Notes under the pieces: generated by a model
What the model was told of the DNA's origin: nothing
Database searches by the model: none
The model's input: only the letters and a program-made list of their open reading frames with translations
Translations under genes and position numbers: made by a program
In this document: positions 1 through 64,000 of the stretch, one piece after another
Layout: each line of letters opens with the position of its first letter
How positions within the stretch are numbered: position 1 is the first letter of the stretch
Virus record (IMG/VR): IMGVR_UViG_3300048798_000032
Coordinates: 39,429 to 103,428 of that record
Source: a virus
DNA: 64,000 bases
Direction: 5' to 3' (one strand)

Positions 1-94
1 TAAGGGGAAGACATGGAGCCGGGTGTACCTGTACCCGTTGCTGGCGGCGGGCGGAAGCTAATGCCCGCAGCCGTGAATACGAGGGGCGGTCCTG

Positions 95-610
95 GTGAGC
101 CTCCGCATTGTGCCTGTCACCTATGAGACTGCGGCCGGATTCAACCGGATGTGGCATCGCACCCACGAACGCCCCCCCCCATCACACAAGTTCTCTATCG
201 GGGTGGCTGACGACATGGACATCTTGCGGGGTGTGGCCATCGTCGGCCGCCCGGTCTCCCGTTTCTACGACAACGGCCTGACACTAGAAGTCAACCGGAC
301 AGCCACGGATGGCACGAGGAACGCCAACTCAATGCTGTACGGCTCGTGCTGGAATGCGGCAAAAGCACTTGGGTTCCGGCGGCTGATCACCTACAACGTG
401 ACGCCCACCGAGGGGCCAGCGTGTGAGGGTACCTGCCCTCATGAGTCCTGTTTCATAATCCGCGCCAGCGAATCAGGGGCAAGCCTGAAAGGTGCCGGGT
501 GGGTAATCATCGCGCAGCGCCCACCACGGCCCGGCTGGGACACACCCTCGCGCCCGCGTGAATCGCGTGGTGCCGACTGTCTTCCCCGCACCCTATGGGA
601 GGCATCGTGA
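95..610 (+). CDS. XF1762-family protein (GNAT/Mom-like, possible DNA modification)
   Basis: HKFSIGV..GVAIVGRPVSR..DNGLTLEVNR..DGTRNANSMLYG..AKALGFRRLITY..ESGASLKGAGW matches the family pattern from memory. Confidence 0.75.
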   Translation: MSLRIVPVTYETAAGFNRMWHRTHERPPPSHKFSIGVADDMDILRGVAIVGRPVSRFYDNGLTLEVNRTATDGTRNANSMLYGSCWNAAKALGFRRLITYNVTPTEGPACEGTCPHESCFIIRASESGASLKGAGWVIIAQRPPRPGWDTPSRPRESRGADCLPRTLWEAS

Positions 611-1421
611 AGCGCAACCTCTTCAGTGCCGCTTCTGTCCTCGCCGCGCTTTCGTTTATCGCCACCATCTACCGGAAGGCTGCCCGGCCACATATACCCG
701 GATTGCCTGAAGATGGTGAGCCTCTTTCCGGTCAGGAAGTACGGCGCTGGATAGGTATCCGGCAGACCTATGAAGCAGTGGATATCAGTGAACCCGTAAC
801 CCCGCACCGAGGGGAGGGTAGATGAGCGCCGCATTGAAGCCGCCCTTTCCCGCCGGGGGGATTATCCGTTACTGCCCTCATTGCAGGCAGCCATGGCCGG
901 TACCTGATACCTGCGAATGCGATCACGGCAAGACAGTTCACAACCTCAGCAAGGACGGGAAGCAGCGCACAGAGTGCTCTGTGTTCACCGTGGAGGGTCC
1001 TTGCGGGTGCACGGAATACACCCCTGCGGAGGTGCCCAGTGGCACTTGAAAGTGACATCCGCATGGCAGACGAGGCAGGCAGGTCGCGGTCAACCCTGGA
1101 CAGCAGTTACGCCGAGGCACGGGCACTTGCGCTGATCGGGAGTGCGGGGACTACGGCAGAGCAGGACCGGGCAGCGGCGCTCACGCTGGCGGAATGGGCA
1201 CGTGACGGAAACGAGTTGGCGGACTGGCTCGAAATGTGCGGGCTGGCACGACCGAAAAGCGCGGCGACGGGAGTAAGGTCATGAGGCAATTCTATCGTAA
1301 ATGGCGCTGGATTGCACTGGAGAATGCCTCCACTATGCTACCGTGGGAATGGTGGCGAGTGCGCGTTGACCCATTCTGCCGAGGCTGGCAGAAAGCCGTG
1401 CGGAATGGGGAGATAGGGTGA
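607..1421 (+). other. four small coupled hypothetical ORFs (607-825, 822-1049 Cys-rich, 1039-1284, 1281-1421)
   Basis: stop/start overlaps typical of phage operons. Confidence 0.55.
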
Positions 1422-1539
1422 AGAAAGCCCTTCCCGTTGCTGCGGGTTTGACCATTCTGGCCGCCATTTTCGCACGTTCCGGCTATCGCTGGGCATTGCG
1501 CCATGACTGTCTTGGCTGCGAATTGTGGAATGGTGCGGC

Positions 1540-3210
1540 ATGACCCCTCTTAATTCCCATTCACCCGGCCGGGTAGCTGGGGAAGGGTACCCGGCCGGTG
1601 GAGGGCCCGGCGTCAACCTGGATCTGTTCGGCGGCCCTGGTGGGTGGGCCGAGGCCCTGGCCGCGCTCGGCCTGACTGAGATCGGGATCGAGCTCGACGC
1701 GGCAGCGTGCGCGACCCGCCGGGCCGCAGGCCACCTAACGATCCGGGCCAGCGTCGCGGCCTTCCCGGTTGAGCAGCTCGCCGGGCGCGTGCGCGGGCTA
1801 GCAGGCAGTCCCCCTTGCACCACTTTTTCGCAGGCTGGCCTTGGTGCGGGTGTCAGGGTCATGGAGATCCTCGCTCTGGCCATCCGTGACGCGCTCGCTG
1901 GCCGCAAGACAAGGGCGCGGCGGATGCGGGAGATGGCCCGTGCGCTCCGTGCCGCCTGGTGGACCGACGCGAAAGTCAAACTCGATGCTCGGCTCACCCG
2001 CGCGGAACGGTCGGCGCGCATCTGGAAGGCCGTCAGGTCGGCCGCCCTGGTCATCGAGCCCGCGCGGTACATCCACGCGTGCCGTCCCGAGTGGATAGCG
2101 CTGGAGCAGGTTCCCGCCGTCCTGCCGCTGTGGCAGGCGTACGCCACCGAACTCCGCAAGCTGGGCTACTCGGTATGGGTGGGCAAGCTCAACGCCGCAG
2201 ATTTTGGTGTGCCGCAGACCCGCGTCAGGGCCATCCTCATCGCCAGCCGGGTACGGAAGGTCACGGTGCCGGAGCCGACCCACTACGACCCGCGCAAGGG
2301 TGATCAGCTCTGGGGTGAGCACTGGGTCAGCATGGCCGAGGCGCTCGGCATAGGCGCGACCGGCCGCCCGGCACCCTCCGTGACCGCCGGTGGAACGTCT
2401 ACCGGGGGTGCCGAGCCGTTCGCCCGCGGTGGCCGGGGCGCGCTCGAGGCCGAGCGGGACGCCGGCCGGTGGGTGCTGCGGATGGACACCCAGGCGCACG
2501 CGTCCGTCCGTGACGTGACAGCGCCAGCGCCAGCGCTGAAGATTGGCCATTCTGCTGCGGATTGTCAATGGGTGCTGCTGCACACCAACCGTGACCAGCG
2601 TCCCGATGGCACCCGGCAGACCGCAGACCCGCATACCGCGCCCGCGCCCGCGCCCGCGCTGACGAGCAAATCGGGTGGCCAGTGGGAACTGCACCGCAGC
2701 AGGGGCGCGAGTGTCAGCCGCCGCGACCATCCCGCCGATGAGCCAGCACCAACGATTACCGGCGCTGGCGGCAAGCCTGGCGGCAACCTGACGTGGAAAC
2801 TCCGCAACAACAACAACAACAACAACGCGTGTGAACGGTCAACCGATGAACCGGCTGGGACGTTGTTCTTTGGCCAGCGGTCCAACTGGGCGGCATGGGT
2901 GACCGAGCGCCCGGCAACGACCGTTCAGGGCGACCCGCGGATCGGCCGGCCGGGGCACAAGGGCCCCGAGTCCGGTGGCGAGTCACAGTTCGCCGTGGAC
3001 TCCGTCCGCATCACGGTCACCGAGGCTGCGGTACTCCAGTCGTTCAGGCCGGACTATCCGTTCCAGGGGACTAAGTCGGCGCGGTTCCGGCAAGTGGGCG
3101 ACGCCTGGTGCCCGCTGGCGGCTATCGCTGTGGTCGGCGTGGCTACCGGTATCGACTGGCGCCCGGTCGCTGAGAAGTACACCGAGTCGTGCCGGGAGCA
3201 GGCCGCATGA
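1540..3210 (+). CDS. DNA cytosine-5 methyltransferase with expanded, repetitive variable region
   Basis: motif I DLFGGPGG, motif IV GSPPC, motif VI EQV, motif VIII QTRVR, C-terminal RQVGDA; start uncertain (1525 or 1540). Confidence 0.9.
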   Translation: MTPLNSHSPGRVAGEGYPAGGGPGVNLDLFGGPGGWAEALAALGLTEIGIELDAAACATRRAAGHLTIRASVAAFPVEQLAGRVRGLAGSPPCTTFSQAGLGAGVRVMEILALAIRDALAGRKTRARRMREMARALRAAWWTDAKVKLDARLTRAERSARIWKAVRSAALVIEPARYIHACRPEWIALEQVPAVLPLWQAYATELRKLGYSVWVGKLNAADFGVPQTRVRAILIASRVRKVTVPEPTHYDPRKGDQLWGEHWVSMAEALGIGATGRPAPSVTAGGTSTGGAEPFARGGRGALEAERDAGRWVLRMDTQAHASVRDVTAPAPALKIGHSAADCQWVLLHTNRDQRPDGTRQTADPHTAPAPAPALTSKSGGQWELHRSRGASVSRRDHPADEPAPTITGAGGKPGGNLTWKLRNNNNNNNACERSTDEPAGTLFFGQRSNWAAWVTERPATTVQGDPRIGRPGHKGPESGGESQFAVDSVRITVTEAAVLQSFRPDYPFQGTKSARFRQVGDAWCPLAAIAVVGVATGIDWRPVAEKYTESCREQAA

Positions 3211-3266
3211 ACAATCCCATCCCTCTATCCCCTCTAAGAGCAAAGCTCAGCGAGGAGGGGAGAGGG

Positions 3267-3470
3267 TCAGGAGTCGGCGGAGACCTTCTCGAACTCAGCC
3301 TGATAGCGGCGCACCTGCTCGCGGGTCAGCTTGAGCGTGGCCGCGATGTCGGCCTGCGTGATGTCGCTGCCGCGGGCCTCCACGATGGCGCGGCCGAGCG
3401 CGAGCCGGGTCTCTCTCACCTGCTCGCGGGCGGCCAGATAGGCGTCTCGCGCAGCAACGACGTTGGCCAT
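3267..3470 (-). CDS. small HTH regulator divergent from the pentamer-array locus
   Basis: ITQADIAATLKLTREQVRRY HTH; GGAAGG upstream of the ATG at 3470. Confidence 0.75.
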   Translation of the reverse strand: MANVVAARDAYLAAREQVRETRLALGRAIVEARGSDITQADIAATLKLTREQVRRYQAEFEKVSADS

Positions 3471-3540
3471 GGCACCGGTCACCTTCCGATTGTCACATGG
3501 ATGTGGCCTAGGGCAAGTATGCAACATAGACGGGTGCCAC

Positions 3541-3577
3541 GCAACATGTTGCACTGCCACATACTGTGTGGCATAGT
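3541..3577 (+). promoter_or_regulatory. sigma70-type promoter with palindromic operators upstream of the pentamer array
   Basis: TTGCAC(3549)-N17-CATAGT(3572); perfect palindrome GCAACATGTTGC 3541-3552; near-palindrome TGCCACATACTGTGTGGCA 3555-3573. Confidence 0.55.
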
Positions 3578-3589
3578 CGGGACCAGCGT

Positions 3590-3941
3590 GGCGAGGCCCG
3601 GCGGTGCGGGGCATGACCGGTCGCGGCTATGGCTAGCCCGGGTTGGGCGAGGCATGGATTCACCAGGGCGGATGGCATACAGCCGGGTTCGGGTCCCGGT
3701 CGCCCACGCTGGGCTTGGCAGGCCAGTGGCATCGCTGGCCCCGGCATGGTTCGGCTGGGCGCGTCATGGCTCGCCAAGGCCGGGCTAGGCAAGGAACTAC
3801 GGCCGACAGGAAGGCACTGGGGTTCGAGCCCTCAGCGGTCACGCAGGGTGCGGCAGGGCAGTGCCAGGCAGGCCCCGGCGCGGCTCGTTATGGCTGGGCA
3901 CGGCAGAACCCGGCTTGGTATGGCCCGGCAAGGCAAGGACG
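3590..3941 (+). ncRNA. GGY-NN pentamer array part 1: tracts 3590-3660, 3710-3797, 3845-3941, separated by tRNA-like hairpins 3666-3709 and 3801-3844
   Basis: tract 3 has 18 pentamers in perfect register from 3847 (14/18 begin GGY, 18/18 have a pyrimidine at position 3); separators have a 5-bp stem plus a T-arm. Confidence 0.8.
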
Positions 3942-3958
3942 CAACGAAAGGGAGAGCG

Positions 3959-4531
3959 ATGGACTTCCGGATCACGATCAAGGGCACGGACAGCTTGCTG
4001 ATGCACAATGCGCGGCTGGCCAATCCGCTCGACCCGGCCGCGAAAGCGGTCAAGAAGCTCACGGGCAAGCGGAACAAGACCGATGACGACTACGAGGAAC
4101 TCGCCCACGTTGAGTGGCAGGGGTCGTTCTACTTCGATCCCGACGTCGGCCCGTTCATCCCCGGCGACAACATCTGGCGTTCGCTCTATGACGCGGCCAA
4201 GAAGCACAAGAAGGGCCCGCGCATCAAGGAAGGCGTGTTCATCGCCACCAGCATCAACCCGATCGCCTATGCGGGTGCGCGCAGCCTGGACGCGCTGTGG
4301 GCTGACGAGAACTTCAAGCACTTCGCCTCGGTGAAAGTCGGCACGGCGCGGACCTCCCGCTGCCGCCCGATGTTCCGCCAGTGGAAGGTCGCAGCCGATG
4401 GCGTGCTGGACACGAATGTCATGGACCTAGCCGAACTCCAGCAGGTTGCCGAGACGGCCGGCTCACTGATCGGGCTAGGGGACTGGCGCCCGCGGTACGG
4501 CCGGTATGTGGCCGAGGTGGAGAAGGTCTAG
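3959..4531 (+). CDS. stand-alone Cas7/RAMP-like protein (Vipr-like), 190 aa
   Basis: RBS AAAGGGAGAG; N-terminal strand ITIKGTDSLLMHN, PFIPGDNIWRSLYDAA, RCRPMF, C-terminal Gly-rich loop AGSLIGLGDWRPRYGRY; flanked by pentamer arrays. Confidence 0.7.
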   Translation: MDFRITIKGTDSLLMHNARLANPLDPAAKAVKKLTGKRNKTDDDYEELAHVEWQGSFYFDPDVGPFIPGDNIWRSLYDAAKKHKKGPRIKEGVFIATSINPIAYAGARSLDALWADENFKHFASVKVGTARTSRCRPMFRQWKVAADGVLDTNVMDLAELQQVAETAGSLIGLGDWRPRYGRYVAEVEKV

Positions 4532-4536
4532 GTCTC

Positions 4537-4830
4537 ACCTGGGCGTGGCGGGGCGGCGCAAGGCAATCCCAGGCTTCGCGGGGCGTGGCCGGACAGTGCA
4601 CTCCTGGCCAAGGCAGCACCAGGGCTTGACAGGGCATTCAGGGTGACCGGCAGGCATCAGGGTTCAAGCCCCTGACACCCGCGCAGGGTGCGGCTTGCCT
4701 GGGCGAGTCGGGCCTGGGCGCGGCCATGCGAGACCGGTCACGGCCGGGCAGTACCTGGCTAGCCGAGGCAAGGAAGGGCGACATGGCAGACATCAGGGTC
4801 CGAGTCCCTGACGCCCACGCTAGGCATGGA
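4537..4830 (+). ncRNA. GGY-NN pentamer array part 2: tracts 4537-4637 and 4685-4775, separators 4641-4684 and 4776-4820
   Basis: tract 5 has 17 in-register pentamers, all with Y at position 3; separator spacing is 135 nt, the same as in part 1. Confidence 0.8.
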
Positions 4831-4854
4831 TACGCAAGACGGAAGGAATCAGGA

Positions 4855-5415
4855 ATGGCAGACAGGGCACCATTCGAGCCCATCGGAGAACAAGCCCGGT
4901 GGCGCGTGATCTATGAGGCACTGAAAGACGTCCCAGTGGGCGAGACGATTACCTACGAGCGTCTCGGGACTGTTCTCGATCTTGACCCGAAGGACGACCG
5001 GAGCGTCATTCAGCAGGCCATGCACCGCGCAGCCTACGAGTTGGAGACGCAGGACAAGCACGCGGTCGACTCGGTGCGCGGCATTGGCTACCGCGTCGTA
5101 GAGCCTGTAGAGCACATGGGCCTAGCGGTCAGGCAGCAGAAGCGTTCCCGCAGGGCCTTGGAGCGCGGCCAGTCCAAGGTTGTCAACGTGGACCTCACTG
5201 GCATGGAACCGGAAATCCGCAAGGCGTTTGAGGTGCTAGCGACCGGGTTCGCACTTCAGGCCGACTTTAACCGCCGCATCGAGAACCGGCAGGCGCGACT
5301 GGACCGGGCACTGCGTGAGATCAGCGACACGCAGGACACCGACCGCAAGCACAGCGACGAGGAGATCACCGAACTCCGCGAACGGCTGGCGCGGCTTGAA
5401 GCGGGCACTACCTGA
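4855..5415 (+). CDS. winged-helix plus coiled-coil protein within the array locus
   Basis: GETITYERL...VRGIGYRVV wing motif, C-terminal heptad helix; the ORF-track extension to 4726 runs through the RNA array. Confidence 0.65.
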   Translation: MADRAPFEPIGEQARWRVIYEALKDVPVGETITYERLGTVLDLDPKDDRSVIQQAMHRAAYELETQDKHAVDSVRGIGYRVVEPVEHMGLAVRQQKRSRRALERGQSKVVNVDLTGMEPEIRKAFEVLATGFALQADFNRRIENRQARLDRALREISDTQDTDRKHSDEEITELRERLARLEAGTT

Positions 5416-5424
5416 GTCTTCTGG

Positions 5425-5479
5425 GGCAACGCGTGGCTGGGCACAGCTAGGCGAGTCCAGGCGTGGCGCGGCATGGCAA
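5425..5479 (+). repeat. sixth GGY-NN pentamer tract (11 units)
   Basis: GGCAA CGCGT GGCTG GGCAC AGCTA GGCGA GTCCA GGCGT GGCGC GGCAT GGCAA. Confidence 0.75.
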
Positions 5480-5503
5480 CTACAAGCGGGAAGGTGGCCT
5501 TAG

Positions 5504-6466
5504 TTGGCCCGCATCCGGAGCATCAAGCCCGAGGCGTTCACGTCAGAAACGCTGGCCAGCCGCCATGTTCATGCGCGGTGGACGTTTGCCGGGCTGTGGT
5601 GCTACGTGGATGACGAGGGTCGCGGGCTGGCGAATCCCGGTCTTATCAAGGCTGCCGTTTGGCCGCTAGATGACGACATTTCAGTAACCCAGGTGGGCGC
5701 ATTTCTGGATGACCTTGAAGCCGCCTATGTGATCTGCCGCTACGAAGTTGACGGTAAGCGATACCTGCATGTCGTCAACTTCGGGGAGCACCAGCACCCG
5801 AACCGGCCGCTCCCCAGTAAGTTGCCCGCCTGCTCACGGAGGACTCACGGAGGACTCAGTGAGCAGGCAGTACGCACTCATCCGGAAGGCCCTGGCGGTG
5901 CTCCTGGCACCCCGGCGGCATCTTCTGAGGCCACGACCACCGAAACCGGGATCCAGGGCGACATAGGCGCAGGTCAAGACCCACTCACTGAGGACTCAGT
6001 GAGTGGTCACGGAGTTGTTAATCCAAAGCCGTCCGGTACCCCTCCTACTCCTCTCCGTTACGAACAAGGAGAAGGAGATGGAGGGGGAGATGGAGTTCAG
6101 CAGGCTACGCCTGCTGCCGCGAAGGACTCGCGGCAGCTCACGGTCACGCAGCGCTCAAAAAGGCTTACCGACGCCTATGCCGAAGCCGAGCCGATGTGCA
6201 AGTGGCCGGCCGTGAACACCGCCGTCATCCGGGCAATCAAAACCGAGAAGTACGCCGACGAGGAAATCCGCGACGCCCTGCTGCGAATGGCCAAGGACGG
6301 CACGGGCGTGACCATTGAGTCGCTGCGGGTCGAGCTGGCCGGCTTCGGCAAGCGTGGCTCTGGCCAGCAGTCCGCTACAAGCCAATCCACGGGGGCCGAC
6401 CGTGCCCGTGCTGCCCGTGAGGCGGGCCAGCGTGTTCAGGCAATGCTCGAAGGAGGGAACCGGTGA
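5504..6466 (+). CDS. phage replication initiator / replisome organizer
   Basis: MARIRSIKPEAF..LWCYVDDEGRG..YLHVVNFGEHQHPNRP N-terminus followed by a low-complexity linker. Confidence 0.7.
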   Translation: MARIRSIKPEAFTSETLASRHVHARWTFAGLWCYVDDEGRGLANPGLIKAAVWPLDDDISVTQVGAFLDDLEAAYVICRYEVDGKRYLHVVNFGEHQHPNRPLPSKLPACSRRTHGGLSEQAVRTHPEGPGGAPGTPAASSEATTTETGIQGDIGAGQDPLTEDSVSGHGVVNPKPSGTPPTPLRYEQGEGDGGGDGVQQATPAAAKDSRQLTVTQRSKRLTDAYAEAEPMCKWPAVNTAVIRAIKTEKYADEEIRDALLRMAKDGTGVTIESLRVELAGFGKRGSGQQSATSQSTGADRARAAREAGQRVQAMLEGGNR

Positions 6467-6957
6467 ACGCTGCCGAGATCGGGGACCTGCTCGGCTTCGC
6501 CGCGCTCTACGACAACCGCAAGGCGTCCGACCCGGATGTCATGGCTTGGCTCAAGGCCATCGGTGATCTGCCCTATGCGGACTGCGAAGCCGCGATTGCC
6601 GCGCACTACGGCGACAGCACCGAGCGCGTCATGCCGGGCCACATCCGCACGCGGGTCAAGGCGGTCCGTGCCGAACGTCTCGCCCGGACTCCACTGGCCC
6701 CTCCGGCCCCATCACTCACCGAGCAGCCGTCGCTCTACCGGGAAGCCCTGCGCCGGCAGGTTCAGCGCCTCGCTGACGGGTTCGCGGTCCCGGCCGCCAT
6801 CAAGGGCGCACCGGGGGACGGGGAGCCGCCAGCGGAGTACGTGGCCGCACGGAAGGCCCCGCCTGACGCCGAGCCACCGAAGCCGGATCCGCAGGCGATC
6901 GCCCGCGAGCAGGTGGCCGAATCCCGCAAGGAACGGCGGGAGGGGTGGCCGTCGTGA
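6463..6957 (+). CDS. putative helicase loader/inhibitor-like protein
   Basis: AALYDNRK..DVMAW..AIAAHY..VMPGHI pattern, directly after the initiator. Confidence 0.55.
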   Translation: MNAAEIGDLLGFAALYDNRKASDPDVMAWLKAIGDLPYADCEAAIAAHYGDSTERVMPGHIRTRVKAVRAERLARTPLAPPAPSLTEQPSLYREALRRQVQRLADGFAVPAAIKGAPGDGEPPAEYVAARKAPPDAEPPKPDPQAIAREQVAESRKERREGWPS

Positions 6958-7366
6958 CCGAGGCCGAGGTCCGCGAGCTGCTGAACGTCTGCGGCGAGTA
7001 CGACGGCACCGAGTACGGGGAACCCGCGGTGGTGTTCTGGGCTGAGGCCCCGGACTGCCGGTGGCTGCCGAACCTGGCCTGCGACGAGGCTCCCGCCGCA
7101 GCAAAGATCGCGAGCCTGCTCCTCGGTGATCGGCGTCCCAAGAATCCCGCCGCGTACTGCCGCAAAGCCATCCAGAGCGACCCTGATCCGGTAGCCCGGT
7201 TCGCCATCCCGCCGCTGGCATGGCCGCCCTGGTGCGGCGAGTGCGATGAGCGCGACCGGACCCGCGAGACCGAACCGCGGCCCGGTGCCGTAGTCACCGT
7301 CGAACGGTGCCCGAACTGCCACCCCCTGCGAGACGCAGACCCCAACCCTCCACGAGGAGCAACGGC

Positions 7367-7370
<4 letters not shown>
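6954..7370 (+). CDS. hypothetical protein with C-terminal Zn finger
   Basis: WCGECD..RCPNCHP; coupled to neighbours. Confidence 0.6.
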
Positions 7371-8292
<922 letters not shown>

Positions 8293-8296
<4 letters not shown>

Positions 8297-8631
8297 CCAC
8301 CTCCACCTCATCCATCAACGAACTCGTCGCGTTCGCGCTTGCCGAACGTGAAACCTGGACCGAGGCCGGCCTCCGGGCCGCACTTGCCTCCGCGGCCGCC
8401 AGTGGCTGGCCCTACCGGCAGGCCGCCGCCGAGGTTTGCCGCCTGGTGTTCATCGATGATGCCACCCCGCAGGCCCTTGTCGAGGCCAGCCGGAACCCGG
8501 TCAAGGCCCTGCGTCACCAGCCGAAGCCCGCTCCTGGCACCGAAGTACGGGGCGCTGCGCTGGCACGGGAAGCACTCCAGCACCGGCATGACGGTGCCCG
8601 GTGGACGTGGGAAGCGATCACTGATGCATGA
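8293..8631 (+). CDS. hypothetical protein
   Basis: coupled ORF. Confidence 0.55.
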
Positions 8632-9301
8632 CCCCGATCCCGCTGCTGGCCTCGTGCTTACCGATCCTGAGCACGAACCAGGCCTGGTTGCGGCCGTCGT
8701 CAACCTGGGCCGTCTGGCGCTCGCGTTCGGCCGCATCGACCGGACCGCCTGCTATCACCCAGACGGCGCGACCAGGGAGTCCGACAGCGACCACACGGTG
8801 ATGCTCGGGTGGCTTGCCCCCGCGCTGGCCACGCGCTGGCTCCCGCAGCTTGACGTCGGCCTGGTGGCCCAATTCGCGCTGATCCACGACATGCCCGAGG
8901 TGTACGCCGGGGACACGCCGACACTGCGGATCAGCGACGAGGGCCGCGCCGCCAAGGCCGAACGGGAAGCCGCCGCCGTCGACCGGCTTCGTGGCGAGTT
9001 CGGCTACCACCTCTGGTGGGTGACGAACACCCTGGACCGCTACGAGGCGCAGGTTGAACCCGAAGCGCGGTTCGTACGCGGCCTGGACAAGTGCCTGCCG
9101 AAGATCGTCCACCTGCTCGACGGCGCGGCCGGCCTTCGCGAGGAGCGGATGGGCAGCACCGAACTTGCCGGGGTGTTTGCCCGGCAGGAAGCCGACATGG
9201 CCCGGTACGTGGGTGAGTTCACCGACCTGATGGACCTCCGCGCCGAACTGGTACGCCAAGTCGTCGCGCTCGTTGCCGAAAGCGAGACAGCCAGTGCCTG
9301 A
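8624..9301 (+). CDS. HD-domain phosphohydrolase (YfbR/HD_3-like)
   Basis: ESDSDHT, ALIHDMPEVYAGD, EARFVRGLDK. Confidence 0.85.
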   Translation: MHDPDPAAGLVLTDPEHEPGLVAAVVNLGRLALAFGRIDRTACYHPDGATRESDSDHTVMLGWLAPALATRWLPQLDVGLVAQFALIHDMPEVYAGDTPTLRISDEGRAAKAEREAAAVDRLRGEFGYHLWWVTNTLDRYEAQVEPEARFVRGLDKCLPKIVHLLDGAAGLREERMGSTELAGVFARQEADMARYVGEFTDLMDLRAELVRQVVALVAESETASA

Positions 9302-9385
9302 GACCACCCTTGCCGGCTATGGCGCGTTCCTGGACGCTAAGGCCCGGCTGGCACCGTGCCGGCGCGCGGAGAGGAGGGGCGTGTG

Positions 9386-12300
9386 ATGAACCGCGACGAC
9401 CTCGAGGCGTTCCTGTGGCGGGTCATCGGCTTCCGGGCGACTGCGGGTCTGGTGGATTCCATTCTGGCCGCCGCCGACGCCTATGCCTCGCTGGAGTCCG
9501 GACGGCTGCTGGCTGCGCGGAGCCAGTACCGGCCACCGCTTGAAGCCAGCCTCACCGCCAGCCGGCGCGCGGTGCTCTTGCAGTGCGGCGACCCTCCCGA
9601 GGTGACGGTCCAGCGCAGGGCGGCTCTGGAAGCGGCACTGCGTGACGGGACCGAGGCTGCCTGATGTCCTGCGGTCTATCCCCTGAAAGATCAGCAACGA
9701 GGAGAGAAGGGCACGGAAATGAGCAGCAATAGCAATGGCGGAAGTGGGCGCGGTCACCGATGACATCACGTTCGGCGGCATCGTCCGCGACATGGAAACC
9801 CGCACCGAAGGGGAGAAGCGATGACCTACTCATCTGGTGCTGACCATCGGCCAGTTGGTGAGCGTACATATAGCCAACTCGTAGAGACCGAAAACGAGGC
9901 CATTGCCACGAACTGGGATGGCAATCAGGAACGCCATCTCCAAAACGTAGCCGACGAGCGCAACCGCCGCGATGACAATGAAAGGGCGAAGGTATGAACC
10001 GCGCATTGAACGCATTCGTAACTAGGTCAGCCTTCAATCTCACGCTTGGGCATACCCATCTCGACTTGCTGCTAGACCTCGGTTACGCAGCAGAGGATGG
10101 CAGATACAAAAGCATCTACATCCGGCACCCCGGCGTTAAGGGCCTGGAACTGCGCGGCCTGATAGAGCACGCCAAGCATGAGCATAAGCCCGGCGAGGTT
10201 GAACTCGTGTGGAAGCTCACCCGCGCAGGGGAACTAGTTCATGGGCTACTGGTGGAGGCAGCCGTCTTCCCTGACAACCAGTTCGTTCAGGTTCTGCCGC
10301 ACATCAGCGATGACGATGAGGCGGAAGAAATCGAGCGCAACCGGAAGATGACAGTCCAGGAGTGGCGCCAGCGAGAGCGCGAGCGGGCGGCGATCGAGGA
10401 AGCGCACCGCCTCAAGCTCGGAGAGGACTTGGTGACCGAGTAACCCCCCAAGAACTCAGCGAGGGAGAGAGACCTGATGACCGAGACGGAGCCACAAGAC
10501 ACAGTTACCGGCGATCCCGTTATGGACCTGCTGGAAACCGCCTGGGGCGTGATCGCATATGCTGACTGGGACGAGACCAGCAAGAGTCCCGGCTGGCAGG
10601 TAGCGGCCGAAACGTGGCGTGACCGCTACCACGCCTACCTCAAGGCTGCCGCCGAAGAGGCACCGAAGCCAGAGCCCAAAGGACGCCGCGCCCGCGTGGA
10701 AGTCAAGGGCTTCCGTGACCTCGGCATCGTGCGTGTCTCCGAGACCACCCTTGCTGGTGAGCCCATGCTGCACGCCGAGTGTGACGACGGGTCATCGGCC
10801 GACTTCCCGCCCTCGTCGCTGCATTTCATCACATGGCTTCCGGAGGGCGCGGTGGGCAAGACCAATCCGCCACGCGCTCTTGGTGTCGCTGTGGATGGCT
10901 GGGAGAGCGATGAGGACTCCGTGTACGACGACGGCCGAGAGGAGGAGCCGTTCTGATGACCGAGACCGGGGGATTCCCCGTACCTGAAGCTGACAGCAGC
11001 CTAGGAGACCTAGCCGCCGATCTGGCTAAAGCAGAACGCTCTTGTGTATGCGGTAGCCCAGATCAAATTCGCACCGAGGGAGAGAAGCCGCAAACCGCAG
11101 GCGTGACCCGGTGGTACCCGAAGCCGCACCCGTTCGACATGGTGCGGTGGGACGGCAGCCTTGAAGCTCTGGCCGCGCTCCAGGAAATCGGTGCCGGACC
11201 TGACCTGCGCCCCGATGGCACCGTTAGCATCTACTGCTACCTCAGTGATGACGAGGCAATTCTTAGCCGGGGTGACTGGGTAGCGAACGACCCTGAGGCC
11301 GGTAATCGACCGTGGGCCATCACGGCGAGAGAGCACGCAGAAGGCTACGAGCCAGCAGGAGAGCCCACTTCTCCCGTCGCCGCGAATTTGACCTCCGGCT
11401 CGGCAGGCACAGTCATGCGCACTGGCCGCACCTTGAGCAAGGAATCCCCGGTTACCGGGGGACTGGTCACCCTCTACCGGGTCACTGCTGGCGATGGCCC
11501 TGACGTCTGCGTCGGGGCGGTGCCTGCGGCTGAAGCGGACATGATCGTGCGTGCGGTCAATGAGTACTTCGCCCGCTACGACGGAGAGCGTGTCCCCGTT
11601 CTCCGTCAGGCTCTTTGGGACTGCTACGGCGCGGCCGGGGGAGACCAGGACGGCGACCAGGCGTGCCCGCCTGCTGGTGCGATGGCCCCGGATGTGCATG
11701 TGCTCGCGGTGGAAGCGGTCCGCGAGTTGCGCCGCGACTACGGCGAAGACGAGCCCTTGGTCCGGGCCGACGAGCGAAGTCGGATTGCCCTGCTGGCCCA
11801 GGAGTACGGAGCCACGTACCCGACTTGCCCCTGCCAGCCAGAACGAGGCATCGGGGATCAGTCGCACATAGGCGGCAGCCCAGCCCCCTTCGCCGACCTG
11901 ATCCGGGGTGATCAGCCTTGACCGCCGAAGCCCTTGCCAGTTCCGCACCCATGACCTGGCAGGCTGCCGACCTTGACCGGCTGGCTGATGTAACAGGCTG
12001 CCGGGTACCTGGCAGCAGAGGTGAAGCGGGGACTATGCCGGGTGAAGTCAAGGGCGCGGCGGCGAGGGAAGAGAGGGCGGCATGATCACGGCACTTATCG
12101 TCATCGCCTCAGTGGCCGCCTACTTCGGCACCGGCTTTGCGGTAGCAGCTCGCCGCCGACCTGGCATGTGGGAGAAGGCCCGCAAGGCCTGGGCTGCCGA
12201 AGACAATATCCGGGGCAGCGTGAAGGGCCAGTTCATCAGCGTAGTGCTGGTGTGGTGGGCTTACCTTCCCATCGCATGGCTGAACCAGGGCCTCAGCGGG

Positions 12301-13999
12301 TTCACTGCTGCCGGTGATCCACAGGAACTTGACCGGCGTGCGGAAGAACGCGAAGAACAGGTTCGCGTCCGCGAGCGCCACATAGCCGACCTGGAGGCTG
12401 AGAACGAGCGGCTGCGGCACCAGCAGGAAGGCATCTCGCCGTGACCACCTCCCACCGTGCCTCCCGCCGCTGGCCCCTCCATGCACTCAAGCAATGGGCG
12501 ATGGACTACGACCACACCACTGCCCGGCAAATCGCAGCGAGGGACATAGCCGGGCTCATCGCAGCCTCAGCGCCAGCAGTCCCGCATTGCGCGGTAGGCG
12601 TGGACCTATGCCCAGGATGCGCACGTGCGGACCAGGCGGCGATAGACGCGGGGATAGCGAGGAAGGCGGAGAAGTGGCGATGAATACACGCTATTCAATT
12701 GTCAAGTGCCTGCTTCCAGAATACCATCTGCTGGGCCGTTCCGGGGGATATGCTGGAGAAAAGCGCAGCGACGGGAGAAATGCGCAATGAGGCAGCCAAT
12801 CCACGAATGGATGCACCGCAAGCCATACACCACCAAAGTGGCCGCCGTCCTTGCGCTGACCCTGGTTACTGGCATCGGTGAAGCGCTGGGCGGCGAGAGT
12901 GCCAAGGCATCCGTCGCTGCGGCTTTCTGGATATTCGCTGGCCTGATCTTCGGCATGGCGCTGGGGGAGTGGAAGCCGTGAGCCCAGCGCAGCGGGACCT
13001 CATTCCCGCCGTCCACGCCACCACCCTGGACGAGCTGCGGGACCACCACGAGGACACCGTGGGCAGCGCGGCCAGTTACCTGGAGGACCGCATCAGCGAG
13101 GTCCGCGCCGGCCTGGCAGCCGGGCGCATCCCCGAGCGCCCGATCATGCGGGCAGCGGCCGAACTGGACCGGGCCGTCGCCTCACTGCGGGCAATAGCGG
13201 ACACGGAAAAGATCAGCGGCGGGAGCGTGGCGCAATGACCGCCATTGAGCAAGCGGTATCCGATGAGGCACTGGACGCGGCCATGGCCAAAGTGCCCGGT
13301 CGGCATCTCGGTTTTGCTGGTGGCTGGGAACCGGCGATCTCGCGGAAAGATGCCGCAGCAATCCTCGAAGCCGCCGCCCCTTTTCTCGCCGCTGATGCCC
13401 TTAAAAACGCGGCTGCGGAAACGGAACGGCTCCGTACTGCTGTCTCCGCGCTTTCCGGCGCTGCGGCCAGGAACGCGGCAAAAGCCGGGGCGGAACGCCA
13501 ACGCCTGGAGACTGCGCTGGCTGAATGCAAGTTCACCCGTAAACGCCGCACCGGGGGTGTGGAGATGGTCCGCTGGTCCGACGTTGAGCGTGTGCTGGGC
13601 GGTGGCGATGCCTGAGATCACGCCACCGGAGCGCGGCACCCTCGCCAGCGTCCCCGTGGACAGGTGGCGTCTCCCGAGCCCCAAATGCAGCGAGGGTGAC
13701 CATTACGCCTGCACCTGGTGTGCGGGATGCGACTGCCATGACCCGCATCTGAGGGAGCCAGCATGAGCCGCGAGGAATGCATCCACGAACTCGACCCGCA
13801 GGGCTGCTCGGTGTGCACGGGCCGCGACGCGAAACCGCCTCCCGGTGTCCTTGACCCGTCAAAGTCTGGCCCGTGGTTCAGTGCCCGCTATCCGGGCCCG
13901 TGCTCGCTCTGCGATGAGCCGTTCGATGAGGATGACGAGATCCGCGCCGACGGCGAGGGTGGCTACCTTGCTGGGGCTTGCGGCAAGGAGGAGGCGTGA
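9386..13999 (+). other. cluster of hypothetical early genes (9386-9664, 9994-10443, 10477-10956, 10956-11921, 12082-12444 membrane, 12441-12683, 12787-12981 membrane, 12978-13238, 13235-13615, 13608-13766, 13763-13999)
   Basis: co-oriented and mostly overlapping by 1-8 nt; no recognisable family. Confidence 0.55.
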
Positions 14000-14697
14000 C
14001 CACGATCCGGCCACCTATCCCGGTCACCTGCATGGACCGCCCGCTGACCGGTGGGCTGGTCATTCCCTATGTGAATGTCCACCTAGCCGATGGGGGAGCA
14101 GACTTCCGCACCGCCCACCATGCCCGCTACGAGAAGTGCTGGACGGAGGGACTGTGCCAGACCTGCGGTGGCCGGCTCGCCGGGCTGGCAGTCCTGTTCG
14201 GCGGCCCGGGCCAGCTCCGCAGGCGGCATTTCAGCGAGCCGCCGCTGTGTGCCCCGTGTGCCCTGTATGCCTCGCAGGCGTGCCCGATGGTCGGCGGCCG
14301 GATGGAAACCTACGCCGGCCGCGACCCGGTAGCCGTGGGATCACGCGGGAAGCGGTGCGCTGAGCCGGGCTGTGACTGCGGCGGGTGGGTTCCCTCCGAC
14401 CCGGCCGTCCAGGGCCACCCCGGCGACCCGGCGCACCCGTGGTATGCGCTGTACGTCCGTCCCGGCGCGTACAGCGTCACGGCTTACCGGGCAGTGGTGC
14501 GGTGCTCGGACCGGGGCTGCGAACACGGACGGCTGCTGGTGAACGGTGCCCTTCTCGCAGATGCGCCCTTGAAAGCGGTCCAGGTGTCGGAACCGGGCCG
14601 GGGCCGCATCTGGAAACGGCTGGATACTGCCGCCCTGGCTGAACTGCTCGGGCCGCTGCCGGACCTGTCCCAGCATGAGACGGCGGTGCTGCCGTGA
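13996..14697 (+). CDS. Cys-rich hypothetical actinophage protein
   Basis: GLVIPYV..LCQTCG..EPPLCAPCALYASQACP. Confidence 0.6.
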   Translation: MTTIRPPIPVTCMDRPLTGGLVIPYVNVHLADGGADFRTAHHARYEKCWTEGLCQTCGGRLAGLAVLFGGPGQLRRRHFSEPPLCAPCALYASQACPMVGGRMETYAGRDPVAVGSRGKRCAEPGCDCGGWVPSDPAVQGHPGDPAHPWYALYVRPGAYSVTAYRAVVRCSDRGCEHGRLLVNGALLADAPLKAVQVSEPGRGRIWKRLDTAALAELLGPLPDLSQHETAVLP

Positions 14698-15308
14698 CCG
14701 GGTGTGCCCGGCCCGGCTGCGGCAAGCCAGCCACCACGGACGGCCATTGTGAGAGCGACTACCGGTATCTGCTGCACACCGGCCAGCGCGGCGGTTTCCG
14801 TGACCCGTCCGCAGCCCGCGGGCACGTGATGGCGCTGCGCGGGCTCGGCTGGACGTGGCAGCAGATCGCGGACGCCGCCGGAACCTCGAACTCGGTCCCG
14901 TTCTGCCTCGCCAGCGGCAGGTACAAGACGATCCGCCGCAAGTCGGAGGTGGCTCTCCTGTCGGTGCCGCTGCTGCCCGCCGAATCCCACCGCGGCGTGA
15001 ATGCGGCCGGCACCCGCCGGCGGGTGCCGGCGCTCGCGTGGATGGGCTGGAGCGGCGCGGAGATAGCCCGCCGCGCCGGCTGCCATCACGCGACCCTGCA
15101 CACGGAAATCTACCGGGGAAGCCTGTCAGTGCGCCTCGCGGGACGGGTGCGGGTGATCTACCGGGAACTGTCCGCCACGCCGGGACCGTCGCGGATGGCC
15201 GCGGTGAAGGCACGCCAGTTCGGCTATGCCCCGCCGGCGGCGTGGGACGGGGACGAGATCGACGATCCGCGCGCACGGCCGAAGGGTGTCCGGAAGGTGG
15301 CGGCGTGA
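14694..15308 (+). CDS. double-HTH DNA-binding protein
   Basis: GWTWQQIADAAG and GWSGAEIARRAG; PPAAWDGDEIDDP tail. Confidence 0.7.
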   Translation: MTGCARPGCGKPATTDGHCESDYRYLLHTGQRGGFRDPSAARGHVMALRGLGWTWQQIADAAGTSNSVPFCLASGRYKTIRRKSEVALLSVPLLPAESHRGVNAAGTRRRVPALAWMGWSGAEIARRAGCHHATLHTEIYRGSLSVRLAGRVRVIYRELSATPGPSRMAAVKARQFGYAPPAAWDGDEIDDPRARPKGVRKVAA

Positions 15309-16070
15309 CGGCCCGGGTGCGCCAGGTGGCCGCCCACCTTCCCGCCGTCGTGGCCGTGGGTGACCGTGCCGGGATGCAGAGGCTTGTCTGCAAGGCCATC
15401 CGCGCCGAGGGCGGCCTGTACGCCCTGATCGCGATGCTGGCGTGGGCTGCCGACCTTGACCGGCTGGCCGAGGTGACGGGATGCGATGTGCCACCACGCC
15501 GGGATGAGGCCAGGGACGCGGCGGCGGGACGGAGGGCGGCGTGACCGGCGCATGCCTGCTCTGCCAGCCCAATGAGACAGTCCCTCTCGCTGAGATTCTT
15601 GATCATCTGCGCCTGATACATCCCAGCCAGTGGGACGGACTGGAGACCTGGCCGGACGGGTCTCCAGTCATCTACGAGGACACAGAGTTGTTCTGGCTGG
15701 AGGCGGGGGAGTGACCATCTACGTTGACCCGCTCTCCGTCCGGTGCCCGTACTGCGCGACCGTCGCTGGTGGCCATTGCACCGCAGAGCCGAGCCTGAGA
15801 CAGCGGCGGTCGCACGCAGTGCGGATCCGGTTCGCTCTCGAGATGGCAGCTCACTCTGACCCAGCCCTGGACGCCTTCCCCGGATTCGGCCCTACGTCAC
15901 CGTGCGGCATATGCGGTTCAGGACTTCCGCAGCGCCACCGGGTGGTCGATGCGATAGCTGGCCGTCTTGCCGCTGGCGAGAGTGAAGGTGACGTAGCAGC
16001 GGACTATGACCTTCCCCTGGAGGCTGCCCGGCTGGTGGGGGAGTGGGCGCGTAAGTGGGGTGTGGCATGA
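15305..16070 (+). other. two hypothetical ORFs (15305-15544; 15711-16070 Zn finger plus HTH)
   Basis: CPYC..C..H and AGESEGDVAADYDL. Confidence 0.5.
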
Positions 16071-16101
16071 AAACCCGGCACCGACGGGAGGAGTCAGCCT
16101 G

Positions 16102-16278
16102 TCACTTCGCGGGTCGCTGCGGCATCTCGTTGATGTCGCCCACGAACCACCGGGCGAACTTCCGCAGCACCGCCGAGCGGTTGGAGTCGGGATCGGCCTG
16201 CTTGGCCGCTTCGTCTAGGCGCTTCCACAGATCGTCATCCATGCGGATACGGCGGAACGGTGTTCCCTCGGCTGGCAT
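16102..16278 (-). CDS. ribbon-helix-helix repressor
   Basis: RRIRMDDDLWKRLDEAA..NRSAVLRKFARW. Confidence 0.75.
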   Translation of the reverse strand: MPAEGTPFRRIRMDDDLWKRLDEAAKQADPDSNRSAVLRKFARWFVGDINEMPQRPAK

Positions 16279-16334
16279 CTTGTCGTCTCCGTTGTCGGCC
16301 CTTGTGACGGTCACGGCCAATCCTCTCATTAGTC

Positions 16335-16386
16335 TTGCCTGTAGCGTCAGTATGCCCTACAATAGAGACATCAGCAAGCACTACAG
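16335..16386 (+). promoter_or_regulatory. sigma70-type promoter with TGTAG/CTACA operator half-sites
   Basis: TTGCCT(16335)-N17-TACAAT(16358); divergent RHH gene adjacent. Confidence 0.65.
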
Positions 16387-16402
16387 AGATGGAGGGTCAG
16401 CA

Positions 16403-19400
16403 ATGAGCACCACGCAGACCGCCAGCACCGCCAGCCTCACCACACTCCCGGCTGGAACCCTGGTCTCCTACCACGGCTCCATCTACGACTGGCACGGCCT
16501 GTACGTGACCCTCAAGACGTGCGGCTGCCGCGCCTGCCTGTCGTCGGGGGACCTGCGGTACGTGCTGGCCGACGCCGGCTGGGCGGACCCCATGAACCAC
16601 GATGCCGAGCTTGAGCACGTCCGCCCGCAGAGCATCACGGTCGCGGAGGACGCTGGCAGACGGTGTGTGAGGAGCACGGGTTCGTGTGCTCGCACGAGAC
16701 GCTGTCGCTGGCCCGCCAGTTCGCTTCGTGCCCGGAGGAGTGGTGTGAAGTGTGCTCAGGTGATGAACCCGATGAAATCGCCTCGGGGGAATGACTTCAA
16801 TGACTGAGATGCGCATGACGGTCACAACGAAGTCCATCCAGACTGTCGTCCAGCCCGTCTTTCCCGATGCCGACCCGGCAGAGCGCCCATGGCTGGACGA
16901 GGTAATCGCCCGCTTCGGTGAGCCCAGCGTTTACGTGGTGCCCACCCGGCTCCTGGGAACCAGGAGCACGATCCGTGAGTGCTGGGTCTGGTTCCCCGAG
17001 GGCAAGAACTGGAATCTAGCCCTGGACCAGCACCCGCGCTACTGGATCGTCAAGGCCAATGCGGAGTGGGGCAACAAGGCCAGCGCAGAAGCCCGGATTG
17101 ATGGCACCGCGCCGCCGCCCGCGTCGGCTATCCGTTCCGTCCTCGTCGCAGCGATGTTCCTGGAGGGCTGACCAAGTGAGCACCGATACCCCCCGTATGC
17201 CAGTCAGCTACGACGAGGACATCTCACGGGAGCCAGAGGGCGAGACAACCGAGTTTCCCGTCTGCACCCAGCACCCCCTTACCTACTGGTCCTCGTGCCC
17301 GGACTGCCGTGCGCAGGTGGCAGCAGAGCAGGCCGAGCAGGACGCAGGGAACGCCACCGAGATCGTCCAGCACAACCGCGAGTTCGATGAGGCTCTCCGG
17401 ATGGCCAGCGGCGCACTCAACCACACCATCGCTGAGCTTGGCCACCTGATGAGCGACAGCGTCCACGACATAGAGCTGACCGAGTCCACCCTCGGCGATG
17501 ACGCGAAGGCCGAACTTGAGACCGCAGCCCGTGCAGTCCGGAACGTACAGCGGATAGCCACTCTGCGGCTGAAGATGATGGAGGGCTGACCAGTGGGCAC
17601 CAGCAAGCTCGGCCGCATTCCGTTCCGCACCGCCGAGATCATCCCGGACGAGCCAGACGGCCGGCGCGTCACCTACGTCACGGGAATCAACTGCTCTGGC
17701 ACCCACCAGAACGAAGTGATCCAGCGCGTGCGCCACCCTGACGGCCAGGGGTTCGAGTACGTCATCATGCGCGGCCTGTCGTCGGCTAAGGCTGCGGCAA
17801 TATGCCTGATCCTGAATGCACCGGAGGTCTGAGCAATGAGCGCCAGCGGGCTTCCTTATGCCGACTTTGACCGCTACTGCGACGAGCACAATATCAAGCC
17901 GGGCGAGGAACCAGCCGCTTTCGCCGCATGGCTGCACGAGATCAGCAACGGCAAATGGAATGGGCAGATGGGGCAAGTCTCGCCGGGGGAGTCCCAATGA
18001 CTACCGCAACAGACCAGACCTGGGAGGTAGTTCCCTCCCCCTCGTCGCCGCGAATTAAAACCAGCACTGAGGGAGAGCAGGCCACATGTGCAGCCTGCTA
18101 CCAGGAAATCACCCTCCTAGGTGGTAGCTGGACAGACCCAGACGGATGCACGAACTGCTACGGCGACTTGTCTGCACCTTATGTACCACACAAGCCCACA
18201 GAGGGAGAGCACCCAATACCACTAGCCAAGCCTGCTGACCCATTCTTCGGTATCCCTAACGCTGACGACGAGCAGAACGAGCCGTGGTGACGATGCCCTA
18301 CCCACCGAAGCCCCCGACGCCGCAGATCGTCGGCGCGATCCTCAAGCGCGCAGGGTTCAACCGGTCACAGTCCAGCGGCGTCTACGTCCGGACTGCCGGT
18401 TACGCGGTGCGCAAGTCCCGCACTCAGCCAGATGCCGTTGAGGTCCGGTGGTGGCCCGACTTGCCCGACTTGCGCGAGGTTGCGCCTGACGCTGACGACG
18501 ACATCACGGGCCGCCGGTACCGGTGGCTCCAGCGGTACGCCGACGCAATCACCACCGACGCGCTCTATCACGGGCGCTTCGTGGTCCGGTTCACCAGCCA
18601 GGACGGCAAGGTCACTGTTTACCTGCGCCGCCCGGCCGCCGTCGTTGAGAACTTCAAGACCAGCACCGACGAGAACGGGGGCTGAGCTATGGCCGACAAG
18701 CACACCGAACGGGCACTCGGCAACGAGCGGAAACGCCATACTGACCAGGCCCGCGCGATGGCCATGCGTATCCAGCGGGAAGCGGGCTACATCCTGGACG
18801 AGCTCGACGGCGGCCACATCCCGTCTCACCATCTTGTCGCTGACGCCGTTGAACTTGAGCGCCGGATGGCCGCCCTGGAAGCCATCAAGGACACGTCTGG
18901 CATCTACGAGGCGCAGCTAGCCGCTATGGCCGACGCCGATGAGAACGGGGTAGTAGCTCCCAATGCCTGCCTCGCCATGGCTGCGGCAGCGACGGCGGCC
19001 TGACGTGACCGCGATGCGCGAGGTTCCGTCACCCACGCGAGGCAGCGGCGCGACCGTCTGCTGCGGCGGCCACCGCGAGCGCTGCCTGTTCGGTCATATG
19101 CACTCCTGGTCGACCTGGTACGAGGGCGGCAAGCTCCAGCGGACGACCGACACCTTCCACTGCCACGTCTGCGGCGGAGTCTGCACCGCCGACGAGGAAG
19201 ACTGCCCGGCCACGTCGGCACCGCACACGAGCACGAGCTCGGCCATCGTCGCCGGGACGAGCCTGCGCGCAAGCCGGCGCACCGCGGGCTTGGCCGGGCG
19301 GTACGTGAACGCCGACCCGCCCCCATCGCATCCACCGGACGACCCCATCTGGATCGAGCACGCCGCGATCGCGCTGGCTGAAGCACATGGTGCGTCCATC

Positions 19401-21278
19401 GCTCTCACTGGCGCCATCCTGAACGCGCAGCGCAAGATAACCGATCTGGCTGTCGAGTGGGCAGAGCGGCAGTCTCCGCAGAGAACCCCGCACCAAAAGG
19501 GGGAGCAGTGACTCCCGAAGCGCGGACCGCAATCAAGCGCGCCTATCTTGACGGCGCATCTATAGACGAGATCGCCTGCGCCGCCGGAGTGGCCGCCGAC
19601 CGCGCCGAGACCTACCTGCGCTGGTGGTGTGACCGCGGCTGCCCGGGAGCCGAGAAGGACAGTGAAGGCAACTACAGGCTTGCCGGTAAGGGGGAGCAGT
19701 GAGCGCGCTATCTCCCGCTGAGTGGTCCCGGAACTGGCAAGCCCTTAAGGACTACCTGGCCGCGGAGATCGACGCGAACCTTGAAGTCGCGGTGTCCTGT
19801 GACGGCGAGGAACTCAAGCCCACGAAGGCAGCCCACTACTCGCTGGTGGCTGCTCAGCGCGCCACGCTGGCCAAGATGCGGGAACTGGAGGCTGGGCAAT
19901 GAGCCGCCACGACGAAGACATCGCCTCCGACTACGCCGACTGGTCAGGCGATGACGGGGACGACGGCGATGACCGTTATGAGGAATACAAGGACGCCGTG
20001 GCCATGGGCTACATCTGGCCGGACGGCACCCAGCGCGAACCGCCCGAACCTGACTGGTCTGCCAGGGAGTACGCCGAGCACTGCGAAGAGATGCACGGGG
20101 GCGGCGCATGCGACTGCCCGATGGTGCCGCTCGAACCAGCATCGCCCGGTGATCCTGGCTACTCCGACGAGCCTCCGTTCTGAACCCCGCACCGAAGGAA
20201 GGATGAGTGAGATGCCCGACTGGTACCGAACCCACAACGCGAGCCCAGACGCCTACCCGGACAGTGAGTACACCGACTGGGCGCAGGACAACGGGCTGTA
20301 TGTCGATGCGGCCGGAAATGTGGACTACGGCCCACCTGTCCCGGACGGCGACGTGATGCCATTCGACTCTTGCGCCGAGTGGCGCGAGGACTGACCCATG
20401 CCACACCGCAGGGTTGTACGCCGGGTGGTGCTGGCTCCAGTGGGCTGCCTGATGTGGGTGGCGATTCCTCTCCTGTCCCTCGGTGCGATTTTGGTTGTGG
20501 TGATCTGAATGCCCTGCTGTAGTGAGCACGGATGCCGCCGCAAGACACCCATCGGTGTCAGCCGTGGAGCTTTCTCAGGACGCATCTACGCGATCACCCG
20601 GTCACGTCTCATCAGCGATGACGGTGGCCACTCGGGAACCTTTGAGGCCAGCGAGAAGCACGACATCACCAACGCTATGAAGTTCTTCATCAAGGCTAAC
20701 CGGGAGTGGGTAGAGCAAGTGCTCAGCGAGGAGAACGGCGGTGCCTGACCTGCCCGCGATCGAGCGCCCCAACGGGAAGCTCTACCGTCCCCGCAAACTG
20801 GTGGCCTGCCCAGTCAGTGACACCTACGACGAGATAGCCGCGGTGGTCGTCTTCGGCACCCACGATCCAGACCGCGCGCAGGCTCTCGCTGACTCACTGG
20901 TCCGCTGTGACGTGGACAGCGGCTACGTTGCCGCGAATCCCGGCCGCGTCTGGTGGCGCGACGGATTCGAGTGCGGCCAGCGGGTGTGGGTCGTTGACGA
21001 CGAGCACGGCCGGGCTGGAGTGCTGTTCGAGATAGTGGAGGACGGGAATGCCTAGCCACAAGAGCACCCAGCTAGCAGGTCACGGACTCCAGGCTGAAGG
21101 CAAGCCCTACACGATCGCAGGCAGTGAGCTGATCCGGGTTCAGTGTGGACGCCATGGCCGCGGGCTGTGCTCTTGTGGAGCGGCCTCTGAAGTGCTGCCC
21201 ACCGATGCCGCGCGGAAACGCTGGCACGCTGCCCATAAAGATCAAGAGCGGCAACGACAGGAGCAGGGTGATGGCTGA
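16403..21278 (+). other. operon of about 18 small hypothetical genes
   Basis: chain of coupled ORFs, e.g. 16800-17171, 17176-17589, 17593-17832, 17997-18290, 18293-18685, 18689-19003, 19508-19702, 19699-19902, 19899-20183, 20203-20394, 20509-20748, 20741-21055, 21048-21278. Confidence 0.55.
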
Positions 21279-21612
21279 CGAGCTGCGGGAGGAAATGATC
21301 CGCTCCGTCCAGAACCGGGCGTGGCGCAACAAGCTCGGCAAGGGGTTCAGCACCAGCGATGTCCCGCTGGAGTTCTGTCTTCTGTCGGCCGAGGTGTCCG
21401 AGGCGTTCGAGGCATGGCGCAGGCAAGACCCCCGTGCCCTCGGTGCCGAACTGGCCGACGTGATGATCTTCCTGGCTGGCCTTGCGGAGATGACGGGCAC
21501 CGACCTCCAGGCCGAGGTTCTGGCGAAGCTGGCAGTCAACGAAGGCCGCACCTACGAACGGCTGGCGAACGGATGCAGCATCAAAACCCGGGCTGGAGGC
21601 CAGGATGGCTGA
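21271..21612 (+). CDS. MazG-like nucleotide pyrophosphohydrolase
   Basis: LLSAEVSEAFEAWR..GAELADVMIF..AKLAVNEGR. Confidence 0.85.
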   Translation: MADELREEMIRSVQNRAWRNKLGKGFSTSDVPLEFCLLSAEVSEAFEAWRRQDPRALGAELADVMIFLAGLAEMTGTDLQAEVLAKLAVNEGRTYERLANGCSIKTRAGGQDG

Positions 21613-22691
21613 ACCCGGCCTGCTCACCGAGCTAGACGAAGCCGAGCACTGCCGCTGCGGCAAGACTCACGAGGAGTGCGCCGAAGACGGCGGCTGCCGC
21701 TGGTCGCGCCTGGACAGCAGCGAAGCCGAAGCCGTGAGACTCCTGGAATACGCCCTGCACCTCCGCAGGAACGGGGAGAACGCTCCAGGAGGCACCGAGA
21801 CATGGGCCCAGTGGGATCGTGACGCAGAGACGTTCCTGCGGGCGAGGATTGAGGCGAGCGGTGCCTGACTATCCTTCCGAAGCGCTGGCCGCAGCAACAG
21901 CCGCACTCGTCCAGTACTGGAACGGCGACAAACTTGGCGCCGACGAGTACAAGGGAAGCGCCCGCGCAGCACTGGACGCTGCTGCCCCTCTCCTCGCTGA
22001 TGCTTGCGCAAAGGCGATCCTCCAGCACATGGAAGATCATGGGCTGCCGATGCATGTGGACCTGCCAGCCGACGCGGCAGTACGGCGGAACATGCGCCGG
22101 ATCCACTTCACCACCGCTGCCCGTGTCGCTGCCAGCGCATTCAGCACCGACGAGGAGATGAAGCGGCAGGCAGCCGAAGCCCTGGCCACTGGTGACTACA
22201 TCGCCTGCCAGATACCCGAGAGCGGAGAGTAGCCCGATGCCCGCACTGCTGCCAGGGGAGCGGTGATGGGTACCGGCTGGCGGCCGCGCAAGCGGAGAGG
22301 TGCCGACAAGCGTCAGCGTCAGAAGCTGGTCGGTGTCCGGCTCGTGGACGCGGAGTATGAGGCCATCAAGTCCGCGGCCTATCGCAAGGGTGTCTCTCCC
22401 GGTGCGCTGCTGCGGGACGCATTCGCTGAGAACAGGCAGTTGCGTGCCGAGGTGGCGCAGTTCCGCAAGGATGCCCGTGACGCGCTGCTCGTCGTGACGG
22501 TGCTCATACGCAAGCTCGGCGGCCATGCCCTGATCGCTGACGCCGACCTCGCCGTCGAAACCGGCGCGCTGATCCGGTTCCCGGAAATGGGCGGCTACAG
22601 CCTGACCATCAAGGACGGCCCGGCCAGCGGTGGCCCGCGGCTCGACGACTACACCGGCAGTGGGCCCGGCCAGCAAGGAGGGGAACGATAG
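21605..22691 (+). other. hypothetical ORFs 21605-21868, 21861-22232, 22263-22691 (last has a MobC/RHH-like N-terminus)
   Basis: VGVRLVDAEYEAIKSAA..GVSPGALLRDA. Confidence 0.5.
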
Positions 22692-22825
22692 ATGCTGCGC
22701 GATCGCCTCTGGCTGCACCGCCACCGACCTGCCCCCGCAGCGTGAGGGTTCCCGTGTCGTGCGCGGGGCGATGTACAAATGGGAGCCGACGCAAGATCAA
22801 GAGCGGCAACGACGGGAGCAGGGTG

Positions 22826-23278
22826 ATGGCTGAACCACTCCACGTCGGCACCCTCAGCGCTGACCATCTTTACCGCGTCCTGGTGACCGGCAGCCGCACT
22901 TGGGACGATCCTGAAGCGGTCGTGTTCGAACTCGCCGGGCTGTCGCTCCAGCACGCGCCAATCGTCGTGATCCACGGTGCAGCCAGAGATGGTGCCGACC
23001 GGTTCGCCCGCTTGGCCGCGAACGCGATCGGCGTACCCGAGGAACCCCACCCGGCCGACTGGCACAAGTACAACCGCCGCGCCGGGATGATCCGCAACGC
23101 CGAGATGGTGAAGGCTGGGGCCGATGTCTGCCTCGCCTTCATCATGCCCTGCCGCTTGGCGAGCTGTGACCGTGGCGGCCCGCACGGCACCCACGGGGCA
23201 ACCCATTGTGCAGACCTAGCCGGGAAGGCAGCCATCGAAGTCCGGAGATTCACGAGCAGCAGCGGCGAGGAGATGTAG
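22826..23278 (+). CDS. SLOG-superfamily (DUF2493/YspA-like) protein
   Basis: VLVTGSRTW, IHGAARDGAD, PADWHKY.RRAGMIRNAEMV. Confidence 0.85.
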   Translation: MAEPLHVGTLSADHLYRVLVTGSRTWDDPEAVVFELAGLSLQHAPIVVIHGAARDGADRFARLAANAIGVPEEPHPADWHKYNRRAGMIRNAEMVKAGADVCLAFIMPCRLASCDRGGPHGTHGATHCADLAGKAAIEVRRFTSSSGEEM

Positions 23279-23387
23279 CCATCTTGCCGGGCAGTACAGC
23301 AAGCAAGACGCTTACGGAGCACTACAGGAAGCGGCATGACGGTTAATTGCGTTGCCCGATCAGCCCCGAAGATGGAGAGTCCTGAAC

Positions 23388-25487
23388 ATGGAAATGCTGA
23401 CCAAGCACCTGATGAACTGGGCGTCGATCCTGGAGCCGAACACTCTGGAGCAGGCGCGGCGCACCTCCGAGATGCCGTTCATCCATCCTTGGGTGGCATT
23501 GATGCCAGACGCCCATCTCGGCAAGGGCTCCACGGTCGGCTCCGTCATCCCCACCCTCGGCGCGATCATGCCCGCGGCGGTCGGGGTCGACATCGGCTGC
23601 GTAGACGCTCAGAGCGAGTACCTGTCACCGTCTGGCTGGCGCAAGATCAGTGAGTACCGCGGCGGTCCCGTCATGCAGTACGAACCGCTCACCGGACTAG
23701 CCCGGTTCGTAGAGCCGTCGGCCTACATCGTGAAGGCGTGCGAGGAGTTCTACCAGCTTAAGACCAAATACGGCATCGACCAGATGCTGTCCGCCGATCA
23801 TCGCGTCCTCTGCTGGAAGATCACGGGCCGCGCTAGGTGCCGGGTCATGATGGTGATCCCCGCCGCTGATTTCGCGGCTGAGCACGCTCGACTGAGGCAG
23901 GGATTCAAGGCGGAGTTCAAGACTACGTTCACGCCGGACTTGGATACCAAAGTCGATCTGAGTGATGCGCAGATTCGGGTGCAGGTCATGGCAAACGCCG
24001 ACAGCACCTTGAATCACGGGGCAGCCGTCCTTCATCTCCAGAAGGAACGCAAGATCACGCGCGCCCGGCAACTCCTCGCTGATGCCGGTATCGCCTGGAC
24101 AGAAAACGCCAACCGGGACGGCACCGCGACCATCCGGTTCCACGCGCCGATCGCGGAGAAGTCCTACGAGCCATTCTGGGAAGCGTCGGCCGCGCAACTT
24201 GCGGTGATCGCGGAGGAATGCTTGCTCTGGGATGGCAATCTGGATGACCGCTGCTTCTACACCAGAACCCGCGCCGAAGCCGACTTCATCCAGTACGCGT
24301 TCACGGCCTGCGGCTACCGCGCCGTGCTCCGCTCGGATGACCACTACCGGGATGGACAGCCCGACTACCGCGTGTTTGCCAACACCAACACCATGATCAG
24401 CATGAGTGGTGTTCCCAAAACCGAGATCACCACAGAGCCAAGCCCCGACGGCTACGCCTACTGTTTCACCGTCCCGTCGGGCTTCTGGGTGATGCGCAGG
24501 GGTGGCAACGTGGCCATGACCGGCAACTGCGGTATGCATGCCGTTCAGACGAGCCTGACTGCGGCCGACGTCCGCAAGCAGGGCGACCTGGCCGCGCTCC
24601 GTGAGGCGATCGAGGGCGCGATACCGCTGTCGGCAGGCAAGTACAACGAATCCGTCTACGACCCCGAGACCGACGAGCGCATAGCGGAGCTGGAGCAGAA
24701 AGACGGTGCAGCGAGCGCGGAGCAGATAGCGCCGAACTGGCGGCTTCAGCTCGGTTCCCTCGGTTCGGGTAACCACTTCATCGAGGTCAGTCTTGACGAG
24801 CATGGATCTGTGTGGCTGTTCCTGCACTCGGGTTCCCGTGGCGTTGGCAACAAGCTTGCCGTACGGCACATCAAGATCGCCCAGCAGCAGGCGAAGAAGT
24901 GGTGGATCGGCCTGCCTGACCCGGACTTGGCCTACCTCGTGGAAGGCACCGATGAGTTCTGGGCTTACATTCGCGACCTGCGGTGGGCACAGCATTTCGC
25001 TCTGCTGAACCGGCAGGAGATGATGCACCGCGTCATGCTCTGCGTGGATGCCTGGTACGGGCACCCGATCACCGGTCTCCAGGTAGTGCAGTGTCACCAC
25101 AACTACACCGAGCGCGAGAAGCATTTCGGCAAGGATGTCTGGCTCAGCCGTAAGGGCGCGATCGACGCGAGTGACGGCAAGCTCGGCCTCATCCCCGGCT
25201 CGATGGGCACGCGCTCCTATGTGGTCCGGGGGAAGGGCAACCGCCAGTCGCTCAACTCCTCGCCACACGGTGCCGGGCGCCAGCATTCACGTTCGGCCGC
25301 CCGCAGGACGTTCACCCGTGCCGAGCTGGACGCCGCGATGGAAGGTATCGAGTGGGGCCGCTCAGATGCGTTCCTGGACGAGATTCCCGGGGCCTACAAG
25401 GACGTTGACGTGGTGATGGCCGACGCCGCAGACCTCGTTGAGCCAATCCACACGCTGCGGCAGATCGTAAACGTGAAGGGCGATTGA
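23388..25487 (+). CDS. rtcB: RtcB RNA ligase containing an intein
   Basis: MPDAHLGKG, AVGVDIG/CG, LGSLGSGNHF, LHSGSRG, CHHNY, SRKGA, IPGSMG, HGAGR, DEIPGAYKD. Confidence 0.95.
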   Translation: MEMLTKHLMNWASILEPNTLEQARRTSEMPFIHPWVALMPDAHLGKGSTVGSVIPTLGAIMPAAVGVDIGCVDAQSEYLSPSGWRKISEYRGGPVMQYEPLTGLARFVEPSAYIVKACEEFYQLKTKYGIDQMLSADHRVLCWKITGRARCRVMMVIPAADFAAEHARLRQGFKAEFKTTFTPDLDTKVDLSDAQIRVQVMANADSTLNHGAAVLHLQKERKITRARQLLADAGIAWTENANRDGTATIRFHAPIAEKSYEPFWEASAAQLAVIAEECLLWDGNLDDRCFYTRTRAEADFIQYAFTACGYRAVLRSDDHYRDGQPDYRVFANTNTMISMSGVPKTEITTEPSPDGYAYCFTVPSGFWVMRRGGNVAMTGNCGMHAVQTSLTAADVRKQGDLAALREAIEGAIPLSAGKYNESVYDPETDERIAELEQKDGAASAEQIAPNWRLQLGSLGSGNHFIEVSLDEHGSVWLFLHSGSRGVGNKLAVRHIKIAQQQAKKWWIGLPDPDLAYLVEGTDEFWAYIRDLRWAQHFALLNRQEMMHRVMLCVDAWYGHPITGLQVVQCHHNYTEREKHFGKDVWLSRKGAIDASDGKLGLIPGSMGTRSYVVRGKGNRQSLNSSPHGAGRQHSRSAARRTFTRAELDAAMEGIEWGRSDAFLDEIPGAYKDVDVVMADAADLVEPIHTLRQIVNVKGD
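23598..24527 (+). mobile_element. intein (310 aa) with probable degenerate LAGLIDADG domain
   Basis: starts CVDAQSEYL, block B SADHRV, ends YCFTVPSGFWVMRRGGNVAMTGN before the extein Cys. Confidence 0.9.
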
Positions 25488-25599
25488 CGGGCGCGCTGTT
25501 ACGATAGAACCGATCACGCGAGAGGAGGCGCACCATGCGGCAGGCAACCAGCACCGCGAGTGCCTTCTCCCGACCGCGACCCACACACCGCTAAGCCAG

Positions 25600-25673
25600 T
25601 GGGGTGTGGGGAAGTTTGGTATCCCGCGTGATTTGGGATCACGAGATCGCCGGTTCGACTCCGGTCACCCCGA
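25600..25673 (+). tRNA. tRNA-Pro(TGG), CCA not encoded
   Basis: TGGGGTG/CACCCCG acceptor stem, CGTGA-TTTGGGA-TCACG anticodon arm, GCCGG-TTCGACT-CCGGT T arm. Confidence 0.9.
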
Positions 25674-25717
25674 CGCATCAGCCGCTCGCCGCTGAGATTG
25701 TTATCCTGAAACCACAA

Positions 25718-25790
25718 TGCCGGGTCGGCTAATCAGGCAGGCCACGTGATTCTGGGTCACGGCGTTGGGGTTCGAATCCCTGCCCGGCAG
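25718..25790 (+). tRNA. tRNA-Gln(CTG), CCA not encoded
   Basis: TGCCGGG/CCCGGCA acceptor stem, CGTGA-TTCTGGG-TCACG anticodon arm, TTCGAAT T loop. Confidence 0.88.
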
Positions 25791-25791
25791 C

Positions 25792-25861
25792 TTGAACATC
25801 CAAGTTACGTTGAACCTTCACGGCCTAGGTTCAAGTTTCAGGCCCGGAAGCTGAACCTTCA
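25792..25861. repeat. four YTGAACMT(TCA) boxes, three direct and one inverted
   Basis: 25792, 25810, 25851 direct; 25827 inverted. Confidence 0.6.
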
Positions 25862-25939
25862 GCCTCTCGACAGCGCCGCATGCAGCCGGTACACAGGGTT
25901 GTTCTCCAGGCCCTCCGCATGGTGGATGTACCGCTGGAC

Positions 25940-26929
25940 TCATCCCTCAGACCTCGCGCCGTAGCGAGTGGCCAGCACGTGCGCAGGATGCCTATCCAGG
26001 TTGTGCCGGGCCCGGTCGTAGCGGCGCGTTGTCCGCGGATCAGCATGGCCCATCGCGTCCTGGAGATCTCGCAGGTTGCCCCCAGCGTCCAGGTAGTCGG
26101 TGGCGAACGTATGCCGCAGCGAGTGGGGGGATAGCTGCCCAGCGGACGGAATATTGGCATTTCGGGCAAGCCGCTGGACGAGCTGGCGAATGTAGGCGCG
26201 GTCAAGACGGCCACCGTTGCGAGTAGCAAAAAGCGGGCCACGGGAAGGATCCCCACGTGCGGCCAGCATCGCGTCGATGACTTCGCCCAGCGCGGCGGGG
26301 AGAGGGATGCGCCTTGTGCGGCCGCCCTTCTGCCGGACGGTGAGCACCCGGTAGCCGCGGTCGCGGCCGAGGTCTTCAACGTTTGCCCCGATGGCGGAAC
26401 CGCAGCGGATGCCACCGTAAAGCAGGAGCCGGATGAGCGCGGAGGATCGCAGCCCGTCATCGTCGGCCGCGCGGCAGAGACGATCAGCCTCGGCGGTGCT
26501 CAGCCCGATCGTGGGGGAGTAGTCGGGATCAAGGCTGGGACGCCCGTCCGTATCGGCCGGATTGGTCTGGACGAGCGGCTGCGCGTCATCCTTGGTGTTG
26601 CGGTACAGGTACTTGTACCAAGAGGAGATCGCTGCGACGCGGCGGCCGATGCTTGATTCGGCGGCCGGGTGGCCATCGCCGTCAGGGCCGTATTCGCGCT
26701 GCCAGGCAACCCAGGCGTCTACATGCATCATCCGGGCACTGAGCGGACTGACATCACAGCGCTCACACCAGGCCAGCCACCGGGCAAGGTCTTTCCGGTA
26801 GGCGTCGGTGGTGGCTTTCGAGCGGCGCGCGAGCCATGCCGCAGTCAGCCGCGACAGCCGGGAAGCGTGCTCGGGGCTGACTGAAAGCCAGTATCCGTCA
26901 GGTGCTGAAAGGGTAAGATCGGCGGTCAT
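25940..26929 (-). CDS. XerC/D-like tyrosine recombinase (resolvase)
   Basis: GIRCG, QKGG, PHSLRHTFAT, MGHADPRTTRRY. Confidence 0.92.
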   Translation of the reverse strand: MTADLTLSAPDGYWLSVSPEHASRLSRLTAAWLARRSKATTDAYRKDLARWLAWCERCDVSPLSARMMHVDAWVAWQREYGPDGDGHPAAESSIGRRVAAISSWYKYLYRNTKDDAQPLVQTNPADTDGRPSLDPDYSPTIGLSTAEADRLCRAADDDGLRSSALIRLLLYGGIRCGSAIGANVEDLGRDRGYRVLTVRQKGGRTRRIPLPAALGEVIDAMLAARGDPSRGPLFATRNGGRLDRAYIRQLVQRLARNANIPSAGQLSPHSLRHTFATDYLDAGGNLRDLQDAMGHADPRTTRRYDRARHNLDRHPAHVLATRYGARSEG

Positions 26930-26931
26930 AG

Positions 26932-26959
26932 GACCAACATAACCTGTGTTATGGAGTAC
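26932..26959. other. dif/res-like recombination site
   Basis: GACCAACATAA-CCTGTG-TTATGGAGTAC, 11-6-11 layout with CATAA/TTATG core. Confidence 0.6.
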
Positions 26960-27149
26960 CGGCCGAAGGCACGCCGAGAGGGGTTTGGGGTGCCCCGTCC
27001 GCACGTTCCATGACTGCCGCTACCGCATCAGCGACCGAACGCAGAGCTTCCGCCCGTGACTCACCCTGGCCAAAGCATCCGGGGAAGTACGGGCAGCCAG
27101 CAACCCATCCGTCGTCTTGATCATCTTTCCGCAGGGTGAATACGATCAT
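26949..27149 (-). CDS. HicB-like antitoxin domain protein
   Basis: GWVAGCPYFPGCFGQGESRAEALRSVADA. Confidence 0.8.
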   Translation of the reverse strand: MIVFTLRKDDQDDGWVAGCPYFPGCFGQGESRAEALRSVADAVAAVMERADGAPQTPLGVPSAGTP

Positions 27150-27171
27150 GGAGCATCCCCCTCCGGGACCA

Positions 27172-27375
27172 TCAGGCGCTCACCCGCGCGGCTTTCTCGG
27201 CCGCCTCAAGCTCCTTCTGCCACGCGAGGAAGCTGGACTCGCGGTAGAGCACCCGGCGGCCGAACTTGGTCCCCGGTGGCCCGTAGCCGATGGAGCGCCA
27301 GTACCGGACAGTGCTCTCGGGCGTGCTGTTCAGGCGCTCCCCCACTTCCTTCGTGCTCAGCCAGCGATCTTCCAT
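27172..27375 (-). CDS. excisionase / AlpA-type HTH
   Basis: LSTKEVGERL..TVRYWRSIGYGPPGTKFGRRVLY. Confidence 0.85.
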   Translation of the reverse strand: MEDRWLSTKEVGERLNSTPESTVRYWRSIGYGPPGTKFGRRVLYRESSFLAWQKELEAAEKAARVSA

Positions 27376-27480
27376 GATGGCAATCTCCTCCGGGTTGCGG
27401 TACCTTAACCGCTATGCGTTGGATATTGCCACGTTGCGTTGGTAGACGCAAGCTACGCCGGGTTGTAGGGTAATATTCCC

Positions 27481-28011
27481 ATGACGAATGAGACACGGCA
27501 GCGTGAGCCGATACCCCCCGCGAAGCTGCGCGAGATGTACGGCGACGACCCCGAGCGCATCCTCGGCCGGCGCCTGCGGGCATTGCGGGAGGAGGCGGGC
27601 ATGACGCAAACGCAACTGGCCGATGCGATGACCCGCCAGGGCTTCCCCATGCACCAGACCATGATCGGCAAGGTGGAGGCGAACCAGCGGCCCGTCCGTG
27701 TCAACGAGGCCGCCGCGCTCGCTGGCATTCTCGGTTTCGCGCTGCCCGACCTGCTGGCCGACCCAGACCTGAACGCCGAGACATCCGCGCTGCGGGATGA
27801 ACTGCGGCAGGCGACCGCGCGGCGGCTGGACGCCGAGGCGCGATACGCGCAACTGAAAGCCGCCCTGGCCGAAGTGACCGTCAGCCTGTCGGCGGCCACC
27901 GAGGAACGCAACCGCGCCGACGAAGCAGAACGGGAAGCACGCCGCCTGTACCGGCTCGCGCGCCGCCGCTCCGCAGGCCACTCCCCCGCAGAGGACGAGG
28001 CTGATGGCTAG
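27481..28011 (+). CDS. XRE-family immunity repressor with coiled-coil tail
   Basis: LRALREEAGMTQTQLA..QTMIGKVEANQR; divergent from xis, upstream of int. Confidence 0.8.
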   Translation: MTNETRQREPIPPAKLREMYGDDPERILGRRLRALREEAGMTQTQLADAMTRQGFPMHQTMIGKVEANQRPVRVNEAAALAGILGFALPDLLADPDLNAETSALRDELRQATARRLDAEARYAQLKAALAEVTVSLSAATEERNRADEAEREARRLYRLARRRSAGHSPAEDEADG

Positions 28012-29206
28012 CATCGCCAAGCGCCCCAATGGCCGCTGGCGCGCCCGCTACCGGGACGCTGCGGGCAAGGAGCACGCCCGGCACTTTGACCGCAAGACGG
28101 ATGCCCAGAAGTGGCTGGACGCCATCACGGCCGATCTGGTCAAGGGGACCTATGTGGACCCGAAGACGGCCCGGATCACCGTGGCCCGCTGGTGCGACAC
28201 GTGGCTGGACGGGTACGGCACGCAGCGCAAATCCACCGTCAGGCAGGCCCGCGTGCATGTCCAGCGCATCAAGGCGGCATTCGGCCCGCAGCCCTTGTCC
28301 TCGGTACGGGCTTCCCAGGTGAAGTCGTGGACGTCCAGCCTCGTTGCCGAGGGCCTCGCCCCGTCCTACATCTATGCCCTGCACACCCGGCTGGCGCAGA
28401 TCATGAACGACGCCGTGATCGACGGCATCATCCCCCGCTCCCCCTGCTCGAGAAAGACCTCGCCGGGGCAAGGGGATCAGCGGCCTTACGTGGCCACCAC
28501 GGAGCAGGTGTTCGCCCTGCACGACGCGATGCCGGAACGGCTGCGCGCCGCGATCCTGCTTGGCGCGTTCGCTGGCCTGCGGTGCGCTGAGGCGTGCGGG
28601 CTGCGGGTACCGGACGTGGATTTCATGCGCGGGGTCATCAGCCCGGCCGTCCAGTTCCCGGCCGAGCCGCTCAAGAGCGACGTTTCCCGCACGCCCATCC
28701 CCATCGCACCATCGGTCACGCTGGCCCTGTCTGAGCAGGTGCGGCTGTTTCCCGGCGCAACCGTGCTTACCGGGGCGGACGGTGGCCAGCTCAGCACCTG
28801 GGCACTGGAGCGCGCTATCCGGACCTGCCGGGCCAGGGTGTACGCCTGTTCTGAATGTGAGACCGTCCAGGCCCGGCGCGGGCGCAAGTTCCGCTGCTCA
28901 TCCTGCGGGTCAGCGAACGGAACCCCTTCCCTGCCGCCAGGGTTCCGTTACCACGACCTGCGGCACTACTTCGCCAGCCTGCTCATCGCTGCCCGCGAGG
29001 ACGTGAAGAAGGTGCAGGCGAGGATGCGGCATGCTCTGGCCACGACGACACTCAACACCTACGGCCACCTGTGGCCCGATAGCGATGAGACCAGCCGGGT
29101 AGCCGTGGAAGCCGTCTTCGAGGGGCGCCGCCGGGGTCCGGGCGGACCTTCTGAGGACAGCAGTGATCATCCGTTTACATCTCCCCAGGTCAGGAAGGCA
29201 AAATGA
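28004..29206 (+). CDS. int: tyrosine integrase
   Basis: arm-binding N-terminus (RWRARYRD), AGLRCAE, HDLRHYFAS, MRHA..TLNTYGHLW. Confidence 0.95.
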   Translation: MASIAKRPNGRWRARYRDAAGKEHARHFDRKTDAQKWLDAITADLVKGTYVDPKTARITVARWCDTWLDGYGTQRKSTVRQARVHVQRIKAAFGPQPLSSVRASQVKSWTSSLVAEGLAPSYIYALHTRLAQIMNDAVIDGIIPRSPCSRKTSPGQGDQRPYVATTEQVFALHDAMPERLRAAILLGAFAGLRCAEACGLRVPDVDFMRGVISPAVQFPAEPLKSDVSRTPIPIAPSVTLALSEQVRLFPGATVLTGADGGQLSTWALERAIRTCRARVYACSECETVQARRGRKFRCSSCGSANGTPSLPPGFRYHDLRHYFASLLIAAREDVKKVQARMRHALATTTLNTYGHLWPDSDETSRVAVEAVFEGRRRGPGGPSEDSSDHPFTSPQVRKAK

Positions 29207-29366
29207 CTAGCAGTCGTAATAGAGCTCGAACTCGTAACGGGGTAACCGTCTCCGCAGCCCAGAGCGGCGAGGTGCCCGCAGCCTGCGGCAACCATGCGTT
29301 GGCTAGCGTTGGAAAACATCACCGGGCGTTGGCTGTAATTGAACGTCTTGCGGACGGACTGCGGAC
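29141..29366. other. putative attP: core 29207-29243 resembling the glnA 3' end, with arm-type repeats
   Basis: minus strand of 29207-29236 reads YEFELYYDC-stop; paired (T/G)G(C/A)GGAC heptamers 11 nt apart at 29141/29152 and 29349/29360. Confidence 0.75.
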
Positions 29367-29411
29367 CAGCCGCCCGCTTGCGCTCGGTGCCATCTTCCCG
29401 GCGGTGACGTG

Positions 29412-30933
29412 ATGGGTCAAGAGCGCAGCAACGAGCAAGGGCCGGCCGGGCCGAGGTACACCCAATTCGGCGTGGCGTCCCGTATCAGTGCCGCTTGCGG
29501 AGCCCAGGTGCTCACCTGCGAGGACTGCGGCGTGCTCGTCACCAACGAGAAGGCGCACACCCGGTTCCATTCCATCCTGAGCGGTCACGCCTGGTCGCTC
29601 GCTGTGCTGAAGACGGCTCACATCGCTGATCACGTCCACGATCAGTACAACGTGGTGGAGCGCATCGACAGCAGGAAGTTCGACTCCTGGAGTGCCGACG
29701 CGCTGGCCGAAGTAATGGCCGGCCTTGAGACCGGGCCCGCTGACGAGCCAGAGCATGACGAGCGCTGCTGCATGAACGGCATCGCCCCCGGCAAAGGGCC
29801 GCATCCTGATTGCCCTGGTGTCCAGATTGGTCACGGTAATACCCAGACCAATGTATTCGGAGGGTAGTCATGCCCGAGGTTCCTGAAGCGCTGGATCCCG
29901 CGACCAGCAAAGGCATCCGCATAACGGCGACCGATCTGGACGCGGGCGACAGCGATAGCAAGGTCATCTGGAATGACTATGTTCTGACGTGCGCCGGCTC
30001 CTGCTACGTGGATCATGTTCAGGCGTACGCCAACGGCACGCACGTGATCACCGTCAAGGGGCGTCGCGGTGCCTGACTCCACTTCTCCCCTCGATGCTGG
30101 TCTTTCACCAGCCAGACGAGCCCGTCTCCGTACACAGGACGCCACCCGGATCGCTGCTGCGCTCAAGATGGCACAGCGGGAACTGGAAACCGCTGCCGCG
30201 CCGATGCGGCTATGGCGTGTCCAGCGGGTGGAAGCGGCCGAGGCCGCACCGGAATTCGGTGGCCACAAGGCGCGCGCTGACCGGCGCTGCACATCTGCCC
30301 GGCAGGGCGCAGAGGTCAAGGCGGTACTGAAAGCACTGGGAGGCTGATCATGAGTAGCCCCATGGATATCGACATCAAGCTTCCCATCACGGGCAACGGA
30401 TGGATTCAGGTCAAGGTCGCCGTACCTGACATTGAGGCGCTCAGCGGGTTCGATCGGCAGTTCTTCCTCTCGGTACTGGAGAAGATTGCCGCCTTCGCGC
30501 CCATCGCGCTCAATGATCCAGTTCACCCGTCCCATCCGGTCACGGTCAGGCAGGTTGACGTTCCCGAAGTCCTGCGCGGGGTCGTAGGTGGCCGGCCATG
30601 AACACCCACACCACCGATGTCTCCCGCCGCGCCCGTCTCCGCAAGCAGGACGCAGACCGGATAGCCGCATCATTCGATACGGCACGTAAAGCCATGGAGA
30701 CAGCCTCTGTCACCTGGGGCCTGTGGGCTGATGATGTGCGGGCATGCACCGAAGCACGGCTAGGCCGGTCCTATGAGCCACACGATCCCGCTGTCCTGGG
30801 TGACCCCGAGTACAGCGCGGCCCTGGATGTGAGAGGGCTGATCGGTGAGGTGATAGCCCGGCTGGAAGATGCGGCGGGGAAGTTTGCCGAGGTGGAGAAA
30901 AGCGCAGCAGCAAGGGGAGGTGGCCAGCCGTGA
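29412..30933 (+). other. five hypothetical ORFs (29412-29867, 29870-30076, 30069-30347, 30350-30601, 30598-30933)
   Basis: coupled ORFs with RBSs. Confidence 0.55.
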
Positions 30934-31005
30934 CAAGGTGCGACTCGCCAGACGTAAAGGACATGGCAGCAACGAGGAGCGTGGGGTACGCTCCGGATTA
31001 GCATC

Positions 31006-31075
31006 GTTGCCCGGTGCGCAGGCAGCGGATACTTCTGGTGATGAAAATACCGCAGCCGTCTTGATCTCGGGCAGC
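31006..31075 (+). ncRNA. Y-RNA-like unit 1 (short loop cargo)
   Basis: GTTGCCCG-GTGCGCAGG..TACTTC..TTGATCT-CGGGCAGC closing stem. Confidence 0.7.
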
Positions 31076-31093
31076 ACAACTAAAGATGATCAC

Positions 31094-31137
31094 ACTCCCG
31101 GTGCGCACGTCACCCACGCCGACTTGATCTCGGGGGT
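31094..31137 (+). ncRNA. Y-RNA-like unit 2 (minimal or internally deleted)
   Basis: ACTCCCG-GTGCGCA..CTTGATCT-CGGGGGT; lacks TACTTC and cargo. Confidence 0.55.
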
Positions 31138-31157
31138 TCACAACTGAAGATGTTCCA

Positions 31158-31273
31158 CCCCTGGTGCGCAGGATGACGGCTACTTCATGGTTCGAATCCA
31201 CGCGCAGGCTCCGAAAGGCTCGCCTGTGTCGCCCAACTGGCAGGGCTACTCCGTCGCCGCTTGATCTCAGGGG
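31158..31273 (+). ncRNA. Y RNA unit 3, YrlA-type permuted tRNA mimic
   Basis: T arm TGG-TTCGAAT-CCA, closed acceptor-like stem CGCAGGC/GCCTGTG, D arm GCCC-AACTGGCA-GGGC, inside the conserved stem. Confidence 0.85.
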
Positions 31274-31294
31274 CTCATAACTGAATACGTCGCA

Positions 31295-31415
31295 CCTCCC
31301 GGTGCGAAGGTGAACGGGTACTTCTTGCCAGGGCGCAAGTCCAAAGATCGGCCAGCTCAAGAAACTGGCACCCACCTTCGGGTGGTCACCCGGTCGCTGC
31401 CATGATCTCGGGAGG
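31295..31415 (+). ncRNA. Y-RNA-like unit 4 (three-hairpin cargo)
   Basis: CCTCCCG/CGGGAGG stem; GCAA tetraloop, GCCAG-CTCAAGAAA-CTGGC and C(TTCG)G hairpins. Confidence 0.75.
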
Positions 31416-31428
31416 AGCAACGTCATAG

Positions 31429-31543
31429 CGTGCCCGGTGCGCAGGCGAGGGTTACTTCCTGACTGTTAATCAGGGTCTGACGGTTCGATTCCGTCGCAGG
31501 GTGGCCCCGTCCCGTACCCCTCACCGACTTGATCTCGGGCACG
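31429..31543 (+). ncRNA. Y-RNA-like unit 5 with tRNA-Asn(GTT) anticodon arm and T arm
   Basis: CCTGA-CTGTTAA-TCAGG, 4-nt variable loop, GACGG-TTCGATT-CCGTC; CGTGCCCG/CGGGCACG stem. Confidence 0.8.
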
Positions 31544-31551
31544 ACTAAACG

Positions 31552-31581
31552 AAGCTCCTCCCGCATGCGAGAGGAGCTTTT
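31552..31581 (+). terminator. terminator-like hairpin that overlaps the Ro60 RBS
   Basis: AAGCTCCTC..GAGGAGCTT then TT, directly before GTG 31583. Confidence 0.6.
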
Positions 31582-31582
31582 C

Positions 31583-33160
31583 GTGTCCCGCTTCAATACC
31601 TCCACGGCGCGAGTGCAGCCGCGCAGCCCGGTCACGTCGGAGACTGCCCCGTCTGGCCTGACCCACGAGGGCGCGCCGGGTTACGCCCGCGAAGCCAAGT
31701 CGGAACTTTTCTTGCTCGCGGTCGCGCACATGGGCGACGGGTCGTTCTACGAGTCCGCACCCGAACGCGACCGGCGGTTCTGTGCCCTCGTCCACGGTGT
31801 CGCGATGAACGATCCCGAGTGGATCGGCCAGTTCATCCCGTGGCTCCGCAACGAGGCCAACATGCGCACGGTGTCGGTGGTCGCGGCGGCCGAGGCGGCA
31901 TGGGCACTCCTGACGGACGAGAAGCCGGGCGGCCGGCAAGTCATCGCGTCCGCACTCCAGCGCGCCGACGAGCCGGGCGAACTGCTCGCCTACTGGCACT
32001 CCCGTCACGGCCGGGTGGTGCCGAAGCCGGTCAAGCGCGGTCTCGCCGACGCGATTCAGCGGCTCTACACGGAGTACGTGCTGATGAAATATGACACGGC
32101 CAGCCACGGTTACCGGTTCGCCGACGTGATCGAGCTCGTCCACCCGGTCGCGGCCGAGGCGTGGCGGGGCGACCTGTTCAAGTACGCGATCGACCGGCGC
32201 CACAACCGTGACGGCGACGCTCCCGAGTCGCTGCGCATGGTGCGCGCGAACGCGGCCCTGCGCAGGATCGCCGCCAGCACCCCGGCAACTCTGCTGGACG
32301 CCGAGGCACTCAAGGCCGCGGGTATGACGTGGGAGGACGCACTGTTGCTCGCGGGTGGCAGTGTGAGCAAGCGGGACCTGTGGACGGCCATGATCCCGTC
32401 GATGGGCATCTTCGCCCTGGTGCGGAACCTGCGCAACTTCGATGAGGCAGGCGTCACCGACGACACGGCGGCCCAGGTCACGGCAAAGCTCACGGACGCC
32501 GAGGTCATTGCCAAGTCGCGGATGTTCCCGTTCCGGTTCCTCGCCGCCTACCGGGCCGCGCCGTCACTGAGGTGGTCGTGGCCGCTGGAGAAGGCGCTCA
32601 ACCTGTCCCTGGCCAACGTGCCCGCACTCAGGGGGCGCACGCTCATCCTGGTGGACCGCTCGGGTTCCATGTTCGACACCGTGTCCGCCAAGTCTGGGCT
32701 GAACCGCGCCGACACGGCGGCCCTGTTCGGGTCCGCGCTGACCCGGCGTAGCGACCACGCCGACCTCGTGGAGTTCGGCACCGGCAGCCAGATGGTCCTG
32801 TCCACCGACGCGGCCCACGCGTACGGTCACGCCGAGTCGGTGCTGAAGATGGTCAGCCGGTTCGGCAGCATGGGGGGCACCAACACCGCCGAGGCCGTGC
32901 GGCGCTGGTACAGCGGGCACGACCGGGTAGTCATCCTCACCGACGAGCAGGCGTGGGGCGGCTTCAGTGGCAGCAACCCGACCATGCAGGTTCCCTCGTC
33001 GGTGCCGGTCTACACCTGGAACCTTGCGGGCTACCAGTACGGCCACGGGCCCTCGGGTGGGCAGAACCGGCATACGTTCGGGGGGCTGGAAGACAGCGCG
33101 TTCAAGATGATTCCCGCACTTGAAGCCGCGCACGACGCGCACTGGCCGTGGGAGGACTGA
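31583..33160 (+). CDS. rsr: Ro60/TROVE-domain RNA-binding protein (Rsr) with vWA domain
   Basis: THEGAPGY..KSELFLLAV..FYES, KYD..DVIELVHP, MTWE, ALVRNLRN, SRMFPFRF, vWA DRSGSM, GGT, ILTDEQ. Confidence 0.93.
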   Translation: MSRFNTSTARVQPRSPVTSETAPSGLTHEGAPGYAREAKSELFLLAVAHMGDGSFYESAPERDRRFCALVHGVAMNDPEWIGQFIPWLRNEANMRTVSVVAAAEAAWALLTDEKPGGRQVIASALQRADEPGELLAYWHSRHGRVVPKPVKRGLADAIQRLYTEYVLMKYDTASHGYRFADVIELVHPVAAEAWRGDLFKYAIDRRHNRDGDAPESLRMVRANAALRRIAASTPATLLDAEALKAAGMTWEDALLLAGGSVSKRDLWTAMIPSMGIFALVRNLRNFDEAGVTDDTAAQVTAKLTDAEVIAKSRMFPFRFLAAYRAAPSLRWSWPLEKALNLSLANVPALRGRTLILVDRSGSMFDTVSAKSGLNRADTAALFGSALTRRSDHADLVEFGTGSQMVLSTDAAHAYGHAESVLKMVSRFGSMGGTNTAEAVRRWYSGHDRVVILTDEQAWGGFSGSNPTMQVPSSVPVYTWNLAGYQYGHGPSGGQNRHTFGGLEDSAFKMIPALEAAHDAHWPWED

Positions 33161-33172
33161 TTCCAGGCACAC

Positions 33173-33221
33173 AAAAAGACCGCCGCACCACTCACCCGAA
33201 GGCAAGCGGTGCGGCGGTCTT
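33173..33221 (-). terminator. intrinsic terminator between the convergent rsr and late operons
   Basis: 14-bp stem AAGACCGCCGCACC/GGTGCGGCGGTCTT with an A-run on the left side. Confidence 0.8.
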
Positions 33222-33236
33222 GAGCCCAGGATCAGG

Positions 33237-33760
33237 CTACCCGACCTTGGTGCCGAAGTACTTCTCGTACAGCGCCTGGAGTTCAGTGAACCCCTTCTCC
33301 GCATCTGACACGACTGCGGAAGCCTCAGTGCCCACTCCGGGGGCAACCAGCTTGAGCGCGCCGACGACAGAGCCGAGCACCTTCTCCAGGGCGGGAGCGT
33401 GCTCGACCGCGAACGCGTCGGCCTTGGCCAGGTCGGCCTTGACGTCTTCGATGCCACGGCCGAACAGGTCACGGAACTTCTGCTCGAACTCCTGCAAGTC
33501 CATGGTGAATCTCCTCTTCGCTGCTGCGGGTTTGATGTCCGTGTTCAGACTTTCGCTGGCCAGTGCCAGGTGCCTCCGTGATAGACGCGGCCCCCGCACA
33601 ACGGCGAGTCGGTTTCCCCGACATCGGCACCTGGATCGTACTGAATCTCAGGGTTGAAGAACTGGCCGGTGGGGTTGAGCACACAGAGGCCGACATATGG
33701 GACACCGTGCTCCGGGACTGGATCCATGTGGACGATCCGGCCTATCGATGGCTGCTGCAC
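33237..33760 (-). other. two small late hypothetical ORFs (33237-33503, 33545-33760)
   Basis: RBSs GAGGAG and GAGAGG; MDLQEFEQKF.., MQQPSIGRIVH.. Confidence 0.55.
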
Positions 33761-33965
33761 TCCGGTCCTCTCTCGTTGCTGCAGGTTTCAGGTATGGGAG
33801 AACAGGCGAACCCCGCAGCAAGGGCGGGAAGCCTGGCAGGTGGCCTGTTCAGAGACCGTGGGATGCGAGGTAGGCCACAACCTCAGAGATGTCCCGGTCC
33901 GCGCTCGCGGCCACCAGGCGCACCAGGCGCACCAGGGAGGCAAGTTCCGTCAGGGGTGGCCAGGA

Positions 33966-34922
33966 TCACGAACTGCTCCACCGGTTCAGCGACACGTTGA
34001 CGATCCCGCCATCCACGTTGTCAGTCCTCGTCACGTCCAGGGCGTGCAGGGCGACCATGCCAGCGGGCGGATCCCCGAGGTCCACCTGCCCGCTCACCTT
34101 GCATTCGAAGTCGTACAGGTTCACGTGACCGTTGTCCCAGTACGCCTTGACCTGGACGCTTGTCCCCTCATCGCCAGCGATTGTGAGGGTAGCGGCATTG
34201 TAGCCGCCGCTCTCCCCCGCTGCTGAGGCGTCAGCCCAGACGGGGAGAGGCCCGCTGCGCTGGCCTGATTCGGTGAGCTGAATGTTCACGTCGTCGTCCT
34301 CCTGGATGACGGGGGGCTTGGGAGGTGGGGGCGCGCTCCTGGGTGCGACCAGCGCGGCGAGTTCGCCCACGGTGCCGTGAAAGAGCGAGCAGTCGACGGG
34401 ATAGCCGATGCCCGGCACGTCATACGTCTGGCTGAACTGCCACAGGATGTGCGGCCCAGCGGGTTCCTGGTCGGAGTAGGCGGCGATCCAGTCCGGCGCC
34501 AGCCCATTCTCAGCCGCGAAGTCTTCCCCCGAGTACAGCCACGGCCGGCCGGCCGTGGTACGCGCCAGATGCGGGTAGGCGGCCAGGATGACATCGCGCC
34601 ACTCCTGCCAGCGAGCTGCGCAGTCCTCGCCTTCCTCGAGGTCGCAGATCGGGATCTCGCCATCCTGGAGATCACCGAGGAGATGGACGAGCGCCGCGGC
34701 TTGCACGGTCGCGCTCTGGCTGGTGACCAGATATTGGTAGAGACCTATGAACTGCATCCCGGCCGCGCGAAGTGCCGCGCACCGCTGGCCGTTGTACCAG
34801 GCACCGTCAATCGTGGTGCCAAACATGGCCCTGACGATGATGGCCTTTGACCAAGAAGCGTATTGCCGGTCGTTGATGTTCGGCTGCCAGGAGGAGCAAT
34901 CGGCGAGCAAGGTTTCAGTCAT
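33966..34922 (-). CDS. endolysin, GH25 muramidase
   Basis: DCSSWQ, GLYQY, ICDLEE, WIAAY, LWQF, VDCS; Pro linker followed by a C-terminal domain. Confidence 0.85.
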   Translation of the reverse strand: MTETLLADCSSWQPNINDRQYASWSKAIIVRAMFGTTIDGAWYNGQRCAALRAAGMQFIGLYQYLVTSQSATVQAAALVHLLGDLQDGEIPICDLEEGEDCAARWQEWRDVILAAYPHLARTTAGRPWLYSGEDFAAENGLAPDWIAAYSDQEPAGPHILWQFSQTYDVPGIGYPVDCSLFHGTVGELAALVAPRSAPPPPKPPVIQEDDDVNIQLTESGQRSGPLPVWADASAAGESGGYNAATLTIAGDEGTSVQVKAYWDNGHVNLYDFECKVSGQVDLGDPPAGMVALHALDVTRTDNVDGGIVNVSLNRWSSS

Positions 34923-35246
34923 GTGCCACCTCCCTTGAGACGAGCAGGCAAGCCGGCCGGGGCCGCGTGGCTAGAAGATGCGCCTGAGCCACGCCAGGAA
35001 ACGGCTCGGCCACGGCTGCGGCGGCGGCTTCGGCGTAATGCTGAGCGTCCCGGAGAACGGTGCCTGATACCCCGATGGGCTCACGAGGATCCCGGCCACG
35101 TCGTAGCGCCCGTCAGGTTCCACGCGGCACCTGCACCAGGTAGATACCGGTGATAGTGGTGCTCTCGCCGGTCGCCTCGTCGGTGAGAGTGGCCGTAATT
35201 ATCCGCTGCACCGTCACTGGCTGGCTGGTGGCGAGAATCGGCATGG

Positions 35247-35552
35247 CTACCCCGCGGTCGCGGTGAACTCACCGGACCACTCCTGGCCAACCTGGGATGT
35301 CTTCCCCGGAGTCCAGGTGATGGGTGCGTCGGTCTCGCCAACAGCACCCGCGAGCCGGTTCGGCAGGTCAACCACGAAGGTCCCGGTCACATCCGAGACC
35401 TCACCTGTCGCCTCGTCGGTGAGGGTGCCGTTCAGCGTGCGGTCGGTGGCTGTCGTGTTCGCCCCAGTGCCGGACAGGGTTGCGGTGACAATCGCATCGG
35501 GGGGGTATGACGGCTGGTCGAAGGTGAGGGTCAGGCCGGTGGGTGCGGTCAT
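35247..35552 (-). CDS. hypothetical beta-rich virion-type protein
   Basis: MTAPTGLTLTFDQPSY; RBS GGAG. Confidence 0.55.
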   Translation of the reverse strand: MTAPTGLTLTFDQPSYPPDAIVTATLSGTGANTTATDRTLNGTLTDEATGEVSDVTGTFVVDLPNRLAGAVGETDAPITWTPGKTSQVGQEWSGEFTATAG

Positions 35553-35789
35553 CGTGTCTCCAGGGAAGAATCGGGGGATGTGGTGGGTGCGGGCGTCCAG
35601 GTTTCCTCGCGTGGTCACGTGCGGGAAAGGCGCGGCGAGTGGGAGAGTGGGAGTGGCCGCCCAGGTAGGGTTGACTCCGGGGCGACGGCTGCCGGATCAC
35701 CCGCACCGAAGGTGCCAAGTGCGAAGGACCGGCTTGGCCCCGCGAGAATGGCCCTGGAGACAGCCACGTCCTTCTCGTCGCTGAGAACT

Positions 35790-36236
35790 TCAGCCGTCGC
35801 TACCGGGTGGTCGCAACGTCTCGTGCTTGGCCTGAAGGTTGCCGGTGCCCGGATCGGCCGCGTCCGGAATCGGCGGCAGCGGATCATCACCAAACGCGGC
35901 CATTGCGGCGGACATGGCTCCATAGTCGGTCGCAAAGTTGGCGTAGATCGAGTACACGAGCGTGATGAAGATGCCCAGCTTCAGCCAGAGTTGCGGTTCG
36001 CCGAAGAACAGCCACGCCACCAGCGGGAAGTTGATCAGCCAGTAGATGACCCCGTACAGGTGGACCCGGTACTGGGTGTGCGGGTTGGTTTCCAGGTCGC
36101 TGACGACGTGACTCAGCCAGCCGTGCCGCATCCCGGCGCTGCGGAGGATCCGCTGGGTGGTGACCTGCTGCTTGCGGAGGGCCTTCAGTTCACTGTGCAG
36201 TTCGTCCAGCCGGGCGCTCAGTTGCCCGTCATCCAT
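35790..36236 (-). CDS. membrane protein (lysis region)
   Basis: two hydrophobic segments. Confidence 0.55.
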   Translation of the reverse strand: MDDGQLSARLDELHSELKALRKQQVTTQRILRSAGMRHGWLSHVVSDLETNPHTQYRVHLYGVIYWLINFPLVAWLFFGEPQLWLKLGIFITLVYSIYANFATDYGAMSAAMAAFGDDPLPPIPDAADPGTGNLQAKHETLRPPGSDG

Positions 36237-36457
36237 CAGGCTGGCCTCATCTCTCCGTTGCGGATCCAGCCATGCCACGGCCACGCCGGATCCCGGTCAT
36301 CGATCGACGGGTGGACCGTGATGCGGGGAGCGTCGCCCGTGACCGTCCAGTACGCGCCACCTGACGCCGAGACCGTCGAGTACCAGACCGTCCGGTTGGG
36401 CAGCACGATCGCCCAGCACTCGCCGTGGTCGTTGTCCAGATCCGGCTCGCGCCACAT
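36236..36457 (-). CDS. DUF6527-like protein
   Basis: WTVTGDAPRITVHPSI..WHGWIRNG; start uncertain. Confidence 0.55.
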   Translation of the reverse strand: MWREPDLDNDHGECWAIVLPNRTVWYSTVSASGGAYWTVTGDAPRITVHPSIDDRDPAWPWHGWIRNGEMRPA

Positions 36458-36581
36458 GTCGCCGGCCTGAAGCGACGCACCAGAGCCGGGCGAGTCCAGT
36501 GCTGCCTCATCGTCGGCACGTGGCAGCCGGCCGCCAGAGATTCCCCAGTCCGGGTTATCTATGACGCACAGCGGGATCCCC

Positions 36582-37241
36582 TCAATGCTTGACCGCGACC
36601 AGGATGATCGTCACCACGCTTGCCAGGACCGCCGCGATGGCGATAGTGGAAGCGACGACCGCCCGCATCCGGGCGTCCCGTGCCGCCTCCTCGGCCTGCT
36701 GGTATGTGGCCTCAGCGCGGGTGTCGGTGCGCTGGACGGCGGACCCCTGCTCGGCACCGTCCCCCCGGTCGATGCGCTCTTTCAGTTCCGTCAGCCGGTC
36801 GTTGTAACCCGTCTGCATCGCGTCGATCCGGATGCCGATCTGGTCGATCTGCTTGATCGTGGACTGCTCGGCCTTGTCGGCAGCCTGCGCGTTCGCCTCG
36901 TTCTGCTGGGAGACCAGTTCCTTGGCGGCCAGCAGCGCCGCGTCGAGGGCTTCCTTGGATGCTTTCGCGGCCTGGTCGGTGCGCACGTCCCGCTCGCGGA
37001 ACTGCTGGGCAATCCCCTCGAACTTCTCGCTGTGCAGTTCCTGGAGGTGGCGCACCGCGATCTGGATCGCGGTGGGGGTCCGGTTGACGGTCTCCGACAG
37101 GACGACCGTCGCCCGGTCCATGCCGTCCAGGCGTGCCTGGAGGATCTCCCGCAGCGCTGATACGTCCCTGCGCAGTTCCTCGGTCGTCAGGTAGGGAGGG
37201 CCGGGAATGTGGCCGTCACGTGGATCGTCGGCAGCCGTCAT
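36582..37241 (-). CDS. coiled-coil protein with C-terminal transmembrane helix
   Basis: heptad-rich body, hydrophobic C-terminus. Confidence 0.65.
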   Translation of the reverse strand: MTAADDPRDGHIPGPPYLTTEELRRDVSALREILQARLDGMDRATVVLSETVNRTPTAIQIAVRHLQELHSEKFEGIAQQFRERDVRTDQAAKASKEALDAALLAAKELVSQQNEANAQAADKAEQSTIKQIDQIGIRIDAMQTGYNDRLTELKERIDRGDGAEQGSAVQRTDTRAEATYQQAEEAARDARMRAVVASTIAIAAVLASVVTIILVAVKH

Positions 37242-37287
37242 CCTCACCCCCCTGGGCGACGGTCAGGTCAGGCGCGGTGCCCGGATG

Positions 37288-37455
37288 TCACTGCCGCCGG
37301 CGTGCATACGCCGACGCCGGGAGAGCCCAGTACAGCACCAGCAGGATCCCGGCCACGCCGGTCAGGATCGCTATCGCGTGCGTGATGCTCAGGTTGCCGA
37401 GCCACTCGATGACAGCGACGATGATCAGGGCGATGCCTATCAGTACGGCGATCAT
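37288..37455 (-). CDS. putative holin, 55 aa (absent from the ORF track)
   Basis: MIAVLIGIALIIVAVIEWLGNLSITHAIAILTGVAGILLVLYWALPASAYARRRQ: two TM helices and a basic tail. Confidence 0.6.
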   Translation of the reverse strand: MIAVLIGIALIIVAVIEWLGNLSITHAIAILTGVAGILLVLYWALPASAYARRRQ

Positions 37456-37473
37456 GGGCAGAGTGTCCTTTCC

Positions 37474-38079
37474 TCAGGCCAACTGCTCAGCGATGACAGC
37501 GCAGATGCTGATCGGCGCGACTGTGTCACCGGAGGTAATGCTGCCCACGCTCAGGTCAAACCAGTAGGCCGTACCGGGGGTGAGTGACAGCCGGTCAGTG
37601 ATCACGAACGCCGCCCCGTTGGTGGCGCTCACGCTCGCACTGCGCACCGAGGCGTCAGTGGCCGGCCCGAATGCGGTTCCCGTGTTGGCCGCGGCGTTGA
37701 CGGGCGCGGCCCCGGTGCCATACCGGCCACCGGCGATCCCGGAGGATGACGCCGTGGAGGAGACCAGGACCCCGGTGATGGTGACGATGACCTTGCCGCT
37801 GCCAGACGGGGTGTAAGCAACGGGCGTCGTCTGGGCACCGAGGCCCATCATGAGCTGCGCAGTGCCGGATGTCCCAGTGGGATTGGCCGGCTTGATGCTG
37901 ACGGACGCGGCGGGGAGCTTGATGCCGCTCAGCCCTGCGGGCAGGTACGTCCAGGCGGTTCCGTTGTAGACGCCGTACTGATTCTGGGTCGTATCGAAGT
38001 ACGCCCACCCGGCCGCGGGCGACGACGGCGCGCTTGAGAGGCTCTCGATGCACAGCGGCGTGCTGACCTTAGTAGCCAA
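37474..38079 (-). CDS. minor tail / fibre protein
   Basis: position; APSSPAAGWAYFDTT motif. Confidence 0.65.
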   Translation of the reverse strand: MATKVSTPLCIESLSSAPSSPAAGWAYFDTTQNQYGVYNGTAWTYLPAGLSGIKLPAASVSIKPANPTGTSGTAQLMMGLGAQTTPVAYTPSGSGKVIVTITGVLVSSTASSSGIAGGRYGTGAAPVNAAANTGTAFGPATDASVRSASVSATNGAAFVITDRLSLTPGTAYWFDLSVGSITSGDTVAPISICAVIAEQLA

Positions 38080-38082
38080 CGG

Positions 38083-39390
38083 TCAGCCAACCACTGTGCA
38101 GCGCACCGTGTTCGCAGCCGGTGCGGCACCGAAGACCAGGTTGACCGCGTTCGCCGAGGTGGCGATCACATCGCAGTACATGATCTGCGGATTCGCCCCC
38201 GACACGTCCCACACGGTCACGTCCGGATAGGAGTTGTTCAGGTTATGCGTGACCGTCAGCGTGGTCAGCGCGCCGTTGCCGAGGGTGCCCGACGTGTAGA
38301 CCTGCCCGAAGCTGAGCGACGTCTTGGCACCCGCAACGGTGGTTGCCCCCATACCACCCTGTGCGACGGGAAGGCCGCCGGCCACGACGCCGACCTGGTT
38401 CCCGGTCAGTGCCAGCCCAGCACCGACGCTGACTTCACCGGCACCCGTGAACTGCTGGAACTGGATTGCTGTCGTCCCGTACGTGACCACGGTCTCGGGG
38501 ACGGGGGCGACGACGATGAACCCGGTGCCCTTGTTCAGCGTGCCGCCGGCGACGAACACATACGCGCCGATGGGAGAGTTCGAGCCGGTGAAGTCAGCTG
38601 CCCGGCTCAGGGTCAGGTTCGTCGTGGCGTTCGTGACCGTGTACAGGCCATTGGCGGGCTGCGCGGTGCCGAGGCCGTTCGTGGCCGCCGTGCCGGGACC
38701 CGTCGCCGCCGGGGCGTTCATGATCAGCACGTTGTCGCCGATGGCCGGGGAGACGCCGTCAACCGCTGTGCCGCTGATCTGCGTCACGGTCCCGCTGGTG
38801 ACGGTGCAGGTTTCTGCCCCGGTGGTGCAGGCGACCGCGCCGTACTTCCCCGCCGCACCCTGGAACAGTCCGTCCACGTAGGACTTGATCGCGATGCTGG
38901 ACGCCGTGGTCGGCGCCGGCGCGGTCGGTGTCCCGGTCAGCGCCGGGGAGGCGAGCGGGGCCAGCGCGGCGAGCGCGGCGGCGAGCCCGGAGATCTGCGA
39001 CTGGGTGAGCCCGGTCAGCGCCGCACCGCTGCCACCCGGCGCGAGGTAGTCGGTTCCCGCCGCCGCCGCCGCGATTGCGGTCCCGTTGCCCTTCAGCAGT
39101 CCCGAGATGGTTGTCTGGAGGGTGAGCGCCGGGGCGGTACCCGCATTCGCGACGGTGCCCGCGAAGCCGTTTGCGTTCACCACGGAAACTGTGGTGACGC
39201 TTCCCTCGGTGGCGGTGAGGTAGATCCAGCCGGTGGTGGCACCCATGTAGACGCCGAACGCGTTCAGTGTGCTGTCGGTGTAGAACTGGCCGAATACCGG
39301 GCTCGACGGGGCACCGGAAAGGGGATGCGCCAGAGCGTTCATAATCGCGTTCTGGAGCATGTTGAACGGGGTGCCATACTTGGTGGCCAC
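38083..39390 (-). CDS. tail fibre-like structural protein
   Basis: LASPALTGTPTAP, KSYVD, NGLY, C-terminal THNL domain. Confidence 0.75.
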   Translation of the reverse strand: MATKYGTPFNMLQNAIMNALAHPLSGAPSSPVFGQFYTDSTLNAFGVYMGATTGWIYLTATEGSVTTVSVVNANGFAGTVANAGTAPALTLQTTISGLLKGNGTAIAAAAAGTDYLAPGGSGAALTGLTQSQISGLAAALAALAPLASPALTGTPTAPAPTTASSIAIKSYVDGLFQGAAGKYGAVACTTGAETCTVTSGTVTQISGTAVDGVSPAIGDNVLIMNAPAATGPGTAATNGLGTAQPANGLYTVTNATTNLTLSRAADFTGSNSPIGAYVFVAGGTLNKGTGFIVVAPVPETVVTYGTTAIQFQQFTGAGEVSVGAGLALTGNQVGVVAGGLPVAQGGMGATTVAGAKTSLSFGQVYTSGTLGNGALTTLTVTHNLNNSYPDVTVWDVSGANPQIMYCDVIATSANAVNLVFGAAPAANTVRCTVVG

Positions 39391-39449
39391 GAACAGCCCC
39401 TTTCGGTGCGGCTTTCAGGCGGCGGAAAGCCGCGCGGTACGGTTGGGGC

Positions 39450-39692
39450 GTGGAGCTGATGCAGCCCAGGAAGTTCACGGAGACACTCGGCGCGATCAGC
39501 GCTCAGGAGGATGTCGTGGTGCGGCACGGCCTCGGGACCAGCGCCGTGATAGCCCAGTTCTTCCACTTGCCAGCCGGTGAGACCGCGTGGCCGCCGCCTG
39601 CATGGCTCGCGATCTTGAACCCAGGCGAACTGCACGTGGCGTTCGGGGTCGATGCCGGGCCGGGGGAGATAGCCGCCGTAGTCGTCGCGTGA
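39450..39692 (+). CDS. antisense small protein resembling the tail THNLG domain
   Basis: KFTETLG..VVVRHGLGTSAVIAQF..ELHVAF..AVVVA. Confidence 0.55.
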   Translation: MELMQPRKFTETLGAISAQEDVVVRHGLGTSAVIAQFFHLPAGETAWPPPAWLAILNPGELHVAFGVDAGPGEIAAVVVA

Positions 39693-39699
39693 ACCGGGT

Positions 39700-40641
39700 T
39701 CAGTTGCAGATAACCGTCCCGCTCGTCGGCGCGGTGAAGGTCACCGTCAGCGCGTTCAGCCCGTTGTAGACGACATCCCCGACCATCTCGTCGTCAGCGG
39801 TGTCCATCACGGTCACCGCCGGGAGCTTGCCGAGGTTGTGGGTGACGTCGATCGTGGAGACGGCGGTGAACGCCTGCGTGTAGTTCTTGTCCGCGCCCGC
39901 GAACGGCTGCCACGTCCCATCCGACCGCAGATAGGAACTGGTGCCACCGGGGTAGGTGCCCTGAAGGAAGTCCGCCATCGCGGCAACCGGCTGTGACGGG
40001 TTCTGGGCTAGCTGCGACAGGTCCACGCTGGCCGTGCTGACGGTACCGGACCCGGCCGATGTACTGGCGATTGCCGCCCCGCCGCTCGCCGCCGCCAGGT
40101 TGAACAGGCCCGCTGACGGGCTGGTCACGTAGTACGCACCGGGCGCGAAGCCACCAGGAAGCGATGTGCCGGACAGCACAACCGGCGCGCCACTGGCATA
40201 CGCGGATCCGCTGGCGGTGAACAGGGCCGGGGAGGCGAGCGTGGCGGTGAACGGGAACGGCGAGGCCGGGATGAGGCAGGTGAACCCGTAGTCCGCGAGG
40301 CCGGGGATCTGGAAGGTGACCGCGTAAGTCCAGCCCGCAGGCGACAGGCCGGGCGTGTCGGTGGGGATCAGGCCGGCCGAGAACTGGCCGTTTTCGTCAA
40401 ACTCCAGCACCACCCCGGACATGTCGATGACAGCTTGCCCGGAGATGTCGGTGATGGAGGTGATGACCGGTGAGCCGTCCGGGTTGAACTCGCCCGTGGA
40501 GGGAGCGAAAATGACCTGCCCGGCGGCTGGTGCCTCAGCGGCGTTGAGCACCGTTCCGGTGACGGTGATCAGGGCCGGGAGGGCTGCCGGGGTGCTCAGG
40601 ATCGGCACGGGGCCTCCGCTCTCAGTGCCACTCGCCGTCAC
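39700..40641 (-). CDS. minor tail protein
   Basis: YLRSDGTW, C-terminal THNLGK domain. Confidence 0.7.
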   Translation of the reverse strand: MTASGTESGGPVPILSTPAALPALITVTGTVLNAAEAPAAGQVIFAPSTGEFNPDGSPVITSITDISGQAVIDMSGVVLEFDENGQFSAGLIPTDTPGLSPAGWTYAVTFQIPGLADYGFTCLIPASPFPFTATLASPALFTASGSAYASGAPVVLSGTSLPGGFAPGAYYVTSPSAGLFNLAAASGGAAIASTSAGSGTVSTASVDLSQLAQNPSQPVAAMADFLQGTYPGGTSSYLRSDGTWQPFAGADKNYTQAFTAVSTIDVTHNLGKLPAVTVMDTADDEMVGDVVYNGLNALTVTFTAPTSGTVICN

Positions 40642-40909
40642 CTTGAGAGAAGTACAGGCAGACGGGCGTCCACGACTGGCTGCCCGACGCCGCGAACGCG
40701 TCCGGTATCCGGGCCGGCGGTGGCGCGCTGTACCCGGCGGACTGATCTACGAGTGCCCCGTACGCCGGTGGCCCGATTGCGGCCCACTGCTCGGTGATGC
40801 TGGCGTCCGCAGTGGCAGCAGTTCCCGCCGCCGACTGCTCGGTGAGGCCGGCGTAAGGGTCGTGCCCCTGCGTCACCCACTGGTCGGCGACGGACCCGGA
40901 TGCGGTGGC
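40622..40909 (-). CDS. hypothetical structural protein
   Basis: MATASGSVADQW; coupled ORF. Confidence 0.5.
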   Translation of the reverse strand, partial: ATASGSVADQWVTQGHDPYAGLTEQSAAGTAATADASITEQWAAIGPPAYGALVDQSAGYSAPPPARIPDAFAASGSQSWTPVCLYFSQGDGEWH

Positions 40910-40911
40910 CA

Positions 40912-42051
40912 TCAGGAGGCCGTCATCACGCATTCGATGATCAGGCTGGCCAGGTTGGTGATGGCCGACTGCTCGGTTGGGGTGATCGTCAGGACCAGGC
41001 TGGCTGGGGTGGTTGGGGGTGCGGTGCCCCCCGATGAGTAGCTGTCGGTTCTCGTCGCGATCACCGTTGTGCCTTGCAGCAGGGTCGTCACCACCGTCCC
41101 GTTGCTCGCGCCGCCGCCGAAGAAAATCCGGTTGGTGACCGTGTTCGGCGGTGCGGCCATGGCGGGCAGTTTTGCCTGCCACACCTGGGAGACCGGGTCA
41201 ATCGTGGAGGTGACGAAAGTGGCGTCGTTGGCGTCGCTGACCAGCGAGCACATCGGGGTGCCGCCCGCGACCGACTGGCTTGGCGTCCAGCCTGTGGTGG
41301 TCACGTCCACGTTCGGCCGCACGATCCCCGCGATCGTCGCCGGGGCGATGGCGAACGTGTACAGGCAGTTGTAGGCGGCCGGCTGATCCAGGGTGATGGT
41401 CGCGCCACCGTAACCAGGCCCGGCCGACACGGCGGTGCCGTTATCGATGACGGCGATCTGCGGCCTGCCCGCCACCCCTGGGTAGCTGACCGAGTTGCGC
41501 ACCGTATTGGGGGTTGGCGTGACAGTGAACGTGGTTGCCCCGGTGGTGCCTTTCCCCAGGTACATGCCAGCGATCCAGCACTGGTCAAACGAGCTGGTGT
41601 TGATGACGGGGGTGACCTGGGTGACCGACGACGTCGAGTTGTCGCTGACCGGCGAGTTGATCACCGGCACCGGATTGACGGTGCTGACCCCGTACCAGGC
41701 GTCCAGCGCCACCACCTGAAGCAGATCTTTCGTGTCGGTGGTGTAACTGCATGTCAGTGTGGTGCCCGCGTCGGTGGCCACGGCGAGCCGGTACCAGCCT
41801 TGCGCCACCACCTGCGCCAGCGACATCTGCGCCGACATCGGGATCCAGGCCGGTGCACCCGACCCTCCCCCGGTGGGGGTGGCGATGACCGCCTGGCCGC
41901 CGGGGTCGCTGGTGGCGGCGGCCATGCAGTAGCCGAGGACCAGCAGATCCCCGGCCTGCACCGACGAGGGGATCGTGATCGTGATGGAAGTCGCTGTTCC
42001 CGCTGTGCCCGGCGAGAAGGCGGTCGCGCCGCTCCGGTACCCGATAGTCAT
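40912..42051 (-). CDS. minor tail protein
   Basis: MTIGYRSG..IPSSVQAGDLLV; beta-rich. Confidence 0.7.
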   Translation of the reverse strand: MTIGYRSGATAFSPGTAGTATSITITIPSSVQAGDLLVLGYCMAAATSDPGGQAVIATPTGGGSGAPAWIPMSAQMSLAQVVAQGWYRLAVATDAGTTLTCSYTTDTKDLLQVVALDAWYGVSTVNPVPVINSPVSDNSTSSVTQVTPVINTSSFDQCWIAGMYLGKGTTGATTFTVTPTPNTVRNSVSYPGVAGRPQIAVIDNGTAVSAGPGYGGATITLDQPAAYNCLYTFAIAPATIAGIVRPNVDVTTTGWTPSQSVAGGTPMCSLVSDANDATFVTSTIDPVSQVWQAKLPAMAAPPNTVTNRIFFGGGASNGTVVTTLLQGTTVIATRTDSYSSGGTAPPTTPASLVLTITPTEQSAITNLASLIIECVMTAS

Positions 42052-42062
42052 TCTTCCGGCTC

Positions 42063-43625
42063 CTAGTTTCCCGCTGCCGCTGACAGTTCCTGGTGGAGCT
42101 GGAGATATCCGGTGTAGGGAGAGATGTTCCCGGTCTTGGGGTCGGCGGCGCTCTGGATGTAATTCCAGGTGTAATTCGCGGTTCCGGCGGTGGACCCCAG
42201 GTAGGTGGTGAATGGGATGAAGTCCGCGTTCTTTTTCCTGGCCGCTATCCGCCCCCGGAAGTAGGTGATCTCCTCGGTGAGCATCGTGGAGAAGTCCGCG
42301 TCGCTGAGCGGGCCGTTCACCCCGGCCGCCCCGGTCCAGGAGCCGATCTCCGAATACCCGGCTTTCGCGCCGATGGAGTCGGCGAACTGCGCGAACGACA
42401 TGGAGACGCCGCTCGGTGCCTGGTGGAGGCTGGCCCCGGCTTTCCAGTCGTTGCCGTACATGTCCGCCGTGACAGCGGCCGGGTACGGGTTGAGTGCCTG
42501 CGCATACCCGACTGCGGTCCCGTACACGGGCGGGTAGGTGCCGGGGTTGAAGATCAGGTCCCCGGTGACGTACGGGCTGGCCAGAATGACCGGGGCGTAG
42601 TAATTCCAGTACTCGGGGTAAGTGACACCGCCGGGGGACGGGAAATTGGTGCCGATGTTCATTTCCGTCCACAGCGTCACATCGAAGTTGGTGGTGACGG
42701 CGGCCATGGACGCGAGGAAGTTCGCGAGGTTGGTCTGCTCGCCGGAGGTGAGGACCCGGCTTGGCTTGACGCACACCTGGAATTTGCACCCGTACGGCGC
42801 GAGCGCCTGCACGATCGCGCCCTGATCATTCGGGGTGAAGAACGTCCAGGCACCTTCCTGCAAATAGACCCGCTGCACCTCCAGCGACAGCGGGGCACCG
42901 ACGTACCCGTCGATGATCTGCGCCGCCGCATACGCCTGCGGCAGAAGCAGGCTGTACGTCTTCGGGTTCGTGGTTGCGCCAACCAAACCGGCGTACCCGG
43001 ACGAGCCGGTGGTGACCGCCCACGCGAACGCCGCCGCCCCGCTGGCACCGGTTGTGTCGGTGGCTGTCACCTGGACGCTGAGCGACTGCGTGGTCGTCGG
43101 CGTCCCGGTGATCAGCCCCGTCGCCGGGTTGATGGACAAACCAGTGGGCAGCCCGGTCGCGCCGTAGGTCAGCGTCTGCCCGGTGGCCGAGTCGATTGCA
43201 GCGACGGGAAGGGTGACGGCGTTGCCCGAGATGGACGACTGCGCGCCTGGGTTGGTGACGGTGACTGTGTTGCCGGTCGTGGATCCTGTGGTGACCGCCC
43301 ACGCGAACGCGGTGATGGACGACGCGCCGGACAGGTCGGAGACCCGCAGGCTGACCATCGTTGCCTGGATGGCCGTGGGAGTCCCGGTGATGAGCCCGGT
43401 GGCCGAGTTCAGCGACAGGCCGGCCGGGAGGCCGGTGGCGGTGTAGATGAGGGTCTGGCCGGTGCCGCTGTCGGTGGCGGCGATCTGGAGGCTGACCGTC
43501 GATCCCTGCTGGCTGGTCTGGCTGCCCGGATTGATGATCGTGATCACGTTGCCGGGCAGCCCGCCGTTGACCTCGATCCACTCGCCGAGCCCGGCGGACT
43601 CATACAGCGTCCGGGGGGTGGTCAA
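42063..43625 (-). CDS. virion protein with two Ig-like (He_PIG) repeats and a possible glycoside hydrolase domain
   Basis: two YxATGLPxGLSxNxATGLITGTPT repeats; WTEMN, ADMY, YSEIG resemble clan GH-A motifs. Confidence 0.65.
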   Translation of the reverse strand: MTTPRTLYESAGLGEWIEVNGGLPGNVITIINPGSQTSQQGSTVSLQIAATDSGTGQTLIYTATGLPAGLSLNSATGLITGTPTAIQATMVSLRVSDLSGASSITAFAWAVTTGSTTGNTVTVTNPGAQSSISGNAVTLPVAAIDSATGQTLTYGATGLPTGLSINPATGLITGTPTTTQSLSVQVTATDTTGASGAAAFAWAVTTGSSGYAGLVGATTNPKTYSLLLPQAYAAAQIIDGYVGAPLSLEVQRVYLQEGAWTFFTPNDQGAIVQALAPYGCKFQVCVKPSRVLTSGEQTNLANFLASMAAVTTNFDVTLWTEMNIGTNFPSPGGVTYPEYWNYYAPVILASPYVTGDLIFNPGTYPPVYGTAVGYAQALNPYPAAVTADMYGNDWKAGASLHQAPSGVSMSFAQFADSIGAKAGYSEIGSWTGAAGVNGPLSDADFSTMLTEEITYFRGRIAARKKNADFIPFTTYLGSTAGTANYTWNYIQSAADPKTGNISPYTGYLQLHQELSAAAGN

Positions 43626-44185
43626 GACTGAGGCCCCTGGTAGAAGTCGAGGCCGTCCACCGCCGCAGCGCCACCGAACGCGGGCGCGACCGGCCCGATC
43701 CACCAGACGGGGGCACCCGTCGCGGGCCGCGGCGGGTAGCCGGGGAGTGCCGGGTTCCAGTAGTTGTACACCGGGGTATAGGTATTCAGGAACGCCAGCG
43801 CCGCGACGTCCGCCGCCTCCTGGGTCAGCAGCGTTATCAGGTCGTTGCCGAAGTCATTCGCATACAGCCACCGCCGCGGGCCTGCCCCGGTGCCGGAGGC
43901 GTCGGCGGCCATCAGGTAGATGCCCGCGGGGCCGAGGAACGCGTCCGGTATCTCCCCGCTGGAGTCACACGTGACCGAGGAGATGGGAGTGCCTGTGGAG
44001 TCGAGCAGGCCGGTGCCGTCGTCCACCCCGCCGGGCATCGGCGCGGCCCCGTACAGGTTCCCGGCGACGAGGGAGTCGTAGAACATGATGACGGCACCGG
44101 GACTGGACGACAGGGTGCCGTCGCTGTTCCAGGTGAACGCCCAGTCGGCGGCACCGCCGCCGAAGGCATGCCGGTTCAGCGCCAC
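43622..44185 (-). CDS. minor tail protein
   Basis: RHAFGGGAADW; position. Confidence 0.6.
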   Translation of the reverse strand: MALNRHAFGGGAADWAFTWNSDGTLSSSPGAVIMFYDSLVAGNLYGAAPMPGGVDDGTGLLDSTGTPISSVTCDSSGEIPDAFLGPAGIYLMAADASGTGAGPRRWLYANDFGNDLITLLTQEAADVAALAFLNTYTPVYNYWNPALPGYPPRPATGAPVWWIGPVAPAFGGAAAVDGLDFYQGPQS

Positions 44186-44225
44186 GGGACCTCCAGGTTC
44201 AGTGCGGGTCAGGCAGAGGGGGGTG

Positions 44226-45170
44226 TTACGCGATCCAGGCGGTGCCGCTGATGTCGATCTGGTCACCCGCCGCGGTGACGCCCTGGAAGATCACCTGGCC
44301 GGCGGCGGACAGCACCATGTGGCAGGCCGCGTCGGTGTTGGTCAGGTCGGACACAGCCCACCGGGCGTTGCCCACGGGCGGCTGGTAGGCACCCGGCAGC
44401 ACCGGGCACACCTGGGCACCCGCAGCGTTGCCAGGGGTGTCCAGGACGCCGCGGAACGCGACCCCGCGCAGGGTGCCGTTGACGGACACGACGGCGGTGT
44501 ACTGCGGCGTCACCTCGCCCTTAATGGATCCGGAGAACCCGTTGTCGGGGTTCAGCGGATGCCAGATGTCGGGGACGCCCGCGATGATCTGCCACGCGGC
44601 GCCGTTCCACAGGGCAAGACTGCCGGTGTCGGTCTCGAAGAAGATGCCGGGGCCTGCCATGTTGGGCCGGGTGCCGCTGACCCCGGACAGGATCTGCGCG
44701 CCGAAATGCCGCTCGTCGGTGAGCCCGGACAGCGCCCCCGACGACGACGACGTCCAGGACGCGATGGGCATCTGCCATATCCCGGTGGGGGTCTGGATCA
44801 GCGCCGGTTCCTGCGGGTTCGCGCCCGGCGTGCCGGTGACGACGACGGGGGTGACGAACAGGTCCGGGTTGGTGGCTGCCCGGTTGAGCTGCATCGCCAG
44901 CCGGTCGATCCGGTCTGCGGAGGACGCAGCGGGAATCGGGGTCGGCGTGGGTGCCGAGACCGGCTTCCAGAAGCCTTGCAGCATCGCCGCGCCGGGGGCG
45001 ACGACCGCGTTGCGGCCGGACGTGTCCAGGGAGGCGGCGAGGCTGTTCAGCACGCCGGGGACGACCCCGGATCCCAGGGCCATCCCGAAGACGTTCTCCC
45101 AGTCGGTGACCGTCACGATCTGGGACACGCCGGGCAGCGGGATCGCGTTATCCGTTATGTCACTCACCAT
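44226..45170 (-). CDS. minor tail / baseplate protein
   Basis: VAPGAAMLQG..RIDR..GTPG..PALIQ..WQMPIA. Confidence 0.7.
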   Translation of the reverse strand: MVSDITDNAIPLPGVSQIVTVTDWENVFGMALGSGVVPGVLNSLAASLDTSGRNAVVAPGAAMLQGFWKPVSAPTPTPIPAASSADRIDRLAMQLNRAATNPDLFVTPVVVTGTPGANPQEPALIQTPTGIWQMPIASWTSSSSGALSGLTDERHFGAQILSGVSGTRPNMAGPGIFFETDTGSLALWNGAAWQIIAGVPDIWHPLNPDNGFSGSIKGEVTPQYTAVVSVNGTLRGVAFRGVLDTPGNAAGAQVCPVLPGAYQPPVGNARWAVSDLTNTDAACHMVLSAAGQVIFQGVTAAGDQIDISGTAWIA

Positions 45171-45188
45171 CCCTTATGCCCGGATTGG

Positions 45189-46502
45189 TCACTGCCCGGC
45201 TTTCTGTGTCTGCTGGAGGGCCTTGTCGATCTTGCGGACCTGGTCGGCGAGCCGCTGCGCCACCGTCGTCCCGCGGGCCGCGAACGCCGGGTTGCCGATG
45301 GTTGGCGTCACCAGCTCGTAGTAAGACCCATATGCGGACCCGGACACCTGAACCCCGGTGGTGGCACCCATGTAGACGGAGCCGCTGGAATCCGACCCGG
45401 CGGTCAGCCCAACCGCAGAGATGATGTCGGTGTAGGAGATGCCTTCGCGGATGGACACCGTCACGGTGTCGCCGAGCAGGTAGCCCTGCACCGGGGGCGC
45501 ATCGGCACCGAACCGCAGCAGCGGGATGTCGGTGGCCACGATGGTCAGCACGTGCGCCGCCGCGCCGTTCAGCAGGTCCGCCTGCCATGCCGCGGTCAGG
45601 TCCGGCGCGGTGGTGGTGGACGTCTGGTCGTCAAACATCTCAGTGCGCCGCCACGGGTCGGTGGCTGCGGGACCGGACGCGTCGTGCTCGGTGAAGTTGG
45701 GCGGGCTCGCGCCGTCCTCGAGGAGCGCGACGTCGGTGGTGGGGATGGCGTCGGAGATCGTGTCGCCGCGCAGGTTCCCCAGCGACGTGGAAAACACGGC
45801 CTGGCCGGACAGGTCACGCGGGATGTAGCAGTCGAACACCAACTGGCCACCGGTCAGCGTGATGCTGACGCCGATGAGGGACTGGACGGCGACGTTGCGG
45901 ATCACGTCCATCAACTGCATGCCAAGACTAGATGTGGTGGTGGAGCTGGAGGTGGTGGACGGTTTCGGCGGCGTGATCGTGATCGTGACGGTGCCGCCGC
46001 GGCCGAGGTCGGGGGCGACGGTGAAGTTGGGCACGATCCGGGCCGTGTCGCCGGCGGTGACCATGTTCTCGGTGACGAAAGTCTTGATCACCGTCTCGGC
46101 GGGGCCGGTGAGCACCCGCGGGGTGGTGGTCTGCTCTGCCCACGTCAGGGTGCCATGGGGGTAGCAGACCCGGTTGGCCAGCAGCACCAGGAAGTCCGCG
46201 CCGGACAAGGTGATCGTCTCGGTGATGATCCCCGTGTTGGGGTCTACAACGAGGTCGTGTTCCCACATCTCGGCCAGCAGCGGCACCTGGAAGACGTCGT
46301 TCCAGTTGACCAGCAGCGGCACCGGGATGAACTCGCCCTGGTCATCGAAGGTGACAAGTTGCCAGTTCCTGGGTGTTGCGGGAAGGATGAGGGTGAACGC
46401 GCCGACCACGTTGAAGTTGAGCGTGCTGATATCCAGCAACTGCCAGGTGATCGGCTGCTGCGGGACAAGGTCCGCGGTGAGCGCGTCGATCCTGACCGTC
46501 AT
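45189..46502 (-). CDS. minor tail protein (ReqiPepy6 Gp37-like hub)
   Basis: FNVVGAFTL, GPAETVIK..VTEN, YLLGDTVTV; second gene after the tape measure. Confidence 0.75.
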   Translation of the reverse strand: MTVRIDALTADLVPQQPITWQLLDISTLNFNVVGAFTLILPATPRNWQLVTFDDQGEFIPVPLLVNWNDVFQVPLLAEMWEHDLVVDPNTGIITETITLSGADFLVLLANRVCYPHGTLTWAEQTTTPRVLTGPAETVIKTFVTENMVTAGDTARIVPNFTVAPDLGRGGTVTITITPPKPSTTSSSTTTSSLGMQLMDVIRNVAVQSLIGVSITLTGGQLVFDCYIPRDLSGQAVFSTSLGNLRGDTISDAIPTTDVALLEDGASPPNFTEHDASGPAATDPWRRTEMFDDQTSTTTAPDLTAAWQADLLNGAAAHVLTIVATDIPLLRFGADAPPVQGYLLGDTVTVSIREGISYTDIISAVGLTAGSDSSGSVYMGATTGVQVSGSAYGSYYELVTPTIGNPAFAARGTTVAQRLADQVRKIDKALQQTQKAGQ

Positions 46503-47788
46503 GGCCGAAGCCACCTGCGGGTATAGAACAGCGCCACCTGGGAGCCACCCGCGGTGGACGACAGTGGCGGGATGGCAACCGTTGAGCCGCTGCCCGTGTC
46601 GGCGCAGGAGGTGACCGCGCCGAGGGAGGCGACGAGGATGTTCTCCGCGCCAGCGGCAGTGCCCCGGTAGACGTTGACCCCGGTGGTGCCGCCGGCCAGC
46701 GCATCCCACGTCAGGGTCGCTGCCCCGCCAGCCCCGATCACGGCACCCGCCTCGTTGCTGGCGGTTGTCTCACCCGCCGCATTGGTGCCGGTGACCTTCC
46801 AGTAGTACGTCCCGGCCGCGAACGAGCCACCGGTCCCCACCGCAACCGCGACGAGCCCTTCCGGCGGCGGGAGGGCCATTGCCCCGGTGAGCGCGACGTC
46901 GAGAGTGTTGACACCCGGCACCAGCGGCCACAGGTCCCGCGGGTCCGCAGCGGCGAGGGCGGCCCACTGGCTGGCACCGGTCTGGTCGGTGACGGACGCC
47001 CCGGTGACCGGGTCGGTGACGACAGTCCACACCGCACCAGCGGGAACGGGCGTGTCCAGGGACCATTCCCGGCCGGTGGTCTCGTTCGTGATGGCGGGCT
47101 GGCCCGGCCCGGTGATCTGCCAGGTGGGGTAGGTTTCCGCGTCCCCGGTGTAGTCGACGGTCTGCTGGCCCAAAGTGGTGGCGGCCGACAGCAGGACCGG
47201 CGGCATCGGTGGCACCCCGGCACCAGCGGTCGGAGGGGCGAACACGACCGGCCCCACCGCGGCGGCGGGCAGGTCGGTCCAGTACGGCTGCCCGGTGAGG
47301 GTCAGCGCCCACTGGGTCTGCCACAGCGGCGTGTCCGTCTGGTCGGGCTGGTCCAGCCCGGAGGTGACGTAGCATTCCAGGATCCGCTGGGTGCCGTCTG
47401 GCTGCTGCACCCCCAGGTACCCGGGGGTGGGGACGCCGCCGCGGACCGTCCAGAACGCGTTGGTGATGGCCTCGTACAGCAGGTGCGCCGACGACGGGTC
47501 GGTGGGGTCGGGGCATTCGGCGTACAGGCCGAGGGTGATGGTGCGCGGCTGCGGGATCTGGGACTGGACGAGGAACGCCCCGGTGGGCAGCGGCAGCATC
47601 GTCAGCGCGTTCGGCATCCCGCCGATGCCGGAGATCGCGGTGGCGATGACCCCGCTGGCGAGGGTGAGACCGGACAGGTCCCACACGTTGCCGTCGGGGT
47701 CGGTCCAGGTCAGGTCCGGCCGGGCGGTCAGGCCGGGGAACGCGGCACCGGGTGGTGCGGGCGGCTGGCCGGTGCCGAGGACGGGCAT
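46499..47788 (-). CDS. distal tail protein with inserted domain
   Basis: PRTITLGL, PYW, GDAETYPTWQITGP, LWPLVPGVN. Confidence 0.75.
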   Translation of the reverse strand: MPVLGTGQPPAPPGAAFPGLTARPDLTWTDPDGNVWDLSGLTLASGVIATAISGIGGMPNALTMLPLPTGAFLVQSQIPQPRTITLGLYAECPDPTDPSSAHLLYEAITNAFWTVRGGVPTPGYLGVQQPDGTQRILECYVTSGLDQPDQTDTPLWQTQWALTLTGQPYWTDLPAAAVGPVVFAPPTAGAGVPPMPPVLLSAATTLGQQTVDYTGDAETYPTWQITGPGQPAITNETTGREWSLDTPVPAGAVWTVVTDPVTGASVTDQTGASQWAALAAADPRDLWPLVPGVNTLDVALTGAMALPPPEGLVAVAVGTGGSFAAGTYYWKVTGTNAAGETTASNEAGAVIGAGGAATLTWDALAGGTTGVNVYRGTAAGAENILVASLGAVTSCADTGSGSTVAIPPLSSTAGGSQVALFYTRRWLRP

Positions 47789-47811
47789 CCGCTACCTCCC
47801 GCGTCCAGGGT

Positions 47812-50800
47812 TCACTGCTGGCGGCCGAGCCGGGCTTTCCGGGTGTCGTTGACGCTCATCGCGGTGAACGCGGCCCGCACCTGCGACTGGAGCGCCCCCG
47901 CCGCCCACGCGTCGGGGAAGTTCGCGATGTAGTTCGTGTCCCCGCCGCCGCCCTGCGCCAGTTTCACAAGCTGGTCGGGGCGCACGACTGCTTCTGGCTT
48001 GCCGGTCATATTCGCTGCCAGCGACAGGCCCGGTGGCAGCCATGGGCCGTTGATTCCCTGGTCGTACCAGCCGTGGCTCTGCTCGTGAGCAGCGGCGGCG
48101 TCGGGGCTGCCGTAGACCGATTTGATGTAGCCGAGACCCCACCGGATCTGGGTGGCCGGGTCGGTGCGCCAGTCTGATCCCGCTGCCGCCATCTTGTCGG
48201 CGGGCAGGCTCTGCGGGATGCCGTAGGCGCCGCTGGAGGGGTTGGTGGCCAGGTAGTTCCAGCCTGACTCGCGCGTCCACAGGTAGTCCAGCGCGGGCCA
48301 CTGCCCCGACCAGCCCATGGTGGCAAGCAGCCGCTGTGCGATGGCCTGCGCGGTCCCCGTCCCGGCCGCCGCCGGGCTGGGGAAGGCCAGCGACGCAGCC
48401 GACGCGGCGGCGGTGACGGCGGTTTTCATCGCGGTCACCATGGACGATGCCATGTCGGTGGCGAACTGGCTGGACATGTTCACCGCGTACTGCCCGGACA
48501 GGACCGCCGCGTTGCCCTGGTCGACGAGGCCGCCAGCGGAGAAACCGGGCACGTTGTGGGCTTTCATCAGCGGCGCCACGAACGGGGTCAGGTGCTTGGG
48601 GACGACAGTTTCACCGGGTTCCAGCATCGCGGGCACCTTGTCGCCGCCGCCGTAGCCGGGGATCCGGCCGCCGGCGGCCAGTTCCGCGCCGCCGAGGCCG
48701 GTTTTCGCGTGCCCCGACAAGGTGGGGAACCCGGTGCCGGTGATCTTGTAGGAGCCGTCGCCGGTCATGACGATTTCCAGTGCCCGTTTCACCGGGATGT
48801 GCACCACCCGGGCGATCATGCTGGCGATCTGGCTGGTGGAGTCCTGGGCGGCTTTCCCGGTGGCGATCAGGTCGTTGATCAGCCGGGTCCGCGCGCCCCG
48901 CGCCGCGTCGGACTGCGAGCCGTCCTTCGCGATGGCGTCCCCGTACAGCTTCGCCGCCGCCATCGCGTTCCCCAGCGACGTCGCGTTGTTTTGCAGCCAC
49001 GCCGACAGTGGCCTGATCTTGTCCGCGCCCGCATAGCCGGCCTGCTCGGCCATGTTGTAGATGGCTGTGCGGAGCGAGTCGTTCTTCAGCGCACCATCCT
49101 TCGCCGCCGGGTTCAGTTCGGTGGCGATCACCTGCGCGAGCGCGTGCGCGGGCGCGCTCCCGCTCTCCATCTCCGAGACGACCTTCTGCAGCGACGGCAG
49201 CAGCCGCCCCGACAGGGTGCCCTGCAAGACGTCGGACTGGAAGTTGATCCCGCTGAACGACGACCCAGGATCCTTCATGTCCGTCCCCAGGTTCCGGAAC
49301 GCGGTTCCCAGCCCGGCTATGGACTTCTTCGCCGGGTCCACCTTCCCGGGCATCCCGGCCAGCGCCTGATCGTTGAGGTGCAGGGAATCCCACAGCTTGT
49401 CGGCCTGCTGCCGGTTCAGCCCGAGTCCGATGGCGAAGACGTCGAACTCCTTGTGCGCGTCGGAGACGTTGTGGGTCTGGGTGACCAGTTCCTTCGCCAG
49501 CGACCGGGCAGTCGGGATCATGGCCGACGTGTTGCCGTGCGCCTTCATCACGGCCTCGGCAAAATTCGTGTACGCCTTCTGGCCACCGGAGGCGATGAAA
49601 ATGGCCTGCGACATGGCCTGGTTCAGGTTCTGGCTGATTGCGGCGGCGAGGTTTTTCGTGTCGGTGGCTAGGTCCGCTGAGGCGACGGTCAGTTTCGACT
49701 CGATTGAGTCCAGGTTCGCCATCGGGTCGTGCACCTTGCCCACCCAGGCGGCGAGGGACCTGAACGCGTCCGGCCCCTGATATCCGGCGACTTGCGCCAG
49801 CGCGTACAGCTCAGCCGTGGCCGCGCTGCTGCCCTTCGCCAGGGGGAGCATCGACGCGGCCATGTCCTTCCCGGCCTGGGTCAGCAGCCCGTACCCTTTG
49901 GACCCCATCCCCGCAGCCTGGGTCTGCAGCAGCATCGCGTTGTACAGGGAGACGGCATCGGTGATCGAGCCGTTCCATGTTGACCGCAGGGTGAGACTGC
50001 TGGCGCTGAGGCCATTCAGCGAGACCGCCTGGGTCTTGCTGGCCGCGCTCGCCTTTCCCTGGGCGCCGGCCAGGCTGTCCTCGGCTGCCGTGAGCCGGTC
50101 GTGGGCGGCGGACAGGCTGTCCGCCGACGCCTTCCCCGACTTCTGCAGCCCACTCAGTGACGACTGCGCGGAGGCGACCCTGGCCTGAGCGGACGCCAGC
50201 GACGAGCTGGCCTGGGCGATCCCCTGCAGGCTCGTCTTGCCAGCGGCCGCGTCCTTGGAGAGTGTCCCGATGCCCTGCGCGAAGGTGGTGAACGCCGACT
50301 CGCTGCCCGTCACCAGGCCGATGAACGTCGTATACGCCTGGGTGAGGTTGCTGGCCTTGGACTGCTGTTCTTCCATCGACAGGGTAACGGCGTCGACGGC
50401 GTTCGCGAGGATGCCGCCCCGCACACCCATCTCCCGGTAGCCCTCGATCAGGTTGTCAACCTTCTGCCGCATCACCGTGAGGGAGTCGGTGGACTTCACC
50501 CCGGCCAGATCCATCAGCGCCAGCGCCTGGTTGAACGTGTAGGCCCCGGTGGTCGTCTCAACCAGGCCCGAGCCGAGTTGCCGGACCTTGCCGGTTCCCT
50601 CCCCCACCACGTAGGACCAGGAGGTCGTCCCGCGCATCAGGGTGCCGACCTCGGCGTCCATGTTCTTCCCGGTGCCGAGCAGGGAATTGATCTCGGTGTT
50701 GAGCGCGGCGATGTTGTTCTTCAGGGCGATCGAGGCCCCGGCACCGGGGACGAACGCGTCCTTGACAGCCAGCCCGAACCCGGTGACGGCATGCCCGAGG

Positions 50801-52551
50801 TCAGCCCAGGTGCCGCTGGGGCCGAGGCCCTTGGCCAGGTCACCGAACGACGACCCGAACTGGCTGATGGTGGCCCGCGTGTCGTCGCCGATGCTGGTCG
50901 CCCACTGCGACCCCATCGGGCCTATGTCGTTCCAGCCCTTCATCACCGAGGCGAGGTTCTGGCCCTGAATCTCGCGGTTGACCGACCCGATGGCCGTGGC
51001 GATGCCGCCGAGGACAGCCTGGCTGGCGGTCATCCCGGCCACCTGGGAGTTGATGCCGCCGATGAACTTCCGCACCTCGGGGGTCGCCTGCGTGGACTCA
51101 TACCCGGCGTAGGCAATCGCGGCGGCGAGCGCGGCGAACGCGATCACGGTGCCGGTGGTCAGGCCGGCCGCGAGGAGTTTCCCGCTGCCGAGCAGCCCAT
51201 CGAAGCCGGCAACGGACTTCACCATGCTGGCCACGCCAGTGCCGACCCTGGTGAGGGCAGTGACCGCGAGGCCGCCCCACAGGTAGATGCCGTGCAAGGC
51301 CAGCGTGGCCTCCACGATCGGCCGGGGCAGATCACTGAACAGCACCAGCAGCTTCCCGGCACCACCGACCACGTCGAGCAGGAAATGCACGACGCCGGGG
51401 TCTTTGCTCAGCAGGTTGACGATCGCGAGCCCCACGTCGCCGACGAGGCTGCCGAACTGGCTCAGGTACCCGACCCCGGATTGCAGCAGTCCGCCCATGG
51501 TCCGCTGGCTGCCGACCCAGATGTCAATGTTGGCGATCCAGCCTTCCATCAGGCTGGCCACCGAATGGATGGCCGGGCTGAGCAATCCGGCGCTCCGGTT
51601 GACCACGTTCAGGGCGCCGCCGTACAGTTCCAGCGCCTCGGGGGCCAGGGACTGCTGGAGCGCAACGAAATGCTTCGCCAGCGGCGGGATGCTGGAACCC
51701 AGCGCGTCGTTCGCCGAATCAACTGCGTTGAGATGGTTGTAGACGTCCACGGCGGCCGGCCAGAACGCGTACGCGGTGGCGGTGAGCACCGCGAGGGCAC
51801 CCCCCACCGCGATGACGCCCTCAATGGCCGCATCGAGGGCGATATGCCACACGCCAACGGAATGCGTGGCGCTCCCGAACAGTGGCACCGAGCCACCGAG
51901 CCAGCCACGGTAGGCGCGGCCCGCACCAGTCGCCGCGCCAGCGGCCCGCCCCGTGTCGCTGGCGAGCGCCTTCGTCGCCACGTCCGCGGCTACGAGCCCG
52001 GCCGGGTTCGCGTCGAACTTGACCTGCTGGACGATCGGCAGGCTGGTCATCACCTTGGCGGCAGCCTCGACACGCTCAAAACTGACCGTCTGCATGTCGG
52101 CGTACACCGGGATGGTGGCGCCCTTCGTGTTGGTTACGAAGATGCGCGCGGCCTGCTGCGTCTTGAGCAGGCTCGCCTGGTCGATGCCGAACTCAACCGG
52201 CACCGTATCGCCAGCGAGTGCCCCGAGCGCCGCGCGGGCTTTCACCACCGATGCCGGATCGACGTCAAACTTCAGGGGAATGGACTTGCCGGCGGCCAGG
52301 GTGCCGAGTGCGGCGCGGGCTTTCGCCACGCTCCCCGGGTCGAGGGCGAACTTCAGCGGGGCATCCGCGCCACCGAGCAGCCCCAGTTCCGCCTTGATCT
52401 TCGCTACCGAACCCGCGTCCAGGTCCGCTTTGACGTTGACGGTGGGATCCAGCGACGACAGCTCGGACTTGATACCCGCTTGGGTCTTGGCCAGGAACCC
52501 ACGGAAGTCAGGTGCGATTGCTATAGCGGCTGAGCCGGCCAGCACCGCCAT
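47812..52551 (-). CDS. tape measure protein with C-terminal lytic transglycosylase domain
   Basis: 1579 aa, Ala-rich; GDKVPAMLEPGE; RESGWN..SSGAYGIPQ..QIRWGLGYI. Confidence 0.93.
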   Translation of the reverse strand: MAVLAGSAAIAIAPDFRGFLAKTQAGIKSELSSLDPTVNVKADLDAGSVAKIKAELGLLGGADAPLKFALDPGSVAKARAALGTLAAGKSIPLKFDVDPASVVKARAALGALAGDTVPVEFGIDQASLLKTQQAARIFVTNTKGATIPVYADMQTVSFERVEAAAKVMTSLPIVQQVKFDANPAGLVAADVATKALASDTGRAAGAATGAGRAYRGWLGGSVPLFGSATHSVGVWHIALDAAIEGVIAVGGALAVLTATAYAFWPAAVDVYNHLNAVDSANDALGSSIPPLAKHFVALQQSLAPEALELYGGALNVVNRSAGLLSPAIHSVASLMEGWIANIDIWVGSQRTMGGLLQSGVGYLSQFGSLVGDVGLAIVNLLSKDPGVVHFLLDVVGGAGKLLVLFSDLPRPIVEATLALHGIYLWGGLAVTALTRVGTGVASMVKSVAGFDGLLGSGKLLAAGLTTGTVIAFAALAAAIAYAGYESTQATPEVRKFIGGINSQVAGMTASQAVLGGIATAIGSVNREIQGQNLASVMKGWNDIGPMGSQWATSIGDDTRATISQFGSSFGDLAKGLGPSGTWADLGHAVTGFGLAVKDAFVPGAGASIALKNNIAALNTEINSLLGTGKNMDAEVGTLMRGTTSWSYVVGEGTGKVRQLGSGLVETTTGAYTFNQALALMDLAGVKSTDSLTVMRQKVDNLIEGYREMGVRGGILANAVDAVTLSMEEQQSKASNLTQAYTTFIGLVTGSESAFTTFAQGIGTLSKDAAAGKTSLQGIAQASSSLASAQARVASAQSSLSGLQKSGKASADSLSAAHDRLTAAEDSLAGAQGKASAASKTQAVSLNGLSASSLTLRSTWNGSITDAVSLYNAMLLQTQAAGMGSKGYGLLTQAGKDMAASMLPLAKGSSAATAELYALAQVAGYQGPDAFRSLAAWVGKVHDPMANLDSIESKLTVASADLATDTKNLAAAISQNLNQAMSQAIFIASGGQKAYTNFAEAVMKAHGNTSAMIPTARSLAKELVTQTHNVSDAHKEFDVFAIGLGLNRQQADKLWDSLHLNDQALAGMPGKVDPAKKSIAGLGTAFRNLGTDMKDPGSSFSGINFQSDVLQGTLSGRLLPSLQKVVSEMESGSAPAHALAQVIATELNPAAKDGALKNDSLRTAIYNMAEQAGYAGADKIRPLSAWLQNNATSLGNAMAAAKLYGDAIAKDGSQSDAARGARTRLINDLIATGKAAQDSTSQIASMIARVVHIPVKRALEIVMTGDGSYKITGTGFPTLSGHAKTGLGGAELAAGGRIPGYGGGDKVPAMLEPGETVVPKHLTPFVAPLMKAHNVPGFSAGGLVDQGNAAVLSGQYAVNMSSQFATDMASSMVTAMKTAVTAAASAASLAFPSPAAAGTGTAQAIAQRLLATMGWSGQWPALDYLWTRESGWNYLATNPSSGAYGIPQSLPADKMAAAGSDWRTDPATQIRWGLGYIKSVYGSPDAAAAHEQSHGWYDQGINGPWLPPGLSLAANMTGKPEAVVRPDQLVKLAQGGGGDTNYIANFPDAWAAGALQSQVRAAFTAMSVNDTRKARLGRQQ

Positions 52552-52624
52552 TCAGACCCCTCCATCCGGAGTCTTCAGGCAGTAATGCGGTTACCCTGAG
52601 GGTCAGACCGCCAGGGGGCACATC

Positions 52625-52915
52625 ATGGGAGCAAACCGGGGCACCAGCCCGTCACCCGCGACCGGATGGGGGCGGCTCATCCCGCGCACCCGCTGGCAGG
52701 CCGTCGTGGCCATCGTGGCCGTGGCGGCAGCGGTGGTCATGCTGGTGTGGATCGCCACGCCGCAGGACCCGTTCAGCGCGCAGTGCCACCACGACAGCGC
52801 CCTGTATAACCGCGACGTGCAGGAGGCCAGGAACGCCACCAGCGGCGCGGCTCAGTTCGTGGACCTCACCGCCGCGCAGGCCGTCCTCGGCGCGGAAAAA
52901 CAGGACTGTGGCTAA
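52625..52915 (+). CDS. antisense small membrane protein
   Basis: single TM helix followed by a short domain with two Cys. Confidence 0.55.
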   Translation: MGANRGTSPSPATGWGRLIPRTRWQAVVAIVAVAAAVVMLVWIATPQDPFSAQCHHDSALYNRDVQEARNATSGAAQFVDLTAAQAVLGAEKQDCG

Positions 52916-53699
52916 GCGCCTTCACTCTGCACCAGGTGCAGCGGCGGCTCCTGCCCGGTCATCGCCCGGTAGGCCGCGACTGTCATCGCCTTCCGCTTCC
53001 GCACCGCGATTCCCGGCCGCTCGACCGGCTCCGGTCTCGCCGGTGCCCGGTCTTTGCTGTGAACGGCCGCGTACATCCAGCCGAACGCCCGGACCGCGTC
53101 GATGAGGGAGGCGAGCAGCATCTGGTCTGCCGACCATGGGGCTTTCGCCGGGTCTGCGCCTTCGGAGGCTTGCGCCGCCAGTTCCGGCTCAGCGGCCCGC
53201 AGGGCGGTCATGGTGGCCGACTCGGGCGGCAGGTGGTGGACGAGGGCACCAAGCTTGCGCCACGTCAGCGATGTGCCGGGATGCCACAGGTCCAGCAGGT
53301 CGATCCGGTAGTAGCGGTGCAGGTCAGCCTCGACAGCGCTCCCGTGCTGGGTCAGGAGCCCGGCGAGGCGCTGGATTCCCCCGGCTCAGCCCCGGAATGG
53401 TCCTTCCAGCGCTTCCACAGCTCGTTGTAGCCGCCGGCGCTGAGTTCGCTGGCGTCGAACCTTGCCCACTGGCTGCCCAGGCCAGCGCGCACCATGTCGG
53501 CAACGATCGTCTCCCCATTCGCGGAAACGTGCCAGTCCATGTCGAGCAGGTGCGGCAGTTCGAACCGGTGGCCACCGAGGGTGAACCGGAACGGCTCATG
53601 CAGCGCCTCGGCCTGGTAGGCGTCCAGGTCGAACGCGTCCGGCTTCCCATTGGCCCTGTTCTCCCGCACCGGCCTGCCCGGTGCGCGTGGCGGCGTCAT
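52912..53699 (-). CDS. tail assembly chaperone pair (53352-53699 plus -1 frameshift extension to 52912)
   Basis: slippery GGGGGAA at 53382-53376; the -1 frame is open: GIQRLAGLL..VEADLHRYYRIDL..LPPESA. Confidence 0.85.
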
Positions 53700-54298
53700 G
53701 AGTTGCTCGCGGCGGGAGTCAGCGGCGAGTTGTCCAGCCGGTAGCAGGTGACCTCGTTCGCGTCCGGGTAGGCGGTGATGGTGAGGTCGTACATGGCCAC
53801 GTTGTTCGGCGCATACGTGACGTTGGCGCGGGTGGTGACCTCCCCGGCGGGCAGGTAGAACTGCTGAATCACCGGGCCGTCAGCGACCCGGAACAGCCAG
53901 CCGCGCCGGTCGGGCACCGCCGACGAGGTTTCCGCCACCGTCCGCAGCCCCGACGCCCGCGTCAGCGACGCGAGCGGGGTCCGGAACATGACGGACTGGC
54001 AGATGTCCCGTTCCGTCTCCAGCATCACCACCTGGATCGTCTTCGTCTCATCGGTGTACAGCACCCGGAACGGGGACAGGATGCCGATGGCCATCACGTT
54101 GACGGTGGTCTCACTGAACGCCTCGATCAGGCCGGTGGAGTCGCACGCCCCGACCGGGATCCATGCGGCGCCGGGAACCACGGTTGGGTCGGTGGGTGCG
54201 GCTGGGGCAGTGGCGGCGAAGTCGGTGGTGAACGCGACAGCGTTGCCCGCGGACAGGGTCAGGGACTCGTCGCGGTCCACAACAAAGGGGGTAGTCAA
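53696..54298 (-). CDS. major tail protein
   Basis: position; GEVT..YDLTITAYPD. Confidence 0.8.
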   Translation of the reverse strand: MTTPFVVDRDESLTLSAGNAVAFTTDFAATAPAAPTDPTVVPGAAWIPVGACDSTGLIEAFSETTVNVMAIGILSPFRVLYTDETKTIQVVMLETERDICQSVMFRTPLASLTRASGLRTVAETSSAVPDRRGWLFRVADGPVIQQFYLPAGEVTTRANVTYAPNNVAMYDLTITAYPDANEVTCYRLDNSPLTPAASNS

Positions 54299-54348
54299 TG
54301 GTTCGCCTTTCTAAGCGGGCAGCAGCAGCAGCGGCAGGGATTCCCTGT

Positions 54349-54774
54349 TCAGCCGGGAATTGCGTGGCAGTAAAGCTCGTAGGTGGCGTTGCACCTGCGG
54401 ACGGCCAGATCCTGGTAGGTCAGCCAGCCGGGGCCTTTGACCGTGCTCACCAAGCCGATGACGGCGTTCCCGGCGATCTGGCCTTGCAGCGCGAAATGCA
54501 TCAGCTTCTGCACCTGGGCGCCGAGTTCCTGCGCTTGCATCCGGGTAGCGGCGAAGCAGTCGATGTCCACCACGGGCCGGTCCAGGATGCCCAGGATGTC
54601 CGTTCCGGTGGTCTTGGAAACCGCGACGACGGGGACGATGGACGCCAGGTTCTCGGGGGTCTCCGTGCAGACCCGCGCGGTCACCCCGTAGACGGCCTCA
54701 AGCTGGGCACCCAGCCACGGCACGAGGACGTTCTCAATGTCGGGGAAGATCGCGGGGATCGCCGGGTAACTCAA
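54349..54774 (-). CDS. tail terminator
   Basis: FPDIE..DRPVVDIDCFA; position. Confidence 0.7.
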   Translation of the reverse strand: MSYPAIPAIFPDIENVLVPWLGAQLEAVYGVTARVCTETPENLASIVPVVAVSKTTGTDILGILDRPVVDIDCFAATRMQAQELGAQVQKLMHFALQGQIAGNAVIGLVSTVKGPGWLTYQDLAVRRCNATYELYCHAIPG

Positions 54775-55136
54775 TCCCGTGCCCCTTCGATGAGGGCTTT
54801 CAGCAGCGTGTGACGTGCTGTTATGTTTTTATTGCCCCATTCGATCATGATCGCTTCGGGTGCGTCGTTTTCGACCATGCACCAGGCCCGGTCACTGAGT
54901 ACCGTCGCGCCGGGCAGCCCGGACGGCCCCGAGGAAATATGGAACGACTCTTTGTACCGGCCCCGGTGCGGGTCGGGCCTGCCGTCCCAATCGTCGTCCT
55001 GCTTCGCCACCGGGGCGGTCGCGATGGCCAGCGCCATGACAGCCTCACCCCGGCGCACCATTTCGGCTTCCATCTCCGGGGCGCGCATCAACTCGCCGAT
55101 CGCGGCGTAGCTCATCTCGACGGTGACATCTGCCAT
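54771..55136 (-). CDS. neck protein (HK97 gp10-like)
   Basis: APV..GRYKES..IEWG..HTLLKA. Confidence 0.7.
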   Translation of the reverse strand: MADVTVEMSYAAIGELMRAPEMEAEMVRRGEAVMALAIATAPVAKQDDDWDGRPDPHRGRYKESFHISSGPSGLPGATVLSDRAWCMVENDAPEAIMIEWGNKNITARHTLLKALIEGARD

Positions 55137-55161
55137 GGCGTGCCCCCGTCCGGTTAGGGTG

Positions 55162-55719
55162 ATGAGCGTGACGGCAGACGATCCCCTGGTGGAGTTCCTG
55201 GGAAAGCGCATCAACGAGGACGAGGCGGCGGCGAGGGCGGTTAAGCCGCTGGGTTACACGGCCGACATGGGCGGCCACCGGCTCGACGAGACGTTCTCCC
55301 ACGCCAGGATCCGTTTTGCGAGCGAGGATGGCCGGTCGGGCATCGAACCCGACGAGGTGGCCAGCCAGCATTTCGGCCGCCACGACCCGGCGCGTGCACT
55401 CCGTGAGGTCAGCGCCAGCCGCGAACTCATCGGCCAGTACGAGCGCCTGCTGAGGATACAGGAACGCCACGAGCGCGAATGCGCGGCCTACGCCGCTGCC
55501 GTCGAGCACGAACGGCTGACCGGGCGCTGGCCGGAAGACGCGGGTGAACCCGGCTCACGGCAGCGTGCGATTCAGCGGGAGAGCGACTACCTGGCCCCGA
55601 TGCTGTCGATCCTGCGTGGTCTCATCGCCGGCCGGGCAGCCGTCTGGTCCGGTCACCCGGACTACGGGGCAGCAGCCGCAAAGCCGGGTCAGCCGGTGAT
55701 CTTCAGCAGTTCAACCTGA
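55162..55719 (+). CDS. DUF6221-like protein, antisense in the neck operon
   Basis: LVEFL..RINEDE..HDPARALREV..HPDY. Confidence 0.7.
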   Translation: MSVTADDPLVEFLGKRINEDEAAARAVKPLGYTADMGGHRLDETFSHARIRFASEDGRSGIEPDEVASQHFGRHDPARALREVSASRELIGQYERLLRIQERHERECAAYAAAVEHERLTGRWPEDAGEPGSRQRAIQRESDYLAPMLSILRGLIAGRAAVWSGHPDYGAAAAKPGQPVIFSSST

Positions 55720-56081
55720 AGTACACCCGGTGCCCCGGTGAACGGGGACTGGAAAGCACCCGGTGTGCCGGACACCTCCCACGTCTCCTCGTTGATCACG
55801 ACCAAATCCGTCAGCCCTATCTGGGTACCGGGGGGGAAGAACGCGGTGTACCCGGCCGAGACGATGTACTGACCCGACCGGGATTCAGCGAACGAGGACG
55901 CACGGGTGGCACGGGGTGCGAGCTTCAGCATCAGCGGCTCGAGCACCGCGTTGACGACGGTGGTGGCTATCGTGCCGTAAATGTCGTTGCCGAGGGCGTC
56001 GGTCCCGGTGACGCCCTGGGTCAGGATGGTGACCGGTGTCCCACCGGGCCAGTCGGAGGTCAGCGCGACACTGCTGCTCAC
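55689..56081 (-). CDS. head-to-tail stopper
   Basis: DALGND, WEVSGTP..SPFTG; start GTG 56081 or ATG 56084. Confidence 0.75.
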   Translation of the reverse strand: MSSSVALTSDWPGGTPVTILTQGVTGTDALGNDIYGTIATTVVNAVLEPLMLKLAPRATRASSFAESRSGQYIVSAGYTAFFPPGTQIGLTDLVVINEETWEVSGTPGAFQSPFTGAPGVLQVELLKITG

Positions 56082-57416
56082 CATGACCTCCGGAGGATGC
56101 CCCGCCGTTCACGGCGGGGAGGAATCCGGTGCCGTGCTCCGCGCGGCACATGTCTTACGGTCATGTCGGATATCCTGTAAGCATGAGGACGGCGTATAAG
56201 TGCCGGGCGTATCCCGGCGAGGCGCAGCAGCAGATGCTTGCGCGTACGTTCGGCTGCGTCCGCGTCGTCTGGAACCGCACCCTGGCTGACCGGCACCGGC
56301 TGTACCACGCTGAGGGCAAGAGCCTGACCTACGCCGCGTCCGATGCGGCGCTGACCGTCATGAAGAAAGACCCGGACCTCGCCTGGCTCAACGAGGTGTC
56401 TTCGGTCCCGCTTCAGCAGGCGCTGCGGCATCAGTACAAGGCGTTCAGTAACTTCTTCGCCAAGCGCGCCCGCTACCCGCGTTTCAAGTCCCGACAGTCT
56501 CGCCAGTCGGCCACCTACACCCGGTCGGCGTTCCGCATGAAGGACGGCGCGCTGTTGCTGGCCAAGATGGATGAGCCGCTCCCGTTCGTCTGGTCGTGGC
56601 CGGATGTGGACGTGACCAGCCTCGACCCGACGACGGTGACGGTTTCCCGCGATCCGTGCGGGCGCTGGTACGTCTCGTTCGCCGTTGACGTACCCGATCC
56701 GGCGCAGTTCCCGGCCACCGGAGCCGTCGTGGGCGTTGACCTGGGCATCAAGGACTTCGCCGTGACCTCGGACGGGGAGAAGATCGCCAACCCGCGGCAC
56801 CTGGCCAAGCGGGAACGTAACCTTGCCCGCTACCAGCGCAGGCTCGCCCGCTGCCAGCGCGGCTCCGCGAACCGGGCCAAGGCGAAAGCTAAGGTTGCCC
56901 GCGCCCACCGGAAAGTCCGCGCGTCCCGGGCCGACTTCCTGCACCGCACATCTGCCCGGCTCGTCCGCGACCACGACGTGATCGTGCTGGAAGACCTGGC
57001 CGTCCGCAACATGGTCCGCTGCCGGTCGCTGGCTAAGGCCATCTCCGACTGCGGCTGGGGCGAGTTCCGGCGTCAACTGGAGTACAAGGCGGAACGCCAT
57101 GGTCGGCATGTCATCGTGATCGACCGCTGGTTCCCGTCCAGCAAGACCTGCTCGGCCTGCGGGCACCTGCTCGCCGGGTTGAGCCTGAAGACGAGGCACT
57201 GGACGTGCCCCGCCTGCGGCACCCTGCACGACAGGGACGTTAACGCCGCGAAGAACATAGCTGCGGCTGGTCGAGCCGTAGCCGGGAGCGATCCCGGCGA
57301 TGCCTGCGGAGCTGGTGTCAGACACGGCGGGGCAACCCCCGTGCAGTCGGCTGTGAAACAGGAACCCCGGCGGGTGACCGCTGGAATCCCCGTCCTTCAG
57401 GGCGGGGAGTAGTCAA
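56082..57416 (+). mobile_element. tnpB-only IS200/IS605-family element
   Basis: inserted after TCAC; left hairpin CCCCGCCG-TTCA-CGGCGGGG; right end GAAT-hairpin-..TCAA. Confidence 0.85.
56183..57412 (+). CDS. tnpB: TnpB RNA-guided endonuclease
   Basis: HTH FGCVRVVWN; RuvC GVDLG / VLEDL / DRDVNAA intact; Zn finger CSACG..CPACG. Confidence 0.95.
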   Translation: MRTAYKCRAYPGEAQQQMLARTFGCVRVVWNRTLADRHRLYHAEGKSLTYAASDAALTVMKKDPDLAWLNEVSSVPLQQALRHQYKAFSNFFAKRARYPRFKSRQSRQSATYTRSAFRMKDGALLLAKMDEPLPFVWSWPDVDVTSLDPTTVTVSRDPCGRWYVSFAVDVPDPAQFPATGAVVGVDLGIKDFAVTSDGEKIANPRHLAKRERNLARYQRRLARCQRGSANRAKAKAKVARAHRKVRASRADFLHRTSARLVRDHDVIVLEDLAVRNMVRCRSLAKAISDCGWGEFRRQLEYKAERHGRHVIVIDRWFPSSKTCSACGHLLAGLSLKTRHWTCPACGTLHDRDVNAAKNIAAAGRAVAGSDPGDACGAGVRHGGATPVQSAVKQEPRRVTAGIPVLQGGE

Positions 57417-58369
57417 GGCACCAGTGCCTCCACGGCCTCACACCACTGCTTCAGCTCCCCAGCGGGGTCCAGTTCCGCGAACCGGTCCCGTCCCGCCGCG
57501 GACGCCTTCTGCCACGCCGCAGGCTTGGCCAGCCGCCGGATCTGCCGTACCCACGACTGCGGGTCGTCCCGGTCAGCCCAGACCGCCGCATCCCCCAGGT
57601 TCTCCGCGAGTGCCCCTTCGGCGCGGTGGGCGATGACCGGGATACCTGAGCACATCGCCTCGGTGGCCACCCGGCCCCACGACTCGTAGTCCGAGGGGAC
57701 CAGCAGGATCCGGGTCCGCGCGTACACCTCGTCCCGCATCCGCCGGCCGTCCACCTGATCCAGCACCGTCACGTTCGGCAGCCCGTCAGGACCGGTAACC
57801 TGTTCCCCATAGGCACCCTGGACGCCGAGGAACTCCACATCCGGCATCGCGCGGGCAAGCTGCCAGAACAGTTCCCCGCCTTTGCAGCCGGCCATGTTGA
57901 TGAGGGTCACCGCTGTGCCCGGCTCCGTCCGGTAGGCCACGGGGTCCACCGGGGGACGCACGGTCACCGACGCGCCCGGCGGCGTGATGCGCCCGGCCAT
58001 CCATGCGCTGTTGAGCACGGTCAGTGCCGGGCTGGCGGCCTCCAGTTCGGCGACCGCCCGCAGGAGCGTGTTGTGCTGCACGACGATCAGCGGCACCCCG
58101 TAACCCCGCGCCGACGCGGCGACAGGAGGCACGTTCTCCAGGTGCGTCACGTATGCATCTGGCCTGGGGAGCACGTTCCAGGTGCCGGGGGGCAGCACGC
58201 AGATCCCGTCGATCACCCACGGGTGCATCCCGGTCGCGGGGACCTGCGTCAGGTGCACCTCCACCATGTGACCCCGGTCGCTGAGGGCACTAAGGAGGGG
58301 AAGGAGAAACCATTCCGCGCCTGCATTATGCGCTGGCGGGAATCCATGCACGCGGGCTACAATTCGCAT
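57413..58369 (-). CDS. glycosyltransferase (GT-B, GT4-like)
   Basis: PPAHNAGAE, KGG, PSDYESWGRVATEAMCSGIPVIA. Confidence 0.88.
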   Translation of the reverse strand: MRIVARVHGFPPAHNAGAEWFLLPLLSALSDRGHMVEVHLTQVPATGMHPWVIDGICVLPPGTWNVLPRPDAYVTHLENVPPVAASARGYGVPLIVVQHNTLLRAVAELEAASPALTVLNSAWMAGRITPPGASVTVRPPVDPVAYRTEPGTAVTLINMAGCKGGELFWQLARAMPDVEFLGVQGAYGEQVTGPDGLPNVTVLDQVDGRRMRDEVYARTRILLVPSDYESWGRVATEAMCSGIPVIAHRAEGALAENLGDAAVWADRDDPQSWVRQIRRLAKPAAWQKASAAGRDRFAELDPAGELKQWCEAVEALVP

Positions 58370-58998
58370 TAACGCAGCCTCGCCTGAATGGTCTGCACCG
58401 TATTCCGGAAGTCCTTCAGGATCGCCAGATCAGCTTGCGACAGGGATACCGCGACGCCGCCGCCCCCGGCTTCCAGCTTGTACGAATACGCGCCAATTGT
58501 CTCAGCGACCACTCCCGCTGCGGAAGTTGGTGCCGTGAGCACTCCGAGAGCGGCGTTGGCGCACACCATGACTACCTCGTCGGGCACCGACGTGTAACCG
58601 AAGCTGTAGGTGACGTAGTAGGTGCCGGGGTACTCGTAGTCCCACCAGACCTCGGGCAGGTTGATTATCCCGATCCCGCGCTCGAACCGGATCGTCCGGA
58701 TCCCGTCGAAGGTGAACCACGGGATCGGCACGTCCGGCAGCCCCATCCCGCCGCCGATCGCCACCACCGAAGACACGTCCTGCACCGGGTACTGCGGCAG
58801 CCAGATCTCGCTGTCATGCCCGTACAGGGTCTGCGTCTCCTCCGTGTGCAGCAGGAAATCCCGGCGGCAGTAGCGCCTGATCTGCGCCGACGCGTCCGCG
58901 AGGAGGGCATCGAGCCGGGCCACCTCGGCGGCGGTGACGTTGCGTCCCAGCCTTGCCGAAACATCGGTGACCTGGGCGAGAGGGGGAAGTGACGGCAT
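58369..58998 (-). CDS. head-to-tail adaptor
   Basis: LAQVTDV..LLADASAQIR..ETIGAYSY. Confidence 0.8.
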   Translation of the reverse strand: MPSLPPLAQVTDVSARLGRNVTAAEVARLDALLADASAQIRRYCRRDFLLHTEETQTLYGHDSEIWLPQYPVQDVSSVVAIGGGMGLPDVPIPWFTFDGIRTIRFERGIGIINLPEVWWDYEYPGTYYVTYSFGYTSVPDEVVMVCANAALGVLTAPTSAAGVVAETIGAYSYKLEAGGGGVAVSLSQADLAILKDFRNTVQTIQARLR

Positions 58999-59031
58999 GA
59001 CGCTCCCTCCCCTCGCCGCTGCCTGCCGGGT

Positions 59032-59358
59032 CTACTGGAACGCGATGACGGTGACCGCCGACGCGGTGGACGCCTGCCCCCACAGGGCATCCCCCGGGTC
59101 CAGGACGAGTTCCTCCAGGGCCAGGTTCACGTCATACACCAGGGCCGACGCGGAGGCCGCCGGGATGACCACGCCGCCGCCGGTGGTGGCCTCGACGGTG
59201 CCGGAGATGTGCCGGACCAGGGTCAGGGTGAGGGTGACCGCCGAGCCGGTGGCGTTGACCGCGACGATCTGCGAGATCGTCACCGCCGCCGACGTGCTGT
59301 TGGTGTACAGCGCCGCATTCGTGGCGGACGGCTGCGCGTTGTAGTAAATCGTTCCCAT
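59032..59358 (-). CDS. small virion protein
   Basis: LYT..IVAVN..LVLDPGD; beta-rich. Confidence 0.6.
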   Translation of the reverse strand: MGTIYYNAQPSATNAALYTNSTSAAVTISQIVAVNATGSAVTLTLTLVRHISGTVEATTGGGVVIPAASASALVYDVNLALEELVLDPGDALWGQASTASAVTVIAFQ

Positions 59359-59510
59359 GACGGGGGTATTCCTTTCACATTCCCGCATGTAGGCGGGGAA
59401 AAGGGGAAAGCCTGATCTGATACCGGGTAGAATGGGAACCCAGGCAGCAAGCGGCCCCGGAGTCGCGGTGTTAGAGCACCGGCCGGGGCCTGACCGGAAT
59501 GGAGCCGGCT

Positions 59511-60089
59511 ATGAGCAAGTCTCCCACCCCATCCGACAGGCCAGAGTCCTGGCGTCCCGTTCCCGGGTACGAGGGCCTCTACCTCGTCAGCGACAAGGGC
59601 AGAGTCCAGAGCCTGCCGAGAAGAACGGCGACCAACGGGACGCGTGGCGGCAAGATGCTGAAGCCAGCCCTGCGCGGGCACAGCGGCTACGAGCGCCACT
59701 ACGTGATCCTGTGCAAGGGCAGCCGGTCGACCAACTGGCCGGTCGCAGTCCACCAGCTCGTGATGCTTGCCTTCGAGGGACCGTGCCCGCAGGGTCAGGA
59801 GGTCCGCCACTTGGACGGGAACCCGTTCGGGAATTGGTACCCGGAGAACCTGGCCTACGGAACTCACAAGGAGAACGGGGCCGATATGGCACGCCACGGC
59901 TTCGCGAAGGCCGGTGCGAGCCGGGGGGAAGGGCACTTCCGGGCGAAGCTCACCGAGGAACTTGTCATCCAGATCCGCAAGGAGTATGCAGCAGGCGGCG
60001 TGACCGAGCGCGACCTTGCCTCACGGCATGGCGTGAATGTCTCAACCCTCCACCGGCTGCTGGTCCGGAAGACCTGGACCCACGTCTAG
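59511..60089 (+). CDS. NUMOD4-HNH homing endonuclease
   Basis: WRPVPGYEGLYLVSDKGRV, VHQLV..AF, VRHLDGN..NLAYGTHKEN, AKLTE. Confidence 0.9.
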   Translation: MSKSPTPSDRPESWRPVPGYEGLYLVSDKGRVQSLPRRTATNGTRGGKMLKPALRGHSGYERHYVILCKGSRSTNWPVAVHQLVMLAFEGPCPQGQEVRHLDGNPFGNWYPENLAYGTHKENGADMARHGFAKAGASRGEGHFRAKLTEELVIQIRKEYAAGGVTERDLASRHGVNVSTLHRLLVRKTWTHV

Positions 60090-60090
60090 G

Positions 60091-61080
60091 TCAGGAAACG
60101 CCCTTGGTGGTGACCACGCCGAACGGGAACCGCTGAGTGATCGTCTTGTTTCTCTGCATCACGGTCACCGGGTTAACGGTGGCATAAGCCATTCTGAGCA
60201 CCAGGCGCATTGCCACTGTGTCCTGCTGCATAAGGTTAGTCAAAACCTGTCCGGCGTCATTGGAGATGACGCCCTCACTGAACAGCTTGAACGTCATGTC
60301 CTGCCGCAGGCCGATGATGGCCTTGCCGAAGTCCCCGGCGATGAGCTGGGCCTTGGTGGCGTCCCAGGTGCCGTTCTCCGGCATGGAGATCGGGAAACCG
60401 TACAGGCTGGCGTTCCCCGGGCCGACGGTCATGTCGGAGTTCGGCATGAAGATCGGCACACCGCTGCCACTGGCGCGCAGGCCCATCAGCCGCCAGTTGA
60501 GACCCGGCCTTCCCGCGAAGCCGGTGACGTTGTAGCCGGTCTGGGACATCAGGTCACCCAGGGCGGTGACGGAGACGCCGAAGTCGTCGGCCACGGTCAC
60601 GCCGTCGTCGGTGTAGCCGTCCTGGATGAGGTTGCCGGAGGCGTGCGCGGCGGTGTAGATGTCGGTGCCCCAGGACGCGGGCTTGCCGACGCCCCAGAAC
60701 ACGGCCTGGTCGATCAGCGCACCGAGGGCCTCGATCATCCTCGGCCGCACCTCGGACCAGATCGGCACGTCCGCATCAGCCAGGTACGCCTCGGGCACCG
60801 GGACGATGGTCGCGGCCTCGGCCACGTCCAGGGTGACGTTCGCCCATTCCTGGTTGGTGGTCTGCTTGAGCCCGGTGTCCCCACCGACCCAGTAGGCGTA
60901 CGGCAGCACGTTGAGGACGGGCATGCGCATGGTCTGGCTGGACAGGGTGGTGCGGCGCATCAGCGCCAGCGCGGCGGACTGCCGGGGCAGTTCCTGGATG
61001 ATCTCCGCGCTGAGCGGCTCGGGCACGAGGGCGTCCGATCCGCCGCTGGTGCGCTGGATCATGTCGGTGTAGTCGGGCAT
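60091..61080 (-). CDS. major capsid protein (HK97 fold)
   Basis: LVPEPLSAEIIQ, AYWVG, LYGFP, GDF..GLRQD, NLMQQDTVAMR. Confidence 0.92.
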   Translation of the reverse strand: MPDYTDMIQRTSGGSDALVPEPLSAEIIQELPRQSAALALMRRTTLSSQTMRMPVLNVLPYAYWVGGDTGLKQTTNQEWANVTLDVAEAATIVPVPEAYLADADVPIWSEVRPRMIEALGALIDQAVFWGVGKPASWGTDIYTAAHASGNLIQDGYTDDGVTVADDFGVSVTALGDLMSQTGYNVTGFAGRPGLNWRLMGLRASGSGVPIFMPNSDMTVGPGNASLYGFPISMPENGTWDATKAQLIAGDFGKAIIGLRQDMTFKLFSEGVISNDAGQVLTNLMQQDTVAMRLVLRMAYATVNPVTVMQRNKTITQRFPFGVVTTKGVS

Positions 61081-61134
61081 CTGGCCGATCCTTCTTCCGT
61101 GGCTGGCAGCCAGACACCGGGTCCGCTGCGGGTG

Positions 61135-61875
61135 TTACTTCTTGGTGGTCAGGGCCTGCCGGATCCAGGCGTTGGCGTCCTGGGGCTTGTTGTCGCTGGC
61201 GGGCATTCCTGCGGGGCGCAGCGACTCAACGGGGCGCGAGGAGCCGCCGTTGCGGGCACCGTTCTGCTGGCCGCCATTGGCTGCGGCCTGGGCCTTCACA
61301 GCAGCGGCGGCGATGAGCTCGGCGCGCTCGTTGATCGCGGCGGCGAGGGCTTCCGCGGAGGTGTTGCACTCGTCCTCGGTGGTGCCGGTGATCTGGTCGA
61401 TCAGCGACGGCGGGATGTCGTAGGCCGCGGCGGCCATGGTGCGGGCCAGCTTCGCCTCGGCCTTGGCTGCGCGTTCCTCGGCGGCGGCGGCGCGGTCGGC
61501 GATCTTCTGCTGCTCGGTCTTCTGGGATTCGACGTACTCGTCGTGCGCCTTCGCCTTGCCGGCGTTGTCCTTGGCGCGCTGTTCCCAGGTGCGCGACTGC
61601 CGCAGGAGCTTCTTGTAGTCGGCCTCGGCCTTCTTCAGCCGTTCCGCCGGGTCATCGTCCTTGCCGTCCCCGTCTGCGTCGCCGGGGCGGTTCACGGCGT
61701 CGGCGAGCAGATCCTCCGCGCTGCGGTCGTCAGTCCCGGGCGCGGGGCTGTGTGCTCCCGTGGTGCCCGTGGCACCGTTGTCCTGGCCGGGCGCCCCGGC
61801 GTCGGTTCCCTGCGTCTGCGTGTCGCTGCTGGCGCTGTCCGTGGCGGACCCTGCGCCTGCGTCGGTCTCTGGCAT
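61135..61875 (-). CDS. capsid scaffolding protein
   Basis: SRTWEQRAK, KTEQQK, ITGTTEDE; directly upstream of the capsid gene. Confidence 0.8.
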   Translation of the reverse strand: MPETDAGAGSATDSASSDTQTQGTDAGAPGQDNGATGTTGAHSPAPGTDDRSAEDLLADAVNRPGDADGDGKDDDPAERLKKAEADYKKLLRQSRTWEQRAKDNAGKAKAHDEYVESQKTEQQKIADRAAAAEERAAKAEAKLARTMAAAAYDIPPSLIDQITGTTEDECNTSAEALAAAINERAELIAAAAVKAQAAANGGQQNGARNGGSSRPVESLRPAGMPASDNKPQDANAWIRQALTTKK

Positions 61876-61957
61876 TGCTTGTCTCCCGTTGCGGGCATGG
61901 AAAAGGCGCTCGCCGTGGGCGGCGTGCGCCTGGGTGGTGCGGTGCTGCTGGCCTTAC

Positions 61958-62056
61958 CTGAAAACTCCCAGGAAGCCCCTGCCTTCAGGCATGGGGAGGA
62001 ACCCCGGCCGGTGACGGCCGGAATCCCCCGGCTTCAGCCGTGGGGAGGATAGTCAA
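61958..62056 (+). mobile_element. 99-bp non-autonomous IS200/IS605 derivative
   Basis: after TTAC; left and right hairpins similar to the tnpB element; ends TCAA; no ORF. Confidence 0.8.
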
Positions 62057-62562
62057 GCGGCCTTCTTCTTCGACTGCGAGCGGGCAGCGAAGATGCGCGC
62101 GACCTTCGGGTTCATCCCCTTGGCTATGAGCTTCTTCGTCTCGGCCGCGATGGCGCTGTCGTCGTCATCCGGGATGCTGGAACTGCCGCTCGAGGATGAC
62201 GAGCCACTGCCAGAACTCGCCGGCGAGGAGGAGCCGGAACTGGAGGATGACGAGGAGCCGGATCCGCTGCTCTTGCTGGAGTCCGAGCCGGAGTCGTCGC
62301 TGCCGCTGGTGAGGTTCCCGTCGCTTCCCCAGGTATCAGGGACCATCGACGAGAGCCCCAGCGCCTTCGCACGGGCCATCACGTATTTCCTGACCCGGGC
62401 GCGTGCCTCATCCGTATTCGGGCGGACGCGGCCGATCGCCTTGATCGCATGATCCAGATCGGTGCGATTCCGGATCTGGAACGACGGCTCGCCCTTGGCG
62501 TTCTTGATCGCCTTCCCCTGGGCCTGGAGCTTCCGCATCGTCGCCGCATCTGGAGCCGCCAT
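62053..62562 (-). CDS. head-region hypothetical protein with Ser-rich linker
   Basis: FQIRNRTDLDHAIKAIGR..ARAKALG..PDTW. Confidence 0.65.
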   Translation of the reverse strand: MAAPDAATMRKLQAQGKAIKNAKGEPSFQIRNRTDLDHAIKAIGRVRPNTDEARARVRKYVMARAKALGLSSMVPDTWGSDGNLTSGSDDSGSDSSKSSGSGSSSSSSSGSSSPASSGSGSSSSSGSSSIPDDDDSAIAAETKKLIAKGMNPKVARIFAARSQSKKKAA

Positions 62563-62565
62563 GGT

Positions 62566-62996
62566 TCACTTGCCCTTCTTGCCGTGCTTCGCGCGCTTCC
62601 CGGTCTTCCTGGCAGGTTGCGGGATGCCCAGCGGCCGGTCTGTTACCGGGGTCCCGAGTGGTTCGGGGACGAGCGGGTCGGGGCCGTCCCCGGCGCGCTT
62701 GATCATGGCGTCGTAGACGGGTTCGGCTGGGGCGTCGTCGTCAGGCATTGCTGACCCCCAATTCGCGGCGAGGGGAGATGGGCTGTCAGTGGCGTGCGCT
62801 ATGCGGCCGGGGGCGCTGTGTCCCCTCTTCGCCGCTGCTGCGGGTTGCGGTTTCACGGGCGGCGAGCAGGTGCTCGATGCACACCCACCGGTCACCGACG
62901 CGGGCGATCAGGTGACCGGGGCGGATGAAACAGCCGCAGGCGAGCCGGGATGCCTTGCGGGCCTTCCGGGCACGGTCGGCGACGAGGGAAGACATG
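62566..62996 (-). other. two small hypothetical ORFs (62566-62748, 62786-62996)
   Basis: coupled ORFs. Confidence 0.45.
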
Positions 62997-63014
62997 GCAT
63001 CGTGCCCCCTCGGC

Positions 63015-63821
63015 TTATGCGGCTGGCCGCACCCTGATCCCGTCCCGGCCGGTTTTCTGGTCCCAGTACCGGCGCCACGCCCGCAGCGCGTCCTTCTTGT
63101 GGAGCCCACGGGTGACCTGCTGCCACTGCTGGTAGAGGCCATCGTCGAGCAGGGCCTGGGCATCCTGCCTGCTGAAGATCGGAGCGGCGGCACAGCGGCA
63201 GTGATTATGTGCCTTAAATCCGGCCGATGCTTGTGACTTATAGTCCACTCGCGTTGCCAGCATCGCGCACCACGCGCACGGGTTCGCCGCCGTGACCCGC
63301 ATCCACGCCACAGCCTCCGGATCGGCCTGCACCGAGGCGAGGACGGCCTGCCGGGCACCGTTGGAGATCAGCCGCGACGCCGCCCCAGACATCACCACGG
63401 ACGTGTTCTCCATCGCCTGCTCAAGCGGCTGCGCCTGCCTGATCCTGCCCAGCAGCGCATACGGGCCGGTGGAGTCCAGGGTGGCCACCACAAGCGCCTG
63501 CGGCGGAGGCGGCAAGGTGACCTGCGGCGCGCTGCCCATCACCCCTGCCGCGATCCTGGCCTGTGCGTAGTACCCCTGTGCCTGCGTGACCGACATGCCG
63601 AACCGGGTCTCGATCAGCGCCGACAGGGCAGTGCGGATAGCTGGCCACGACGACCGGACATCCCGCAGGTTCAGTTGCTGCCAGACAGCCAGGATGTCCG
63701 CGATGGCCATGGAGGCCAGGAGGGACTGTGAGGCGTAGAACGCGGACGCGAGCTGAGCCTGCACCGCTGCGGTCGCGGTCGGGTAGCCGCGAGCGGTGGC
63801 GACCGTGCCGGGCATGGTCAC
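63015..63821 (-). CDS. head morphogenesis / capsid maturation protein
   Basis: WMRV..PCAWCAMLATR..YKS..AHNHCRC. Confidence 0.75.
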   Translation of the reverse strand: MTMPGTVATARGYPTATAAVQAQLASAFYASQSLLASMAIADILAVWQQLNLRDVRSSWPAIRTALSALIETRFGMSVTQAQGYYAQARIAAGVMGSAPQVTLPPPPQALVVATLDSTGPYALLGRIRQAQPLEQAMENTSVVMSGAASRLISNGARQAVLASVQADPEAVAWMRVTAANPCAWCAMLATRVDYKSQASAGFKAHNHCRCAAAPIFSRQDAQALLDDGLYQQWQQVTRGLHKKDALRAWRRYWDQKTGRDGIRVRPAA

Positions 63822-64000
63822 GGGGATGCAGTGTCCCTCTCGGTGGTGGCTTGCCGCAAGTAGCAGGCCAGCGACTGGACATCCGGCGAGCCGTTCGGCA
63901 CCGGCAGCGGCTGGTCGCCCGGCCGGTGCCTGAGTGCGCTGCTGGGCACTAATCCCGCTCGGTGGTGTGGTGCTTGTGCTCCGTCCCGGGCGAGTTGTGC

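Follow-up and report, generated by a model that had tools for sequence, protein, structure and literature searches.

The locus at positions 3590-5479, on the plus strand of the 64-kb stretch of DNA analyzed here (the window), is very likely a type II-like VIPR system carried by an uncultured peat actinophage. VIPR (Viral Interference Programmable Repeat), first reported in 2026, is a CRISPR-like viral RNA-guided DNA silencer (bioRxiv 10.64898/2026.04.26.720920, 10.64898/2026.04.26.720927, 10.64898/2026.10.15.759431). We assign the locus to this group because it combines homology to the Vipr protein and a vap1 gene with guide tracts on the strand of the genes, and because Cas1, Cas2 and a CRISPR array are absent. 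As the initial annotation had read from the letters alone, cas1, cas2 and CRISPR repeats are indeed missing: neither Cas1 (PF01867) nor Cas2 (PF09827) has a match in the 103-kb record, which CheckV rates as 95% complete, and no CRISPR-like repeat array is present in the 64-kb window. The locus holds a single RAMP gene, with no Cas5, Cas6 or large subunit, and on this combination of absences we rejected its identification as a class 1 CRISPR-Cas effector. Type II VIPR systems (Escherichia phage SUSP1 and a Pseudomonas fulva prophage) carry homologous Vipr and vap1 genes, are phage-borne and lack cas genes, as does the locus described here.

The source phage is a temperate actinophage and its host an uncultured actinobacterium from peat. 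Genes in the phage neighborhood include a replication initiator (5504-6466), an integrase and a tape measure gene. The identical phage sequence is present in three further peat runs, and the contigs from the four peat DNA runs yielded identical pieces only, with no variants. Among the sequencing runs listed for this sequence there is no RNA run, a result that has no bearing on expression in either direction. Head-to-head with the VIPR operon lies a small gene (3267-3470, minus strand) encoding approximately 67 amino acids from an internal ATG. Its product gives weak Pfam matches to the helix-turn-helix families Sigma70_r4 and HTH_Crp_2, and we infer that it regulates the operon. The divergent control region between the two (3471-3589) contains the inverted repeats TGCAACAT/ATGTTGCA and GCCACA..TGTGGC, as read from the sequence, and probably comprises the promoter and operators of the VIPR operon. 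A consensus sigma-70 scan of this region returned no promoter match, so that we can only infer the promoter. No promoter-like or terminator-like sites occur inside the operon, and the guide array appears to be co-transcribed.

Vipr and its accessory protein

The vipr gene (3959-4531, plus strand) encodes a minimal RAMP protein of 190 amino acids, the gene in which the initial annotation had seen a RAMP-type glycine loop. This loop is the C-terminal G-loop motif GLGDWRPRYGRY, in which GLGDWRPRYG spans residues 172-181 and includes D175-W176-R177. Searched with phmmer, the protein has a sole match in the PDB, 36pp_D or 'SUSP1 Vipr protein' (E 1.8e-31), which aligns residues 4-187 of the window protein with residues 5-189, and tblastn against phiSUSP1 gives 36% identity (E 7e-31). 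Vipr also matches phrog_4652 (E 1.2e-55), and no Pfam family matches it. The Vipr family counts 2387 representatives at the 50% identity level, with the closest relatives 80-89% identical to the window protein. In SUSP1, H17, K33, R39, K82, R138, D177, W178 and R179 contact RNA or DNA (10.64898/2026.04.26.720927). At each aligned position the window protein has the same residue (H16, K32, R38, K81, R136, D175, W176 and R177). These residues are invariant or nearly so across the Vipr family with the exception of K81, and where SUSP1 has E71 and M72 the window protein has D and N.

Structure prediction bears out the suggested kinship with Cas7. An AF2 model of the 3959-4531 product, built from a 79-sequence alignment, reached a pLDDT of 97.2 and a pTM of 0.90 (the single-sequence model reached a pLDDT of only 34.6), and its top Foldseek matches were all Csm3/Cas7 structures (among them 9g9g_D, 6ifl_F and 8do6_E; probability 1.0, TM 0.45-0.54). 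The model thus predicts a Cas7/Csm3-like fold for Vipr, with the RRM core, G-loop and thumb found in 6ifl_F, 8do6_E and 9g9g_D. A further similarity would lie in the polymerization of subunits along a guide at a fixed period, with bases flipped out. The two are nevertheless distant, with an identity of 10-16%, a TM of approximately 0.5 and a period of 5 nt for Vipr as opposed to 6 nt for Cas7/Csm3, and the pairing of VIPR guides is, by homology, non-contiguous, unlike that of class 1 CRISPR effectors. Together with the full-length homology to SUSP1 Vipr and the GGY-binding residues, the predicted fold supports the reading of the locus as a non-CRISPR, RAMP-based RNA-guided system.

Further downstream, 4855-5415 (plus strand) encodes a protein of 186 amino acids that is predicted to have a winged helix in its N-terminal part and a coiled coil at its C-terminus. 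This product matches phrog_5926, and homologs of it are encoded immediately behind vipr in both Gordonia phage MakoManhole (E 3e-26) and Mycobacterium phage LittleE (E 4e-26). A profile of the actinophage family aligns by hhalign with SUSP1 vap1 (94.9%, E 4.7e-8, 116 columns), and the gene is, judged from these sequence comparisons, a vap1 homolog. In SUSP1 vap1 stands directly downstream of vipr; the window gene is also downstream, with two guides between it and vipr.

Pentamer tracts

The six tracts of GGY-NN pentamers that the initial annotation described are borne out, and their periodicity is unique to the locus within the 103-kb contig. We scored in-phase GGY at a 5-nt period in 60-nt segments, counting those with at least 7 of 12. 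Such segments are confined to three places on the plus strand, 3721-3960, 4531-4600 and 5411-5490, in a scan that covered both the 64-kb window and the 103-kb contig, and none is found on the minus strand or in the rest of either.

The tracts, all on the plus strand and regarded here as candidate vrRNAs, comprise 11-18 units each. Upstream of vipr, tract 1 (3590-3658) has approximately 13 GGY-NN units with one 1-nt register shift and ends in GGCAT-GGA, and tract 2 (3711-3795) is irregular in its first third, with 10 in-register units from 3743 and the end GGCAA-GGA. Tract 3 (3846-3939) consists of 18 units in perfect register (3847-3936), 14 of which have the full GGY; it ends in GGCAA-GGCAA-GGA and continues directly into the vipr ribosome-binding site. 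Beyond vipr, tract 4 (4542-4640) has 13 in-register units followed by shifts, and tract 5 (4686-4774) has 17 in-register units (4687-4771), nine with the full GGY, and ends in GGCAA-GGA. Tract 6 (5425-5482), with 11 units, has no flanking minihelix (see below) and lies directly upstream of the replication initiator gene.

Of the 91 units that make up the six tracts, 86% begin with G and 76% have G as their second letter, while all of them (100%) have C or T at position 3. The entropies of NN positions 4 and 5 are 1.96 and 1.97 bits, and all 16 dinucleotides are present; these statistics fit a fixed GGY combined with a free NN. For the 18 units of tract 3 and the 17 of tract 5, our reading returns the very NN strings first listed, and the claim that differing NN strings close on a common end holds, with each tract ending in GGCAW-GGA or a close variant. 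The account of a near-constant triplet in register stands in part: the pyrimidine is kept throughout, but the register is unbroken only in tracts 3, 5 and 6, with 1-nt shifts in tracts 1, 2 and 4, and the full GGY is found in 61 of 91 units. Tracts 4 and 5 are the most degenerate.

Homologs of Vipr were likewise expected to be accompanied by pentamer tracts, and nearly all of approximately 30 homologous loci have them on the vipr strand. Opposite-strand calls among these loci number two only, both short and weak with six GGY units each. In the slot upstream of vipr, the minihelix and the terminal GGCAAGGCAAGGA are common to the window and the related loci L012 and L004, and the number of units varies among the three. 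Between the window and L012, an alignment of this orthologous slot, read by eye, has GGC and the two terminal units in common, with the other NN matching at 3 of 14 positions. This NN divergence, the homology of Vipr and vap1 and the shared strand of the tracts all support the fit to VIPR systems, which the initial annotation had proposed. In common with type II VIPR, the window has GGY-NN guides ahead of vipr as well as behind the genes, and a GG(Y)-AW-GG(R) junction closes each tract. The window units are GGC-rich whereas those of SUSP1 are GGT-rich, and the SUSP1 guides have an AT-rich leader and terminator-like flanks, internal sites of a kind that the window array lacks.

It is hardly credible that the tracts act as DNA, in the form of Vap/Vipr operator arrays, or as coding sequence within a 300-aa open reading frame (3629-4531), instead of as guide RNAs. 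An open frame does run from 3629 through tracts 1-3 into vipr, and Vap is a predicted DNA-binding protein. However, a triplet code cannot maintain a 5-nt period, and the homologs all start at the position of M3959 and are approximately 190 amino acids long. Moreover, the strand of the tracts is tied to that of vipr across the approximately 30 loci, apart from the two weak exceptions, a pattern in keeping with an RNA rather than with a site in DNA, and the homologous tracts of SUSP1 are sequenced RNAs bound by Vipr, as published VIPR work has shown.

Searches for targets of the guides were conducted on several scales. Gapped matches within the 103-kb contig, with a skip of 0-3 nt, gave no self targets above shuffled controls. 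Exact searches of IMG/VR with a 1-nt skip returned no matches for units 1-10 and 7-16 of tract 3, units 2-11 and 7-16 of tract 5, units 1-10 of tract 6 or units 1-10 of tract 4. One IMG/VR match to units 1-9 of tract 2, on an AT-rich contig, fails on extension, and one JGI metagenome match to units 2-11 of tract 3 extends at 3 of 14 positions; both are read as chance. Allowing up to three mismatches, units 2-16 of tract 3 had no matches in 401 sampled Actinomycetes genomes and five related records, and when 88 guides of related loci were compared with a small local database, the 1-nt skip was not enriched over a skip of 0 or 2. Exact searches with 9-10 units would miss mismatched targets, and consequently they do not show that targets are absent.

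These searches, which found no target for any guide and were mostly exact over 9-10 units, would agree with a decaying or non-functional VIPR remnant, in which the protein is intact and most tracts have drifted and guide nothing. The 30 of 91 units without a full GGY and the register shifts in tracts 1, 2 and 4 point in the same direction. We nonetheless consider a remnant unlikely. Tract 3 forms a clean array in which 14 of the 18 units have the full GGY, and drift would not preserve a pyrimidine at position 3 in 91 of 91 units. The contact residues of Vipr are intact, frequent internal degeneracy is reported for working vrRNAs in published VIPR work, and the recurrence of the identical phage in three further peat runs also speaks against decay. 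Individual guides may differ in this respect: perturbation of GGY abolishes silencing in published VIPR work, and given this requirement the loss of GGY from many units of tracts 4 and 5 suggests that some guides may be decaying.

Minihelices between the guides

Four covarying tRNA-like minihelices, to which the initial annotation does not refer, are located between the tracts with a 135-nt period. Each consists of an acceptor-like stem stacked on a T-arm (G-TTCRANNC-C); its GG linker resembles a D-loop, and a purine precedes CGC. Minihelix H1 (3666-3709) comprises a 5-bp outer stem, the GG linker, a 6-bp T-stem, the GTTCGGGTC loop region and A-CGC; it scores 60.3 bits against our covariance model R1, and its minimum-energy fold is the proposed structure. 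H2 (3801-3844; 51.3 bits), with the outer stem GGCCG/CGGTC, has nearly identical orthologous copies in L012 and L004. The predicted folds of H3 (4641-4684; 62.7 bits) and H4 (4776-4820; 56.2 bits) agree with the same structure. Solitary copies in Streptomyces phages share 90-95% identity with H3, and H4 is followed only by a short, degenerate tract and the ribosome-binding site of vap. All four are on the plus strand.

Across 32 minihelix copies, 98% of cells pair and double changes occur in 8 of 11 pairs. None of 500 shuffles reached the observed values, and sliding the partner by 1-3 columns led to collapse of the pairing. The matches to model R1 are all on the gene strand. Copies in VIPR loci number 42, of which 25 are flanked by a tract on either side and 33 are directly preceded by one. 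Thermodynamic z-scores of the minihelices, in this GC-rich sequence, were not significant and the whole-leader fold was no better than shuffles, hence the support for the minihelices rests on covariation.

Identification of the minihelix as a tRNA gene was rejected, as it has no cloverleaf, anticodon arm or D-stem and Rfam returns no tRNA or tmRNA match. Its stacked helix measures 11 bp as opposed to 12 bp in tRNA. ARAGORN places tRNAs only at 25600, 25718 and 31426. An Rfam scan of 3000-6000 found nothing significant, and the only match to the minihelix is to the T-arm of mascRNA (RF01684), far below threshold. The accessible text of the three VIPR preprints does not mention tRNA, and we found no literature on such a minihelix in actinophages. 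The tRNA-like minihelix punctuation between guides is possibly a new part of the locus.

We see roughly even chances that the minihelices are processing signals for host RNase P and RNase Z. In this model, RNase P would cut at the 5' side of each minihelix, RNase Z or an enzyme like it would make a second cut past the discriminator, and these cuts would release individual guides from a polycistronic transcript. A comparable arrangement is seen in MALAT1-mascRNA (RF01684), where a tRNA-like fold within a longer transcript is recognized by RNase P and RNase Z, and the neighboring RNAs obtain their ends in this way. In engineered polycistronic tRNA-gRNA arrays it is embedded tRNAs through which RNase P and RNase Z set the ends of the neighboring RNAs. 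The minihelix differs from both in having no anticodon arm or D-stem, in its length of approximately 40 nt and in being bacterial or phage-borne, and its cleavage is putative.

Structured separators are also present within the VIPR family itself, as the legend to fig. S19 of a VIPR preprint describes hammerhead-interspersed vrRNA arrays in types I and V. There too a structured RNA stands between consecutive guides and could free them from one precursor. The window separator, however, would need host enzymes where the hammerhead cleaves itself, and the Vipr and vap genes of the window are of the type II kind; no hammerhead family is found in 3000-6000 at Rfam E-values up to 10.

It is also conceivable, although somewhat less likely, that the locus is a VIPR system in which the minihelix is retained as the 3' tail of the vrRNA. 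There it would form a structural cap, as the pseudoknot tail does in SUSP1, shielding the 3' end and serving to nucleate or terminate the filament of Vipr. The published vrRNA consists of a repeat tract and an invariable structured tail, and an RNA that shares this tail is competent for Vipr assembly. In SUSP1 the conserved 3' pseudoknot tail is needed for that assembly, and for this reason the minihelix could be a tail and not a cleavage signal. The pseudoknot is absent from the window, which has the tRNA-like minihelix between its guides instead. Four of the six window tracts (1, 2, 4 and 5) are followed by a minihelix at a fixed distance past GGCAW-GGA, and the tract immediately upstream of 33 of 42 copies in VIPR loci would suit a tail equally. 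Conversely, no minihelix follows tracts 3 and 6 of the window, the vipr-proximal tract of MakoManhole or the last tract of LittleE, and some minihelices, such as the first MakoManhole copy, have no preceding tract. Furthermore, the module is also found outside VIPR loci. Phage Send513 has 11 copies and BroPlease six, set between ordinary genes in the stretches examined, with no Vipr homolog anywhere in either genome and no tracts in those stretches.

Returning to processing by host nucleases, we tentatively propose, with slightly less than even confidence, that actinophage VIPR arrays are natural 'tRNA-guide' polycistrons cut by RNase P and RNase Z, and that the module is a general operon-punctuation device in actinophages.

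Model and significance

Homology to SUSP1 enables us to propose how the system would operate. Transcription would probably start at a promoter near 3560-3590 and run through the tracts as a single operon, and guide RNAs of approximately 90 nt would result. Each pentamer would then be bound by one Vipr protomer, with GGY flipped out and the NN dinucleotides presented. Binding of one subunit per GGY and a gapped NN target have been shown by cryo-EM for the homolog (VIPR preprints), and by analogy Vipr of the window would bind each GGY and read NN with gaps in the same manner. The NN string would read double-stranded DNA as NN-x-NN-x, with every third base skipped, and the resulting R-loop triplex would block transcription of a competing phage, satellite or prophage. 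By homology, Vap1 would enhance this silencing.

At its core, the result adds one more member to the VIPR family, which was published in 2026, and does not extend the concept. It does indicate that a VIPR system is recognizable from raw sequence, and it documents a well-populated actinobacterial and actinophage branch in which Vipr, vap1 and the guide scaffold can all be recognized. Metagenomic relatives in this branch number in the hundreds, and it includes MakoManhole and LittleE, two cultured phages for which laboratory hosts are available. If the minihelices are cut by RNase P and RNase Z, multi-guide VIPR arrays would mature without a dedicated nuclease. This would represent a third way for guides to mature, in addition to Cas6-type cleavage and VIPR arrays interspersed with hammerheads, and the minihelix would be a widespread RNA-processing signal in actinophages, serving also in ordinary operons without VIPR.

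Results

The virus record, drawn from a peat metagenome assembly, is 103 kb long, with a GC content of 67% and an estimated completeness of 95% (CheckV). A compact + strand locus is bounded by a small, divergently oriented HTH gene (3267-3470, -) and, at its far border, a replication-initiator gene (5504-6466, +). Its elements, all on the + strand, run in the order tract 1, minihelix H1 (3666-3709), tract 2, H2 (3801-3844), tract 3, a 190-aa gene (3959-4531), tract 4, H3 (4641-4684), tract 5, H4 (4776-4820), a 186-aa gene (4855-5415) and tract 6, the tracts being runs of GGY-NN pentamers within 3590-5479 and the minihelices tRNA-like hairpins. The genes around it are phage genes; apart from the replication initiator they code for a C5 DNA methylase, an RtcB ligase, an integrase, a Ro60-like RNA-binding protein and a tape-measure protein that contains a transglycosylase domain. 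Neither Cas1 nor Cas2 is encoded in the 103-kb record and the window holds no CRISPR-like array, as the initial annotation had stated.

When GGY triplets in one 5-nt phase were counted per 60-nt segment (cut-off at least 7 of 12 in phase), every segment reaching the cut-off lay inside 3721-5490 on the + strand; the - strand, the rest of the window and the rest of the whole contig have none. This confirms the pentamer tracts first noticed in the sequence as a periodicity confined to the locus, and the NN strings originally read from tracts 3 and 5 match letter for letter. Across 91 units, G occupies position 1 in 86% and position 2 in 76%, while position 3 is always a pyrimidine (C in 93%); 30 units lack a full GGY. 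Positions 4 and 5 are close to maximally variable (1.96 and 1.97 bits), use all 16 dinucleotides and are richer in A+T than the genome. Tracts 3, 5 and 6 keep a single register throughout, and single-base shifts occur in tracts 1, 2 and 4.

Two nested inverted repeats, TGCAACAT..ATGTTGCA and GCCACATAC..GTGTGGC, lie at 3480-3585 between the HTH gene and the first tract, and are probably the operators of the operon. Pieces identical to 3480-5520 were present in contigs from three further peat metagenome runs of other studies, which shows this phage to be recurrent in peat; these pieces contained no variant guides.

No Pfam family covers the 190-aa protein, and its PHROGs family (phrog_4652) is annotated as of unknown function. 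A sequence search against all PDB chains returned a single match, 36pp_D, the Vipr protein of Escherichia phage SUSP1 (E 1.8e-31), with residues 4-187 of 190 covered by the alignment. The family comprises 573 close clusters and, at the 50% identity level, 2387 representatives. An AlphaFold model built from a 79-sequence alignment (pLDDT 97.2, pTM 0.90) bears out the proposed Cas7/RAMP-like character: its best Foldseek matches in the PDB are without exception Csm3/Cas7 backbone subunits from effectors of types III and VII (probability 1.0, TM 0.45-0.54), in a structural library dated to 8 April 2026 that predates the VIPR (Viral Interference Programmable Repeat) entries. Cryo-EM of SUSP1 Vipr assigned contacts with G1, G2 and Y3 of each repeat to H17, D177, R138, W178 and R179, and contacts with DNA to K33, R39 and K82 (10.64898/2026.04.26.720927). 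The 36pp_D alignment shows the same residue in the window protein at every one of these positions (H16, D175, R136, W176 and R177; K32, R38 and K81), and most of them are invariant across the actinobacterial Vipr clade.

Homologues of the 186-aa product are encoded by Gordonia phage MakoManhole, where the gene comes immediately 3' of vipr and is annotated as 'DNA binding protein' (E 3e-26), and by Mycobacterium phage LittleE, in the corresponding gene (E 4e-26). When 25 family members were combined in a profile, this matched SUSP1 vap1 with a probability of 94.9% (E 4.7e-8, 116 columns), the alignment including a GxGYRVVEP wing common to both. This homology makes the gene pair vipr plus vap1, which is the type II arrangement of the founding VIPR paper; by its sequence the window system is thus type II-like, a label taken from the gene pair and not from placement in the published tree.

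About 30 loci encoding homologues were collected from GTDB genomes (Planomonospora, Streptosporangium, Streptomyces, Mycobacterium), IMG/VR contigs and cultured phages. Nearly all carry GGY tracts flanking vipr on its own strand; on the opposite strand there are only two weak and short calls, each with six GGY units. The slot just 5' of vipr was compared in the window and two homologous loci, L004 and L012, the latter a complete 97.8-kb viral contig whose Vipr is 74% identical to that of the window. All three share a near-identical minihelix and a terminal GGCAAGGCAAGGA, separated by 18, 12 or more than 25 units (window, L012 and L004), and the non-terminal NN of window and L012 agree at 3 of 14 positions, the chance level (manual count on the alignment). 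A conserved scaffold with hypervariable guide information is the published VIPR signature, and as judged from these alignments the vipr-proximal slot displays it.

The minihelix was defined from 32 aligned copies, four from the window and 28 from other loci. From 5' to 3', its consensus opens with an outer stem of 5 bp. A linker of 11-12 nt, in which a GG is invariant, leads to a second stem of 6 bp, closed by G-C, whose 7-nt loop, TTCRANN, is the standard tRNA T-loop; the 3' strand of the outer stem then comes with no spacer, and a purine and CGC follow it. Ninety-eight per cent of cells are paired and both partners have changed in 8 of 11 pairs, values reached by 0 of 500 column shuffles; sliding the 3' partner by 1-3 columns lowers pairing to 37-59%. 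The minimum-energy structure is the proposed fold in three of the four window copies, their folding energies are not unusual given the GC content, and neither ARAGORN nor Rfam calls them as tRNAs. The outer stems begin at a spacing of 135 nt (3666 to 3801; 4641 to 4776), which gives each unit about 90 nt of tract.

Searching with a covariance model of this alignment gave 53 copies in the sequences searched, all on the gene strand, the contig containing only the four window copies. The 42 copies in VIPR loci have a tract on both sides in 25 cases, only upstream in eight and only downstream in six. Mycobacterium phage Send513 carries 11 and Streptomyces phage BroPlease six, and no Vipr homologue is encoded anywhere in either genome. 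In the stretches inspected (JF704112.1 39318-44367 and ON526970.1 40655-45696, respectively) there are no GGY tracts, and the minihelices occupy short gaps right after the stop codons of ordinary genes; the six strong copies of the Send513 stretch each start a few bases 3' of a stop codon. The module is therefore not specific to VIPR, and has the appearance of an operon-punctuation element general to actinophages, of which we found no description in the literature searched.

No targets of the window guides were identified. Self-matches in the contig did not exceed shuffled controls, eight exact 9-10-unit patterns from five of the six tracts gave no credible match in IMG/VR or JGI metagenomes, exact patterns being stricter than the published target threshold of an 80% NN match, and tract 3 with up to three mismatches had 0 matches in 401 sampled Actinomycetes genomes. 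In the reverse direction, the vipr-proximal guide of a Streptomyces prophage locus (L007 2909-2958) matches the window integrase gene (28004-29206) at 18 of 20 NN positions (about 29045-29074). The match is in frame, has all its skipped bases at wobble positions of codons and covers the catalytic-tyrosine motif. It is suggestive of cross-phage targeting of integrases; with a roughly estimated chance expectation of 0.01 to 0.3 the statistics are borderline, and we treat it as a lead only.

Elsewhere in the window, a PhoH-like ATPase part and an RtcB RNA ligase are fused in a 711-aa ORF (23352-25487; PHROG matches). Two tRNA genes lie beside it, at 25600 and 25718, and along with the Ro60-like gene (31529-33160) these form an unusually rich RNA-repair and RNA-handling set. 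The C5 methylase ORF (1525-3210) contains seven consecutive AAC codons (poly-Asn) at 2807-2827, a simple-sequence repeat of potentially variable length. At 7862-8212, within the ORF at 7307-8296 (+), a long imperfect 9/12/15-nt repeat encodes about 110 residues of almost pure alanine and threonine, its opposite strand giving artefact ORFs (poly-Gly, poly-Pro and Arg/Trp-rich).

Discussion

The homology evidence supports the initial interpretation of a RAMP-based, non-CRISPR RNA-guided system, and places the window system in the VIPR family of three 2026 preprints (10.64898/2026.04.26.720920, 10.64898/2026.04.26.720927, 10.64898/2026.10.15.759431). That assignment, already suggested in the initial annotation, proves correct on the combined grounds of homology to SUSP1 Vipr, the contact residues, the vap1 homologue and the same-strand tracts. 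By homology to the characterised systems, the tracts would be transcribed and one Vipr protomer would bind each pentamer, sequestering GGY and exposing NN. The resulting filament would read double-stranded DNA with one base skipped between dinucleotides, and binding would silence transcription of a competing mobile element with the help of Vap1.

The minihelix may serve to release individual guides from such a transcript. Its acceptor/T-arm stack and elbow-forming GG are features that RNase P and RNase Z recognise in tRNA minihelix substrates, and we favour maturation by these host tRNA enzymes, with about even confidence. Further arguments for this reading are that a scan of the operon revealed no internal promoter-like or terminator-like sites, itself weak evidence in an actinobacterium, that the minihelix lies between guides and not uniformly before or after them, and that in phages without VIPR it stands as a unit of its own. 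The main rival, which we regard as possible and rather on the doubtful side, is that the minihelix does the work of the pseudoknot tail in SUSP1 and is kept on the guide as a 3' cap. Processing by tRNA enzymes and capping can be combined, as a cut only after the discriminator would yield a guide with a tRNA-like 3' end.

Compared with characterised type II VIPR loci, the window system differs in its host range, in an array that is apparently co-transcribed and in having its guides parted by tRNA-like separators. The array architectures in the preprints are simple, staggered and hammerhead-interspersed arrays and single guides, and the text of the preprints mentions neither 'tRNA' nor 'tRNA-like'. 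The clade itself may already be within the preprints' data set; the core is a known kind of system, and the array architecture is possibly new.

The same branch is represented in a cultured cluster J mycobacteriophage, LittleE (NC_042322.1; L036:3640-4000), whose vipr (gp34) and vap1 (gp33), flanked by tail genes, are followed, as read by eye, by three guide tracts with two divergent minihelices between them and lastly a terminator-like hairpin. LittleE offers a tractable laboratory model for this branch of VIPR.

What the first reader, a model, noticed from the sequence alone, without database searches (positions are those of the whole stretch)
31006..33160. Modular array of five Y-RNA-like scaffolds with different cargo domains upstream of Ro60
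Seen: five tandem units share CC(C/T)G-GTGCG(C/A)A at the 5' side and TGATCT-C(G/A)GG at the 3' side; four also share GG..TACTTC. Closing stems are unit-specific and compensatory (CCTG/CAGG in unit 3), and the first three linkers are related (CAYAACTRAA). The interiors differ: short loop, none, permuted tRNA, three hairpins, anticodon plus T arm. A TROVE gene follows directly. Known: bacterial and some phage Ro60 genes neighbour Y RNAs (YrlA/YrlB) that have a Ro-binding stem and an effector domain. Inference: a repeat-plus-variable-insert repertoire that turns one Ro60 into several RNPs or decoys. Five diversified copies is more than the one or two I know of.
Basis: partly seen in the sequence, partly recalled or inferred. 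Interest (0 to 1): 0.88.

Follow-up and report, generated by a model that had tools for sequence, protein, structure and literature searches.

The report
Five-gene Y-RNA array beside phage Ro60
A temperate actinomycete phage from peat carries five small RNA genes in a row, all with the same stem that the ring protein Ro60 is expected to grip but each with a different inner part, and such rows of up to eight are the rule in this lineage although the papers I found describe at most two per locus.

Summary
Five tandem units (31006-31543, + strand) share a bulged terminal helix (5' GGUGCG(C/A)A, 3' UGAUCUC(G/A)GG). Each has its own compensatory closing stem, and four share GG-N-UACUUC. They end 40 nt before a TROVE + vWA Ro60 gene (31583-33160).

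A covariance model built from relatives finds exactly these five in the 103-kb phage genome. In a sample of 151 actinomycete genomes it hits only genomes that have a TROVE gene (13 of 16 against 0 of 135), always directly upstream on the same strand.

The inner parts are:
- a YrlB-like hairpin;
- nothing;
- a YrlA-like permuted tRNA;
- a three-hairpin non-tRNA module;
- an anticodon arm plus T arm.

Close relatives carry the same scaffold with a different cargo, so the design is modular. RNA-library contigs from peat samples match units 1-3 exactly.

Five units is not exceptional. Across 45 loci I counted 1-8 units, mostly 2-3. These are unannotated or mis-annotated as tRNAs, and Rfam's YrlA model misses them.

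This scan has already noted similar handle-plus-cargo arrays beside Ro60-like genes on other DNA. I found no paper that describes them.

Ro60 binding, processing into separate RNAs and the function are all untested. My verdict is a real Y-RNA operon and a new variant of a known kind.

The parts
30999..31004 (+). TAGCAT, a possible -10 promoter element for the array (inferred only)
   Evidence: Read. TANNNT-like hexamers sit 8-15 nt before the first unit in several relatives. The sigma-70 consensus scan found no promoter, so this is weak.
31006..31075 (+). Unit 1: YrlB-like Y RNA, a long hairpin with a short pyrimidine-rich loop
   Evidence: R1 73.8 bits, R2 72.2 bits. 8-bp closing stem. An ortholog is the first unit in most related loci. 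RNA contig X2 is 100% identical over 31012-31316.
31076..31093 (+). Linker 1 with the ACAACU motif, a putative processing site
   Evidence: ACAACT-type motif in 36 of 77 linkers across loci. The processing role is inferred from M. smegmatis YrlA/YrlB being cut from one precursor (PMC4201824).
31094..31137 (+). Unit 2: minimal Y stem of 44 nt, with no UACUUC motif and no cargo
   Evidence: R2 36.4 bits, E 2.8e-6. 7-bp closing stem. Covered by RNA contigs. A similar mini unit occurs in L032.
31138..31156 (+). Linker 2 with the ACAACU motif
31157..31274 (+). Unit 3: YrlA-like Y RNA with a T-like arm (about 31186-31201), a closed acceptor-like stem (about 31202-31228) and a D-like arm (about 31230-31246)
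   Evidence: Full-length alignment to RF02553 at 20.5 bits, below the 69-bit cut-off. R2 65.1 bits. Cargo is 82% identical to L003 unit 2. RNA contig X3 covers 31107-31270 at depth 167.
31275..31294 (+). Linker 3 with the AUAACU motif
31295..31415 (+). Unit 4: Y scaffold carrying three hairpins (GCAA and UUCG tetraloops), a non-tRNA cargo
   Evidence: R2 63.0 bits. The cargo is conserved in L002 unit 2 (86%) and L007 unit 3 (81%). This is the only unit with CGAA in the 5' strand.
31416..31428 (+). Linker 4, with no ACAACU motif
31429..31543 (+). Unit 5: Y scaffold carrying an anticodon-like arm (31458-31474, triplet GTT at 31465-31467) and a T arm (31479-31495), with no D arm and no acceptor stem
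   Evidence: R2 74.4 bits. ARAGORN calls it tRNA-Asn, but Rfam tRNA gives 22.9 bits against a cut-off of 29. The consensus fold with L003 and L006 orthologs shows compensatory T-stem changes.
31552..31582 (+). 9-bp hairpin followed by UUUC; its 3' arm holds the GAGGAG ribosome-binding site of Ro60
   Evidence: Read. An equivalent hairpin lies before the Ro60 start in 10 relatives, with some two-sided changes. The terminator scan does not call it. A terminator or translation-damping role is inferred.
31583..33160 (+). Ro60 ortholog (TROVE + vWA), 525 aa, GTG start
   Evidence: PF05731 2.4e-14 and VWA_2 26.4 bits against a cut-off of 27. PHROG 850 4.3e-48. Thermus phage phiLo Ro60 structures 9KOP/9L5Y at 1.4e-30. 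The start was chosen by alignment with relatives' ATG-TCC starts.
33176..33221 (.). 20-bp GC-rich hairpin between Ro60 and the convergent gene; it ends the unit
   Evidence: Terminator-like site called on the minus strand. Whether it also works on the plus strand is inferred.

Best explanation
This is an operon of five Y RNA genes followed by the phage's Ro60 gene.

How it most likely works (inferred, except where marked):
1. The array is transcribed rightward from just upstream of 31006.
2. The transcript is cut in the A/U-rich ACAACU linkers into five RNAs of about 44-120 nt.
3. Each RNA is bound by the phage Ro60 ring through the shared bulged helix formed by its 5' and 3' ends.
4. The helix plus the UACUUC junction act as a constant handle. 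The interior is an exchangeable effector module.
5. So one Ro60 forms several particles: a YrlB-like one, a bare-stem one, a YrlA-like tRNA mimic, a non-tRNA three-hairpin one and a half-tRNA one. These are expected to bring Ro60 to different RNA- or tRNA-binding partners (PNPase, tRNA enzymes, RNA ligase) or to gate its cavity.
6. The hairpin that buries the Ro60 ribosome-binding site probably keeps the RNAs in excess over the protein.

Shown here: the conserved, covarying structure; the strict linkage to Ro60; the modular exchange of cargo; presence in RNA libraries.

Not shown: transcription start, processing, Ro60 binding and partner choice.
For: Structure
- The five units share the handle with unit-specific complementary stems.
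- 13 short units: 94% of cells paired, 12 of 18 pairs changed on both sides, 0 of 500 shuffles as good; slid controls give 34-52% paired.
- 43 units: 92% paired, 14 of 17 pairs changed on both sides.

Linkage to Ro60
- All 133 R2 matches in 51 sources are on the Ro60 strand and next to the gene.
- There are exactly five in this 103-kb genome.
- In 151 sampled genomes of one class, 13 of 16 with TROVE have matches against 0 of 135 without (p = 2.8e-16).
- In all 13, the array lies 783-936 nt from the TROVE domain match, which puts it just before the gene start.

Kinship with known Y RNAs
- Unit 3 aligns over all 114 positions of RF02553.
- ACUUC also follows the stem in the published M. smegmatis YrlA and YrlB probe sequences (PMC4201824).
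- The UA of this motif matches the conserved UA noted in YrlA (bioRxiv 10.1101/312249).
- In M. smegmatis two Y RNAs upstream of rsr are processed from one precursor.
- Thermus phage phiLo Ro60 binds two upstream Yrl RNAs (PMC12135203), and it is the closest solved relative of this protein.

Modularity
- The unit 4 scaffold is 93% identical to L002 unit 2 (cargo 86%) and to L003 unit 2 (cargo 47%).
- The L003 unit 2 cargo instead matches the window's unit 3 cargo at 82%.
- The unit 5 scaffold is 91% identical to L002 and L004 units that carry a full permuted tRNA.
- RNA contigs of relatives keep the scaffold but replace 102 nt with 84 other letters, and 63 nt with 88 other letters.

Expression
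- Peat RNA-library contigs are 100% identical over 31012-31316 and 31107-31270.
Against: - No unit reaches Rfam's YrlA threshold (20.5 against 69 bits), and none matches the published GNCGAAN0-1G motif exactly. Only unit 4 has CGAA.
- Single-sequence folding energies are not better than shuffles (z from +0.13 to -1.83).
- No consensus promoter was found.
- RNA evidence comes from assembled contigs. They show neither RNA ends nor strand, and their ends coincide with the repeated motifs, so discrete RNAs are not shown. DNA carry-over is not formally excluded.
- Unit 2 lacks UACUUC and any cargo, and could be a remnant.
- No partner of any cargo is known.
Confidence: 0.8

Rival explanations
1. 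The tRNA-derived cargos, above all unit 5's anticodon arm, are decoys or sponges. Held on Ro60, they would draw host tRNA-cutting defence enzymes such as anticodon nucleases or VapC-type toxins away from real tRNAs, while the phage RtcB ligase repairs the damage. This is a special case of the main reading, not an alternative to the RNAs being Y RNAs.
For: - Hairpins in the V position have 7-nt loops with an anticodon-loop signature: U at position 2 in 21 of 24, a purine at 6 in 24 of 24, A at 7 in 21 of 24. The middle triplet varies (GUU, GCU, GCA, CUU, UCC and others).
- A 95%-identical relative differs at 31466, the middle 'anticodon' base.
- The phage encodes RtcB at 23352-25487.
- In Streptomyces phage Kela, Y units, an RNA ligase gene and Ro60 lie in one row.
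- The Salmonella rsr-yrlBA-rtcBA operon responds to tRNA damage (PMC7790460, abstract).
Against: - No nuclease target is identified.
- The anticodon-loop signature can be inherited from the tRNA ancestry proposed for YrlA (the dimeric-tRNA model cited) without any present function.
- Units 1, 2 and 4 have no tRNA part.
- The same arrays sit in bacterial chromosomal loci, whether prophage or not is unknown.
Confidence: 0.2
2. The array is mainly a cis-acting leader of the Ro60 mRNA. Ro60 would bind the Y-like stems in its own 5' untranslated region and, together with the hairpin over the ribosome-binding site, set its own synthesis.
For: - The array ends 40 nt before the start codon on the same strand in nearly all loci.
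- A conserved hairpin buries the ribosome-binding site.
- An RNA contig spans units 1-3 and into unit 4 without a break.
Against: - Position is not fixed. In L018 six units lie downstream of Ro60. In L014 four units lie 1.2 kb upstream, separated by tRNA genes. Atuin has units on both sides. In Kela a ligase gene lies between.
- A leader would not need five different conserved cargos.
- Cargo modules are conserved across phages.
Confidence: 0.1
3. Only one or two units work. The others are decaying products of tandem duplication, with unit 2 an emptied copy.
For: - Unit 2 has no cargo and no UACUUC motif, and scores lowest.
- Unit number varies from 1 to 8 between relatives.
Against: - Every unit keeps an intact, unit-specific complementary closing stem.
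- The cargos of units 3, 4 and 5 are conserved in other phages at 72-86%.
- RNA contigs cover units 1-3, including unit 2.
Confidence: 0.1
4. The units are odd tRNA genes or tRNA-like cutting marks, unrelated to Ro60.
For: - ARAGORN calls unit 5 tRNA-Asn.
- GenBank annotates the equivalent units of Alone3 and VanLee as tRNA-Ser(gct) and tRNA-Arg(tct).
- The same phage uses mini-tRNA separators elsewhere, according to an earlier, unchecked note.
Against: - Unit 5 has no acceptor stem or D arm and is below Rfam's tRNA threshold.
- Units 1, 2 and 4 have no tRNA features.
- The handle occurs only with TROVE genes.
Confidence: 0.03

Closest known systems
YrlA and YrlB of Mycobacterium smegmatis and Salmonella Typhimurium (Chen et al. 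2014, PMC4201824; Rfam RF02553)
   Same: - Small RNAs encoded just upstream of the Ro60 (rsr) gene on the same strand.
- The terminal stem carries the Ro-binding site.
- One RNA has a permuted tRNA-like module (T arm, closed acceptor-like stem, D arm), like unit 3. [quoted passage not shown]
- The ACUUC junction is shared with the M. smegmatis RNAs.
- In M. smegmatis both RNAs are processed from one precursor.
   Different: - Two RNAs are described there; there are five here and up to eight in relatives.
- Both strands of the Ro helix are conserved here, whereas only the 5' strand is recognisable in those species.
- CGCA mostly replaces CGAA.
- The cargos include a bare stem, a non-tRNA three-hairpin module and an anticodon-plus-T-arm half tRNA.
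- Rfam's model scores only 20.5 bits here.
Thermus phage phiLo Ro60 with Yrl1 and Yrl2 (PMC12135203; PDB 9KOP, 9L5Y)
   Same: - A phage-encoded Ro60 with Y-like RNAs directly upstream.
- The protein is the best solved match to this one (1.4e-30).
- Binding of those RNAs to the phage Ro60, and complexes with host PNPase, were shown there.
   Different: - Two RNAs against five.
- Model R2 does not match the phiLo locus, so the handles differ.
- No tRNA-like or modular cargo was reported there.
Deinococcus radiodurans Yrn1/Yrn2 and the small RNAs a-d upstream of rsr (PMC4201824)
   Same: - Several small RNAs are clustered upstream of rsr.
- Both strands of the Ro helix are retained, as here.
- Yrn1 tethers Ro60 to PNPase.
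   Different: - Only two of the four RNAs are counted as Y RNAs.
- They are not a head-to-tail array of one scaffold with swapped inserts.
Vertebrate Y RNAs (two to four per species)
   Same: - Several paralogous Y RNAs share one Ro60-binding helix and differ in the loop that recruits other proteins.
- From memory, not tested: the human 5' GGUCCGA and 3' UUGACU helix strands resemble GGUGCGA and UUGAUCU here.
   Different: - They are separate Pol III genes, not a processed operon.
- They have no tRNA-like cargo.
- Rfam Y_RNA gave no match at E up to 10.
Handle-plus-cargo RNA arrays beside divergent Ro60-like (DUF2828/TROVE-like) genes noted earlier in this scan (for example e1-5790182, e1-5970872, e1-5795500)
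   Same: Tandem small RNAs with one constant handle and different tRNA-like pieces next to a Ro60-like gene in phages. Those follow-up agents also found no published description.
   Different: - Those are AI notes that I did not check.
- They mostly concern very divergent Ro60-like proteins and other handles.
- Here the protein is a clear TROVE Ro60 and the handle is close to the classical Y-RNA helix.

Membership tests
Y RNA (Ro60-associated small RNA; bacterial/phage YrlA-YrlB class) | Encoded within about 4 kb of a Ro60/TROVE gene on the same strand (criterion of Chen et al. 2014) | tested here: met
   The array ends 40 nt before the TROVE gene. The same holds in 45 loci. In a genome sample the family is found only with TROVE.
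Y RNA (Ro60-associated small RNA; bacterial/phage YrlA-YrlB class) | 5' and 3' ends pair into a long stem that holds a conserved bulged helix, the Ro60 binding site | tested here: met
   The conserved helix has covarying closing stems: 92-94% of cells paired and 12-14 pairs with two-sided changes.
Y RNA (Ro60-associated small RNA; bacterial/phage YrlA-YrlB class) | 5'-strand motif GNCGAAN0-1G (bacteria), CGAA (phiLo) or GGUCCGA (vertebrates) | tested here: inconclusive
   The units read GGUGCG(C/A)AGG. Only unit 4 has CGAA, and no unit matches GNCGAA exactly (U in place of the first G). It is a near match only.
Y RNA (Ro60-associated small RNA; bacterial/phage YrlA-YrlB class) | Physically bound by Ro60, with stability that depends on Ro60 | not testable with these tools
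   Needs pull-down or gel-shift assays.
Y RNA (Ro60-associated small RNA; bacterial/phage YrlA-YrlB class) | Accumulates as a discrete small RNA | tested here: inconclusive
   RNA-library contigs match at 100%, but contigs give no ends or strand, and they break at the repeated motifs.
Rfam RF02553 YrlA | Score at or above the family's gathering threshold (69 bits) | tested here: not met
   Unit 3 scores 20.5 bits with a full-length alignment. There was no YrlA match at threshold in 18 related loci, including Bxz1 and phiLo.
YrlA-type tRNA mimic | T arm, closed acceptor-like stem and D arm in permuted order inside the Y stem | tested here: met
   This holds for unit 3 only: the elements align to the model's T, AS and D helices and are conserved in L003 unit 2. 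Units 1, 2 and 4 lack them. Unit 5 has only the V-position hairpin and the T arm.
tRNA gene (ARAGORN's call for unit 5) | Cloverleaf with acceptor stem and D arm; Rfam tRNA score of 29 bits or more | tested here: not met
   22.9 bits, with no acceptor or D arm aligned.
Ro60 protein (TROVE ring + vWA domain) | TROVE domain followed by a vWA/MIDAS domain; similarity to solved Ro60 structures | tested here: met
   PF05731 at 53.8 bits. VWA_2 at 26.4 bits, just under its 27-bit cut-off. PHROG 850. phiLo Ro60 9KOP at 1.4e-30 and a chain named RNA-binding protein RO60 (9NEN) at 5.5e-4.

The most novel reading that the evidence does not exclude
The array is a display system. A constant Ro60-binding handle presents interchangeable pieces of tRNA (anticodon arm, half tRNA, permuted tRNA and, in relatives, a whole tRNA) and non-tRNA folds. 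Phages swap these cargos in an arms race with host enzymes that cut or modify tRNAs. On this reading the Ro60-Y RNA particles act as decoys or sensors for tRNA-targeting defence, working with the phage RNA ligase.
Probability: 0.2. Interest if true: 0.85.

Novelty: new variant of a known kind. Interest (0 to 1): 0.6.

Why it matters
Ro60 and Y RNAs are studied in animals, where Ro60 is a lupus autoantigen, and in a few bacteria. What the variable part of a Y RNA recruits is still largely open, and bacterial work rests on one or two RNAs per species.

These actinomycete phages and bacteria offer natural series of up to eight Y RNAs on one handle, with cargos exchanged between close relatives. 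This gives:
- a ready-made comparative panel for asking which module binds which partner;
- a covariance model that finds Y RNAs Rfam misses;
- a correction for tRNA genes mis-annotated upstream of Ro60 in deposited phage genomes;
- sequence support for the idea that YrlA arose from tRNA transcripts, because the V-position hairpin keeps an anticodon-loop signature.

If the cargos prove to be decoys for tRNA-targeting defences, this would be a new class of phage counter-defence.

Tried and rejected
- Rfam at gathering threshold found nothing in the array. The permissive search gave only sub-threshold YrlA and tRNA matches plus chance-level snoRNA/sRNA hits, which I disregard.
- blastn of the array against 50,697 phage records found no match. 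Relatives had to be found through the protein.
- Single-sequence folding was uninformative: z-scores from +0.13 to -1.83, and the minimum-energy fold of unit 5 mispairs the handle. Covariation was used instead.
- The sigma-70 promoter scan found none. I considered reading the TTGACA-like linker or TTGATC as a -35 element and dropped it, because no -10 follows at the right spacing.
- RNA contigs gave no cover on the flanking genes (29500-31002, 31671-34500). Contig ends at 31107 and 31270 fall on the repeated motifs, and those at 31017 and 31316 abut adapter sequence, so none is taken as an RNA end.
- Model R2 does not match Bxz1 or phiLo, so nothing can be said about array size there.
- A three-way alignment that included L008 unit 2 misaligned the cargo and was discarded.
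- The 2014 paper's supplementary tables are not held and the 2020 Annual Review is not held. I therefore could not check whether several hits per genome were tabulated there.
- Cargo 4 has no Rfam relative and its identity remains unknown.
- PHROG and Pfam found nothing for the six small ORFs upstream.
Full report
**1. What is there**

The window is bases 39429-103428 of a 103-kb uncultured virus record, about 95% complete. A peat metagenome holds the stretch in full and may be its source.

Between 31006 and 31543 on the + strand lie five head-to-tail units. Each begins with a unit-specific run of 4-8 bases followed by GGTGCG(C/A)A. Each ends with TGATCTC(G/A)GG followed by the complement of that run.

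- The 3' motif occurs five times here and once elsewhere in 64 kb, against 0.42 expected. No shuffle reached six.
- The 5' octamer is common in this G+C-rich DNA (10 found, 9.9 expected), but five copies fall within 430 nt.
- A script that required pairing across the two motifs recovered the five units with closing stems of 6-8 bp. Unit 3 shows the C-to-U / G-to-A double change.
- GG-N-TACTTC follows the second helix in units 1, 3, 4 and 5.
- Linkers 1-3 share ACAACT or ATAACT.

Forty bases after unit 5, a GTG at 31583 opens a 525-aa protein. It has a TROVE domain, a borderline vWA match and PHROG 850 'RNA-binding protein'. Its closest solved relative is the Ro60 of Thermus phage phiLo.

**2. 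The structure is real**

I aligned 13 short units from the window and from related viral contigs. Then I counted pairs for the fold closing stem / bulged helix / second helix / third helix.

| Alignment | Cells paired | Pairs changed on both sides | Control |
|---|---|---|---|
| 13 short units | 94% | 12 of 18 | 0 of 500 shuffles as good; slid partners 34-52% paired |
| 43 units fitted to the model | 92% | 14 of 17 | 0 of 500 shuffles as good; slid partners 38-52% paired |

Single-sequence energies are unremarkable, as expected for G+C-rich sequence.

**3. It belongs to Ro60**

Covariance model R1 (short units) finds all five window units at 33-74 bits. The iterated model R2 finds them at 36-74 bits. 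R2 finds nothing else in the 103-kb genome.

- Across 29 phage and viral sources and 22 bacterial loci fetched through the Ro60 protein, every match lies on the Ro60 strand beside the gene.
- In an even sample of 151 genomes of one bacterial class (that of genome G001, which holds locus L030 of Winogradskya consettensis), 16 have a TROVE gene and 13 of these have R2 matches. None of the 135 without TROVE has one (Fisher p = 2.8e-16).
- In all 13, the nearest unit is 783-936 nt from the TROVE domain match. That places the array directly before the gene start.

This is the criterion Chen et al. used to call Y RNAs, and it is met far more strictly here.

**4. Relation to known Y RNAs**

- Unit 3 aligns over all 114 positions of Rfam YrlA: T arm, closed acceptor-like stem, D arm. 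It scores only 20.5 bits against a threshold of 69.
- The ACUUC junction is also present in the published probe targets for M. smegmatis YrlA and YrlB. Its UA fits the conserved UA discussed for YrlA.
- The 5' strand GGUGCG(C/A)AGG is a near match, not an exact match, to GNCGAAN0-1G, CGAA and GGUCCGA.
[quoted passage not shown] The 2014 paper reports that for Deinococcus and animals but not for Salmonella or M. smegmatis.
- Rfam's YrlA model reaches threshold in none of 18 related loci.

**5. The cargos are modular**

Units 3, 4 and 5 have orthologous cargos in other viral contigs, at 82%, 86% and 72% identity. The T stem of unit 5's family shows compensatory changes, and the three hairpins of unit 4 are conserved.

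Scaffold and cargo do not always travel together:

- Unit 4's scaffold is 93% identical to L002 unit 2, which has the same cargo.
- It is equally 93% identical to L003 unit 2, whose cargo is instead the T / acceptor-like / D module of the window's unit 3.
- Unit 5's scaffold is 91% identical to the last units of L002 and L004, which carry a full V + T + acceptor-like + D module of 82 nt rather than 58 nt.
- Environmental RNA contigs from soil and wetland samples show the same pattern in closer relatives. The flanks match at 95% or more, while 102 nt of unit 4 are replaced by 84 other letters and 63 nt of unit 5 by 88 other letters.
- In L017 and L018 one scaffold encloses a complete tRNA that passes Rfam's tRNA threshold.

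Across relatives the cargo therefore runs from nothing, through a hairpin, a half tRNA, a permuted tRNA and a whole tRNA, to non-tRNA folds.

**6. Five is not unusual**

By R2, units per locus over 45 loci are as follows:

| Units per locus | Loci |
|---|---|
| 1 | 4 |
| 2 | 16 |
| 3 | 15 |
| 4 | 4 |
| 5 | 1 (this window) |
| 6 | 4 |
| 8 | 1 |

- The isolated Streptomyces phages BRock, pSt2308 and Alone3 and Gordonia phage VanLee have a diverged handle (CGAUGCGUAG ... UACUUC ... UUUUCUAG). By eye they carry 4, 5, 5 and 4 units.
- One sampled bacterial genome has five in tandem.
- None of these is annotated as a Y RNA. Two are annotated as tRNAs.
- The papers I could search describe at least two Y RNAs in each of three bacteria, and two in phage phiLo. 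I found none describing larger arrays. The 2020 review and the 2014 supplements were not available.
- Earlier notes of this scan report similar handle-plus-cargo arrays beside Ro60-like genes in many other phages. I did not check them.

**7. Expression**

Two peat metatranscriptome studies hold contigs 100% identical to 31012-31316 and to 31017-31107 plus 31107-31270. Soil and wetland RNA libraries hold relatives.

Contigs cannot give RNA ends or strand. Their breaks fall on the repeated motifs or on adapter sequence. So this shows presence in RNA libraries, which is consistent with abundant stable RNA, and nothing more.

**8. How it probably works**

By analogy with M. smegmatis, where YrlA and YrlB are cut from one precursor upstream of rsr, I read the array as one transcript. 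It would start near a TAGCAT hexamer at 30999-31004 and be cut in the ACAACU linkers.

Each RNA would bind Ro60 by the handle. The cargos would give one Ro60 several identities. A conserved hairpin at 31552-31582 holds the Ro60 ribosome-binding site in its 3' arm and is followed by UUUC. It probably ends most transcripts and damps Ro60 translation.

The phage also encodes RtcB, and Kela places an RNA ligase gene between its Y units and Ro60. This fits the known link between Ro60, Y RNAs and RNA repair (PMC7790460, abstract seen). Whether the tRNA-like cargos act as tethers, gates or decoys cannot be decided from sequence.

**9. Verdict**

The finding is real and correctly read as a Y-RNA array. 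It is one member of a widespread, unannotated and apparently undescribed expansion of the Ro60-Y RNA system in actinomycetes and their phages.

It is not exceptional for its copy number.

Noticed in passing
window 31458-31474; V-position hairpins of units in L003-L050: The hairpin between UACUUC and the T arm often has a 7-nt loop with an anticodon-loop signature: U at position 2 in 21 of 24, a purine at 6 in 24 of 24, A at 7 in 21 of 24. The middle triplet varies; CUGUUAA, CUGCAAA and CUGCUAA recur. This fits the proposal that YrlA arose from a dimeric tRNA transcript (cited in bioRxiv 10.1101/312249). A 95%-identical RNA contig differs at 31466, the middle base of the triplet.
   Followed up: partly
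L023 2274-2347 (Alone3 gene 36, tRNA-Ser gct); L024 2204-2275 (VanLee tRNA-Arg tct): These annotated tRNA genes directly upstream of Ro60 lie inside Y-scaffold units found by model R2 (L023 2269-2414, L024 2203-2340). They are probably Y-RNA cargo, not tRNAs. ARAGORN makes the same call for window unit 5.
   Followed up: partly
L018 5819-5959 and L017 2545-2689: Two Y scaffolds enclose a complete tRNA in normal order that passes Rfam's tRNA threshold (61.7 and 49.5 bits). The handle can therefore carry a whole tRNA.
   Followed up: partly
L027 1232-4165 (Streptomyces phage Kela): Three Y units, then an annotated RNA ligase gene, then Ro60, all on one strand. This looks like an RNA-repair style operon in an isolated phage.
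   Followed up: no
window 23352-25487: The RtcB RNA ligase ORF is 711 aa. Residues 34-83 match profile positions 1-50 and residues 380-710 match positions 49-426, so about 300 aa with no Pfam match are inserted. It may be an intein; I did not verify this.
   Followed up: partly
window 31552-31582 and the equivalent place in L002-L009, L019: A conserved hairpin plus U-run lies between the last Y unit and the Ro60 start, and its 3' arm contains the ribosome-binding site. It is a likely terminator or translation damper.
   Followed up: partly
linkers in the window (31076-31093, 31138-31156, 31275-31294) and in 45 loci: An ACAACU-type motif is present in 36 of 77 inter-unit linkers in both phage and bacterial loci. 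It is a candidate processing signal.
   Followed up: partly
L021-L023, L026, L014: In BRock-like Streptomyces phages, Arthrobacter phage Atuin and contig L014, the Ro60 gene and its Y array are embedded in large tRNA gene arrays. In L014, tRNA genes separate two sub-arrays.
   Followed up: no
window 25940-27004 (-) and 28004-29206 (+): Two tyrosine-integrase-family genes lie within 3 kb, next to tRNA-Pro and tRNA-Gln (25600-25791) and an HTH gene (27481-28011). The Ro60 module therefore sits in the lysogeny region of a temperate phage.
   Followed up: no
window 31107-31270 against 31017-31107 in RNA run X3: Two RNA contigs of one peat run differ about twelve-fold in depth (167 against 14). This hints that unit 3 is more abundant than unit 1. 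Contig depth is a poor measure, so this is only a lead.
   Followed up: no

What the first reader, a model, noticed from the sequence alone, without database searches (positions are those of the whole stretch)
31429..31543. Y-RNA scaffold displaying an intact tRNA-Asn(GUU) anticodon arm
Seen: CCTGA-CTGTTAA-TCAGG (anticodon GTT at 31465-31467), a 4-nt variable loop and a perfect T arm, in normal tRNA order, with no D arm or acceptor end. Known: canonical YrlA lacks an anticodon loop because the Ro stem replaces it. Inference: a captured tRNA fragment that acts as a decoy for anticodon nucleases or modification enzymes, and is repairable by the phage RtcB. Unit 4's GCCAG-CTCAAGAAA-CTGGC may be a weaker Leu(CAA)-like mimic.
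Basis: partly seen in the sequence, partly recalled or inferred. Interest (0 to 1): 0.8.

Follow-up and report, generated by a model that had tools for sequence, protein, structure and literature searches.

The report
Y RNA displaying an anticodon-arm mimic
The last of five small Ro60-partner RNAs (Y RNAs) in this phage carries a faithful copy of a tRNA anticodon arm and T arm; the same arm, with more than twenty different 'anticodons', recurs in related phages and actinobacteria, so it is an inherited and selected feature of this RNA family and not a stolen piece of tRNA.

Summary
Unit 5 (31429-31543, +) of a five-unit Y-RNA array upstream of the phage Ro60 gene holds a 5-bp stem, the loop CUGUUAA (GUU at 31465-31467), a 4-nt variable loop and a perfect T arm. 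It has no D arm, and only a 3-bp stub where the acceptor stem should be.

It is not a tRNA gene: the Rfam tRNA score is 22.9 bits against a threshold of 29. It is not a recent capture either, because candidate host and phage tRNA-Asn share only the 7-nt loop.

It is a trimmed member of the YrlA class of Y RNAs. The hairpin is the stem-loop that Chen et al. (2014) labelled 'V' (variable arm). In about 160 homologous units the hairpin behaves like a true anticodon arm:
- the stem covaries;
- U33 and a purine at 37 are each kept in 93%;
- G36 is always coupled to G37;
- the next 4-5 nt form a canonical variable loop whose last base covaries with D-loop position 15;
- more than 20 different triplets occur.

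Annotation tools, and two GenBank phage records, call such units tRNAs.

Function is inferred. Most likely the arm presents an anticodon loop to a tRNA-binding factor while docked on Ro60. The decoy idea is plausible but untested. The unit-4 'Leu mimic' is not supported. I found no published description of the anticodon-like nature of this arm.

The parts
31429..31543 (+). Y-RNA unit 5, the Ro60-proximal unit; closing stem 31429-31437 with 31534-31543
   Evidence: Shares its 5' and 3' motifs with units 1-4 and with units upstream of Ro60 in 25 other loci. Consensus fold with its orthologues.
31436..31445 (+). Conserved 5' Y motif GGUGCGCAGG, the presumed Ro60-contact strand
   Evidence: Repeat family D4 within the array. 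The core GGUGCG heads the Y units collected in other loci, although it was also the search key. Equated with the GNCGAA-type motif of Chen 2014 by inference only.
31444..31451 (+). Distal Y stem, 5' strand; pairs with 31518-31525
   Evidence: RNAalifold consensus of the window, L006 and L099.
31452..31458 (+). Conserved UUACUUC motif, the YUAY motif of YrlA extended by UUC
   Evidence: Present in units 1, 3, 4 and 5 (family D6). The ACUUC core was part of the search pattern, but the full motif recurs in the Ro-anchored loci found independently. The YUAY motif is described in PMC4201824.
31458..31474 (+). Anticodon-arm mimic: 5-bp stem and 7-nt loop CUGUUAA, triplet GUU at 31465-31467
   Evidence: Covariation and loop statistics in homologues.
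31475..31478 (+). 4-nt variable-loop equivalent, GUCU
   Evidence: Homologues have 4 or 5 nt here. The 5-nt form is N-G-G-U-Y, and its last base covaries with D-loop position 15 in full-length relatives.
31479..31495 (+). T arm: 5-bp stem and loop UUCGAUU
   Evidence: This helix is 98.8% paired in homologues, with four covarying pairs.
31499..31508 (+). Mini hairpin GGG-UGGC-CCC in place of the acceptor-like stem; the D arm is absent
   Evidence: Also present in the orthologues L006 and L099. Full-length relatives have an acceptor-like hairpin and a D arm here.
31528..31540 (+). Conserved 3' Y motif CUUGAUCUCGGGC
   Evidence: Repeat families D1-D3 and homologues.
31008..31417 (+). Y-RNA units 1-4: about 31008-31076, 31095-31139, 31158-31276 (canonical YrlA-like, with T arm, acceptor-like hairpin and D arm) and 31296-31417
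   Evidence: (unit 3 scores 20.5 bits on RF02553). RNA-library contigs cover 31012-31316 and 31017-31270.
31553..31582 (+). Hairpin plus U tract between unit 5 and the Ro60 start codon; its 3' arm contains the GGAG ribosome-binding site
   Evidence: Sequence. The same hairpin, with different stem sequences, is present in L005-L011. It was not called by the terminator scan.
31583..33160 (+). Ro60/Rsr orthologue (TROVE and vWA domains)
   Evidence: Pfam TROVE 2.4e-14 and VWA_2 1.1e-05. Homologues in phages and actinobacteria.
23352..25487 (+). RtcB RNA ligase with an insertion of about 330 residues; context only
   Evidence: Pfam RtcB 2e-112 in two stretches.

Best explanation
Unit 5 is a Ro60-partner Y RNA of the YrlA lineage. 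Its effector module has been trimmed to the 3' two-thirds of a tRNA: anticodon arm, variable loop and T arm, equivalent to tRNA positions 27-65.

The anticodon-like hairpin is the family's inherited 'V' stem-loop, not an insert. Across the family it is kept under the same sequence rules as real anticodon loops, while the triplet changes between lineages.

Most likely mechanism (inferred). The closing stem docks the RNA on phage Ro60. The exposed Asn-type anticodon loop and T arm then bind a protein that normally recognises tRNA anticodon loops: a host anticodon nuclease or toxin, a loop-modifying enzyme, or a synthetase. The RNA would compete with the real tRNA for that protein, or tether it to Ro60.

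Shown here: the anatomy, homology, covariation, loop rules and position next to Ro60, and that neighbouring units of the array occur in RNA libraries.

Inferred: Ro60 binding, folding in vivo, expression of unit 5 itself, and the partner.
For: Anatomy.

Same strand as, and 40 nt upstream of, a TROVE+vWA gene.

Five units share the stem motifs.

Orthologues L006 and L099 keep the same architecture, with compensatory changes in the anticodon-like stem and GUU replaced by GCU.

Family level:
- Of 158 Y units with a T arm, 82 place it 18-19 nt after ACUUC.
- In 73 unique hairpins, U33 93%, purine-37 93%, A38 88%, C32 77%.
- The 5-nt variable loop is N-G-G-U-Y.
- Unselected units pair at 30-40 and 31-39 in 77% and 83%, against 38% and 42% in shuffles; formal count.
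- G36 goes with G37 in 12/0/0/45 unique arms, and non-C32 goes with G36 in 11/1/1/44, as in real tRNAs of the same contigs (17/3/4/54).
- 35 of 41 loops equal a real tRNA loop with the same anticodon.
- Levitt pair 15-48: G-C in 37, A-U in 21, G-U in 1 of 59 full-length units.
- The anticodon-bearing unit is the Ro60-proximal one in 18 of 25 loci.
- One clade keeps GCU while its acceptor-like hairpin takes at least six unrelated sequences, so the arm is more constrained than the acceptor-like stem.

Metatranscriptome contigs match units 1-3 exactly.

Literature:
- YrlA binds Rsr and is handled by tRNA enzymes (PMC4201824).
- YrlA was suggested as a possible competitive inhibitor of an anticodon nuclease (PMC7790460).
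Against: - No direct evidence that unit 5 is transcribed, folds this way or binds Ro60.
- No partner protein is identified.
- Without a D arm the T loop cannot form the normal tRNA elbow, so proteins that read the whole L shape may not accept it.
- Triplets that real bacterial tRNAs do not use (AUU, ACU, AUC) occur in relatives, so exact anticodon identity is not always preserved.
- Much of the triplet variation sits at positions 34-35 with U36 fixed, which would also fit a generic loop requirement.
- The sequences are related, so the Fisher tests overstate independence.
- The Y triplet shows no link to the tRNA genes carried in the same locus, though that sample is too small to decide.
Confidence: 0.5

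Rival explanations
1. Structural relic. The hairpin is only the variable-arm-like 'V' stem-loop inherited from the tRNA ancestor of YrlA (the dimeric-tRNA origin model). It is kept because a U-turn loop is a stable cap that helps the module fold. No factor reads the triplet, and the 'anticodons' drift.
For: - Chen 2014 (PMC4201824) treat it as a less conserved V arm.
- The dimeric-tRNA origin model is cited in bioRxiv 10.1101/312249.
- Non-natural triplets AUU, ACU and AUC occur.
- Within the UUCCA/UGGGG stem class only positions 34-35 vary.
- Salmonella YrlA functions without the hairpin.
Against: - Variable arms of class II tRNAs have short loops and abut the T stem (general tRNA knowledge). 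Here the loop is 7 nt and a canonical 4-5-nt variable loop follows.
- The joint 32/36/37 coupling mirrors real tRNAs and recurs in several stem classes, which drift from one ancestor does not readily explain.
- The arm is kept unchanged while the acceptor-like hairpin is replaced repeatedly.
- The window's unit has lost the D and acceptor arms but kept this arm intact.
Confidence: 0.27
2. The arm is a decoy substrate for a host anticodon nuclease aimed at tRNA-Asn. It is cleaved in place of the tRNA and resealed by the phage RtcB.
For: - RtcB, a SLOG protein and a MazG-like protein lie 6-10 kb upstream.
- Ro60, Y RNAs and RtcB are operonic in Salmonella and respond to tRNA cleavage (PMC7790460).
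- The loop is identical to that of real tRNA-Asn.
- Triplets switch between related phages, as expected in an arms race.
Against: - No nuclease is identified.
- RtcB is not adjacent to the array; an integrase module lies between them.
- Salmonella YrlA is reported not to be a substrate of the anticodon nuclease (PMC7790460).
- Nothing here shows cleavage or ligation.
Confidence: 0.15
3. A recently captured fragment of a host or phage tRNA-Asn gene, inserted into a Y-RNA scaffold.
For: The loop CUGUUAA is identical to real tRNA-Asn loops. ARAGORN calls it tRNA-Asn.
Against: - The stem, variable loop and T arm differ from tRNA-Asn of Winogradskya, Actinoplanes, Dactylosporangium, Streptosporangium and Actinocorallia and from five phage tRNA-Asn genes.
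- The same positions are orthologous to L006 and L099 units that carry GCU.
- The phage record has no tRNA-Asn of its own.
Confidence: 0.03
4. A genuine but unusual tRNA-Asn gene, or a decayed one, as gene finders report.
For: The ARAGORN call. GenBank records annotate equivalent units as tRNA-Arg in Gordonia phage VanLee and Streptomyces phage GiJojo.
Against: - There is no acceptor stem, CCA site or D arm.
- The Rfam tRNA score is 22.9 bits, below 29.
- The 5' 'acceptor/D' part of the call is the conserved Y-stem strand shared by all five units.
- ARAGORN makes the same call on 59 Y units.
Confidence: 0.02

Closest known systems
YrlA (Y RNA-like A; Rfam RF02553), including Mycobacterium smegmatis YrlA and mycobacteriophage YrlAs (Chen et al. 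2014, PMC4201824; structure of the Salmonella domain in bioRxiv 10.1101/312249)
   Same: Encoded beside Ro60 on the same strand. The ends pair into a stem with a conserved 5' motif. It has the YUAY motif, a tRNA-like T arm, and a 'V' stem-loop upstream of the T arm. The reverse complement of the published M. smegmatis YrlA 5' probe reads CCA-CUUCUAA-UGG followed by UGGUC. By my reading this is the same anticodon-like hairpin plus variable loop.
   Different: Unit 5 lacks the D arm, and its acceptor-like stem is a 3-bp stub. It does not score on RF02553. Published work treats the Ro60 stem as the anticodon-stem equivalent and the hairpin as a variable arm. The data here show the hairpin has anticodon-arm properties, so full-length relatives are whole permuted tRNAs with the Ro60 stem attached between the D arm and the anticodon arm.
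Deinococcus radiodurans Yrn1 (Chen et al. 2014)
   Same: A Y RNA that was modelled with a T arm and a potential 'anticodon arm' with a 5-bp stem.
   Different: The Yrn1 loop is 6 nt, it has no variable region, and its orientation differs. Here the loop is 7 nt with U33 and purine-37, followed by a canonical variable loop.
Canonical tRNA-Asn(GUU) (Rfam RF00005)
   Same: The anticodon loop is identical. It also has a 5-bp anticodon stem, a 4-nt variable loop and a consensus T arm, in tRNA order.
   Different: There is no acceptor stem and no D arm. It is embedded in a Ro60-binding stem, scores below the Rfam threshold, and its stems are unrelated to candidate host tRNA-Asn.
Other tRNA mimics with anticodon-domain mimicry (TYMV tRNA-like structure, tmRNA-SmpB), as compared in bioRxiv 10.1101/312249
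   Same: A non-tRNA that imitates parts of tRNA in order to engage tRNA-binding proteins.
   Different: Those have a free CCA end and are aminoacylated. This one has no acceptor end and is tied to Ro60.

Membership tests
YrlA-class Y RNA (RF02553; Chen 2014) | Encoded within 4 kb of a Ro60/TROVE gene, on the same strand | tested here: met
   The unit ends 40 nt upstream of the TROVE+vWA gene at 31583-33160.
YrlA-class Y RNA (RF02553; Chen 2014) | 5' and 3' ends pair into a stem that carries the conserved Ro60-contact motif | tested here: met
   The stem and the GGUGCG(C/A)A and UGAUCUCGGG motifs are shared by all five units and by homologues. Ro60 binding itself cannot be tested here.
YrlA-class Y RNA (RF02553; Chen 2014) | tRNA-like T stem-loop | tested here: met
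   31479-31495, loop UUCGAUU.
YrlA-class Y RNA (RF02553; Chen 2014) | tRNA-like D stem-loop | tested here: not met
   No D arm after the T arm in unit 5, L006 or L099. It is present in unit 3 and in most homologues.
YrlA-class Y RNA (RF02553; Chen 2014) | [quoted passage not shown] | tested here: inconclusive
   Only a 3-bp GGG/CCC hairpin at 31499-31508.
YrlA-class Y RNA (RF02553; Chen 2014) | Rfam gathering score of 69 bits | tested here: not met
   Unit 5 has no RF02553 hit at E<=10. Unit 3 scores 20.5 bits. The Rfam model does not capture these actinophage units.
YrlA 'V' stem-loop (Chen 2014) | A stem-loop between the YUAY motif and the T arm | tested here: met
   31458-31474 follows UUAC and precedes the T arm. 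The same position is occupied in homologues.
tRNA gene (RF00005) | 7-bp acceptor stem with a 3' end that can carry CCA | tested here: not met
   The Rfam alignment leaves the acceptor almost unpaired. The ARAGORN 'acceptor' is the Y-stem strand.
tRNA gene (RF00005) | D arm | tested here: not met
tRNA gene (RF00005) | Anticodon arm, variable loop and T arm in canonical order and size | tested here: met
tRNA gene (RF00005) | Rfam gathering score of 29 bits | tested here: not met
   22.9 bits.
Anticodon-nuclease decoy (no curated family) | Cleaved or bound by an anticodon nuclease in competition with its tRNA target | not testable with these tools
   Needs biochemical assays. Only the loop identity with tRNA-Asn is shown.

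The most novel reading that the evidence does not exclude
Actinobacterial and actinophage YrlA-class Y RNAs are complete, permuted tRNAs that keep a sequence-specific anticodon arm. Each Ro60 particle would then imitate one particular tRNA species (Asn in this phage). It would titrate, sense or recruit an anticodon-specific factor, such as a tRNA-cleaving toxin or defence nuclease, with triplet switching between phages recording an arms race. The trimmed anticodon-plus-T-arm unit in this window would be the minimal form of such a decoy.
Probability: 0.2. Interest if true: 0.8.

Novelty: new variant of a known kind. Interest (0 to 1): 0.6.

Why it matters
The effector that YrlA-type Y RNAs recruit is still unknown. 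Published models say these RNAs imitate the D, T and acceptor parts of tRNA and lack an anticodon loop.

If the 'V' arm is a maintained anticodon-arm mimic that follows tRNA-specific loop rules, the search for partners shifts toward anticodon-loop readers: tRNA-cleaving toxins, position-37 or position-34 modification enzymes, and synthetases. Clear mutational tests follow from that. The result also fits the proposal that YrlA arose from a tRNA dimer.

Practically, it shows that gene finders and at least two GenBank actinophage records annotate these Y RNAs as tRNA genes, which inflates phage tRNA counts.

Tried and rejected
- DNA search of the array against the phage collection found nothing.
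- The single-sequence minimum-free-energy fold of unit 5 pairs GGGUUACUU with GGGUGGCCC. That pairing is not conserved in L006, so I rejected it in favour of the consensus fold.
- The first MAFFT alignment, A1, mis-registered units with 4-nt variable loops. I replaced it with the gapless set A2.
- Does the Y triplet match a tRNA gene in the same locus? 0 of 14 loci, with 0.5 expected by shuffling. The sample is too small to mean anything.
- RNA-library contigs did not cover unit 5. These are contigs, so no conclusion is drawn about its expression.
- The promoter scan found no sigma-70-type site, and the terminator scan did not call the hairpin before Ro60.
- Reviews by Sim and Wolin (2018, 2020) and Boccitto and Wolin (2019) are not held in the library. 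I therefore could not check whether they already remark on an anticodon-like V arm.
- Unit 4 as a Leu mimic: rejected.
- Recent capture from tRNA-Asn: rejected.
- True tRNA gene: rejected.

Full report
**What is there.** The window is part of a 103-kb IMG/VR virus record judged 95% complete. Positions 31008-31544 on the + strand hold five tandem units. Each opens with CC(C/U)GGUGCG(C/A)A and closes with UGAUCUC(G/A)GG. Forty bases downstream starts a gene with TROVE and vWA domains, a Ro60/Rsr orthologue (31583-33160). The units are therefore Y-RNA-like partners of Ro60.

Unit 3 is a recognisable YrlA, with a T arm, an acceptor-like hairpin and a D arm. It scores 20.5 bits on RF02553, far below that family's threshold but with the right architecture. 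Unit 5 is the finding.

Unit 5 contains the stem CCUGA/UCAGG (31458-62 with 31470-74), the loop CUGUUAA (31463-69, GUU at 31465-67), GUCU (31475-78) and the T arm GACGG-UUCGAUU-CCGUC (31479-95). ARAGORN reports 'tRNA-Asn(gtt)' at 31426-31506 with the anticodon at an abnormal position. The Rfam tRNA model aligns only the anticodon arm, variable loop and T arm, and gives 22.9 bits against a threshold of 29. After the T arm there is no D arm. In place of an acceptor stem there is a 3-bp hairpin, GGG-UGGC-CCC. Both main hairpins appear in the single-sequence fold.

**Relatives.** Ro60 homologues brought in 19 viral loci and 22 actinobacterial loci from Micromonosporaceae, Streptosporangiales, Streptomyces and Frankia. 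A motif scan of viral contigs added about 120 more stretches. In 19 of 25 Ro60-anchored loci my strict criteria find a unit with a hairpin in the same place. In 18 of them it is the unit next to Ro60.

The two closest architectural matches are L006 (Ro60 68% identical) and L099. Both have the same trimmed design as the window. Their consensus fold recovers the Y stems, the anticodon-like hairpin with two compensatory pairs, the T arm and the mini hairpin. Their triplet is GCU instead of GUU. Most other relatives are full length: hairpin, 4-5-nt linker, T arm, acceptor-like hairpin, D arm.

**The hairpin behaves like an anticodon arm.**
- Of 158 Y units with a T arm, 82 place it 18-19 nt after the conserved ACUUC.
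- In 73 unique hairpins, position 33 is U in 93%, 37 is a purine in 93%, 38 is A in 88% and 32 is C in 77%.
- The following 5 nt read N-G-G-U-Y, the usual class I variable loop.
- In an unselected, fixed-register set, the two free stem pairs are formed in 77% and 83% of units, against 38% and 42% after shuffling.
- The formal count on alignment A2 gives 85.7% pairing for this helix, with 23 and 16 double-sided changes. Shuffled and slid controls are far lower.
- In 59 full-length units the last linker base covaries with D-loop position 15: G-C in 37, A-U in 21, G-U in 1. The linker is therefore a working variable loop, and the hairpin sits exactly where an anticodon arm meets it.
- At least 23 different triplets occur. 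GUU, GCU, UGG, CUU and CUG are the most frequent.
- G36 is always followed by G37 and otherwise never (12/0/0/45 unique arms). G36 loops also avoid C32 (11/1/1/44). Real tRNAs in the same contigs show the same couplings (17/3/4/54).
- 35 of 41 loops are identical to a real tRNA loop with the same anticodon.

The sequences are related, so these tests overstate independence. Even so, both loop types recur within several different stem classes.

**It is not a capture and not a tRNA.** tRNA-Asn of five candidate host genera has an unrelated anticodon stem, variable loop and T stem. So do five phage tRNA-Asn genes. The phage record has no tRNA-Asn of its own. ARAGORN Y units as tRNAs by using the Y-stem strand as a false 5' half. 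The same error is in GenBank: gene 125 'tRNA-Arg(tct)' of Gordonia phage VanLee and gene 29 'tRNA-Arg(cct)' of Streptomyces phage GiJojo are Y units upstream of Ro60.

**Relation to the literature.** Chen et al. 2014 (PMC4201824) describe YrlA as mimicking the D, T and acceptor parts of tRNA. They note a fourth, less conserved 'V' stem-loop upstream of the T arm, read as a variable arm, with the YUAY motif before it. That is this hairpin.

Their M. smegmatis YrlA 5' probe, reverse-complemented, reads CCA-CUUCUAA-UGG followed by UGGUC. By my reading this is the same anticodon-like loop and variable loop. The Salmonella structure paper states that YrlA lacks the anticodon loop. It also cites a proposal that YrlA arose from a tRNA dimer (10.1101/312249); a retained anticodon arm from the first tRNA fits that model. 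Hughes et al. 2020 (PMC7790460) raise the possibility that the tRNA-like domain competitively inhibits an anticodon nuclease.

I found no paper that describes the V arm as an anticodon-arm mimic. Three relevant reviews were not available to me.

**Expression.** Contigs from two peat metatranscriptome studies match 31012-31316 and 31017-31270 without a difference. One is bounded by adaptor sequence and one has depth 167, while the Ro60 gene is barely covered. So units 1-3 occur in RNA libraries. Nothing can be said about unit 5. The DNA run that holds the whole stretch is probably the source sample.

**Mechanism.** Shown: a conserved, covarying tRNA-like module beside Ro60, with the anticodon arm under stronger constraint than the acceptor-like stem. 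Inferred: the stem docks on Ro60 and the exposed anticodon loop and T arm engage a protein that reads tRNA anticodon loops, as a competitor or a tether. RtcB (with an insertion of about 330 residues), a SLOG protein and a MazG-like protein lie 6-10 kb upstream. That context is compatible with an RNA-damage theme but proves nothing.

The main rival is that the arm is a structural relic with only generic loop constraints. Non-natural triplets, and variation concentrated at positions 34-35, speak for that view. The 32/36/37 coupling, and the retention of this arm in a unit that lost its D and acceptor arms, speak against it.

**Unit 4.** Its middle hairpin has a 9-nt loop here and an 8-nt loop of different sequence in the two homologues found. 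It is not anticodon-like.

**Verdict.** This is a new, trimmed variant of a known RNA class. The family-wide anticodon-arm property appears to be undescribed and can be tested directly.

Noticed in passing
window 31553-31582: A hairpin followed by UUUU sits between unit 5 and the Ro60 start codon. Its 3' arm contains the GGAG ribosome-binding site. The same hairpin, with different stem sequences, precedes Ro60 in L005-L011. It could end the Y-RNA transcript, gate Ro60 translation, or both.
   Followed up: partly
window 31012-31316: Contigs from two peat metatranscriptome studies match Y units 1-3 exactly. One has depth 167 over 31107-31270 and one is flanked by adaptor sequence at 31012 and 31316. 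One contig switches at 31107 into a different, related Y unit.
   Followed up: partly
L175:904-975 (Gordonia phage VanLee, NC_073474.1) and L174:969-1043 (Streptomyces phage GiJojo, PP725410.1): Genes annotated as tRNA-Arg(tct) and tRNA-Arg(cct) directly upstream of 'Ro-like RNA binding protein' are YrlA-type Y units (Y-stem motif, UUACUUC, hairpin, T arm, acceptor-like hairpin, D arm). These are probable mis-annotations.
   Followed up: yes
window 23352-25487: RtcB matches its Pfam profile in two stretches separated by about 330 residues, which looks like an intein or other insertion. tRNA-Pro and tRNA-Gln follow at 25600-25791.
   Followed up: no
many loci, e.g. L010:2525-2665, L011:2004-2144: A second class of Y units has, in place of the anticodon-like hairpin, a shorter element with a conserved GGAAC 17 nt before the T arm. 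Short Y units share UACUUCUUUGG. Neither class is explained.
   Followed up: no
window 31296-31417 (unit 4); L005:2681-2803; L010:2686-2811: Unit 4 is a separate conserved Y-RNA type with three hairpins (CCAGGGCGCAAG..., GGCCAG...CUGGC, CCCACC...GGGUGG). It was found in only three loci, and its module resembles no tRNA part.
   Followed up: partly
G000:C1:3540-3639 (outside the window): A 100-nt match to the tRNA model (32.4 bits), unusually long. It may relate to the tRNA-like separators noted by an earlier report on this genome.
   Followed up: no
window 31499-31508; L006 and L099 equivalents: The mini hairpin that replaces the acceptor and D arms always has a tetraloop with a central GG (UGGC, CGGC, UGGG). 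It might stand in for D-loop G18-G19 in contacting the T loop. This is speculation.
   Followed up: no
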